Assembly (NCBI GenBank): GCA_016218805.1
Contig: JACRCW010000012.1
Span: 1-41,367 of the forward strand
Direction of reading: 5' to 3'
DNA: 41,367 bases
DNA from: Deltaproteobacteria bacterium
GTDB taxonomy: Bacteria; Myxococcota; JACRCW01
The notes below the pieces were generated by a model that was not told the origin of the DNA, did no database searches, and saw only the letters and a list, made by a program, of their open reading frames with translations. Shown here piece by piece: positions 1 through 41,367 of the stretch. The number at the start of each line of letters is the position of its first letter. The stretch's first letter is position 1. The position numbers and the translations under genes were made by a program.

Positions 1-413
1 CGCTGGGCGCAGGCACGCTGCGGTCCGGCGGGTTCCATTCACGCCCGGGACGCGGTTCACCACCGGCGGGCGCGGGCGCCGCGCCGCCGCCGCTGGGCGC
101 AGGCACGCTGCGGTCCGGCGGGTTCCATTCACGCCCGGGACGCGGTTCACCACCGGCGGGCGCGGGCGCCGCGCCGCCACCGCTGGGCACAGGCACGCTG
201 CGGTCCGGCGGGTTCCATTCGCGACCGGGACGCGGTTCACCACCGGCGGGCGCGGGCGCCGCGCCGCCACCGCTGGGCGCAGGCACGCTGCGGTCCGGCG
301 GGTTCCATTCGCGACCGGGACGCGGTTCACCACCGGCGGGCGCCGGCGCCGCGCCACCGCCGCTGGGCGCAGGCACGCTGCGGTCCGGCGGGTTCCATTC
401 ACGTCCGGGACGG
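1..413. repeat. 90-bp coding tandem repeat, at least 4.5 copies (30-aa unit GGAAPAPAGGEPRPGREWNPPDRSVPAPSG)
   Basis: Near-identical units start at 1, 91, 181, 271 and 361 (partial). In frame within the minus-strand lipoprotein. Confidence 0.95.
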
Positions 414-1438
414 GGCTGTGCCGGTTCCGGCGGTGCGTTCACGTCGGAGGAACCGTGGCCGCCCGCGGGCGGACTACCGCCCACATCGCTGGGGCCATGA
501 CCGCCGCCGGGGGAGGTCCCGCCGCCCACGTTGGATGAGCCGTGGCCCGTGCCGGGGCTGGTTCCCCCCGTTGATCCCCCGCCGTGTGCAGGGTTGGGCG
601 CTGGGCCGGGGGCCGGCTGTCCGCCCCCCGTGCCACCCACGTGCGAGGGACCGTGACCACCCGGGCTGCCGCGGTGGCCAGCGTTGCCCACCGTGGGACG
701 GAACACGGGCCGCGTGCTGTCCAGGTCCGTGATGCGCACGGGGCGGGCCGTGCCGCCGCCGCTGCTGACGTACGTCGTCGACGGGCCGTAATCGTACCGG
801 TACGACCCGTGGTACACGCGCACGTCGGTGTAGATGACCGTGGTCCCCAGGCACGTCCGGTAGCCGGGACCGTAGATGGCGTAGCGGTAGATGGACGGGT
901 AGCCCATGTAGCGCGTCTCCACGAACACCCACGCGCCATCACTGACCACGAACGTCATCCCCGACGCATACCCCGGCGGGATGGGCGCCCAACCCAGGTA
1001 GGTGCCACCCGTGCGCCAGCTCACCCACGCGGGACCCCACACCGTGTCAGGTGACCAGACCCACCCGTAGACGGGGTCCCAACCCCAGCGGCCGTAGTGG
1101 TGGACCGGATAGGCCCACGCGTAGTCGTCCACCCAGGTCCACCCGTATTCGGTGAGCTCCCAGTGGCCATACGTGTACGGACGGAAGCCGTCCCCCACCA
1201 TGGCCGGGTTGGGCGACCACACGCGCCCGTAGCGTCCGCTCACCACCCAGCTGCCATACCCGGCCAGGTCGTCGTCCCAGACGCTGGCGGACGCCACCAC
1301 CGGCGGCGGCGGCGGCCCGGGGGCCGCGGTGTCCGTCGTCACCGTGCGCTCCTCAACAACGCGCTCGCGCGTGGTGATGCACCCCTGCGCCAGCGCCAAC
1401 CCCACCAGGACGCTCCAGGATCCGCGAACGCTTGCCAT
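1..1438 (-). CDS. DUF6600-like Trp/Tyr/Gly-rich lipoprotein with Pro/Gly-rich repetitive C-terminus (3' end runs off the window)
   Basis: Absent from the ORF track because it has no stop in the window. Manual translation from ATG 1438 (GGAGG upstream): MASVRGSWSVLVGLALAQGC (lipobox-like) ... LAGYGSWV ... FRPYTYGHWELTEYGWTWVDDYAWAYPVHHYGRWGWDPVYGWVWSPDTVWGPAWVSWRTGGTYLGWAPIPP, typical of DUF6600 proteins. Confidence 0.85.
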   Translation of the reverse strand, partial: MASVRGSWSVLVGLALAQGCITTRERVVEERTVTTDTAAPGPPPPPVVASASVWDDDLAGYGSWVVSGRYGRVWSPNPAMVGDGFRPYTYGHWELTEYGWTWVDDYAWAYPVHHYGRWGWDPVYGWVWSPDTVWGPAWVSWRTGGTYLGWAPIPPGYASGMTFVVSDGAWVFVETRYMGYPSIYRYAIYGPGYRTCLGTTVIYTDVRVYHGSYRYDYGPSTTYVSSGGGTARPVRITDLDSTRPVFRPTVGNAGHRGSPGGHGPSHVGGTGGGQPAPGPAPNPAHGGGSTGGTSPGTGHGSSNVGGGTSPGGGHGPSDVGGSPPAGGHGSSDVNAPPEPAQPRPGREWNPPDRSVPAPSGGGAAPAPAGGEPRPGREWNPPDRSVPAPSGGGAAPAPAGGEPRPGREWNPPDRSVPVPSGGGAAPAPAGGEPRPGREWNPPDRSVPAPSGGGAAPAPAGGEPRPGREWNPPDRSVPAPS

Positions 1439-1634
1439 GTGACGACCTCCATGTCCCCCGGACCATCACCCGCCGACGGGGACTTGCACCAGCGCCCCAG
1501 TGGACGCCCGGAAACGCACCTCCATTCAACCACATGCCCGCGCCCGCGCCCGTCGCGGATCGCCCCGTGAACCACCGTTCACGTCACATTCTGCATCCTG
1601 CATGCGCCACCACGGGCGCGCGGGGGCGCTGACT

Positions 1635-1650
1635 GGGCACGCGGCATGCT
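1635..1650 (+). promoter_or_regulatory. possible sigma54 -24/-12 promoter
   Basis: GGGCAC-GCGGC-ATGCT has GG-N10-GC spacing about 25 nt upstream of the 1675 ATG. Imperfect consensus. Confidence 0.3.
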
Positions 1651-1674
1651 GTTCCCCGGGCGGAGGTTGGAGCC

Positions 1675-2292
1675 ATGGGATTTCCTCGTGTGATGTCAGC
1701 GGTGGTTGGAGCGGCGTTGGGTGCCGGAGCGGTGGTGGGCCTGTTGGCGCGCGAACCGCCCACACAGCCCGTGCCCCAGGGGGATTTACGCCCCGTGGTG
1801 GACCGCATCCGTGAGGTGGCGCGCCTGGAGACCCTGTCGGTCGGACTGCACCGCAAGGTCACCTATGAACCGGCGGTGCCCAAAGCGGACTCCACCCTGC
1901 GCGACCTGGCCAACTGGGCGGCGCACGAGGTCCGCCCCCACCGCGGCAGGGCCATCGTCTTTGCGGACGCGCACCTGAGCGTGGACCTGCGCCGCGTGGA
2001 CGCGCGGGCCGCCGGCCGGACGGTGTTTGTGGTGCTTCCGGACGTTGTCACGCGCGTGGAGTTGCGGCCGCTGGAGACGGAGGTGTTTGACAGCAACCTT
2101 GAGCCGGCCGAGCAGCAGGTGATGATGCACCAGGCGCTGGTGGAGATGCAGTCCGCCGTGCGGCAGGACGCTGCGTTGCGCCGGCGCGCGCTGGAGAGCG
2201 CGCAGCAGTCACTCCGCGCGTTTCTGGTGGGCGCGGGCTTCCAGGATGTGCGGTTTGTGGACGCCCTGCCCGCCTCCCCGGCCGGCGCCTGA
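1675..2292 (+). CDS. DUF4230-family protein
   Basis: GGAG RBS, N-terminal hydrophobic anchor, IREVARLETL, VDLRRV, and C-terminal A..SAQQSLRAFL..AGF pattern. Confidence 0.75.
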   Translation: MGFPRVMSAVVGAALGAGAVVGLLAREPPTQPVPQGDLRPVVDRIREVARLETLSVGLHRKVTYEPAVPKADSTLRDLANWAAHEVRPHRGRAIVFADAHLSVDLRRVDARAAGRTVFVVLPDVVTRVELRPLETEVFDSNLEPAEQQVMMHQALVEMQSAVRQDAALRRRALESAQQSLRAFLVGAGFQDVRFVDALPASPAGA

Positions 2293-2338
2293 ACGCGGGG
2301 GAACGCGCCCACCGGGGCGTCCACCGCGCCTGTTCTGT

Positions 2339-3442
2339 TCAACGCGGACCGGGCGGCCCGAACAGCTGCTCCACGGTGAGCGTCAGGGACACGTCCGGCG
2401 CATTGGTCTCCCGGCTCCAGCGGAACCGGCGGCACGCCTGGCACAGCATGAAGTCCTCGCCCACCCAGAGGGTCACCACCGTCCGCGTGGGGAAGTAGAA
2501 GCGCGCTCCCCCGGAGATGAGGTTCACCGGCGTGAAGTACGCGTTGTACGCCGTGGCGCGCGGCGGCAGCGTCTGGCTGGTCAGCAGCATGGCGTCAGCC
2601 ACGTACAGCGGTGACTGCACGCGGTCCTCCAAGAGCAGCGTGGCAAACGGCAGCACCCGCAGCTCCAGCGACATCTCCCCCAGCAGCTGCGGGTTGCGCG
2701 GGGTCAGCCCCGCCACGGCCGCCTGGCCGTGGAACAGCGCGTGCCCCCCCACGTACACCGCCGCCACGCGCCAGAAGCGCCGCCACACCGTCACCCCCAG
2801 CGCCGCCTCCGGCCCGTACAGCCGCAGCGCGCGCGACACGTCCCCCAGCGGCAGCAGCAGGTCGCCGCGGACCTGGATGGACGTGGTCTCATTCTCCAGC
2901 GGCCGCAGGAACGCACTCACCGTGGGTGACGCCAGCAGCGTGCGCGGCCCCATCCAGTGCAGCCCCGGCCCGCCGTCGTCCGTCTCCGCCCGCAGCTCCG
3001 TGCGGCCCGCGCGCTCCAGGTGCCGGGAGAAGTTGTAGAAGTCGAACCGGTGGTGGAACGCCTCGATGCCTTCATCCACCAGGCGCCCGCCCCACAGCTG
3101 CTGCACCCCCCACCGGCCCCCCACGGACACCCACCGCCCCAGCGGCAACCCCGCATCCAGGAACAACCCCTCCACCTGCGCGTCCACGGCGTGCGTGGCC
3201 ACCACGCCGGACCGCGTCCGGAACGGTGCCTGGGAGTTCCACACGTTGGCCGTGCTGCGCTCCACCCGCAGCCACGGCCGCGCCACCGACGGGTGTGCCC
3301 GCACGTCCACCAGCGCCGCGCGCAACGGCGTCTGCTGCAGCGTCCCCGTGGGACCCGCAAAACCCACGGGCGTCTCCAGCGGCTGTGCAGACAGCGGCAA
3401 CGCGGCAGACGCCAGGAGCAGAAACGGAAGGAAACGCAACAC
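2339..3442 (-). CDS. secreted, probably outer-membrane protein (DUF3187-like)
   Basis: Signal peptide (V/M)LRFLPFLLLASAALPLSAQ from GTG 3442, GGRLVDEGIEAFH motif, alternating beta-strand pattern. Start uncertain. Confidence 0.65.
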   Translation of the reverse strand: MLRFLPFLLLASAALPLSAQPLETPVGFAGPTGTLQQTPLRAALVDVRAHPSVARPWLRVERSTANVWNSQAPFRTRSGVVATHAVDAQVEGLFLDAGLPLGRWVSVGGRWGVQQLWGGRLVDEGIEAFHHRFDFYNFSRHLERAGRTELRAETDDGGPGLHWMGPRTLLASPTVSAFLRPLENETTSIQVRGDLLLPLGDVSRALRLYGPEAALGVTVWRRFWRVAAVYVGGHALFHGQAAVAGLTPRNPQLLGEMSLELRVLPFATLLLEDRVQSPLYVADAMLLTSQTLPPRATAYNAYFTPVNLISGGARFYFPTRTVVTLWVGEDFMLCQACRRFRWSRETNAPDVSLTLTVEQLFGPPGPR

Positions 3443-3583
3443 CGCCCGCGCTCCATATCCCGCAGCGGCCCCGCGCGCCCATTCCACCCCCGCTGTGGAA
3501 AAACCTGGGGAGAAGCGGGGGGGAACCGGTGGGCGGAGGGTGGAGCGTTTTGCCGCGTCCGGATGCGGCGAATGGCGGTTGTG

Positions 3584-3600
3584 GGGAACGGATGTTCAGT
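3584..3600 (+). promoter_or_regulatory. putative LexA (SOS) box upstream of dnaE2
   Basis: GAAC-GGAT-GTTCAG (3586-3599) gives a GAAC-N4-GTTC core, and the right half matches the Myxococcus-type ...GTTCAG box. About 50 nt upstream of the dnaE2 start. Confidence 0.6.
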
Positions 3601-3646
3601 GTACATCCCCGGCATGGCCCGGATGCGCATGGACGGGGGGACCAGG

Positions 3647-6600
3647 ATGCCGTTTGTGGAACCGGCGGCCCCCGGGCCGGTGCCGGATCCCCCGCCGCGG
3701 GCGCCGGACCAGCTGCGGGCGCCGTGCGTGGAGCTGTGCGCGGCCACTTCGTTCAGCTTCCTGCACGGCGCCTCCCAGCCTGAAGAGATGGTGGCCACCG
3801 CCGTGGCCGGCGGCGCGGACGCGCTGGGCGTGGCGGACTGGCACGGGCTGTATGGCGTGGTGCGCGCGTTTGCGGAGGCCCGGCGGCTGAACGCGCGCGC
3901 GGTGGTGGGCGCGGCGCTGGTCACCCGCGCGCCGGACGGGACCGCGGGGCCCTCCGTGTTGCTGTACCCCGTCTCCCGCTCCGGGTACGCGCGGCTGTGC
4001 CGGCTGCTCACGCGCGGCCACGCGGACCGGCCCAAGGGCAGCTGCGTGGTGGCGCTGGCGGACGTGTGCGCCTCCGCGCCGGGGCTCCACGCCGTGGTCC
4101 TGCCTCCCGGCCTGGACCTGATGGCGGAGTCCCAGCCGGACCTCCCCGCGCGGGACCTAGCCGTGGCGTGGGACGCGGCCCGGGACGGGTGCCTGCGCGC
4201 GCTCAAGGAGTCCTTTGGGGAGCGGCTCAGCGTGGCGCTGGTGCGGCGCCTGTCTGACCAAGACGCCCGGCATGACCGCTGGGCCCGGGACGCGCACCAG
4301 CAGCTGGGCATTGCGCGGCTGGCCACCAGCCGGCCGCTGATGCACGCGGGCTGGCGCAAGCCGCTGCAGGACGTGCTGACGTGCATCCGGCTGGGCGTGC
4401 GCCTGTTTGACGCCGGCACCGTCCTGCTGCCCAACGCGGAGGCGCGGCTGCTCACGCCGCTGGAGCTGGCCGGCCGCTTTTCGGACGCCCCGGACGCGCT
4501 GCGGCGCACGCGCGAGGTGGCGGACGCGTGCCGCGGCTTTTCGCTGGGGGAGCTGCGCTACCGCTTCCCCGCGGACCGCCTGATGCCCGGCGAGACGGCG
4601 CAGGGACGGCTGCGCGCGCTCACGTTTGAGGGCGCGCGGCGGCGCTACGGCGGCAACGTCCCGGACGCGGTGTCCCGCCAGCTGCTGCACGAGCTGGACC
4701 TCATTGAGAAGATTGACGTGGCGCCGTACTTCCTCACGGTGCATGACATTGTGGAGACGGCGCGCGCGCGCCATATCCTGTGCCAGGGGCGCGGCAGCGC
4801 GGCCAACAGCGCGGTCTGTTACGTGCTGGGCGTCACCAGCGTGGACCCGGTGCGGATGCAGCTGCTGTTTGAGCGCTTCCTGTCCGTGGAGCGCGGCGAG
4901 CCGCCGGACATTGACGTGGACTTTGAGCACGAGCGGCGCGAGGAGGTCATCCAGGACATCTACAACCGCTGGGGGCGCGAACACGCCGGCATGGTGGCCG
5001 AGGTCATCTGCTACCGCGGGCGCTCCGCCATCCGCGAGGCGGGCAAGGTGGTGGGCCTGGACGACGACACGCTGGACCGCATGAGCGGGCTGATGATCCA
5101 CTCCAGCCTGCGGGACGTGCAGGCGGCGCGGTTGGCGGACGTGGGCATCCAATCCGCCAGCCGCGAGGTGGCGCTGACGCTGCGCCTGTCCCGCCTGCTG
5201 CAGGGGATCCCGCGGCACCTGTCCATCCACGTGGGGGGCTTCATCCTCACGCATGACGCGTTGCTGGACACCGTGCCCATTGAGCCGGGCGCCATGGAGG
5301 CGCGCACGGTGATCCAGTGGGACAAGGATGACGTGGACACGCTGGGCATCTTCAAGATGGACGTGCTGGGCCTGGGGATGCTGACCGCGCTGCGCAAGTG
5401 CATGGACCTGGTGCGGCACACGGGTGGCCCGGCCATGGAGTTGTGGAGCATCCCGCCGGAGGACCCCGCGGTGTACGCGGCCATCCAGAAGGCGGACACG
5501 GTGGGCGTGTTCCAGATTGAGAGCCGCGCGCAGATGGCCATGCTGCCGCGGCTGAAGCCCGCGTCGTTCTATGACCTGGTCATTGAGGTGGCCATTGTGC
5601 GGCCCGGGCCCATCCAGGGGGACATGGTGCACCCCTACCTGCGGCGCCGCCGCGGCGAAGAGCCGGTGGAGTACCCGCACCCGGCGCTGGCGCCCATCCT
5701 GGAGCGCACGCTGGGCGTGCCGCTGTTCCAGGAGCAGGTGATGAAGCTGGCCGTGGTGGGGGCGGGGTACACCCCGGGCGAGGCGGACCAGCTGCGGCGG
5801 GACATGGCGGCCTGGCGCAAGAACGGGCGGCTGGCGCGGCACCGGGACAAGCTGCTGCGCGGGTTTGAGAAGAACGGCGTGCCGGCGGAGTTTGCGGAGC
5901 GGCTGTACGCGCAGGTGCAGGGGTTTGGCGAATACGGGTTCCCGGAGAGCCACGCGGCCAGCTTTGCACTTCTTACCTATGCCAGCTCATACCTGAAGGT
6001 GCACCACCCCGCGGCCTTCTGCGCCGCCATCATCAACAGCCTGCCCATGGGCTTCTACACACCTTCGTCCCTGGTGCAGGACGCGCAGCGCCACGGCGTG
6101 CCGGTGCTGCCGGTGGACGCGCGGCACTCCGTCTGGGACTGCACGCTGGAGCGGCAGCCGGACGGCCAGCTGGCGCTGCGGCTGGGCTTCCGCCTGGTGA
6201 AGGGACTCACGCGGGAGAAGGTGGAGGCGCTGGTGCAGCGGCGGGACCGCGGTGAGGGCCTGGTGGACATGGCGGCGGCCATGGGCGCGGCGCAGTGGCG
6301 GCCGCAGGAGCTGTTTGCCCTCAGTGGGAGCGGGGCCATGGACGGCCTGGCGGGCGGGCGGCGTGAAGCCCTGTGGGAGGGCCTGGGCGTGGACGGCGCG
6401 GTGCGCCCGGACAACCCCGCGCCACGGCTCACCACGGGGCTGCGCACGGAAGAGGCCGCACCGCGCCTGCCGCGCGTGGGAAAGATGGAACAGCTGATGC
6501 TGGACTACCGGCACACCGGGCTGTCGGTGGCGGACCACCCGCTCAAGCATCTGCGCGAAGACCTGGCGCGGCAGCGCGTGGTGCGCTGCGCGGACCTGGG

Positions 6601-6898
6601 CACGCTCACGCACGGCACACCGGTGCGCGTGGCGGGCCTGGCCATCACGCGGCAGCAGCCGGGGACGGCGTCCGGCGTGGTGTTCCTCACGCTGGAGGAT
6701 GAGACGGGGACCGCCAACATCGTGCTGTGGAACCGGGTGTTCCAGAAGTTCCACGCGCTGGCCCGCTCCGCGCCGCTGGTCATTGTCAGCGGGCGGGTGG
6801 AGCGGGACGGTGAGGTCATCCACGTCATTGCGGAACACCTCAAGGAGCTGAAGCTCCCGGCGGGGGACCTGGCTGCGCGCAGCCGGGATTTCCATTGA
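3647..6898 (+). CDS. dnaE2: error-prone DNA polymerase DnaE2 (ImuC)
   Basis: ELC..TSFSFL.GAS.PEE PHP start, GRGSAANSAVCY, PPDIDVDFEH, FKMDVLGLG, GFPESHAASF, OB-fold GVVFLTLEDETG and the diagnostic C-terminal SRDFH. Start at 3647 is a best guess (3614 or 3629 possible). Confidence 0.95.
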   Translation: MPFVEPAAPGPVPDPPPRAPDQLRAPCVELCAATSFSFLHGASQPEEMVATAVAGGADALGVADWHGLYGVVRAFAEARRLNARAVVGAALVTRAPDGTAGPSVLLYPVSRSGYARLCRLLTRGHADRPKGSCVVALADVCASAPGLHAVVLPPGLDLMAESQPDLPARDLAVAWDAARDGCLRALKESFGERLSVALVRRLSDQDARHDRWARDAHQQLGIARLATSRPLMHAGWRKPLQDVLTCIRLGVRLFDAGTVLLPNAEARLLTPLELAGRFSDAPDALRRTREVADACRGFSLGELRYRFPADRLMPGETAQGRLRALTFEGARRRYGGNVPDAVSRQLLHELDLIEKIDVAPYFLTVHDIVETARARHILCQGRGSAANSAVCYVLGVTSVDPVRMQLLFERFLSVERGEPPDIDVDFEHERREEVIQDIYNRWGREHAGMVAEVICYRGRSAIREAGKVVGLDDDTLDRMSGLMIHSSLRDVQAARLADVGIQSASREVALTLRLSRLLQGIPRHLSIHVGGFILTHDALLDTVPIEPGAMEARTVIQWDKDDVDTLGIFKMDVLGLGMLTALRKCMDLVRHTGGPAMELWSIPPEDPAVYAAIQKADTVGVFQIESRAQMAMLPRLKPASFYDLVIEVAIVRPGPIQGDMVHPYLRRRRGEEPVEYPHPALAPILERTLGVPLFQEQVMKLAVVGAGYTPGEADQLRRDMAAWRKNGRLARHRDKLLRGFEKNGVPAEFAERLYAQVQGFGEYGFPESHAASFALLTYASSYLKVHHPAAFCAAIINSLPMGFYTPSSLVQDAQRHGVPVLPVDARHSVWDCTLERQPDGQLALRLGFRLVKGLTREKVEALVQRRDRGEGLVDMAAAMGAAQWRPQELFALSGSGAMDGLAGGRREALWEGLGVDGAVRPDNPAPRLTTGLRTEEAAPRLPRVGKMEQLMLDYRHTGLSVADHPLKHLREDLARQRVVRCADLGTLTHGTPVRVAGLAITRQQPGTASGVVFLTLEDETGTANIVLWNRVFQKFHALARSAPLVIVSGRVERDGEVIHVIAEHLKELKLPAGDLAARSRDFH

Positions 6899-6929
6899 CA
6901 TCCCGCGCGGCCGCGCGGACAAGACGCAC

Positions 6930-9182
6930 ATGCGCCTGCCTGTCGTCGTTATCCCGGTCCTGCTGTCCACCCTGGTCCACACGGGCTGCCCCGTGGCGCA
7001 GTGCCGGGATGACCAGGTCCGCGAGGACAACACGTGCGTGACCCGCTGCACGCGTGACTTTGACTGCGATGCGCCACAGCGGTGCACGGACGGGCGGTGC
7101 CGCCTGGGCGGCGGGAGCTCATCGGGCCACGTTGCCTCATCAACGGGCAGCGCCACGTCCACCGCCCTGCCCTCCTCCTCCTCCTCCTCCTTCTCCTTCT
7201 CCTCCTCCTCTGCGCCGGGCGGTTCGTCCACGGGGACCCCGTCATCACGCACGCCCTCGTCGTCACCAGCGCTGACCTCGTCGTCCGCCACCATCACCGC
7301 GTCGTCTTCGGCAGCGGTGGTGTGGTCATCATCCGCGGCCGCGCCCCCCTCCAGCAGCGCCGCGGCGTGCACCGCCGCCACCGCGTGCGTGGCGGGGGAT
7401 GGCTGCTGTCCGGCGCTGTGCGCCTCGGCGGCGGACGCGGATTGCCCGCCCGCGGGCGTGCTGGAGCTGGCCGCCCCGTCGCTGTCGGTCACCGAGGGCG
7501 GCACTGTGCAGGTGGTGGTCCGCCGCGTGGGCGGCAGCCGCGGCAGCGCGCCGTTCACGCTGCTGGCCACCGGCGGCACCGCCAGCGTTGGGGCACACTA
7601 CGCGTTTGCCGGGGGCAGCTCTGCGTTTGCGGACGGGGACGCGGCGGACCGCGCGTACGCCCTGTCCACGGTGGATGACGCGGTCCGCGGGGACCGCACC
7701 GTTGTACTGGGCCTGTCCGCCGGGACCGGGACCACGCTGGGCACGGTCCGTTCCACCACGGTCACCATTGAGGATGATGACGTGTGCCTGCTGCCGGATG
7801 TGCCTGACGCCGCCGCGGACCCGGGCGCGCTGGAGGTGTACGTCACCCAGCCCGTCATCACCGCGGCCGAGGTGGACTGCCGCACGCTGGCCAGTGGGGA
7901 CGCCGTGCCCGCGCAGCGGATGAACGCCATCCTGTGGCAAATGGGCGCCTCCGCGGATGACACGCCGGTGACCTGGGACGTGGGCACGCGCACGGGGTTC
8001 CAGCCGGGGTCCGCGTCAGAGTGGAGCGCCTGGCAACGCGGCCCCAACGACACGCCGGGCACTTCCGCCGTGCAACTGCGCGGCGGAACGGCGGGCATCT
8101 ACATCAACTCGGCGTCCGCCGGTGTCCCTGTCACGTCGGAAATCCTGCCCATTGTGCTTCACCATGATCTTGCGGCCACGGCGGATGAACGCCCGTTCCT
8201 GGATCCCAGCCACGAGCTCACCTACGCGCTGGACCTGCAGGTGCCGTGGGCCACGCGCAGCGGCGCCGGGCAGGTCTACGCCACCGCGGTGCTGCGCTTC
8301 CTGGACGCGCGCACCGGCCGCCAGGTGTGGATGGTGATCCAGGCGTTTGACCTGCGGCCCGCACAACCGGAAGGCGCCATCCTGGACGGGTGCTCCACCT
8401 GCACGCAGCTGCCCATCATCATCACCGCGTTCGCGGCGGGCACGCGGTTTGGCCACGTGGCGTCGGACTCCGCCACGTTCACCACCACGCCGTGGACCGG
8501 CTTCCGGCGTTTTGAGTTCCGCCTGGCGCGCGCGGAGTTCGCCGCAGCGCTTGCGGTGGTGAAGACGCAGTTTGCGTTTGATGACACCGAACTGTCACCC
8601 GACCCGTCCGACTTCCGCCTGGTGCACCTGAACATCAACCCGGAGGTGTACGCGCCCGCCGGGTCCACCGGGAGCATTGGCATGTCCGTGCGCAACATTG
8701 TCCTGGCGCGCCACGCCGCGCGCCCGCTGGGGTATGACCGCGTGTACTACCGCGGCGCCAACGCCAGCCCCGTGGCCAACGCGCAGGCGTTCTTCACCAC
8801 CGCCACCGACGGGACCTGGGACGAGGCCAAGAGCGTCTGGGCCCCCTTCCCCAACCACGGCGGGACCGTTGAGGTGCTCTTTGACTTTTCTACGCACCCG
8901 CGCTGGACCGGGACGCTCACCGGCCTGCGCATAGACCCGTTTGACAGCAGCGCCGCGGGCGCGTGCTTCAACGTTGACGAGATCCGCGTGCAGGACGCGG
9001 CCGGCAACGTGGCGCTGGCGTGGGCCTTCAACGGCGCGGCCGTCACCCCCACCGAGCCGTGGTTCGGCTGGACGTTCAACGGGCTGACGTCACTGTGGTC
9101 AGACGGGAGCTTCTGGGGCGCCTGCCAGGTCAACGGCGACCCCGGGTTCCAGGCCAGCGTGAACATCCCCACGGGACGGTGA
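6930..9182 (+). CDS. Cys-rich lipoprotein with Ser-rich linker, Calx-beta domain and C-terminal carbohydrate-binding-like region
   Basis: Signal ending ...VHTGC, Cys-rich module, poly-Ser linker, Calx-beta pattern (SVTEGG...VRRVGG...TTVTIEDDD), C-terminal W.GTLTGLRIDP motif. Confidence 0.75.
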   Translation: MRLPVVVIPVLLSTLVHTGCPVAQCRDDQVREDNTCVTRCTRDFDCDAPQRCTDGRCRLGGGSSSGHVASSTGSATSTALPSSSSSSFSFSSSSAPGGSSTGTPSSRTPSSSPALTSSSATITASSSAAVVWSSSAAAPPSSSAAACTAATACVAGDGCCPALCASAADADCPPAGVLELAAPSLSVTEGGTVQVVVRRVGGSRGSAPFTLLATGGTASVGAHYAFAGGSSAFADGDAADRAYALSTVDDAVRGDRTVVLGLSAGTGTTLGTVRSTTVTIEDDDVCLLPDVPDAAADPGALEVYVTQPVITAAEVDCRTLASGDAVPAQRMNAILWQMGASADDTPVTWDVGTRTGFQPGSASEWSAWQRGPNDTPGTSAVQLRGGTAGIYINSASAGVPVTSEILPIVLHHDLAATADERPFLDPSHELTYALDLQVPWATRSGAGQVYATAVLRFLDARTGRQVWMVIQAFDLRPAQPEGAILDGCSTCTQLPIIITAFAAGTRFGHVASDSATFTTTPWTGFRRFEFRLARAEFAAALAVVKTQFAFDDTELSPDPSDFRLVHLNINPEVYAPAGSTGSIGMSVRNIVLARHAARPLGYDRVYYRGANASPVANAQAFFTTATDGTWDEAKSVWAPFPNHGGTVEVLFDFSTHPRWTGTLTGLRIDPFDSSAAGACFNVDEIRVQDAAGNVALAWAFNGAAVTPTEPWFGWTFNGLTSLWSDGSFWGACQVNGDPGFQASVNIPTGR

Positions 9183-9197
9183 GCCGCCGGAAATTGC

Positions 9198-9225
9198 CAG
9201 GGGCACCCGTTGCGGGGTGCCCCTG
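9198..9225. terminator. GC-rich hairpin between convergent genes
   Basis: CAGGGGCACCC-gttgcg-GGGTGCCCCTG, an 11-bp stem with no clear U tract. Confidence 0.5.
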
Positions 9226-9249
9226 CGTGTCCAGACCTACGTCGTGGAT

Positions 9250-9582
9250 TCAGCGCGCGCGCTTGAGCTTGGCGACGATGCGGTCCTTCGCCTCGTCGTT
9301 GGCTTCGGGCTCCTCGCCCTCGGGGTCCTGCAGGTGGCGGCCGGTGGCCAGGTAGGCGCGCTTCTCAATGTCCAACAGGTACTGCCGCAGCGCGGAGTTC
9401 ACCGCGTTGGAGGGCAGCGGGTCATGCAGGCCCACCTCCATCCCGTGGTGCATGCGCAGCACATTCTCCTCCGCGCTGCTGAGCGTCTCGCCCGGGCGGG
9501 TCTTGACGTTGCTCAGCCGGCGCTTGCGCGCAGCGGTCTGGGTGACTTCCCGGGTGGCGGTCTTGCTGGACGGCTTGCGCAT
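9250..9582 (-). CDS. small hypothetical protein (110 aa) with sigma70 region-4.1-like segment
   Basis: GGAGAG RBS before ATG 9582. LSSAEENVLRMHHG segment and C-terminal KDRIVAKLKR. Confidence 0.75.
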   Translation of the reverse strand: MRKPSSKTATREVTQTAARKRRLSNVKTRPGETLSSAEENVLRMHHGMEVGLHDPLPSNAVNSALRQYLLDIEKRAYLATGRHLQDPEGEEPEANDEAKDRIVAKLKRAR

Positions 9583-9924
9583 GATGTGGGGCTCTCCGAA
9601 GGCGCGTTGACCTGACACCTGCACCCTAGGGTGGCCCGAAAAGGGGGGTCAAATTTCAGCCCGCTCCGGCGGCCGAAGATCGCGCGCAAGGCGGCGCTTT
9701 CAATGCGTTTTATGAAAGTCCTTCATGTGCTTTCTGAAGCCGGGATTTCCACCGATCCCGCACCCTGTTCGCAGGGGCCGTTCCCGATCCGATCCCGGAG
9801 GGGCCCGTGACCGGTGGAAATCCGCTCAGCGCTGCGATTTTCGCCGATTTTCGCGCGCTTTCTCGCGCTTGGATGGCTCCTTGGGGGGTGTGATGGGGTC
9901 CTGAGGACGGCGGGCGCCGCGGCA

Positions 9925-12045
9925 TCACCCGTTCTTGAGACGAACCACCGACTTGGACGCGCCGCCCGTCCGCCCCGCCGGGTTGCGCCCACGTCGACGG
10001 GAACCCTTCCGCCCCGCACCCTCAGGCCGCTTCACCCCCAGGCTCAACACGCCCTGGTCCTGCAGCGTCTTGATCGCGTCCCGCAGCTCCGCGGCCCGCT
10101 CAAACTCCATCGCCTTGGCTGCTTCCTGCATGTCCGCGCGCATCTTCTCGACGAGCGCCGGCACCTCCGCCGGCGCAATGAAGTCCCCACCGGAGTCCGC
10201 CGCCAGTGGCACGTCAAGGTAATCCATCGCCGCGTAGCCCATCTCCGTGTCGATGTCCCGGATGGCCTTCTCAATCGTCTTGGGCGTGATGGCGTGCGCG
10301 CGGTTGTACTCCGCCTGGATCGCGCGCCGGCGGTCGGTCTCCTCCAGCGCCGTCTTCATGGACGCCGTCACCTTGTCCGCGTACATGATCACGCGCCCCT
10401 CCACGTTGCGCGCGGCCCGCCCAATGGTCTGGATGAGGCTGCGCTCCGCCCGGAGGAAGCCCTCCTTGTCCGCGTCCAGGATCGCCACCAACGACACCTC
10501 CGGCAGGTCCAGGCCTTCGCGCAGCAGGTTGATGCCCACCAGCACGTCAAACACACCGCGGCGCAGCTCGTTGAGGATCTGCATGCGCTCCAGCGTGTCC
10601 ACGTCGGCGTGGAGGTACTTCACCTTGATGCCCAGGTCCGCGTAGTACTCGGTGAGATCCTCCGCCATGCGCTTGGTCAGCGTCGTCACCAGCACGCGGT
10701 GGCCCTTCGCAATGCGCGCGCGCAGCTCGCCCAGCAGGTCATCCACCTGGCTGCCCGCGGGACGCACCTCCACCATCGGGTCCACCAGGCCCGTCGGACG
10801 GATGATCTGCTCCACCACCACGCCGTGCACCTCGTCCAGCTCAAACGCCCCCGGCGTGGCGCTGACGTACAGCGTGCGCGCGCGCTCACGCCGCAGCACC
10901 TCCAGCTCCTCAAACTTGAGCGGCCGGTTGTCCAGCGCAGACGGGAGCCGGAAGCCGTAGTTGACCAGCGTCTCCTTGCGGCTGCGGTCGCCTTTGTACA
11001 TCGCGCCCAGCTGCGGAATCGTCTGGTGGCTCTCGTCAATCACCATCAGGAAGTCTTTCGGGAAGTACTCCAGCAGCGTCGGGGGCGCCTGCCCGGGCGC
11101 GCGCCCCGTGAGGTGGCGGCTGTAGTTCTCAATGCCGGAGCAGTAACCAATCTGCTCCATCATCTCCAGATCGAACATCGTCCGCTGCTCGAGCCGCTGC
11201 GCCTCCACCAGCAGGTTCTGCCCGCGCAGCTCCTGCAGGCGCACCTGCAGCTCGTCACGGATCTGCCGCACGGCGCGCTGCCGCTGCTCCACCGGCGTCA
11301 CGTAGTGGCTGGCCGGGTAGATGGCCACCTTGTCCAGGTCCTGGATCACCTTGGCCCGCAGCGGGTCAATCTCGCGGATGTGCTCCACGTCGTCGCCAAA
11401 GAACTCAATGCGAATCGCCTTCTCCTCCTCATACGCGGGGAACACCTCCAGCGTGTCACCGCGCACGCGGAACGTGCCGCGGTGGAAGTCGATGTCGTTG
11501 CGCTCGTACTGGATCTCCAGGAGCTTGCGGATGAACCCGTCGCGGTCCAGCCGGTCCCCCACGTTGGCCAGCGCCACCATGCCCTCGTACGCCTCCGCGC
11601 TCCCCAGGCCGTAGATGCAGGAGACCGACGCGACGATGATGACGTCGTTGCGCTCCAGCAGGCTCTTGGTCGCCGAATGCCGCATCCGGTCGATGGCGTC
11701 GTTGATGGTCGCGTCCTTCTCAATGTACGTGTCCGTCGACGGGACGTACGCCTCCGGCTGGTAGTAGTCGTAGTAGCTGACGAAGTACTCCACCGCGTTG
11801 TCCGGGAAGAGCCCTTTGAGTTCCTGGTAAAGCTGCGCCGCCAGCGTCTTGTTGTGCGCCAGTACCAGCGCCGGCCGGTTGAGCCGGGAAATCACGTGCG
11901 CCACCGTGAAGGTCTTCCCGCTGCCCGTCACCCCCAGCAACACCTGTGACTTCTCCCCCGCCGTGTATTGCTGCACGAGGGTCTGAATCGCCTGGGGTTG
12001 GTCCCCCGTGGGCTGGTAATCCGTGACGAGGCGGAAGGTGGCCAT
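9925..12045 (-). CDS. uvrB: excinuclease ABC subunit B
   Basis: [31 protein letters not shown] beta-hairpin, [15 protein letters not shown]-terminal UVR domain FERAAELRD. Confidence 0.98.
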
Positions 12046-12077
12046 GGCCCGCCGTCGGTACCGTTGCGCGCGGTGGC

Positions 12078-12106
12078 TGGCAAGCCGCACCGCCAGTCCC
12101 TACAAT
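12078..12106 (+). promoter_or_regulatory. sigma70-like promoter for the peptide gene
   Basis: TGGCAA-17 nt-TACAAT, followed by GAGGAG RBS and ATG 12128. Confidence 0.45.
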
Positions 12107-12127
12107 GCGGCCCACCGAGGAGAGCCC

Positions 12128-12400
12128 ATGTCCAAGCGCAAGACGCCGTGGTTGGAAAACCCGTTCCGCTTCAAGACGTTTTTCGAATACGCGACGGGCC
12201 TCCCGCGCCACGCCTCCGGCAAGGGCGGCAAGAAGCCGGGCAAGGAGAAGGACAAGGGCACCGTCACCACCATGGCCGTGGGCGAGGAAGGCACCGGCAC
12301 GCCGCCGCCGCCGCCCGGCAAGACCACGCCCGCCATCGGCGAGGAAGGCGCAGGGGACGTTCCCACCACCACGATCGCCAAGGGAGAAGAGGCGGGCTGA
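12128..12400 (+). CDS. putative plesiocin-type graspetide (omega-ester RiPP) precursor peptide, 90 aa
   Basis: Strong RBS. Three TTxxxxEE cores (TTMAVGEE, TTPAIGEE, TTIAKGEE) follow an aromatic-rich N-terminal leader and GKGG. Confidence 0.7.
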   Translation: MSKRKTPWLENPFRFKTFFEYATGLPRHASGKGGKKPGKEKDKGTVTTMAVGEEGTGTPPPPPGKTTPAIGEEGAGDVPTTTIAKGEEAG

Positions 12401-12414
12401 TTCCTCCCCCCACC

Positions 12415-12473
12415 CGGGCGATGCCAAGGCATCGCCCGACCTCCCCCCGCACGCGGCCGCACGCGGGGGGAGG
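12415..12473. terminator. two tandem GC-rich hairpins between convergent genes
   Basis: CGGGCGATGCC-aa-GGCATCGCCCG (12415-12438) and CCTCCCCCCGC...GCGGGGGGAGG (12440-12473). Confidence 0.5.
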
Positions 12474-12477
12474 CAGG

Positions 12478-12543
12478 CCGCGCTTGCTTCCCTGCTCAAT
12501 ACCGCGCCTGCTTCCCTGCTCAATGCCGCGCTTGCTTCCCTGC
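12478..12543. repeat. 24-bp direct tandem repeat, about 2.75 copies
   Basis: CCGCGCYTGCTTCCCTGCTCAATR at 12478 and 12502, with a partial copy at 12526. Confidence 0.85.
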
Positions 12544-12547
12544 GCGC

Positions 12548-13453
12548 TCAGGAACTCCGGGTGGCCCGCGCCGCCATCGTCGTCAGCAGCTGCTCCAGTT
12601 CCGCCCCCGGGATGACGTACACGCTGCGGCAGAAGTCACACGTCGCCTCGGCCTGGCCCACCTCGTCAATGATCGCGCGCACCTCGTCCCGGCCCACCGC
12701 TGCCAGCGCGTCCTTCACCCGCTCGCGCGAACACGGGCAGAACCACCGCACCGCGCGCTCCTCCGCGTCCTTGTAGGCAGCACCGTCCACCACGCGCTGC
12801 ACGATCTCGTTGGGGTCCGGCAGCGGTCCGTCACCCAGCAACCGGGCCAGCCCGCCATCACGCAGGCGCGCCTGCGCGTCCTCCACCTGTTTCCCGTCGC
12901 TGCCGGGCATGGCCTGCACCAGCACGCCCACCGCCCGCTCCACCGCCGCGCGGTCCGCACGGATGCGCACGTCCGTGCCAAACGCGCTGGCCAGCTGCGC
13001 GCTCTGGTGCAGGTACGCCTCCACGTCCGCGTCCACCTCGCCGTCCACCAGTTCACAGGACCCGCGCACGTACTGCCCACCGTGCGGGTCCAGCAGCACG
13101 TGCAACAGCCCGCTGTGCCCCAGCCCCGGCGCCACCCGCGCCCGCGCGGACGTCCCAATGGGGATGAGCACCATGGGACACCGCACCGACCCGCGCACCG
13201 TGCCGGACGCCGCCGCGTCCACCGCCACCGCACCCAGGGGCCCGTTGCCCACGATCTGCAGGTTCACCCGTCCCTCGTCCCGCAGCGTCGACGAAATGAG
13301 TGTGGCCGCCACCATCGCACGGCCCAGCGCCACCGTGGCGATGGGCGTGGCGCGGTGACACGTGCGCGCCGTCTCCACCGCTCCGTCCATGACGGCCACG
13401 CTCACGCGCGTCAGCCCGTCCCGCGCCATCCGCCTCACCCAGCGATCACCCAT
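12548..13453 (-). CDS. hslO: Hsp33 redox-regulated chaperone
   Basis: ATVALGRAM, GNGPLG, GTVRG, LVDGEV.AD..YL.QSAQ and the C-terminal zinc motif CPCS...CDFC. GGAG RBS before ATG 13453. Confidence 0.92.
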   Translation of the reverse strand: MGDRWVRRMARDGLTRVSVAVMDGAVETARTCHRATPIATVALGRAMVAATLISSTLRDEGRVNLQIVGNGPLGAVAVDAAASGTVRGSVRCPMVLIPIGTSARARVAPGLGHSGLLHVLLDPHGGQYVRGSCELVDGEVDADVEAYLHQSAQLASAFGTDVRIRADRAAVERAVGVLVQAMPGSDGKQVEDAQARLRDGGLARLLGDGPLPDPNEIVQRVVDGAAYKDAEERAVRWFCPCSRERVKDALAAVGRDEVRAIIDEVGQAEATCDFCRSVYVIPGAELEQLLTTMAARATRSS

Positions 13454-13555
13454 GCACTCCCTCGACGTGGAAACAGTGTACCCAACCCGGGCGTGTCCCG
13501 CACCGCCGACGGGGACTTGTGACGTTTTCGCGGCGCGTGCTAGCCCGCGCGGCCC

Positions 13556-14470
13556 ATGCGCCTCGCCGCCGTCAGCGACCTGCACTACCCCGAAAGCGGG
13601 GCGGACCTGCCCGCGCTTGCCGCCGCGGTGCGGGACGCGCGCGCGGATGCGCTGGTCCTGGTTGGTGACGCGGTCAGCCAGTACCACCCGCCGCTCCTCA
13701 CTGAGGTGCTCACCGCCTTCACGGACGCCTGCCCCGTCCGGGTGTTTGTGCCCGGCAACCACGAGCTGTGGTCCCGCGAGGGCTCCACCGCGCGCCTCTA
13801 CGAGCAGTCGCTCCCGGACCTGTGCGAGCAGCACGGCTGGCACTACCTGGACGCGGGCCCCGTGTACGTCGGGGAGGTCGCCATTGTCGGCAACGTGGGC
13901 TGGTATGACTACTCGCTGACGGACCGGGTGACGTTTGCGGACGTACGCGTGGCACTGGGTGCGGAGGCGCTCAAGGCCATGCGCGGCAAGAGCTGCCCCA
14001 CCATGCCGCTGGGCGCACTCACCGACGAGCACCTCGCGGAGAAGTCGCTGGTGGTGGTGCCGCCGCCGCAATGGGCCGAGGCGGGGTTCAAACCCGCGCT
14101 GTTGCGCTGGAATGACGCACGCTGGGTGCGCCTGGGCGTGAGCGACGCGGCGTTCACGTTGGACTGCGCGCGCCGCCTGCGCGAACACCTGCGCCAGGCG
14201 GAGAACCGCGCGGAGCGGATCGTCGTTGCCGTGCACACCGCGCCGTTCCTGGAAGCGCTGCCCACGCCCGGCAATCCGGTGGAAGCGCTCACGCGCGCGT
14301 ACCAGGGCGCACGCGTGCTGGGCGAGGCGATAGCGGAGTCACGCAAGGTGGTGCTGGCGGTGCACGGCCACCGCCACCGTCCCGGCGTGCACGACGTCAA
14401 CGGGCTGCCGGTGATCAACGTGACCGGCCGGCCGGACCGCGGCGGGTCGGTGGTGATCCGTGACGTGTGA
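13556..14470 (+). CDS. calcineurin-like metallophosphoesterase
   Basis: SDLH, VGD, PGNHE, VHT and HGHRH motifs. Confidence 0.9.
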   Translation: MRLAAVSDLHYPESGADLPALAAAVRDARADALVLVGDAVSQYHPPLLTEVLTAFTDACPVRVFVPGNHELWSREGSTARLYEQSLPDLCEQHGWHYLDAGPVYVGEVAIVGNVGWYDYSLTDRVTFADVRVALGAEALKAMRGKSCPTMPLGALTDEHLAEKSLVVVPPPQWAEAGFKPALLRWNDARWVRLGVSDAAFTLDCARRLREHLRQAENRAERIVVAVHTAPFLEALPTPGNPVEALTRAYQGARVLGEAIAESRKVVLAVHGHRHRPGVHDVNGLPVINVTGRPDRGGSVVIRDV

Positions 14471-14487
14471 CCTCGCGCAGATCAGGC

Positions 14488-14518
14488 TTGACCCTCACGC
14501 TGCGTGAGGGCGTAGCGT
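14488..14518 (+). promoter_or_regulatory. MerR/TipA-type promoter-operator
   Basis: -35 TTGACC (14488-14493), 19-bp spacer, -10 TAGCGT (14513-14518). The dyad CCCTCACGC-T-GCGTGAGGG (14492-14510) lies in the spacer. Confidence 0.85.
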
Positions 14519-14525
14519 GCCCGGC

Positions 14526-15293
14526 ATGAAGCGGCGCCGCCAGCACAGCGCGCACACGGTGAGCGAGGTCGCCAGGATGACCGGGCTCAGCGTCCGCGCG
14601 TTGCATCACTACGACGAGATTGGCCTGGTGGCGCCCACCACGCGCGCGGAGAACGGTTATCGCATCTACGCGCAGGCGGACCTGGAGAAGCTGCAGCAGG
14701 TGCTGTTCTTCCGCGAGCTGGGCTTTCCGCTGCCGGAGATTGGCCGGCTGCTGGCGGACCCCGCGTTTGACCGGCGCAAGGCGTTGCGGATGCAGAAGCG
14801 GCTGCTGCAGGAGAAGGCCGCGCACGTGCAGGACATGCTCCGGCTGGTTGACGACGCGCTGGCCAAACTGAACGAGGGCACGGTGATGGACGCAAACGAC
14901 TTTGATGGTTTCAACCCCGCCGAATACGAGGAGGAAGCCCGGCAGCGCTGGGGCGACACCGACGCGTACAAGGAGAGCCAGCGCCGGACCGCCCGCTACA
15001 CCAAGGAGGACTGGAAGGCCATCCACCGCGAAATGGACGAGGTCAACCGCGCCATGGCGGCGCACCTGGCGGCGGGCCACAAGGCGGAGGAACCGGCCGT
15101 GCTGGCCACCGTGGAGCGGCATTGGCGGATGATTGACACGCGTTTCTACCCCTGCCCGATGGCGATGTACGCGGGGCTGGGGGAGATGTACGTGGCCGAC
15201 GAGCGCTTTGCGGCGAACTACGAGAAGCACGCGGCGGGGCTGGCGGTGTACATGCGGGATGCCATGAAGGCGTTTGCGGAGTCCCGGCGCTGA
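14526..15293 (+). CDS. MerR-family regulator with TipAS antibiotic-recognition domain (TipA/Mta-like)
   Basis: VSEVARMTGLSVRALHHYDEIGL...NGYRIY HTH. C-terminal YEEEARQRWG.TDAY.ES and GLGEMYVADERF. Confidence 0.92.
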   Translation: MKRRRQHSAHTVSEVARMTGLSVRALHHYDEIGLVAPTTRAENGYRIYAQADLEKLQQVLFFRELGFPLPEIGRLLADPAFDRRKALRMQKRLLQEKAAHVQDMLRLVDDALAKLNEGTVMDANDFDGFNPAEYEEEARQRWGDTDAYKESQRRTARYTKEDWKAIHREMDEVNRAMAAHLAAGHKAEEPAVLATVERHWRMIDTRFYPCPMAMYAGLGEMYVADERFAANYEKHAAGLAVYMRDAMKAFAESRR

Positions 15294-15307
15294 GCCACTT
15301 GGCGTTC

Positions 15308-17611
15308 TTACGCGAAGCCCGCGCGGCGCCGCAGCACCCACTCCAGCGCCCACAGCAGCGCGAACACAGCGCCCGCCTCCCAGCGGTCCCACAGCGGCTC
15401 CGTCCGACGGCGGTGCACCCGCACGCCCTCCGGGATCTTCCATTCCAGGCCACCGACGTCGTCGGGGGAGCGCACCACAGTGCCACCGGATGCCTCAGAC
15501 AGCGCCGCCATCAACTCCGGGCGCGGCGCCCCCTCGGCGATCTCGCGGTCACTCTGGCGCACCAGGAACGCGTCCTCGTCTGACCCCAATGAGCCCGCCG
15601 CGGCGCGGGCGGTGACCCGCGCGCGGTAGGCGCCCGGCCCCGGCGAGGGGACGCGGACCACCCATTCGCCCTCCGGGCCGGTGACGCCCTTCTGCTGCGC
15701 CACCGCGCGGTACGGCACCGCGGCGTCACCGCCTTCAAGGGCGCCCTCCAGCACCAGCTCCGCGTGCGCGCCGGGCAGCGGGCGGTAGGACGCGTCAAAC
15801 GCGCGCACCACCAGCTCCACCGGTTGGCCCGGATCAAACGCGCCGCCGCGCGCCTCCACGCGCACGCGGCTGAGCGCGGGGTCACCAATGAGCCACCGGA
15901 TGGCGTTGGCCCACAGCTCGCGGTGGGCGGTGCCGCGCCCGTCCGCGCCCGCGTCCGGCAACGCCCAGAACCACAGGTTGTCCGTCATCAGGGACAGCGT
16001 CCGGCCCTTGCCCACCTCGCGCACCGCCAGCACCGGCTGGTCCCGCGGACCGCTGCGCGGCGCGGGATGGGTGAGCAGCGCCTCGGCACCGGGCGCCAAT
16101 CCGTCGGTGAGGTTGAATCCCTCAAACTGCGGCAGGCGCCCCACCACGTCTCCCACGCGGCCACCGGGCAGCGCCATGATGGGGTGGCGGCGGCCGGCCT
16201 CCGTGACGGTGGGCGTATACGGCTCCTCCACGTAGTGCCCGCGGCCCGGCGGCAGGCGCACCGGCAACACGTCCGCCAGCACCGTGCTGTCATAACCCGC
16301 CTCGGAGAAGCTGAGCTCGCCGCCCACCATGGCAAACCCGCCGCCGTTGAGCACAAACTGCCGCACGTTGGGCAGGTAGGCGCCCATCTCATACGGGCCA
16401 AAGTTGAAATTCTGGAACACGACGACGTCAAAGGTGCCCAGCTCCTCGGTGAACAGCTCACGCGTGGGGAACGGAATCAATGACAGCTCATCCTGGCGCA
16501 CGTTGGCGTTGTCCGAGGGCGTGCGCAGGATGAAGAAGCTGATGAGGTCCACCGACGGGTTCTCCTTGAGCAGCCGGCGCAGGAAGCGCACATCCCACGA
16601 CGGGCGCCCGGCCACCTGCAGCACGCGGATGCGATCCCGGATGGTCTTGAGCGTGAAGCTGCGGCGGTTGTTGTCGACGATCACCTCGCCGACCTGGGCC
16701 GGCACCTCCACGGCGTAGACGGCCTCGCCCACGTCACGCGGCTCAAACTTGAACCGCGCCACCGCGCGCCCGCCCCCGCCAGGCAGCTGCACCTGCGTGA
16801 CCGCCACCACGCGCCCGTCCCGCCGCAGCGTGACCGGCAGGTCCAGGGCGTCATACCCGGTGGCAACCAGGGTGGCCTCCACCTCCAGCGGGTTGCGCAC
16901 GAACGCAAAATCATCCGCACGCACGCTCTCCACCGCGACGTCCCGGTAGCCGCGCTCCGCACCCAGCGCCACGGTGTGCACGGGCACGCCGGCACGGCGC
17001 AGCCGCTCCGCCGCCTCCAGCGGCAGGCCGTTCCCGGGCAGGTCATGGGTGTCCGCGCCATCAGAGATCAGCAGCACGCCGGCCAGCGGCTTGCCGGGGC
17101 GCCCGTCCAGGACACCGGTGAGCGCGCGCCACAGGTCACTGCGGTCCCCCGCGGGTGCCACGGTCCGCAGCGCCTCCGCCGTGGACGGCGCCAGCGCGCG
17201 GTCAAACGTCCAGGACTCCACGCTCACGGACGGGGGCAACCGTTGCAGCGCGGCGGCCGCGACGGTGACGAATTCACGCGCGCGGTCCATGCGGGTGGCC
17301 GGCGCCTCCCCGCCCGACGGCAGCCCCATGGAGCGGCTGGTGTCCAGCAGCACCGCCACGCGTCCCGGCGTGCTGCTGACCTGCTGCAACTGCAGGCCCG
17401 GCTCCACCAGGAGGGCGGCGCCGGCCAGCAGGCCCAGCGCCCGCAGGCCCAGCAGCAGGCGGCGCGTGGCCCCCGGCGCGGTGCGCAGCGGTCCGGCCAC
17501 CACCCACGCGGCCACGGCCAGCAGCACCACGGCGGCAGCGAGCACGGGCCACGGCCACGGTGACAGCGCCGTGATGCTCCAGTCGTTGTACGCGAGGTCC
17601 TGCGCGTCCAC
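15308..17611 (-). CDS. membrane-anchored vWA-like plus glutamine-amidotransferase-like domain protein
   Basis: N-terminal TM segments, LLDTSRSM MIDAS-like motif, LISDG, GGGFAMVGGELSF GATase1-like motif, C-terminal EWVLRRRAG. Follows DUF4159 gene. Confidence 0.8.
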   Translation of the reverse strand: MDAQDLAYNDWSITALSPWPWPVLAAAVVLLAVAAWVVAGPLRTAPGATRRLLLGLRALGLLAGAALLVEPGLQLQQVSSTPGRVAVLLDTSRSMGLPSGGEAPATRMDRAREFVTVAAAALQRLPPSVSVESWTFDRALAPSTAEALRTVAPAGDRSDLWRALTGVLDGRPGKPLAGVLLISDGADTHDLPGNGLPLEAAERLRRAGVPVHTVALGAERGYRDVAVESVRADDFAFVRNPLEVEATLVATGYDALDLPVTLRRDGRVVAVTQVQLPGGGGRAVARFKFEPRDVGEAVYAVEVPAQVGEVIVDNNRRSFTLKTIRDRIRVLQVAGRPSWDVRFLRRLLKENPSVDLISFFILRTPSDNANVRQDELSLIPFPTRELFTEELGTFDVVVFQNFNFGPYEMGAYLPNVRQFVLNGGGFAMVGGELSFSEAGYDSTVLADVLPVRLPPGRGHYVEEPYTPTVTEAGRRHPIMALPGGRVGDVVGRLPQFEGFNLTDGLAPGAEALLTHPAPRSGPRDQPVLAVREVGKGRTLSLMTDNLWFWALPDAGADGRGTAHRELWANAIRWLIGDPALSRVRVEARGGAFDPGQPVELVVRAFDASYRPLPGAHAELVLEGALEGGDAAVPYRAVAQQKGVTGPEGEWVVRVPSPGPGAYRARVTARAAAGSLGSDEDAFLVRQSDREIAEGAPRPELMAALSEASGGTVVRSPDDVGGLEWKIPEGVRVHRRRTEPLWDRWEAGAVFALLWALEWVLRRRAGFA

Positions 17612-17614
17612 GGG

Positions 17615-18370
17615 TCACCGCCGCCGTTTCTTGAGGATGAACGGGATGTGCACCTGGTCCTCTTTGTAGTCCAGGCAGGTGGCGTACATGACCAGGTTCA
17701 CGCCGAGCCGGAACGCGCGGTCGCGCTGCAGGTCGCCGCCGGGGACGACTTCATGCAGGTAGTAGCCAAAGTTGTCCCGCGCGTACGCGCCGCCGAGGTC
17801 ATTGACGGTCAGCACCGCGGCCACCCGGTTGTCCACGGTGATGCCCCACAGGTCCGGGCTGTTCACCATCCGTCCTTCAGCGCGGTCCAGCAGGTAGAAG
17901 CTCTTGAACAGCACGTGCTCGCGCGGAATGACGTCCAGCGGACGGTTGGACGTGAGCGCGCCAAGTTCACGGCGGAAGCTGGCGGCGGCCCCGCGGTCCA
18001 CCGCGCCGTCCACGCTGTCACACAGGATGAACCCACCAAACGCGAGATAACGCGCAAGCTTCTCCCGCGCGCGCGCGTCCAGCGGCGGGAACTCCCCGTC
18101 GGAGGTCCAGTACAGGAACGGCTGGTAGAACAGTTCGCGCGCGTCCGTGGTCACGGCGGTGGCGTCCGCGGCAACATCAATGGAGGTGCGCTTGGAGACC
18201 TCCCACAGCAGGCGGCGCATGGCCGTGGGGCGGGGATTCCAGTTCCCGCCGTGCTGGAGCTGGGCCACGGTGAAAGGGTTGTGACCGCCGGAGAGCGCGC
18301 GGGCCGCACCCGCGCCCAGCACCGCGGGGGTGGCGGCCAGCAACGCGCGACGGGTGAAGGCGCGGGACAT
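17615..18370 (-). CDS. DUF4159-family protein with Tat-like signal
   Basis: MSRAFTRRALL twin-arginine signal, PFLYW, L..YL..GGF, HVLFKSFY, FRLGVNLVMYA.C.DYK.DQVH. Confidence 0.85.
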   Translation of the reverse strand: MSRAFTRRALLAATPAVLGAGAARALSGGHNPFTVAQLQHGGNWNPRPTAMRRLLWEVSKRTSIDVAADATAVTTDARELFYQPFLYWTSDGEFPPLDARAREKLARYLAFGGFILCDSVDGAVDRGAAASFRRELGALTSNRPLDVIPREHVLFKSFYLLDRAEGRMVNSPDLWGITVDNRVAAVLTVNDLGGAYARDNFGYYLHEVVPGGDLQRDRAFRLGVNLVMYATCLDYKEDQVHIPFILKKRRR

Positions 18371-18500
18371 GGGAGGGTCATACCAGCCGGGGGCGGCAGC
18401 CGCCCGTGGCCAGGGAACCGTGCGGGGAGGCGGGACGCTGCGCTGCTCGTCAACCTTCCGGAGTTGCCCGTGGGCGCGGCGCTCTGGGATGGTGGCCGCC

Positions 18501-19709
18501 ATGCGCCTGCTGCTTTCCGCCACCGCCGTGCTGGTTGCCTCCACGCTTGCCCGGGCCGGCGGCCCGCCGCCCCGGCTGACGCAGCCAGGCTGGCTCCCCG
18601 CCAACGCGCGCGCGCTGGAGCGCCTCATCGCGGAGCGCGGCAGGAGCTCAGCCACGTGGGACGCGCACCACCGGCCGGTGGCGACGTTTGACTGGGACAA
18701 CACCATGATGCGCCAGGACGTGGGGGACCTGATGCTGGCCGACGCGCTCCGACGGGGGACGCTGCGGGCGCCCCCTGGCGGGCAGTGGTCCGCGGTGTAC
18801 GCAGCGCTGTCCGCTGCGGCGCAGCAGTCCCTGGCGCGCGCGTGCGGGGCCGCCGCCGAGCGCGATGGGCGGCTGCGCACGGACAAGGTGCCCGCGTGCG
18901 CGGATGAGATCCTGGCGGTGGCGCTGGACGGGCGCACCCGCGGCGGGGAGCCCGCGTACGCCACGCCGGATACGGACGCGCTGCACCACCCGTACGCGTT
19001 CTCCGCCAAGGTGTTCTGGGGCCAGCGTCACGCGGACGTCCGCGCGCAGGCGGCCGCGGCCCACCGCGCGGCGGAAAACGCGCCGGTGGGCGCCACCATG
19101 AAGGTGGGCAGCCGGGAGGCGCCGGCGTGGGTGCGCATCTACCCCGCCATGCGCGAGCTGGTGGCGGTGCTGCAGGCGGAGGGTTTTGACGTGTGGATTG
19201 TGAGCGCGTCCCTGCAGGCGGCGGTGGAGGCGGTGGCCGCGGACGTGGGTATTGCTGCGGACCACGTGGTGGGCGTGCGGCTGCAGGCGGAGCGCGACGG
19301 ACGCCTGCTCCCGCGCCTGGAGAGCTGCGGTGGCGCCGTGGACGCGGTGATGACGTGGGGCACCGGCAAGCGCTGCCACATCCAGCGCGCCATCCTGGGC
19401 GCTCCGCCGGCCATGCAGCTGCAACCGTCGGCGGGTGCGCAGCGGGTGGCGCTGGCCGCCGGAGACACGGATGGCGACGTGGCCATGCTGCAGGACGCGG
19501 AGCTGCGCCTGGTCATCAACCGGCAGAAGCCGGCGGTGCTGTGCCGCGCGCTGGCCAACCGGGATGGGCGCTGGCTGGTGCAGCCCATGTTCCTGGACCC
19601 GCTTCCGCCCCGGGCCGAGCCGTACGCGTGCGCGGGCGTGCCGGACGCCGACGGGAAGCCGCTGCCGGACGTGGCCGAGGTGGTGGAGCCGCAGCGGCGC
19701 GTGGAGTAG
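18501..19709 (+). CDS. secreted HAD-superfamily hydrolase
   Basis: Signal peptide, FDWDNT motif I, IVSAS motif II, AGDTDGD motif IV. Confidence 0.85.
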   Translation: MRLLLSATAVLVASTLARAGGPPPRLTQPGWLPANARALERLIAERGRSSATWDAHHRPVATFDWDNTMMRQDVGDLMLADALRRGTLRAPPGGQWSAVYAALSAAAQQSLARACGAAAERDGRLRTDKVPACADEILAVALDGRTRGGEPAYATPDTDALHHPYAFSAKVFWGQRHADVRAQAAAAHRAAENAPVGATMKVGSREAPAWVRIYPAMRELVAVLQAEGFDVWIVSASLQAAVEAVAADVGIAADHVVGVRLQAERDGRLLPRLESCGGAVDAVMTWGTGKRCHIQRAILGAPPAMQLQPSAGAQRVALAAGDTDGDVAMLQDAELRLVINRQKPAVLCRALANRDGRWLVQPMFLDPLPPRAEPYACAGVPDADGKPLPDVAEVVEPQRRVE

Positions 19710-19737
19710 CGTGAGCAGAGCGACGGAGGTGCAGCGC

Positions 19738-20436
19738 ATGACGAGCGGGTCGGGCAGCCTGAAGCCGAGGGACGGTGCGCGGATTGACCTGCGGCTCCAC
19801 GTCAGCTGGAGCGCCGGGTCGCTGCGCGGCGTGGCCGAGGCGTCCGACGTCTCCCCGCAGGGCCTGCGCATTGAGACGGACGTGGCACTGGACAAGGGCG
19901 CGCGCGTGGCGCTCAGCGTTGACACCGGGGAAGGCAAGCCGGCGGAGACGCAGGCTGAGGTGGTGTGGTGCCGCACGCACCAGACGCCCACCGGCCGCAC
20001 CGTGCATGACGTGGGGCTGCAGCTGGCCACGGGCTGGTCGCATGACATGGGGAAGCTGGGCGCGGCGCTCAGCACGCTGTTCGCGCTGCAGGCGGAGAGT
20101 GATGCACGCATCCCCACGGCGCTGCCCGCGCGCCTGCCGGACGGGACGGGCGTGGAGCTGGTGGAGATCCAGATGGGCGTGCTGCGCTTCACCGGCGCGG
20201 AGGGGACCGCGCGCAAGGTGGACCGCGGCGCGGCCATGACGGTGGAGTTTGACGTTGAGGGGAGCACGCACCGCTGGCAGGGACGCGTGACCTGGCTGGC
20301 GGAGGGCGCCGGCGAGGGCGAGCGCGGGGCGGGGTTTGGCCTCACGCTGTCCGGGCTGGATGGCAACGCCAAGGCGCTGCTGGAACGCATCCGCCGGGGG
20401 CAGGCGCGCCCGGGTCCGATCCGCCTGTCCGCCTGA
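19738..20436 (+). CDS. PilZ-domain protein (tandem, second domain degenerate)
   Basis: GGAGGT RBS, RDGAR (RxxxR) and DVSPQG (DxSxxG) c-di-GMP motifs, AEVVW, and a second GRVTW...GFGL module. Confidence 0.8.
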   Translation: MTSGSGSLKPRDGARIDLRLHVSWSAGSLRGVAEASDVSPQGLRIETDVALDKGARVALSVDTGEGKPAETQAEVVWCRTHQTPTGRTVHDVGLQLATGWSHDMGKLGAALSTLFALQAESDARIPTALPARLPDGTGVELVEIQMGVLRFTGAEGTARKVDRGAAMTVEFDVEGSTHRWQGRVTWLAEGAGEGERGAGFGLTLSGLDGNAKALLERIRRGQARPGPIRLSA

Positions 20437-20511
20437 CGGCAACCGTTACAAGCGATCCAGCAGAACTCGCGGCGCGCCCCGGTGCGCGCAGGGGTGGAGG
20501 CCCCGCAGCCC

Positions 20512-21258
20512 ATGGGCGTGCTTGACGGCAAGACCGTGTTTGTGGCGGGCGGTGCCGGCAACATTGGCGGCGCGCTGGTGCGTGGGGCGCTGCGCGCGGG
20601 GGCGGCCCGGGTGCTGACGTGCAGCCGTGACACCGCGCGGTTTGAGCGGTTGCGCCGCTTTGTGGCGGACGCGGGCTTCATGGACGGGGACCGGCTGGTC
20701 ACCTTGCAGGGGGACCTGGGCAGCATGGAGGGAGCGCGCGCGGTGTTTGACGCGGTGGTGGCGCAGGCGGGCGTGCCGGACACGGTGATGGCGTCGTTGG
20801 GCGGGGGGATGGCGCCGGCCACGCTGCTGGGGACGCCGGCGGCCACCTGGTACGGCGTGCTGCGCTCCAACCTCTCCAGCCACTTTCATGCGGCGCAGAC
20901 CTTCCTGCCGGCCATGGTGGAGCGCCGCAGCGGCGCGTACCTGGTGGTGTGCGGGCACGCCGCGGACACGCCCACGCCGGAGGGCGGCGCGGTGGGTGCG
21001 GCGTCCGCTGCGGTGTTGATGCTGGCGCGCACGCTGCACGTGGAGAACCGGCGCTCCGGCGTGCGCGTGCGGCCGGTGGTGTTGATCACCGCACCGGAGT
21101 TGTGGGCCACCCTGCAGGGCACGCCGGGCGCCCACCGCGGGGATGACGTGGGCGAGTTCATGGCGCGCCTGGGCGGGGGGGATGATGCCGGGATGGATGG
21201 CGAGGTCATCCGCTATGTCACCGACTGGGCGAGCGCCAACGCGATGCTGCGCGCCTGA
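20512..21258 (+). CDS. SDR-family oxidoreductase (atypical)
   Basis: GKTVFVAGGAGNIG Rossmann motif. No YxxxK at the expected position. Confidence 0.8.
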   Translation: MGVLDGKTVFVAGGAGNIGGALVRGALRAGAARVLTCSRDTARFERLRRFVADAGFMDGDRLVTLQGDLGSMEGARAVFDAVVAQAGVPDTVMASLGGGMAPATLLGTPAATWYGVLRSNLSSHFHAAQTFLPAMVERRSGAYLVVCGHAADTPTPEGGAVGAASAAVLMLARTLHVENRRSGVRVRPVVLITAPELWATLQGTPGAHRGDDVGEFMARLGGGDDAGMDGEVIRYVTDWASANAMLRA

Positions 21259-21364
21259 ACCCCGGCCCGCGCACCGGCGGTGGGTGACGCCCTGCTTTGC
21301 CGTCCTTGACAGCACGCGAACGGCGCTGCAGATGGCCGCGTTCCAAATTCCAAGCGGAGCATCC

Positions 21365-22876
21365 ATGCGCGTTGTCCCACTCCTTGTGGTGGTCACCCTT
21401 GCGGCCTGCGCCCCCGGCGCGGACGGGGCCGGTCACGGAGGCACCTCCTCGTCCTCCGGCGCCGCCACCGGTTCGTCGTCCTCATCATCATCGTCGTCGT
21501 CGGGCAGCGCCGTGGCGCCGCCCCAACTGCCTGCCCTGCTCCACACCACGGTGGCGCAAGACGTCAACCCCGACCCGCAGGTGGTGGAGGTGGACCTGGT
21601 GGCGTCCGTGGTGGAGCACGCCTTTGCGGACGGCCGCCTGACGCAGGCGTACGCCTACAACGGGCTCATTCCCGGGCCAACGCTGCAACTGCAGCGCGGC
21701 CAGCGGCTGCTGGTGCATTTCACCAACCAACTGCCGGAACCCACCACGATTCACTGGCACGGTCTGCGGATTCCCGACACGATGGACGGCACACCCATGA
21801 CGCAGACGCCGGTGCCGCCGGGCGGGTCCTTCACGTATGACTTCACGCCGCCGGACGCCGGCAACTTCTGGTACCACCCGCATTACAACACGCCGCAGCA
21901 GATGGAACGCGGCCTGATGGGTGCCGTCGTCGTGCACGAGGACCCCGCGGTGGCATTTGACGCCGAGCGCATCATCTTCACGGATGACGTGCGGCTGGAG
22001 GCGGACGGGAGCCTGGCGCCGTTCCAGCAGTCCGGGATGGACGTCATGCACGGGCGCGGCGGCAACGTGCTGCTGCTCAATGGTGCGGAAGCGCCGCGGG
22101 CGCCGGTGACCGTCACGCGGGGCACGCAGGAGCGCTGGCGCGTGTTCAACGGGGCCAACGCGCGGACCATGTCGCTGTCGGTGGCGGGCGCCACCTTCGC
22201 GGTGTTTGGCACGGATGGCGGTCCGCTGCCGCGGCCACGCGTCCGCGCGCGCCTCTCCGTGGCGGCGGGCGAACGCTACGACGTGCTGGTGTACTTTGAC
22301 GGAGCGCCGGGAAGCACCGCGGCGCTGCTGAGCCACGTGCTGGTGCTGGACGGCAACGGCAACGTGGTGGAGGAGGAGCGGGTGCTGCAGGAGTTCCAGG
22401 TGGCCACCGCGCCGGACGCCCCGCTGCGGGACATTGTGCTGCCGTCCTCCGCGGAGGTGACCCTGCCACCGGAGGGCCCGCCGGACCGCACCCTGGTCAT
22501 CTCCGGGTACAACGACGGGACTGTGCACTTCACCATCAACGGCAGGTCGTTCCCTGACGAGGAGGCGTGGGAGACCACGCAGGGCACCACGGCGCAGGTG
22601 CGCATTGACAACCAGCTTGGCATGGAGCACCCGTTCCACTTCCACGGGCAGTTCTTCCGCGTGCTGGCACCTGCCGCCCGGGTGCGGTCCGACCCCGGGG
22701 TGAAGGACACCGTGCTGGTGGCCGGCGGCGAAACCGTCACGGTCCTGGTGGACTTCAGCAACCCCGGCCATTGGATGTACCACTGCCACATCCTGGAACA
22801 CGCGGAGGCGGGCATGGGGGCGCACGTGACGGTGCACCCGGACGGGTCCGGTCACGCGCCCGGCACCGGGCATTGA
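21365..22876 (+). CDS. multicopper oxidase lipoprotein
   Basis: Lipobox LAAC and the four copper motifs HWHG, WYHPH, HPFHFHG, HCHILEH...M. Confidence 0.95.
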   Translation: MRVVPLLVVVTLAACAPGADGAGHGGTSSSSGAATGSSSSSSSSSSGSAVAPPQLPALLHTTVAQDVNPDPQVVEVDLVASVVEHAFADGRLTQAYAYNGLIPGPTLQLQRGQRLLVHFTNQLPEPTTIHWHGLRIPDTMDGTPMTQTPVPPGGSFTYDFTPPDAGNFWYHPHYNTPQQMERGLMGAVVVHEDPAVAFDAERIIFTDDVRLEADGSLAPFQQSGMDVMHGRGGNVLLLNGAEAPRAPVTVTRGTQERWRVFNGANARTMSLSVAGATFAVFGTDGGPLPRPRVRARLSVAAGERYDVLVYFDGAPGSTAALLSHVLVLDGNGNVVEEERVLQEFQVATAPDAPLRDIVLPSSAEVTLPPEGPPDRTLVISGYNDGTVHFTINGRSFPDEEAWETTQGTTAQVRIDNQLGMEHPFHFHGQFFRVLAPAARVRSDPGVKDTVLVAGGETVTVLVDFSNPGHWMYHCHILEHAEAGMGAHVTVHPDGSGHAPGTGH

Positions 22877-22945
22877 CCGCGGTCCCACCGCACCCGCGCA
22901 CGGTCCGGCCCTGCCCCCGTCAGGCGCTTCTGCTATGTGCGGGCC

Positions 22946-24778
22946 ATGACGACGCTGCCCCCGTTCCTGGAGACCCTGGCCCGCGGCCCCATGGTGTGCG
23001 ACGGCGCCATGGGCACCTACCTGTACGAGAAGGGCGTGTTCATCAACCGCTCGTTTGATGAGCTGTGCCTCAGCGCGCCGGAGACGGTGACCAGCGTGCA
23101 CCGGGACTACCTGGACGCGGGCGCGGACATCCTGGAGACCAACACGTACGGCGCTTCACGCGTGGCGCTGCGGCGCTACGGGCTGGAGGACAAGGCGGAC
23201 GCCATCAACCGCGCCGCGGTCACGTTGTGCCGCAAGGTGGCCGGTACGCGCGCGTACGTGGCGGGCTCCATGGGTCCCAGCTACCTGGACGCGGAGGCCA
23301 TGATCTCTGACACCACGCGCGGGCAGGTGCGTGACGCGTACGCTGCGCAGGCCACGGCGCTGTGCGAAGCGGGCGCGGACCTGTTGATGTTTGAAACGTT
23401 TGCGCTGGTGGCGGAACTGGAACTGGCGCTGGAGGCCACGCGGCACCTGCACATTCCCAAGGTGGCCCAGCTGCGGTTTGAGGAGAGCGGGCTGGCGCGG
23501 CAGGGCGCCACGCCGCGCCAGGTGGCCGAGCGGCTGCGCGCCGCAGGCGCCGACGTGGTGGGCGCCAACTGCAACGGCGGCCCGGAGATGCTGTTGCCGG
23601 TCATTGAGGCCATGGTGGGCGCGGGCGCACCGGTGTCCGTGCAGCCCAACGCCGGTCACCCGCGCGTGATTGAGGGACGCTACATGTACCTGTCCACGCC
23701 GGAGTACTTTGGCGTGTACGCGCGGCGCTTCCTCAAGGCGGGCGCCCGCATTGTGGGCGGGTGCTGCGGGACCACGCCGGCGCACATCAAGCGGGTGGCC
23801 GCCGCGGTGCGGATGATGAGCGGCGGGCGCGTGGAAGTGCGCGCGCGGCAGGACGTGGAGAGCGGGCCCATCGGGCGGCCGGAGACGGAGTTCGCGGGGC
23901 GCAGCCCGTTTGCGGCAAAGCTTGGGAAGAAGTTTGTGGTGTGTGTGGAGGTCTCGCCGCCATCCGGACTGGACACGGAGAAGACCGAGGACGCGGTGCG
24001 GATGCTGAAGTCCGCGGGCGTGGATGCCATCAACATCCCGGACGGGCCGCGCGCCACGGTGAAGATGAGCAACCTGCTGTTCGCTGCGCACGTGCAGGAG
24101 AAGCTGGGGGTGGAGACGCTCACGCACTTCTGCTGCCGGGACCGCAACCTGCTGGGCCTGGTGACCGACGCGCTGGGCGCGCACTTCGCGGGGCTGCGCA
24201 ACCTTGTGGTCATCACGGGGGACCCGCCCAAGACGGGTGATTTCCCGGACGCCACGGCGGTGTTTGACCTGGACAGCGTGGGGCTGCTGCAACTGCTCAA
24301 CCGCATGAACCGCGGCATTGATCCCGGCGGCAAGGAGATGAAACAGCAGACCTCGTTCGTGCTGGCCACCGGCGCTGAGCCCGCCGCCCTGGACTACGAC
24401 CGCGAGGTGACGCGGTTGTCCCTCAAGAAGGAGGCCGGCGCGCACCTGGTGATGACGCAGCCGGTGTATGACCCGGAGGTGCTGCTCAAGTTCCTGGGGG
24501 ACATCCGCGGGCTGAACCTGCCGGTGCTGGTGGGGATCCTGCCGCTGGCGTCTTCCCGCAACGCGGAGTTCCTGCACCGCGAAGTACCTGGCATGCAGGT
24601 GCCGGACGCCGTGCGCGAGCGCATGCGCAAGGCGGGGGACGCGGAGGCGGGCCGGCGCGAGGGCGTGCGCATGGCGCAGGAGACGCTGCGCGCGGTGCAG
24701 GCGCACGTGCAGGGCGCCTACATCATGCCGCCGCTGGGCCGGTACCGGATGGCGCTGGACGTGCTGGAGGGCCTGTGA
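22946..24778 (+). CDS. yitJ: bifunctional homocysteine S-methyltransferase / methylenetetrahydrofolate reductase
   Basis: DGAMGT, GANC, PNAG and GGCCGTTP in the N-half. MetF-like C-half with CRDRN, ITGDP, TQPVYD and NAEFLH.EVPG. Confidence 0.92.
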   Translation: MTTLPPFLETLARGPMVCDGAMGTYLYEKGVFINRSFDELCLSAPETVTSVHRDYLDAGADILETNTYGASRVALRRYGLEDKADAINRAAVTLCRKVAGTRAYVAGSMGPSYLDAEAMISDTTRGQVRDAYAAQATALCEAGADLLMFETFALVAELELALEATRHLHIPKVAQLRFEESGLARQGATPRQVAERLRAAGADVVGANCNGGPEMLLPVIEAMVGAGAPVSVQPNAGHPRVIEGRYMYLSTPEYFGVYARRFLKAGARIVGGCCGTTPAHIKRVAAAVRMMSGGRVEVRARQDVESGPIGRPETEFAGRSPFAAKLGKKFVVCVEVSPPSGLDTEKTEDAVRMLKSAGVDAINIPDGPRATVKMSNLLFAAHVQEKLGVETLTHFCCRDRNLLGLVTDALGAHFAGLRNLVVITGDPPKTGDFPDATAVFDLDSVGLLQLLNRMNRGIDPGGKEMKQQTSFVLATGAEPAALDYDREVTRLSLKKEAGAHLVMTQPVYDPEVLLKFLGDIRGLNLPVLVGILPLASSRNAEFLHREVPGMQVPDAVRERMRKAGDAEAGRREGVRMAQETLRAVQAHVQGAYIMPPLGRYRMALDVLEGL

Positions 24779-25353
24779 AGGGCCCGGTGTACTGGCACCC
24801 GTGGCTGTACCAATCCGCCATGCGCCTGCTGTACGGCGCGCACGGCTACCATGAGCGCTACCGCGTGGTGGCCGCGCAGGTGCCGCCGGGTTGTGACGTG
24901 GTGGACCTGTGCGCGGGCGACGGGCGGCTGCGGAGCTACCTGCCGCCGGGCACGCGGTACCTCGCGGTGGACCAGAACCCGTTGCTGCTGCGCCCGCTGC
25001 AGGCGTCCGGCGTGCCCACGCTGGTGGCCAACCTGCGGGAGTCCGTCCCGGCGGGCGGCTGCGTGGTGATGATGGCGTCGCTCTACCATTTCATGCCCCA
25101 GCAGGCGGACCTGGTGCGGCGGTGCCTGGCCGCAGCGGGACGGCGCTTCATCCTCACCGAGCCGGTGGAGAACGTGACCGCGTCCCGGTCCGGGATCATC
25201 TCGCGCCTGTCTGCCTGGGCGTCCGACCCGGGCGATGGGACCAGCGGCCAGCGGATGGTGGCGGCGGACCTGGAGCGCCTGCTGGCGGACGTGCCGGGCG
25301 GGCGCGTGGTGCACCGGGCGCGGGAGTGGGTGCTGACCTGGGACCGCGGTTGA
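24775..25353 (+). CDS. class I SAM-dependent methyltransferase
   Basis: VVDLCAGDG motif I. The GTG start overlaps the upstream stop (GTGA). Confidence 0.75.
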   Translation: MKGPVYWHPWLYQSAMRLLYGAHGYHERYRVVAAQVPPGCDVVDLCAGDGRLRSYLPPGTRYLAVDQNPLLLRPLQASGVPTLVANLRESVPAGGCVVMMASLYHFMPQQADLVRRCLAAAGRRFILTEPVENVTASRSGIISRLSAWASDPGDGTSGQRMVAADLERLLADVPGGRVVHRAREWVLTWDRG

Positions 25354-25364
25354 CCCGCCCGTTC

Positions 25365-25390
25365 CATCCGTCTATCCGGATATACGGATG
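25365..25390. promoter_or_regulatory. near-perfect 26-bp palindrome, likely operator of the ArsR-methyltransferase regulator
   Basis: CATCCGTCTATCCGGATATACGGATG has one mismatched pair, contains two overlapping ATCCG-N6-CGGAT sites and overlaps the start codon. TTGACC at 25350. Confidence 0.75.
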
Positions 25391-26326
25391 ACGGACCTGG
25401 CCTCCTCCGTGGACCTGCTGGGCGCGTTGGCAGACCCCACGCGCATGCGCCTGCTGTGCCTGCTCACGGAGCATGAACTCACGGTGGCCGAACTGGTGGA
25501 CGTCACGCGGGCCACGCAGTCACGCGTGTCCGCGCACCTGTCACGGCTGCGGGAGGCCGGCCTGGCCCAGGACCGCCGTGACGGGACCTCCACGTGCTGG
25601 CGCGCGGACCCGGAGCGGTTCCACGCGGGCGCCCGGACGTTGTGGGCCGCGCTGCGGCCGTCGCTGGCAGACGCGGCGCTGGCCGGTGACCGTGAGCGCT
25701 GCCGCGCGGTGCTGCGCGCCCACCGCGCGGCGCCCGGTTCCCTGGAGTCCTGGGCGGGTGAGTTGGAAAAGCACTATTCGCCGGGCCGGACGTGGGAGGC
25801 GCTGGCGCGCGCGCTCACCGCGCTGGTGAGCCTGGGTGACGTGCTGGACGCCGGCGGCGGTGACGGCGCGGTGGCACAGATGCTGGCGCCGCGCGCGCGG
25901 ACGCTCACGCTGCTGGACCGCAGTGACGCCATGGTGGCCGCGGCCGCGCGGCGGCTGCACGCGCTGGCACACGTCCGCGCCGTCCCCGGTGACGTGGAGC
26001 AGATGCCGCTGCCGGACCGCGCGTTTGACCAGGTGCTGCTGCTCAACGTGCTCACGGACGTGGCGCACCCGGACCGCGCACTGCGCGAGTGCGCCCGCGT
26101 CCTCCGCCCCGGCGGGCGCCTCCTCGTGGTCACGCTGGCTGCGCACGCACACCGCGCGGTGGCCGCGGCGTACGGGCACACCCATCCGGGGTTCCGTCCC
26201 GCGGCGCTGGCGCGCTGGCTCCGCGGCGCGCGGCTCACCGTGGACAGCTGCGCGGTCACCTCACGTGAGACGCGCGCTCCCCGCTTTGAAGTACTTACCG
26301 CCGTGGCACACCGAGGTTCCCGATGA
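25388..26326 (+). CDS. ArsR-HTH plus SAM-methyltransferase fusion regulator (SahR/SamR-like)
   Basis: [10 protein letters not shown]...ELTVAEL...[38 protein letters not shown]. Directly upstream of metH. Confidence 0.9.
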
Positions 26327-29300
26327 ACACGCTTGAACAGCTCCTTGAGCAGCGCATCCTTGTCCTGGACGGCGCCATGGGCACCATGATCCAGCGGCAC
26401 CGGCTGGGCGAGGCGGACTACCGGGCCGCGCGCTTCCACGCGCACGCACGGGACCTCAAGGGCAACAGCGACGTCCTGGTCCTCACCCGGCCCGACGTCA
26501 TCCGCTCCATCCACCGGGAATACCTGGACGCGGGTGCGGACATCATTGAGACCAACACATTCGGCGCCAACGCCATTTCGCAGGCGGACTATGACCTGGC
26601 GTCGCTTTCCTACGAGATGAACGTGGAGGCGGCGCGCCTGGCGCGCGCGGAGGCGGACGCGGCAAGTGCGCGGGACCCGCAGCGGCGCCGGTTTGTGGCC
26701 GGTTCCATAGGGCCCACCAACCGCACGCTCTCCATCTCCCCGGACGTGAATGACCCCGCCCGGCGCGCGGTCACCTTTGACCAGGTTTGCAGCGCTTACG
26801 CGGACCAGGTCCGCGGGCTGCTGGACGGCGGCGTGGACGCGCTGCTGGCGGAGACCGTGTTTGACACGCTGAACCTCAAGGCGTGCATTGTGGCCATGGA
26901 GACGGTGTTCTCCGAGCGCGGCCGCCGCCTTCCGGTGATGTTGTCCGTCACCATCACGGACAAGAGCGGGCGCACGCTGTCCGGCCAGACGCTGGAGGCG
27001 TTCTGGGTCAGCGTGGAGCACGCGCGCCCGCTGTCGGTGGGTATCAACTGCGCGCTGGGCGGCCGCGAAATGCGCCCATTTGTGGAGGAACTCAACGCCA
27101 TTGCGCCCGCGGTGTTTGTGTCCTGCTACCCCAACGCGGGCCTGCCCAACCCGCTGGCGGACGGCGGTTACGACGAGAAACCGGACGCCACCGGTGGCCT
27201 GCTGGGCGAGTTTGCGCGCAACCGCTGGGTCAACGTGGTGGGCGGGTGCTGCGGGACCACGCCCGCGCACATCCGCGCGGTGGCGCGCGCGGTGGAGGGC
27301 GTACCGCCGCGCCGCCGCCACCTGGATGCGCCGCGGGCCACCCGGTACGCCGGCCTGGAAGTGCTCACGCTGCGGCCGGACAGCAACTTCATCATGGTGG
27401 GCGAGCGCACCAACATCACTGGCTCCGCGAAGTTCGCCGAAATGGTGCGCAAGCAGGACTATGCCGCCGCGCTGGCGGTGGGCATGGAGCAGGTGCGCAA
27501 CGGCGCCAACGTCATTGACGTCAACATGGACGAGGGGATGGTGGACGGCGTTGCCGCAATGACCACATTCCTCAACCTGGCGGCCACCGAGCCCGAGTTC
27601 GCGCGCGTCCCGGTGATGATCGACAGCTCGCGCTGGTCCGTGCTGCAGGCGGGACTGAAGTGCGTGCAGGGCAAGCCCATTGTGAACTCCATCAGCCTCA
27701 AGGAGGGCGAGGCGGAGTTCCTGTCCCGCGCGCGCACGGTGCGGACCTACGGCGGCGCGGTGATCGTGATGGCGTTTGATGAACAGGGCCAGGCGGATAC
27801 GACGGAGCGCAAGGTGGCCATCTGCCAGCGCGCCTACCGCCTGCTCACCGAGTCCGCGGGCTTCCCGCCTGAGGACATTGTGTTTGACCCGAACATCCTC
27901 GCGGTGGCGACGGGAATTGACGAGCACAACGGGTTTGCCCAGAGCTACCTGGAGGCGGTGCGCATCCTGAAGGGGACCTGTCCCGGCGCCAAGATCTCCG
28001 GCGGTGTCAGCAACCTCTCGTTCTCGTTCCGGGGCAACACCGCGGTGCGCGAGGCCATGCACGCCGCGTTCCTGTTCCACGCCATCCGCGCGGGGATGGA
28101 CATGGGAATTGTCAACGCGGGCCAGCTGGTGGTGTACGAGGACATTGAGCCCGAGCTGCGCACGCGCGTGGAGGACGTGCTGTTCAACCGCCGGCCTGAC
28201 GCCACCGAGCGCCTGGTTGAGATTGCCGAGCGGGTGAAGGGCTCCGGCAAGAAGAAGGAGGCGGACGAAGCGTGGCGCAGCGGCAGCGTGGAGGAGCGGC
28301 TGCGGCACGCGCTGGTGCACGGGGTGGTGGACTTCATTGAGCGGGACGTGGAGGAGGCGCGGGTGAAGCTGGGGCGGCCACTTGACGTGATTGAGGGCCC
28401 GTTGATGGACGGCATGAAGGTGGTGGGGGACCTGTTTGGCGCGGGGAAGATGTTCCTCCCGCAGGTGGTGAAGAGCGCGCGCGTGATGAAGAAGGGCGTG
28501 GCCGTGCTCACGCCGCACCTGGAGGCCGAAAAGGCCGCGGGCGGAGGACGGTCCGCGGGCCGGCTGCTGCTGGCCACCGTCAAGGGCGACGTGCATGACA
28601 TTGGGAAGAACATTGTGTCCGTGGTGCTGGCATGCAACGGCTGGGAGATTGTGGACCTGGGCGTGATGGTGCCGTGTGACCGGATCCTTGATGAGGCGGT
28701 GGCGCAACGCGCGGACATGGTGGGGCTGTCCGGACTCATCACGCCGTCACTGGATGAGATGAGCCACGTGGCGCGGGAGATGGAGCGCCGCGGGATGAAG
28801 CTCCCGCTGCTGATTGGCGGCGCCACGACGTCACGGCAGCACACGGCGGTGAAGATTGCACCGGAGTACTCCGCGCCGGTGGCGCACGTGCTGGACGCAG
28901 GCCGCGCGGTGGGCGTGCTGGGCGCGCTGCGTGACCCGGCGCAGCGCGAGGTGTTCAACCGGGAGAACCGCGCAGAGCAGGAGGCGATGCGCGAGTTGCA
29001 CCGCGGCAGGCAGGAGCGGCCACTGGTCAGTTTGGCGGAGGCGCGCGCCAACCGGGCCAAGCTGAACTTTGATGGGGACGTGGTCCCCGTGCCGGCCCAG
29101 CTGGGCCTGCGCGTGCTGGACGACGTGCCGCTGGCCGAGATTGCGCCGTACATTGATTGGCAATTCTTCTTCACGGCGTGGGAGCTGCGCGGGCGTTTCC
29201 CGGAAATCCTGCAACACCCCGAATACGGTCACGCCGCGCGCGAGCTGCACGACCACGCCCTTGCGCTGCTGGACCGCCTGGTGCGCGAGCGGCCGGTGCG

Positions 29301-29982
29301 CGCGCGCGCCGCGTACGGCCTGTGGCCCGCCGCCGCGGACGGGGATGACGTTGTCCTGTTCCACGACAAGGAACGCGCGCGCGAGCTGTGCCGCTTCCCG
29401 GCGCTGCGGCAGCAGGCCCAGCGCACTGACGGTGAGCCCTACCGTTCGCTGGCGGACTTTGTGGGACCGCGGGACTACGTGGGCGCGTTTGCGGTCACCG
29501 CGGGCCTGGGCGTGGAACAGATGGCCCGCGCGTTCCAGGCCGCGCATGATGACTACAACGCCATCCTGCTCAAGTCCCTGGCGGACCGGCTGGCGGAGGC
29601 ACTGGCCGAAATGCTCCACCAGCGCGTGCGCCGGGAATGGGGCTACGGAACAGCGGAGTCCTACTCGCCCGCGGAGCTGGCCGACGAGAAGTTCCGCGGC
29701 ATCCGGCCGGCGTTTGGCTACCCGGCGTGCCCGGACCATTCCGAGAAGCGCACGCTGTTCCGCCTGCTGGAGGCAGAGCGCCTGGGCATGGCGCTGACCG
29801 AGAGCTGCGCGATGACCCCCGCCGCCAGCGTCAGCGGCCTGTACCTGCACCACCCGTCCGCGCGGTACTTCAACCTGGGCCGCGTGGGCCGCGACCAGGT
29901 GGAGGACTATGCGCGCCGCAAGGGCGTGCCCGTGGTTGATGTGGAGAAATGGCTGGCGCCCAACCTGGGTTACGAGCCCTGA
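26323..29982 (+). CDS. metH: cobalamin-dependent methionine synthase
   Basis: [44 protein letters not shown]12-binding [30 protein letters not shown]. Confidence 0.98.
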
Positions 29983-29988
29983 TCCCCG

Positions 29989-32559
29989 TCACGGAGTGAA
30001 GGTCACCGTCAGCTCGCCCCACCCGCCCGGCTGCATGTCCACCTTTTCCGTGCGCCGCACCTTGAGGTCCGGGTTCTCCAGGGTGAGCGTGTGCTTGCCC
30101 GGCGTGAGGCGCAGCGGCTTGAGCGGCGTTCGCCCGATCTTGCGACCGTCAACCCAGACGTTGGCCCACGGGGTGATGGTCAGGGTGAGCGTGGCCATGT
30201 CCGCGTCGGCAACCGCGGGGGCGCTGGCCGCTACCCGCCGCGGCGGTGCGGCCTGCTTCTTGGCCGCTTTCTCCGGCGCAGCGGCCTTGGCCGGCGCGGG
30301 TGACGGGGAGGCCGCCTTGGCGGGCGCGGCTACCGGCGTGGCGGGTGGTGGTTGCTCCACGGCGGCCAGCGGGTCCGCCGCCGCGGCCACCGGCGCCACC
30401 GGCTTCTGCAGGAACCGCAACCCGGCCAGCACGCCCACTCCGCCCAGCAACGCACCGACGACCGCGATGGCCGCGGCGGGTGGACCGCGCCGCGCGGGCG
30501 CGGGCTGGTGCGCCAGGTCCGCGTGGAGCAGTTCCTCCTCAAGCGCGCGCGCGACCGCCTTGCGCCGGCCCGTGGTGGAGCGCGCGGGCTTGGCGGCAGC
30601 CGGCGGTTGCGCGGTGGGCGCCGCGGCAGGCGTCACAACGGGCGCCGCGACAACGGGCGGCGCGACGACAGGCGGCGCGACGACGGGCGGCGCGACGACG
30701 GGCGGCGAGGGTTGCGCGGGCTCCACACGGACGGCGGGCGCCGGGGCCGGCGGAGCCTCCAGGAAGGGCGCCGTGACCTCGTCAGGCGTGGCGGGCGGGG
30801 AGATGCCGTAGGCCGGCGGCGGGAGCGGGGCGGGTGGCGCCGCCAGGGGCGCGGGTTCCGGGGGTGGTGCCGGTGCCGTGGCCGCGGCGGGACCGGCCGC
30901 CAGGAACTCGGCCTCGCGCGCGGCCTCGTCGTCCGTGGGCAGCGCAACGGGCACGGGCCCGGCGGCGGGCGCGGGCTCCGCGGGTGCGGGTGCGGGCGCG
31001 GGGGCGGCCGGGGCTTCCGGGACAGCGGGCGGCGGCCCGAACGACGGGATGGACCAACCCGCGTCAAACGACGGCGCGGGCGGTGCGGAGACCGGTTCAG
31101 GCACCGCGGGAAGGCGTGTCGAGGTGGGAGAAACCGCGCCAGCCGGCGTGACGGGCGCAGGGGCCGCCTCCGGCGCGGGCACTGCGCTCATGCGCGGGGA
31201 CGACACGGTCCGCGGTGCGGCCGCGTCAGTGACGGGCGAGGCGGCCGGCGCAGGCACAGCTGGGGACGGCGCGGGGGCCGCCTCCGCCACCGCCGTGATC
31301 CGCGGCGATGACACCGTCCGCGGGGCCATACCGTCGATGATGGGGGGCAGGCGCGGCGCGGACACCGCGGGGGGAGACGGCAGGTCCGGCAGCGCAAGCG
31401 CCCGCGGCGCCGATACGGAGGGGACGGGTGCCCGCGGGTCCACGACGGGCGCGGCCCGCGGCATGGACGCGCCGGGCGGCGGAGCGGTGGGCGGCGGCAC
31501 CGGCTTGTCCACGACGGGTGCGGCGCGCGGCATGGAGGCACCGGGAGGTGGCGCGGCGGGCGGCGGCACCGGCTTGTCCACGACGGGTGCGGCGCGCGGC
31601 ATGGAGGCACCGGGAGGTGGCGCGGCGGGCGGCGGCACCGGTTTGTCCACAATGGGTGCCAGGCGCGGGTTGGAGAGAATGGGCCCCACGTTGACGGGGA
31701 GGCCCTGCCCCGCTCCCAGCGGCGCCAACACGCGGCGCAGCGCTTCAATGAGCGGGTGGTTGCTGGGGAACAGCGTGCACAACCAGCGGCTCACGGAGGC
31801 GTGCAGCGCCATCCCGCCCAGCATGGCCATGGCGCCGTCCCATTGCTCCTTGAGCTCCAGCGCATCGGCGGGCCGGTGGTCCACCACGGGACTGGTGGCC
31901 AGCATGACCAGGTGGGCCAGCGGCTCCGGCACGGTGGGCTGCACCTTGCGCGGGTCAAACCCATCCGCGGGCACCGCGCCCTGCGGCATGACGCCGGAGA
32001 GGACCACGTGCATGAGCACGCCCGCCTGACCCACGTCAGCGCGCGGGCTGCGCGCCGCCCACGCCGGTTGCTCCAGCAGGCTCTGCGCCAGGGCCAGCCC
32101 CGCGTCGCACAGCTGCGTGCGCCCGTCGAACCCCAGCCACAGGCTGTCCGCGCGGAACGCCCCGTGACAGAACGGCACCGGCTGGCCGGAGGCATCCCTG
32201 AGGCCGTGCAGGGCCGCCAGCCCGCCCAGGGCTTCGCTGATGAGCCGGCCGGCCACGCCCACCGACGGCATCACGCCGGCCTCACGCATGCGCGCCACCG
32301 CGCCCGCCAGGGGCATGCCGTCCCGCCACGGGTACCAGGCGGTCACCGCGCCGGGTTGCACCGCGTGCTCCAGAACGGGCATGGCGTCCGGTGACACCAG
32401 CGTTTCAGCGCGGGCCATGGCCTGCTGGATGAGCGGCAGCGCGTCCGGGGCAAAGGCCTCCCGGATGCTGCGCTGCAACAGCAGGTCCGCGCCGGAACCT
32501 CCTTCGGGGAGGGCCAGCGTCATTCCGGGAAGCAGCGGTAGAAGTTCCCTGTGGCCCAA
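29989..32559 (-). CDS. Ser/Thr kinase-like (pseudokinase) membrane protein with Pro/Ala-rich linker and C-terminal PEGA-like domain
   Basis: Kinase-fold remnants (CHGAFRADSLWLGFDG, LCDAGLA, ADVGQAGV, RPADA), a TM helix and PWANVWVDG..IGRTP PEGA pattern. Start uncertain (TTG 32559 or ATG 32523). Confidence 0.8.
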   Translation of the reverse strand: MGHRELLPLLPGMTLALPEGGSGADLLLQRSIREAFAPDALPLIQQAMARAETLVSPDAMPVLEHAVQPGAVTAWYPWRDGMPLAGAVARMREAGVMPSVGVAGRLISEALGGLAALHGLRDASGQPVPFCHGAFRADSLWLGFDGRTQLCDAGLALAQSLLEQPAWAARSPRADVGQAGVLMHVVLSGVMPQGAVPADGFDPRKVQPTVPEPLAHLVMLATSPVVDHRPADALELKEQWDGAMAMLGGMALHASVSRWLCTLFPSNHPLIEALRRVLAPLGAGQGLPVNVGPILSNPRLAPIVDKPVPPPAAPPPGASMPRAAPVVDKPVPPPAAPPPGASMPRAAPVVDKPVPPPTAPPPGASMPRAAPVVDPRAPVPSVSAPRALALPDLPSPPAVSAPRLPPIIDGMAPRTVSSPRITAVAEAAPAPSPAVPAPAASPVTDAAAPRTVSSPRMSAVPAPEAAPAPVTPAGAVSPTSTRLPAVPEPVSAPPAPSFDAGWSIPSFGPPPAVPEAPAAPAPAPAPAEPAPAAGPVPVALPTDDEAAREAEFLAAGPAAATAPAPPPEPAPLAAPPAPLPPPAYGISPPATPDEVTAPFLEAPPAPAPAVRVEPAQPSPPVVAPPVVAPPVVAPPVVAAPVVTPAAAPTAQPPAAAKPARSTTGRRKAVARALEEELLHADLAHQPAPARRGPPAAAIAVVGALLGGVGVLAGLRFLQKPVAPVAAAADPLAAVEQPPPATPVAAPAKAASPSPAPAKAAAPEKAAKKQAAPPRRVAASAPAVADADMATLTLTITPWANVWVDGRKIGRTPLKPLRLTPGKHTLTLENPDLKVRRTEKVDMQPGGWGELTVTFTP
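30649..30707. repeat. 15-bp coding repeat x4 (PPVVA)
   Basis: PPVVAPPVVAPPVVAPPVVA in the linker of the kinase-like protein. Confidence 0.75.
31438..31650. repeat. 69-bp coding tandem repeat x3 (KPVPPPAAPPPGASMPRAAPVVD)
   Basis: Units start at about 31438, 31507 and 31576. Confidence 0.9.
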
Positions 32560-32671
32560 TCGATCAACCTGCTGTGTAGACGCGCATCCGGCGTTCTACC
32601 TCGACGGGGCCGCTGCGTACCACGGGGCGGGCGCGCCCCCCCGGCGCGCCCTCCGTGGCCGCGTGGGAGTT

Positions 32672-33955
32672 TCAGCGGTGGAACCCGCGCGCGCGCGGCG
32701 GGGGCGGCGGCTCCGGACTCACGGTGGGGACGCACGCCCCGCCGTCAGCGTCCACGCCACCGCCGCGGCAGTTGCAGTCACACGGCGGACAGGTGGCGCC
32801 CGGTTCACACGCCGGGCACGCGCACGCGCAGTCCGTCCCGCCGCCGCCGCCGGATCCGCCGTCCCAGTCCGGATCCACGGGGAAGGCACGCTGGCAGACG
32901 CCGCTGCGGCAGTCTGAGGTGCCGCCATCCGGGTCCACCCAGCACGGCATGCCCAGCCCGTACCACTGGCAGAGGTTGGCCGTGTCCGCCACGCACGTGG
33001 TGGCCTCCAGGTGGGCGTAGCACGGGTCGGGCGCCATGCCGCCGTCTTCGGCGGGGCAGGCGCAGTCACACGGCGGGCAGGTGGTGCCGGCCTCGCACGC
33101 CGGGCAGGCGCAGGTGCACGCCGTCCCGCCGGAACCGGCGCTCCCACCGCCCGTCCCGCCGCTGCCGGTGGAACCACCGCCGGTGGAGCCGCCTCCCGCG
33201 GATCCTTCTGACGAGCAGCCGCACGCGCACGGCGGGCACGACGTCCCCGGCGCGCAGTCCGGGCAGTTGCAGGTGCAGGTGGCGTCGCCCGCGCAGGTGG
33301 TACCTGGCTCGGAGATGCAGGTGCAGCCGCAGGGCGGGCATTCCTCGCCGGGGGCGCAGTCCGGGCACGCACACGTGCACGTCCCGCCGCCGCCGCCCCC
33401 ACCACCGCTGCCGCCGCCGCCGCTGCCGCCACAGGCGCATTCGCACGGCGGGCAGTCACCGCCAACCGGGCAGGCCATGGGACAGGCGCACTGGCACTCC
33501 GATCCGCCCGGGTTGGCGTAGCAGGAGCCGGTGGCGCACGTGGTGGAACCGGGGGCGCAGGCCATCCCGTACGCCGCCCACGCGCAGGTGTTGGCCGTGT
33601 CCGCGGTGCAGGAGGTCTCGTCGCCGTGGGCGGCGCACGGGTCCGGCGTGCGGCACACGCCTGCCGGACAGTCCGTACAGGCCGCGTCGGTGGCCACCCA
33701 CTCGCAGGAGGCCGTGGTGCAGTCCGTTTCTGCGCGGTTGTCCGAGCAGGGGTCCATGCTGTTGTAGGTGGCCACGCCCGCGCGCGCCGTCCCGGATGAC
33801 CCGCCCGAGGATGACGAACCCGTCCCGCCCGAGGATGACGACGAGCTGGCGCCACCCGTGGAAGAGGATGAGGAAGAAGAAGAACCGTTCCCGCCCACAC
33901 AGCCCGCCAGGCTGGCAGCCGCGAGCGAAAACCCGAACCATATGGAAATGCGCAT
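32672..33955 (-). CDS. extremely Cys-rich lipoprotein with five CxCxCPxCxxGxxCPPCxCxC modules
   Basis: GGAGGT RBS, lipobox LAGC, Ser/Gly linker, then repeated 8-Cys modules separated by Gly-rich spacers. Confidence 0.85.
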   Translation of the reverse strand: MRISIWFGFSLAAASLAGCVGGNGSSSSSSSSTGGASSSSSSGGTGSSSSGGSSGTARAGVATYNSMDPCSDNRAETDCTTASCEWVATDAACTDCPAGVCRTPDPCAAHGDETSCTADTANTCAWAAYGMACAPGSTTCATGSCYANPGGSECQCACPMACPVGGDCPPCECACGGSGGGGSGGGGGGGGTCTCACPDCAPGEECPPCGCTCISEPGTTCAGDATCTCNCPDCAPGTSCPPCACGCSSEGSAGGGSTGGGSTGSGGTGGGSAGSGGTACTCACPACEAGTTCPPCDCACPAEDGGMAPDPCYAHLEATTCVADTANLCQWYGLGMPCWVDPDGGTSDCRSGVCQRAFPVDPDWDGGSGGGGGTDCACACPACEPGATCPPCDCNCRGGGVDADGGACVPTVSPEPPPPPRARGFHR

Positions 33956-34047
33956 GCCCACCTCCCGAACCGGGCTCCACACCCGGGCCGCGCAGCCTAG
34001 CGCACGCCAAGGGGCCCGACGATCCCATGCCTGCGCTGGACGTGACG

Positions 34048-35409
<1,362 letters not shown>

Positions 35410-35468
35410 GGCGTTGTTCTCCTGCGCTGCGTCTTAACGGGTGGGGGGGAAAGGGCACAAGGTGGCGG

Positions 35469-36443
35469 TCAGTAGGCGTGCAGCTCGCGGGCGGCCTTCA
35501 CCACGTCGTCCACCTGGGGGAGGAAGAACTTCTCCAGCGTGGGCGCGTACGGCACGGGAATGTCCGGCGGCGCCAGGCGGCGCACCGGGGCGTCCAGGTA
35601 CTCAAACGCCTCCTCGTTGATGATGGCGGTGATCTCACCCGCGGGCCCGCCGGTGAGCGTGGCCTCGTGCAGCACCAGCACCTTGTTGGTGCGCTTCACG
35701 CTCTCCGCAATGGCCGCGCGGTCCAGCGGCAGCAGCGTGCGCAGGTCCAACACCTCCACGTTGATGCCCTCCCCGGCCAACACCTCCGCCGCGTCCGTGG
35801 CCACCCAGCGCATGGCGCCGTACGTGATGATGGACAGGTCCTTACCCGCCCGCGCCACCGCCGCCTTCCCAATGGGCACCACCCAGTCCCCGTCGGGGAT
35901 GTCCTCCTTCACGCGCCTGTAGAGGAACTTGTGCTCCAGGTAGATGACCGGGTCGTCGTCCCGGATGGCGGCCTTGATGAGCCCCTTGGCGTCAATGGCC
36001 GTGGATGGCGCCACGATCTTCAGGCCCGGCGCGTTGAGGTACGCGCTCTCCGGGTTCTGGCTGTGGAACGGGCCGCCGCTGACGCCACCGCCGCACGGTC
36101 CGCGGATCACCATGGGCACGCCCACGCCCCAGCGGTACCGGCTCTTGGCCGCGTAGTTGACGATGATGTCGTGCGCGCACGCCATGAAGTCAATGAACTG
36201 CATTTCCGCCACGGGCCGCATCCCCATGAACGCGCTGCCTATGGCCGCACCGATGATGGCGCTCTCACTGATGGGGGTGTCCACAATGCGGTCCGGACCG
36301 AACTCATCCAGGAAACCCTTGGTCACGCGGAACGCGCCGCCGTACGTGCCCACGTCCTCACCCAGGATGAACACGCTGCCGTCCCGCTGCATCTCCTCAC
36401 GGAGACCGGCGCTCAGCGCCTCAATATACGTCATCACCGCCAT
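35469..36443 (-). CDS. 2-oxoacid dehydrogenase E1 beta subunit
   Basis: GEDVG.YGG.F, DTPISE, EMQFIDF, FHSQ, DLRTL.PLD. Confidence 0.95.
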   Translation of the reverse strand: MAVMTYIEALSAGLREEMQRDGSVFILGEDVGTYGGAFRVTKGFLDEFGPDRIVDTPISESAIIGAAIGSAFMGMRPVAEMQFIDFMACAHDIIVNYAAKSRYRWGVGVPMVIRGPCGGGVSGGPFHSQNPESAYLNAPGLKIVAPSTAIDAKGLIKAAIRDDDPVIYLEHKFLYRRVKEDIPDGDWVVPIGKAAVARAGKDLSIITYGAMRWVATDAAEVLAGEGINVEVLDLRTLLPLDRAAIAESVKRTNKVLVLHEATLTGGPAGEITAIINEEAFEYLDAPVRRLAPPDIPVPYAPTLEKFFLPQVDDVVKAARELHAY

Positions 36444-36455
36444 GGTCCGTTCCTC

Positions 36456-37433
36456 TCAGTCCGCGTACACGCGGCGCCGCAGCGCGGCCGAGTGCACCAC
36501 CGGCAGCGCCTCCGTGTGCGCCACCGCCTCATCCACCTGCTGCCGCGCGCGCGCCGCCGCGGCCTCCAGCTCCGTGCGCGCCACGCCCAGCTCAACCAGG
36601 CGCGCCTCCAGCCGCGGCAGCACGTCCACCGCGTCGCGCGGGATGGTCTCCTCCATCAGCTCCGCCGTGGTGAACCCGCCCAATCGCGGCGTGCGGCACT
36701 CCAGCAGCGTGGCCCCGCCGCCATCACGCGCACGCTGCACCGCCTCGCGCGCCGCCAACCACACCGCCTCCACGTCCGTGCCGTCCACGCTCTTCCACGG
36801 CAGCCCGTACGCCTCACCGCGGGAGCCCAGCTCCACCACGGGGGACGTCTCCGCCACCGGCTGGCTGAACGCCATCCCGTTGTTGTTGCACACCAGCACG
36901 TAGGGCAGCCCGTGCGCCGCGGACAGGTTGAACACCTCGTGCGCCGTGCCCGTGCCCATCACCCCGTCCCCAAAGAACCCCATGGCCACGCGCGGCTGCC
37001 GCCGCAGCTTGAACGCCATGGCAATGCCGGCGCCCACCGCCAGGTTGCTCGCCGTGCTCCCCAGTGACGGCGTGGTGCGCGACACCACACTCCCCAACGC
37101 GCCCCCATTCACCGCGCCGGCAAAGTGCGCAAACACCTCCGCCAACGGCATCCCCCGGCACAGGTGCACGCCCAGCTCGCGCGGTGTGGGGCTCGCCCAG
37201 TCCTCGTCAGTCAGGTGCGCCACCGTGGCCACGCTCACCGCTTCCTGCCCGCGCGACGGGTGCAGCGTGCCCGTCCACCGCCCGCCAGAACGCAGCCGCG
37301 CCATGAGGCGCTCCTCGGCGGTGCGCACCAGCACCATCCGCCCGTGCAGCGCGCGCAGCGTCTCCATGCCCACCGCGGAGGCCACCGCGCCCCCACCGCC
37401 ACGCCCCACCTTCGCCAGGGCTGACCTCGCCAT
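36456..37433 (-). CDS. divergent second E1 alpha subunit-like protein
   Basis: GAGGAG RBS before ATG 37433. GQEA and the TPP motif GDG...NN are retained, but the RxxGH loop reads RLGGF. Confidence 0.85.
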   Translation of the reverse strand: MARSALAKVGRGGGGAVASAVGMETLRALHGRMVLVRTAEERLMARLRSGGRWTGTLHPSRGQEAVSVATVAHLTDEDWASPTPRELGVHLCRGMPLAEVFAHFAGAVNGGALGSVVSRTTPSLGSTASNLAVGAGIAMAFKLRRQPRVAMGFFGDGVMGTGTAHEVFNLSAAHGLPYVLVCNNNGMAFSQPVAETSPVVELGSRGEAYGLPWKSVDGTDVEAVWLAAREAVQRARDGGGATLLECRTPRLGGFTTAELMEETIPRDAVDVLPRLEARLVELGVARTELEAAAARARQQVDEAVAHTEALPVVHSAALRRRVYAD

Positions 37434-37444
37434 GAACACCCTCC

Positions 37445-38479
37445 TCACATCGGCGGTACGGCGGGGCGCTTCTCCCCGGCGTACACGCCTCCCATTGCGC
37501 TTTCGCCGCGCGGCTGCGGCATGGGCAGCACCTTGTCCACGCACTCCGTCAGCAGCCCCTGGATCTGCGCGCGCATCTCGTCGCGCTCCGCGCGCGTGGG
37601 CGCGTTTGGCAGCGTGTCCAGTTGCGCTTCGTACCGGGCCAGCGGGTCCTGCTGCTTCCACCGCTCCACCAGCTCCCGCGGGACGTAACCCGCGTCGTCA
37701 TGCTCGGCGTGGCCGCGGATGCGGAAGGTCACCGCCTCCATAATCACCGGGCCCTCACCACGCTGGCACATGGCGCGCGCACGCCGCGTGGCCCACAGCG
37801 CCTCCAGCACGTCATTCCCGTCAAAACGGATGCCCGGACACCCGTACGCGCGCGCCTTCAGCACAAACTGGCTGATGGGCGTCTCGCGGTGATTGGGCGT
37901 GGAATACGAATACCCGTTGTTTTCAATGATGCACACAAACGGCAGCTTCTTCACCGCCGCCAGGTTCATGCCTTCATGGAAGTAGCCGTTGGTCTGGCCG
38001 CCGTCCCCAATCCACGTGAACGCCACCTGGTCCGGCCGCTTCTGCAGCTTGATGGCCAGCGCCGTGCCCACCATCACCTCCAGCAGCGCGCCCAGCATGC
38101 TGGTGGTGATGACAATCCCCTTGGAGAGGTCGCCAAAGTGCGTGTTGACGTCGCGCCCCATCGTCGGGCCGGACGCCTTGGCCATGTACTGCGCCATGAT
38201 GTCCTGCGGAGACACGCCGCGGACCATGAACACGCCCAGGTTGCGGATCATGGGCCCAACAAGATCCTGCTTCAGCGTGGCGTACCCCGTCCCCACGCTG
38301 GTGGCCTCCTGCCCCAGCGACCGGTACAGCCCGCCGACGATCTGCCCCTGCCGGTAGAGCACCGTCAGGCGCTCCTCCAGCAGCCGGTTCAGGTTCATGA
38401 ACCAGTACAGATCGCGCAGTTCCTGCGACGAGAAGGCAAGCGGGTCGTACGGCTTCTGGCCGGCCGTGGGTTCGGCCAT
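37445..38479 (-). CDS. 2-oxoacid dehydrogenase E1 alpha subunit
   Basis: GQEA, GDG...ENN TPP motif, FRIRGHAEHDD, DPL. Confidence 0.95.
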   Translation of the reverse strand: MAEPTAGQKPYDPLAFSSQELRDLYWFMNLNRLLEERLTVLYRQGQIVGGLYRSLGQEATSVGTGYATLKQDLVGPMIRNLGVFMVRGVSPQDIMAQYMAKASGPTMGRDVNTHFGDLSKGIVITTSMLGALLEVMVGTALAIKLQKRPDQVAFTWIGDGGQTNGYFHEGMNLAAVKKLPFVCIIENNGYSYSTPNHRETPISQFVLKARAYGCPGIRFDGNDVLEALWATRRARAMCQRGEGPVIMEAVTFRIRGHAEHDDAGYVPRELVERWKQQDPLARYEAQLDTLPNAPTRAERDEMRAQIQGLLTECVDKVLPMPQPRGESAMGGVYAGEKRPAVPPM

Positions 38480-38969
38480 GCGGGGCTCCGTGGGGGGTTG
38501 AAAGGCGCGGGCGGTCTATAGGGCGGCACCTGTCCGTGCAAGTAGGACCGGCTTCTGTGCCGGTCGCCGGCCCGGGTGACTCCACCACCTCTTGGGACGC
38601 GCCCTGCACCCATTGACGGGCTGCGTCGTGTCCTGCGCCTTTGCACCCGCAGCCCCTTCCCGCCGCTCAACCACCGCCTCGTTTGCTGCGGTCCACCGCC
38701 GGTCGTCGCCTTCATCCGCCACGGCGGCCGTCACACCCCGGCGCACCACTCCCGCCATAATCACGTGATTTGTGTGTCTCACGAATGAGACACATTCAAC
38801 ATCTCTCTCTCAACCGGAGAATATTCTCAATTGACGGACCACCCGTCACGGCCTACGGCGTAAGGGCGACAAATCCGCCGCATACTCCGACGCGCGTCGG
38901 CGCGGCGCTTGGGTGGGAGAACAACATGCCCCGGCACTTGAGCCCCCTGGCTCACAAGGATGATCGGCC

Positions 38970-40127
38970 GTGACCGCGCCGCCCGACGATGCCGCGGAGC
39001 CGGAAGAAGAACCGCTGTGCAAAGACGCCGTGTGCCGCCTGGCGGCGCGCGCCGCGCATGACCTCAACAACCTGCTCAGCGTCATCCTCGGACAGACGGA
39101 ACTGGCGGCCCTTGGGTTGGCGCCCGGTCACCCAGCGCACCACCAGCTCAGCCAGGTGCGTGACGCCACGCTCCGGTGCACGCGCGTCACCAACGACCTC
39201 GCGGCGCTGGCCCGGTCCCCCCGCGTGCTGGACATCAACGCCACGGTGGACAGCCTCCTCCCAGGCCTCCGTAGCCTGGTTGGCGACGACGTGGCCCTGG
39301 CGTGGCTCCCCGGCACACGCGTCCGCCCGGTCAGACTGGACCCTGCGCAACTGGCGCAGGTCATGATGGGACTCTGCTCCCATGCGAAGAAAGCCTCCCT
39401 ATCCGGAGGTCAACTCACGCTGGAGACGCGCAACGCTTCTCTGGCGCGGACGCTCTCCGCCGTGCCGGACGCGGTTCCTCCCGGGGAATACGCCGTTCTC
39501 TCCATCCGCGACACCGGGCGCGGCATCCGTGCGGAGGAATTGCCCGGATTGTTTGAACCCGCATTTACATTGGAAGCACCGGCCGACCACGCGGGCCCTG
39601 GACTGCCCACGGTCTATGCCGTCCTCAAGCAGAATGACGCCTTTCTCCAGGTCAGCAGCGCACCCGGCGCGGGGAACACCGTCTCCATCTATTTCCGGGC
39701 CAGCCCGGCGGCGGTTGAGTTCCCTCCCGGGGCGGCGGAGCACCGGGTTGCGCGCGGTCATGGGACCCTGCTGCTCGTTGATGACGAGCCGGCGATTCTC
39801 GCGGCGAGCAAACTGGTGCTGGAACAACTGGGCTACACGGTCCTGGCAGCCGGCACGCCGGAGCTGGCCATGGCGCTGGCGGCGCAGCACGCCGGTGACA
39901 TTCACCTGTTGGTCACCGATTTCCGGTTGCCCGGAATGAATGGAGGCGAACTGGCTGCGCAGCTGCGCACCTCCCGCCCGGAACTGCGGTGCGTCATCAT
40001 GTCCGGACTTCCGTCCGGCGTCGTCGGCCAAGCGGGAGGTGACGCGGGGGGCAGGGTGCTGGAGAAGCCGTTCACCCGGGAAACGTTGGCGGCCGCCGTC
40101 CGCGAAGCGTTGGCAGCGCGGCGCTAG
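38970..40127 (+). CDS. sensor-less hybrid histidine kinase-like / response regulator protein
   Basis: H-box AHDLNNLL, G1 DTGRGI, receiver with VDDE, TD..LPGMNG, SG and KPF. N-box and G2 box are degenerate. Confidence 0.85.
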   Translation: MTAPPDDAAEPEEEPLCKDAVCRLAARAAHDLNNLLSVILGQTELAALGLAPGHPAHHQLSQVRDATLRCTRVTNDLAALARSPRVLDINATVDSLLPGLRSLVGDDVALAWLPGTRVRPVRLDPAQLAQVMMGLCSHAKKASLSGGQLTLETRNASLARTLSAVPDAVPPGEYAVLSIRDTGRGIRAEELPGLFEPAFTLEAPADHAGPGLPTVYAVLKQNDAFLQVSSAPGAGNTVSIYFRASPAAVEFPPGAAEHRVARGHGTLLLVDDEPAILAASKLVLEQLGYTVLAAGTPELAMALAAQHAGDIHLLVTDFRLPGMNGGELAAQLRTSRPELRCVIMSGLPSGVVGQAGGDAGGRVLEKPFTRETLAAAVREALAARR

Positions 40128-40390
40128 CTGACCCACCCGGCGCCGTCCACGGTGGATAGGGACCCATGCCCGCAACGGCGCGCGCGCGCCGCGGCCGGCA
40201 AGAGGGTTCAATTGTCTGTGATTTCGGCAGGACGGTGGAAGTCGCGCATTCGCGCTTGACTTGGTTACCTGACGGAACATTTGACGCAAGAACACGCAAA
40301 TTACCCCCCGATCGGGGGGTTTCCTTGGAGACCGTTCTGTGCGTGTCGCAGGGGATGGGGAATAGGGTGGATTGAAATCCAACTTAATCA

Positions 40391-40420
40391 TTGACAGAGA
40401 AGCCGCCGGTCCCGTAGATA
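40391..40420 (+). promoter_or_regulatory. possible sigma70 promoter
   Basis: TTGACA-18 nt-TAGATA about 170 nt upstream of ATG 40591. Confidence 0.35.
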
Positions 40421-40590
40421 GGCCGGCATCAGCCCCGGGGGGTCCCGTGAGCCACGTTGTAGACCAGTTCGGCAGGAGCACCGAGGCACTCGCCCCGGCG
40501 CGCGCGGGTGGCAACTGGGGTTTGGCAGCCGCTGCATTGCCAACAGATTAGACGCGCCGCCCCCGAGCCCGAGCCGGGGAAGGAGATGAC

Positions 40591-41268
40591 ATGGCCAAGG
40601 ACGAAGCATTCAATGACAACGTCACGCGGCTCACCCGGGTCGCGGAGCAGATCCTTGATGACCCAGAACTCCTCGAGGGCTACCTCGATGTCGGCGGCCT
40701 CAAGGAGGACCTGGAGAACATCAAGGGCCACGGCGTGGACGCGGCGGCCGCCAACCAGGGACATAGCCAGAAGCGCGGTGACGGGAAAGGCGCCACCACC
40801 GAAGCACTGATGGCGTTCCTGCAACTGCAGAAGGACTACGCGGACGTGATGAGCATCGTGCAGGCGGTCCACGGTGATCTCAAGGAAGCCGGGGCTTCCC
40901 AGTCAATGCTCGCCCGCGTCCAGGCCATCCTGGAGGATGAGACCCAGACTACGCTCACCAACCAGGGCAACGACGGAAAACGCTCCGCCCGCAAGGTGCG
41001 CGCGCACGACACCATCCGCGCTGAGATTGAGAAGGACGGCAAAGCACTCCTCGCATTCACCGAGATCCACGAGCGGCTCCTCAAACGCCGTGTTCCGCTG
41101 GAGCGAATGAAGAAGCTTGCTTCGGATGCCGAGGACCTTGACGGGAAGCTCGGCGTCCGCCTGATCAAGAAGGGCGCCGCCAAGACCGCCACCGCGGAGG
41201 AGAGGGAAGCTGTGGCAAAGCAAAAGGGTTCTCCTGACAATTGGGTGAGGCACGTCGTGGCTCCGTAG
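40591..41268 (+). CDS. hypothetical alpha-helical protein, C-terminus possibly replaced by an insertion
   Basis: AAGGAG RBS and charged coiled-coil composition. The last about 13 codons lie in lower-GC sequence. Confidence 0.75.
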   Translation: MAKDEAFNDNVTRLTRVAEQILDDPELLEGYLDVGGLKEDLENIKGHGVDAAAANQGHSQKRGDGKGATTEALMAFLQLQKDYADVMSIVQAVHGDLKEAGASQSMLARVQAILEDETQTTLTNQGNDGKRSARKVRAHDTIRAEIEKDGKALLAFTEIHERLLKRRVPLERMKKLASDAEDLDGKLGVRLIKKGAAKTATAEEREAVAKQKGSPDNWVRHVVAP

Positions 41269-41367
41269 TGAGATATCATGCAGGAACCGGGGTCTTGTGG
41301 ACTGATTGGAGAACAAGACCAGAGCAGCAGAGGAATATCATTGCAATGAGATTGGCTGCATTGTGGA
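41226..41367. mobile_element. possible end of an insertion sequence or foreign segment
   Basis: Abrupt GC drop starting at GGGTTCTCCTGACAATTGGGTG. No transposase or partner repeat is visible in the window. Confidence 0.3.

Follow-up and report, generated by a model that had tools for sequence, protein, structure and literature searches.

A probable plesiocin-type graspetide precursor encoded beside uvrB, in a conserved split gene layout that suggests maturation in trans

Plesiocin from Plesiocystis pacifica, a marine myxobacterium (PMC10125368), is a group 2 graspetide and the closest known system to the one described here, with the precursor PsnA2 and the ligase PsnB (structures 7DRM, 7DRN, 7DRO and 7DRP). 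The group 2 core has been defined as TTxxxxEE, with two Thr donors, two Glu acceptors and four residues between them (bioRxiv 10.1101/2021.03.09.434688). The plesiocin genes form one biosynthetic gene cluster, and plesiocin inhibits elastase with a Ki of 16 nM and chymotrypsin with a Ki of 7.5 nM (PMC10125368). Tools for graspetide mining, RODEO among them, take the ligase as their starting point and scan only its local neighbourhood (PMC13097080). Searches of the literature on plesiocin and orphan graspetides, by title, abstract and selected passages, found no description of an unlinked group 2 precursor.

The window, the whole stretch of 41,367 nucleotides analysed here, lies on contig C33 of a genome of 6,433,327 bases in 170 contigs that is 92.4% complete (G000). 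It encodes a 90-aa peptide (P0001) in which PWLENPFRFKTFFEY is followed by GKGG and then by three TTxxxxEE motifs, parted by Pro/Gly-rich spacers (Table 1). Translation confirmed this ORF, its motifs and its spacers as given in a preliminary description of the DNA. Sequence comparison indicates that P0001 is a group 2 (plesiocin-type) precursor whose split gene layout is conserved and which is probably matured in trans. We think it fairly likely that this three-core precursor is modified in trans by P0014, a PsnB-like ligase encoded on another contig of the same genome. A genome from a sister genus (G001) served for comparison.

Table 1. Features at and around the precursor gene, in positions of the window
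Feature	Position	Strand	Basis or remark
uvrB, divergent neighbour	9925..12045	-	NF003673, 1069 bits, cut-off 743
Promoter-like site 12077-12106 (CTGGCA-18-TACAAT) and GAGGAG RBS 12117-12122	12077..12122	+	consensus only
Precursor gene P0001, 90 aa plus stop: leader, Lys/Gly/Pro linker, three cores	12128..12400	+	translation, homologues, codon statistics
Conserved leader segment PWLENPFRFKTFFEYATG	12146..12199	+	proposed ligase-recognition motif: F18, F19, Y21
Core 1, TTMAVGEE	12266..12289	+	T47, T48, V51, G52, E53, E54 invariant in 13/13 sequences
Core 2, TTPAIGEE	12323..12346	+	T66, T67, A69, G71, E72 invariant, E73 nearly (13 sequences)
Core 3, TTIAKGEE	12368..12391	+	T81, T82, A84, G86, E87, E88 invariant, I83 and K85 nearly (13 sequences)
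Two GC-rich hairpins directly after the P0001 stop, between the convergent precursor and hslO	12415..12480	.	inverted repeats I1, I2
hslO (Hsp33-family chaperone), convergent downstream neighbour	12548..13420	-	NF001033, 213 bits, below cut-off 244

P0001 is a real gene under purifying selection. A homologue search over 80 candidates left 13 proteins at E<=0.01, one of them the query. The preliminary description had proposed looking for other TTxxxxEE ORFs with the same leader, and 11 metagenomic homologues (P0002-P0012) have the leader and all three cores in common with P0001. Of the 20 columns that are invariant in the alignment of the 13 sequences (A1), 19 fall within the cores or immediately before them, and ortholog pairs differ by 19-25 synonymous-only codon changes. 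GC content at codon positions 1, 2 and 3 of P0001 is 0.58, 0.57 and 0.89, and position 3 of uvrB has 0.92. These data bear on the alternative that P0001 is no gene and merely a chance open frame in the 71%-GC DNA between uvrB and hslO. Spurious ORFs are common in high-GC DNA and several overlap P0001 in other frames, GC3 is high in the antisense frame too, and a Pfam and NCBIfam profile scan of P0001 at E<=10 matched no family. Against this stand the 12 homologues with invariant motifs, the synonymous-only changes, and an RBS and start that agree with the starts of the homologues. Six-frame translation of the whole genome gave 28 TTxxxxEE motifs in total, and P0001, with three, was the only ORF carrying at least two of them inside 40 residues; a chance origin of its motifs was therefore dismissed. 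Homologues, invariant motifs, genome-wide uniqueness and synonymous-only changes refute the chance-frame reading for practical purposes, and we give it almost no credence. No paralogue of P0001 above chance level was found in the genome (best E 1.68, on C91).

The uvrB ATG leaves an 82-bp divergent intergenic region to P0001. The preliminary description had assigned the ORF its own promoter and RBS; a sigma-70-like consensus scan found one promoter-like site, compared with a mean of 0.0 in 50 shuffles, and the GAGGAG, likewise assigned by consensus, ends 5 nt upstream of the P0001 ATG. Three of the four aligned intergenic regions of orthologs also contain GGCAA and a TA-rich -10-like hexamer. 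The 11 sequencing runs listed are all of DNA, with no RNA run among them. The RNA of the two hairpins behind the stop folds with -54.8 kcal/mol (z -4.95), a stability reached by 0 of 200 shuffles. They are likely to be a terminator without a U-tract; a scan with the intrinsic-terminator consensus returned 0 sites. No match to the hslO-like ORF was found at the peptide locus of G001. A check of synteny, also suggested in the preliminary description, showed that the peptide ortholog of G001 (C59) lies divergent from a uvrB with 76% identity, that metagenomic loci L084 and L085 have the ortholog beside a divergent uvrB (75% and 79% identity), and that uvrB adjacency is kept in all four orthologs with context. 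A link of P0001 to the SOS response through uvrB was considered and rejected. In a scan with a myxobacterial LexA-box consensus, allowing up to 3 mismatches, 18 matches were found where 14.7 were expected, and none lay in the shared intergenic region (12046-12127). With no such site for this consensus in that region, nothing ties P0001 to uvrB regulation. One LexA-box-like match with 3 mismatches is located inside the P0001 ORF, at 12153-12169.

The preliminary description had called the cores plesiocin-type, and they do match those of precursors beside PsnB-like ligases in other genomes. Multi-core ORFs of the TTxAxGEE type were found at 65 loci from other genomes and contain 517 motifs, with Ala at position 4 in 501 and Gly at position 6 in 510; the three P0001 cores fit this consensus. 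At 50 of the 65 loci a ligase was detected by tblastn beside the precursor, within <=1.4 kb, and an HMM added five more (55/65). The P0001 cores belong to a family usually encoded next to PsnB-like ligases. The statement that the three cores differ from each other also stood, as they have Met, Pro and Ile at the third position and core 3 has Lys at position 5. The core 1 type is the commonest among the 517 motifs. At the variable third position, the Pro of core 2 does not rank among the ten most frequent residues and the Ile of core 3 is rare elsewhere; a Lys at position 5, as in core 3, is found in just 2 of the 517 motifs. Three non-identical cores, two of them with family-rare residues, offer natural variants for studies of protease specificity in plesiocin-type hairpins.

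In all three cores the Thr-Thr and Glu-Glu pairs show little or no variation across the 13 sequences, and in alignment A1 the spacers and the linker drift while core residues stay fixed. This pattern is what would be expected of enzyme-recognised cores. P0001 might instead work unmodified, for example as a disordered Thr/Glu/Pro-rich protein tied to uvrB, with TTxAxGEE repeats that would have come down from a graspetide ancestor and would no longer be cross-linked. The uvrB adjacency kept in 4/4 orthologs with context and the lack of a ligase near P0001 are in line with such a role. The invariance of the Thr-Thr and Glu-Glu pairs together with Ala and Gly amid drifting spacers and linker argues against it, as do the matching ligase kept in both peptide-carrying genomes and the shared intergenic region free of LexA-box-like sites by the consensus used. 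We regard an unmodified role as quite unlikely, and the cores are read below as substrates of a ligase.

The preliminary description noted that the leader lacks the plesiocin motif LFIEDL. The literal motif is indeed absent from P0001, and this can be refined, as FFxY, a probable variant of it, stands in its place. In alignment A1, Y21 is invariant and P12, F18 and F19 are nearly invariant, and the consensus places FFxY within PWLxxPFxFxxFFxYATG. Aligned by eye, F18-F19-E20-Y21 corresponds to F-I-E-D of PsnA2 and to F-[IVT]-[KR]-Y(-E) of Myxococcaceae, and planctomycete and Bacillus leaders carry LFIE[GE]L where P0001 has F18-F19-x-Y21. Because FFxY stands where other leaders have F-[IVT]-[KR]-Y or LFIE[GE]L, it resembles a divergent form of the LFIEDL recognition motif, in which Phe15 is reported as the key PsnB contact (bioRxiv 10.1101/2021.03.09.434688).

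The finding that no ATP-grasp gene lies in the 41 kb of the window was borne out. Genome searches with TIGR04184, TIGR04187, PF08443, PF13535 and PF02655 found no graspetide-type ATP-grasp ligase on C33, and an HMM of 48 group-2-type ligases gave nothing at E<=0.01 on window ORFs of at least 60 aa. P0001 therefore falls outside a one-gene-cluster arrangement, in which the precursor lies next to an ATP-grasp macrocyclase. The genome search for a PsnB-like ligase that had been proposed yielded one such enzyme, P0014, encoded at C129:29040-29972 on the minus strand, so the peptide is an orphan at its locus but not in its genome. P0014 is the only match of G000 to TIGR04187 and TIGR04184, and searching the genome with P0014 itself returned only P0014. 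C33 and C129 were taken to be in the same bin because their GC contents are 0.710 and 0.711 (genome contig mean 0.701, sd 0.011). The closest solved structure is 7DRM, which is PsnB (bioRxiv 10.1101/2021.03.09.434688), with E 1.1e-25 and 93.9 bits over query residues 6-287; the next structural match, 9BOU, has 66.9 bits, and RimK-type chains have about 29 bits. The scores of P0014 are below the NCBIfam cut-offs (TIGR04187, 102.9 vs 350 bits; TIGR04185, 55.2 vs 425; TIGR04184, 45.8 vs 475), and no group-2-specific NCBIfam model was among its matches.

By alignment, P0014 keeps the catalytic and core-binding residues of PsnB. R198, D221 and R223 are invariant and R58 is nearly invariant in the 48 ligases, and R198, D221-R223 and R58 align to R213, DFR 233-235 and R72 of PsnB, where the 7DRM chain numbering was taken as native plus 20 by our own count. 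In PsnB, Arg213 and Arg72 take part in core Glu/Gly recognition, and Arg101 is reported to be conserved only in group 2a enzymes (bioRxiv 10.1101/2021.03.09.434688). The Arg in LARERAD of P0014 aligns to this Arg101, in AFRERS of PsnB. The equivalents of the PsnB leader-pocket residues Tyr171, Ile193, Leu196, Val201 and Phe203 are Ala, Leu, Leu, Val and Leu; the pocket is still hydrophobic and both aromatics are lost, as in the ligase on C514 of G001. Phe203 is reported to be critical for leader binding and activity in PsnB (bioRxiv 10.1101/2021.03.09.434688). Among the 20 of 48 rows of the ligase alignment (A2) displayed, canonical myxobacterial ligases have Phe or Tyr at the Tyr171 position and Phe at the Phe203 position, and the G000 and G001:C514 ligases have Ala and Leu there. 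Along the same comparison the leader shifts from F-[IVT]-x-Y to F-F-x-Y, so leader and ligase pocket vary together. The diverged leader with its matching pocket changes could show how leader recognition evolves. In a ligase tree of 58 rows, built by a quick method, the G000:C129 and G001:C514 ligases group together (SH-aLRT 100) on a long stem of 1.15, nested in a 95-supported clade of 30 myxobacterial-type ligases.

P0014 starts 7 nt downstream of a conserved gene for an 824-aa membrane protein (PTPS_related/YfhO-like, GT-C-like), and this pairing is kept in G001. The 824-aa protein and a 337-aa membrane protein beside the ligase have no Pfam match; with no homologue in 65 canonical loci either, both were rejected as parts of the cluster. 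No peptide of the form [TS][TS]x4[ED][ED] was found within C129:22001-38000 around P0014, and neither P0001 nor P0014 had an identified transporter or leader protease close by.

G001 is 96% complete and is the one relative genome found with the peptide. Its peptide ortholog on C59 is accompanied by an unlinked PsnB-like ligase on C514, with 56% identity to P0014 and no nearby precursor; a separate linked precursor-ligase pair is present on C65. The split layout is therefore kept in the sister genus. The preliminary description held that its reading would fall if neither the genome nor peptide-carrying relatives had a graspetide synthetase, and the ligase is present in both G000 and G001. The pairing of peptide and ligase rests on these two related, non-independent genomes. 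In a complex prediction, P0014 with P0001 residues 1-58 scored 0.34, and the best of 3 controls scored 0.00. This is a weak pass: 116 of 157 solved complexes and 2 of 215 mismatched pairs attain the mark, and passes with scores <=0.60 include only 18 of those 157 complexes and both passing mismatches. Across runs, at least 52% of contacts agree and the partner pLDDT is at least 47. The predictor may already have known the answer, since the structure of a similar complex, PsnB with PsnA2, has been determined.

It is unlikely, in our estimate, that P0001 is a genuine group 2 precursor with a maturase other than P0014, the true ligase being unassembled or P0014 serving a substrate tied to its membrane-protein neighbour. 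With G000 92.4% complete and split into 170 contigs, a second ligase could have escaped assembly. Leu and Ala at the Phe203 and Tyr171 positions may reflect a different substrate rather than compensation, the place of P0014 right behind the membrane-protein gene in both genomes points to some other role or partner, and the complex prediction passed weakly. Against another maturase, G001 repeats the uvrB-linked peptide and the orthologous unlinked ligase beside its separate linked pair, no other TT..EE-type substrate occurs near either ligase, and the core-binding arginines are kept, including the group-2a-specific Arg101 equivalent.

Under the preferred reading, in which P0014 modifies P0001, the peptide would be translated from its own promoter beside uvrB and its FFxY leader segment would dock on the leader-binding domain of the ligase. 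Acting in trans, P0014 would phosphorylate both Glu side chains of each TTxAxGEE core and join the phosphorylated pair to two Thr hydroxyls per core. The product we infer consists of three bicyclic hairpins, each a ring within a ring, closed by at most six ester bonds in all; by analogy with plesiocin it may be a serine-protease inhibitor, and the three position-specific cores, with Met, Pro and Ile at the third residue, may target different proteases. We propose tentatively that this is a fully split graspetide system, stable over family-level divergence, and that the peptide is a protease inhibitor with a housekeeping role and three heads that differ from one another (M, P, I). It is possible, at somewhat less than even chance, that the precursor is fixed divergent of uvrB (4/4 orthologs with context) and the ligase fixed behind the GT-C-like gene as parts of that system. 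A joint change of leader (FFxY) and pocket (Phe to Leu, Tyr/Phe to Ala) may, with similar reserve, belong to it too. If so, the peptide would be no accessory natural product. One precursor and one ligase, unlinked and with a layout conserved in a sister genus, make a concrete testable case, and even if the pairing of P0001 with P0014 fails, the peptides still add a new subfamily to an established RiPP class.

Like PsnA2, whose core has AIGEE (bioRxiv 10.1101/2021.03.09.434688), P0001 is a multi-core TTxxxxEE precursor, with TTPAIGEE as core 2. G000 likewise has one PsnB-type ATP-grasp ligase with the Arg72, Arg101, Arg213 and DFR equivalents kept, the hosts are of myxobacterial lineage in both cases (the P0001 ortholog locus L004 is titled Myxococcota), and the expected product would, by analogy, also be a tandem bicyclic hairpin protease inhibitor. 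Unlike plesiocin, P0001 has three cores and not four, and each is position-fixed and distinct (M, P, I; K at position 5 of core 3). Its leader shows FFxY instead of LFIEDL and has PWLxxPF as an additional segment. PsnA2 has LFIEDL at 14-19 and TT at 31-32 (bioRxiv 10.1101/2021.03.09.434688), whereas the leader-to-core linker of P0001 is roughly double that length, with some 26 residues between FFEY and the first TT. The genes for P0001 and P0014 are on different contigs, and two leader-pocket residues of PsnB are changed in P0014. Microviridin-type (group 1) graspetides are likewise RiPPs cross-linked by leader-guided ATP-grasp ligases and include the multi-core AMdnA; multi-core microviridin precursors are known (PMC5934393). 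They differ from P0001 and P0014 in core motif, ring topology (cage vs hairpin) and enzyme complement (two ligases), and P0014 matches MvdC/MvdD models and MdnB/MdnC-like chains weakly, at 30-55 bits vs 94 for PsnB.

The uncharacterised linked pairs of Myxococcaceae and Archangiaceae (for example loci L013-L016, L036, L038 and L041) have the same core consensus as P0001, and their ligases are the nearest to P0014 outside its own subclade (36-43% identity). Their leaders share the F-x-x-Y spacing (PSF[IV]KYE[LV]P vs TFFEYATG in P0001), and Lys/Pro/Gly-rich spacers are common to both. In these precursors 7-18 almost identical cores follow one another in tandem, and the ligase gene, transcribed divergently, is 150-370 bp away. 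P0001, by contrast, has only 3 cores, each distinct, lacks a ligase next to it and keeps a fixed place beside uvrB. Other unlinked TTxAxGEE precursors are those of a planctomycete (L035/G063), Calothrix (L033/G062), Archangium violaceum (L028), L047 and L019, which have no ligase within about 10 kb on the available sides and a group-2-type ligase elsewhere in the genome. In G061, G064 and G065 the best ligase already has a precursor next to it, so the unlinked precursor there is an extra copy and not the only one. No TT..EE peptide lies within about 9-10 kb on either side of the best ligase of G063, or on the 12.3-kb contig of the best ligase of G062. L028, L033 and L035 have three cores, like P0001; these loci, L047 and L019 differ from it in leader, in having no uvrB linkage and in phylum. 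On the tentative reading of a fully split system, split layouts with short three-core precursors recur in other phyla (G062, G063), where neighbourhood-based RiPP mining misses them.

Sequence conservation indicates that the ORF for P0001, the 90-aa precursor peptide of the window, is a real gene. Its translation contains the three TTxxxxEE motifs with Pro/Gly spacers, the PWLENPFRFKTFFEY segment and the GKGG stretch that the preliminary description had reported, and the RBS (GAGGAG, 5 nt ahead of the ATG), the predicted promoter and the divergent neighbour uvrB (1069 bits against a cut-off of 743) were likewise found. The convergent gene downstream encodes an Hsp33/HslO homologue (213 bits, slightly below the cut-off of 244), and the stop codon of P0001 is followed by two strong hairpins (-54.8 kcal/mol, z -4.95). 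SOS control shared with uvrB was considered and rejected, matches to a LexA-box consensus being at chance level only. No RNA run containing the locus was found. When the whole 6.43-Mb assembly was translated in six frames, 28 TTxxxxEE motifs were found, and the P0001 ORF, with three, is the only one in which at least two lie within 40 residues. A chance origin of its multi-core motif is excluded.

Searched against 5.8 billion proteins, P0001 gave 80 candidates, of which 13, itself among them, had E≤0.01. The homologues P0002 to P0012 (55–72% identity to P0001, BLASTP) have its leader and each of its three cores, and P0013 combines three cores with a leader of the Myxococcaceae type. The alignment has 20 invariant columns, namely Y21 in the leader and T47, T48, V51, G52, E53, E54, T66, T67, A69, G71, E72, G74, P79, T81, T82, A84, G86, E87 and E88 in the core region; the Lys/Gly/Pro linker and the spacers vary. 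The GC content at codon positions 1, 2 and 3 is 0.58, 0.57 and 0.89, and the four orthologous coding sequences compared (window, metagenomic loci L084 and L085, and the sister-genus relative G001) differ by 19–25 synonymous-only codons per pair. No Pfam or NCBIfam model matched P0001.

Features of the precursor and ligase loci (G000, own genome; G003, genome of the same class; C, contig; L, extracted locus)
Feature	Location	Strand	Description
Precursor ORF P0001	window 12128-12400	+	90 codons and stop; translates to MSKRKTPWLENPFRFKTFFEYATGLPRHASGKGGKKPGKEKDKGTVTTMAVGEEGTGTPPPPPGKTTPAIGEEGAGDVPTTTIAKGEEAG
Predicted promoter	window 12077-12106		sigma-70-like CTGGCA-18-TACAAT; one site, 0.0 in shuffles
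Tandem 24-nt units	window 12478-12549		three units (CCGCGCTTGCTTCCCTGCTCAATA; 100%, 92%, 83% identity) between hairpins and hslO 3' end; third extends to hslO stop region
124-aa ORF	window 9253-9624	-	just past uvrB; same place at G001 peptide locus (55% identity over 83 aa); no NCBIfam family
750-aa ORF	window 6930-9182	+	signal-like N-terminus, Cys-rich segment, long Ser/Ala/Thr-rich low-complexity region; no NCBIfam match at E≤1e-5
Ligase P0014	G000:C129:29040-29972	-	group-2-type ATP-grasp ligase, 311 aa; profile and homology searches
Membrane-protein gene	G000:C129:29983-32454 (L083 7983-10454)	-	824 aa, polytopic; ends 7 nt before ligase start; no Pfam match
Second ATP-grasp gene	G000:C129:2916-3380	+	PF13535, 100.5 bits; 439-aa open frame, 26 kb from P0014; no match to graspetide-maturase models
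Ligase-like stretch	G001:C514:8669-8833	-	55 residues matching ligase residues 188-242 at 55% identity; about 3 kb downstream of intact ligase ortholog
Tandem ATP-grasp genes	G003:C116:10183-11710		two genes, 31% identical to P0014
Small ORF near these	L075, about 1252	+	single TTLYGVGEE, five-residue loop against four

The window contains no ATP-grasp maturase, as had been stated: genome searches with TIGR04184, TIGR04187, PF08443, PF13535 and PF02655 gave no match on its contig, C33, and an HMM of 48 ligases matched none of its ORFs. The genome-wide search that had been proposed did find one graspetide ligase, P0014, on contig C129. It is the only match of the genome to TIGR04187 and TIGR04184, and a search of the genome with P0014 recovered no other gene at E≤1e-5; a true RimK is located on C28. 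TIGR04187 is the best NCBIfam model for P0014, at 102.9 bits, far under the cut-off of 350. Among solved chains the closest is PsnB, the plesiocin ligase (7DRM, E 1.1e-25, 93.9 bits), followed by 9BOU (66.9 bits) and by microviridin-type ligases and RimK at about 29–34 bits. P0014 is 36–43% identical to ligases flanking myxobacterial TTxAxGEE precursors. Arg72, Arg101, Arg213 and the DFR loop of PsnB are conserved in P0014 (7DRM alignment, counted by hand, chain numbering being native plus 20), and across the 48 ligases R198, D221 and R223 (P0014 numbering) are invariant and R58 nearly so. No TT..EE-like peptide was found around the ligase in C129:22001-38000. Thus a single multi-core precursor and a single group-2-type ligase are encoded in the genome, on separate contigs. 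The GC contents of C33 and C129 are 0.710 and 0.711 (contig mean 0.701, sd 0.011). The 824-aa membrane protein has a counterpart (49% identity) at the corresponding position beside the G001 ligase. A protein atlas places this protein with PTPS_related/YfhO-like (GT-C-type) membrane proteins (feature score 0.99, structure TM 0.72), and it could be a partner, an exporter or a mere operon neighbour of the ligase.

In the 61 genomes searched (the own genome and 60 relatives), the peptide occurs only in this genome and in G001, its one family-mate. In G001 the ortholog is again divergent from uvrB (C59; uvrB 76% identical), and so are the metagenomic orthologs L084 (6.3 kb) and L085 (5.0 kb), where uvrB is 75% and 79% identical; all four orthologs with context adjoin uvrB. 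Neither of these short metagenomic contigs contains a ligase. The G001 ortholog of the ligase (56% identity) is on C514, and no precursor was found near it; G001 additionally has a canonical linked precursor–ligase pair on C65. A quick maximum-likelihood tree with 58 ligases groups the C129 and C514 enzymes in a clade (SH-aLRT 100, long stem of 1.15) that is nested in a 95-supported clade of 30 myxobacterial-type ligases, with the C65 ligase elsewhere within the latter. P0001 is probably matured in trans. The ligase-like stretch on C514 may be the remnant of a duplicated ligase.

The leader of plesiocin has LFIEDL as its conserved region, Phe15 being the key contact (bioRxiv 10.1101/2021.03.09.434688). 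Leader types of the 65 loci described below follow the ligase clades: LFIE[GE]LE in planctomycetes and Bacillus, SLFI[SP]DLG in Burkholderiales, HPF-type in cyanobacteria and gammaproteobacteria, and PSF[IVT][KR]YE[LV]P in Myxococcaceae and Archangiaceae. The window leader, TFFEYATG, retains the Phe and a Tyr three residues on. The preliminary description held that the leader lacks LFIEDL; this is right for the literal motif, but we read TFFEYATG as a diverged form of it and not as its absence. The equivalents of PsnB Tyr171 and Phe203 are F/Y and F in the canonical myxobacterial ligases compared, within 20 of the 48 rows of the alignment, and Ala and Leu in P0014 and the C514 ligase. It is plausible that the smaller pocket residues compensate for the bulkier FF leader. 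These changes could equally signal an altered substrate of P0014, and PsnB Phe203 has been reported as critical (bioRxiv 10.1101/2021.03.09.434688). Pairing of P0014 with P0001 is weakly supported by a complex prediction with peptide residues 1–58, which scored 0.34 (best of three controls, 0.00), with contacts agreeing at least 52% across runs and partner pLDDT of at least 47. Of 157 solved complexes 116 passed the mark, as did 2 of 215 mismatches; at scores of 0.60 or below, passes comprised only 18 of the 157 and both mismatches. The pass may stem from memorisation, because a like complex has already been solved.

A core-pattern scan of one genome per species (GTDB) gave 65 loci, in Myxococcaceae, Archangiaceae, Planctomycetota, Cyanobacteriota, Cellvibrionaceae, Burkholderiaceae, Bacillota and others, with ORFs of 2–21 TTxAxGEE repeats. 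A P0014-homologous ATP-grasp gene lies within 1.4 kb of the repeats in 50 loci (tblastn), and the HMM of 48 ligases found five further adjacent ligases, making 55 of 65. The ten loci without a ligase include L004, which is orthologous to P0001; L010, L048 and L064 are at contig ends and L034 is 1.1 kb from one. L019, L028, L033, L035 and L047 have long flanks, and all five genomes encode group-2-type ligases elsewhere. In three of them (G061, G064 and G065) the best ligase adjoins its own precursor, so the unlinked gene is an extra copy. In the planctomycete G063 (L035, L155) and in Calothrix, G062 (L033, L156), the best group-2-type ligase is not on the contig of the TTxAxGEE precursor, which has three cores, and no TT..EE peptide was found within about 9–10 kb either side of the ligase or on its 12.3-kb contig, respectively. 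Therefore the fully split state recurs and is not unique to this genome, and split layouts may be a recurrent, overlooked class. L028, L033 and L035 have three cores like P0001, an anecdotal pattern. Particular to P0001 are the split kept across two genera, the fixed uvrB side, the special leader and three distinct, positionally fixed cores. The TTLYGVGEE of G003 may be a variant core.

The P0001 product, judged by analogy with plesiocin, should be a tandem-hairpin serine-protease inhibitor. Plesiocin inhibits elastase and chymotrypsin with Ki of 16 nM and 7.5 nM, and an engineered variant, Psn-LLLR, gains trypsin inhibition (PMC10125368); potency increases with the number of cyclised motifs (PMC13097080). 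Of 517 core motifs, 501 have Ala at position 4, 510 have Gly at position 6 and 482 have V/L/I at position 5; position 3 is variable (M 184, L 164, K 60, Q 55, Y 14, R 12, others). From this variability and the name of the Psn-LLLR variant, we infer that the hypervariable third residue is the likely specificity determinant. The three cores of P0001 differ from one another, as had been noted, and carry residues that are seldom seen in these motifs: Pro and Ile at position 3, Lys at position 5. For the P0001 system, neither a transporter nor a leader protease nor a signal peptide was identified.

The group 2 graspetide plesiocin has four TTxxxxEE cores, and each of them bears two Thr–Glu macrolactones, T32–E37 inner and T31–E38 outer (bioRxiv 10.1101/2021.03.09.434688). 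P0001 therefore bears the defining group 2 core, and it is very likely a group 2 graspetide precursor. RODEO works on the local neighbourhood (PMC13097080), and in the graspetide literature consulted far-encoded precursors are treated only as a possibility; no description of an unlinked group 2 precursor was found in the literature searched. P0001 would work like the plesiocin-type (group 2) graspetides, among which its cores place it, but it has no adjacent ligase, the usual cluster criterion, and lacks the literal leader motif. Its second core reads TTPAIGEE, and the plesiocin core contains AIGEE (bioRxiv 10.1101/2021.03.09.434688).
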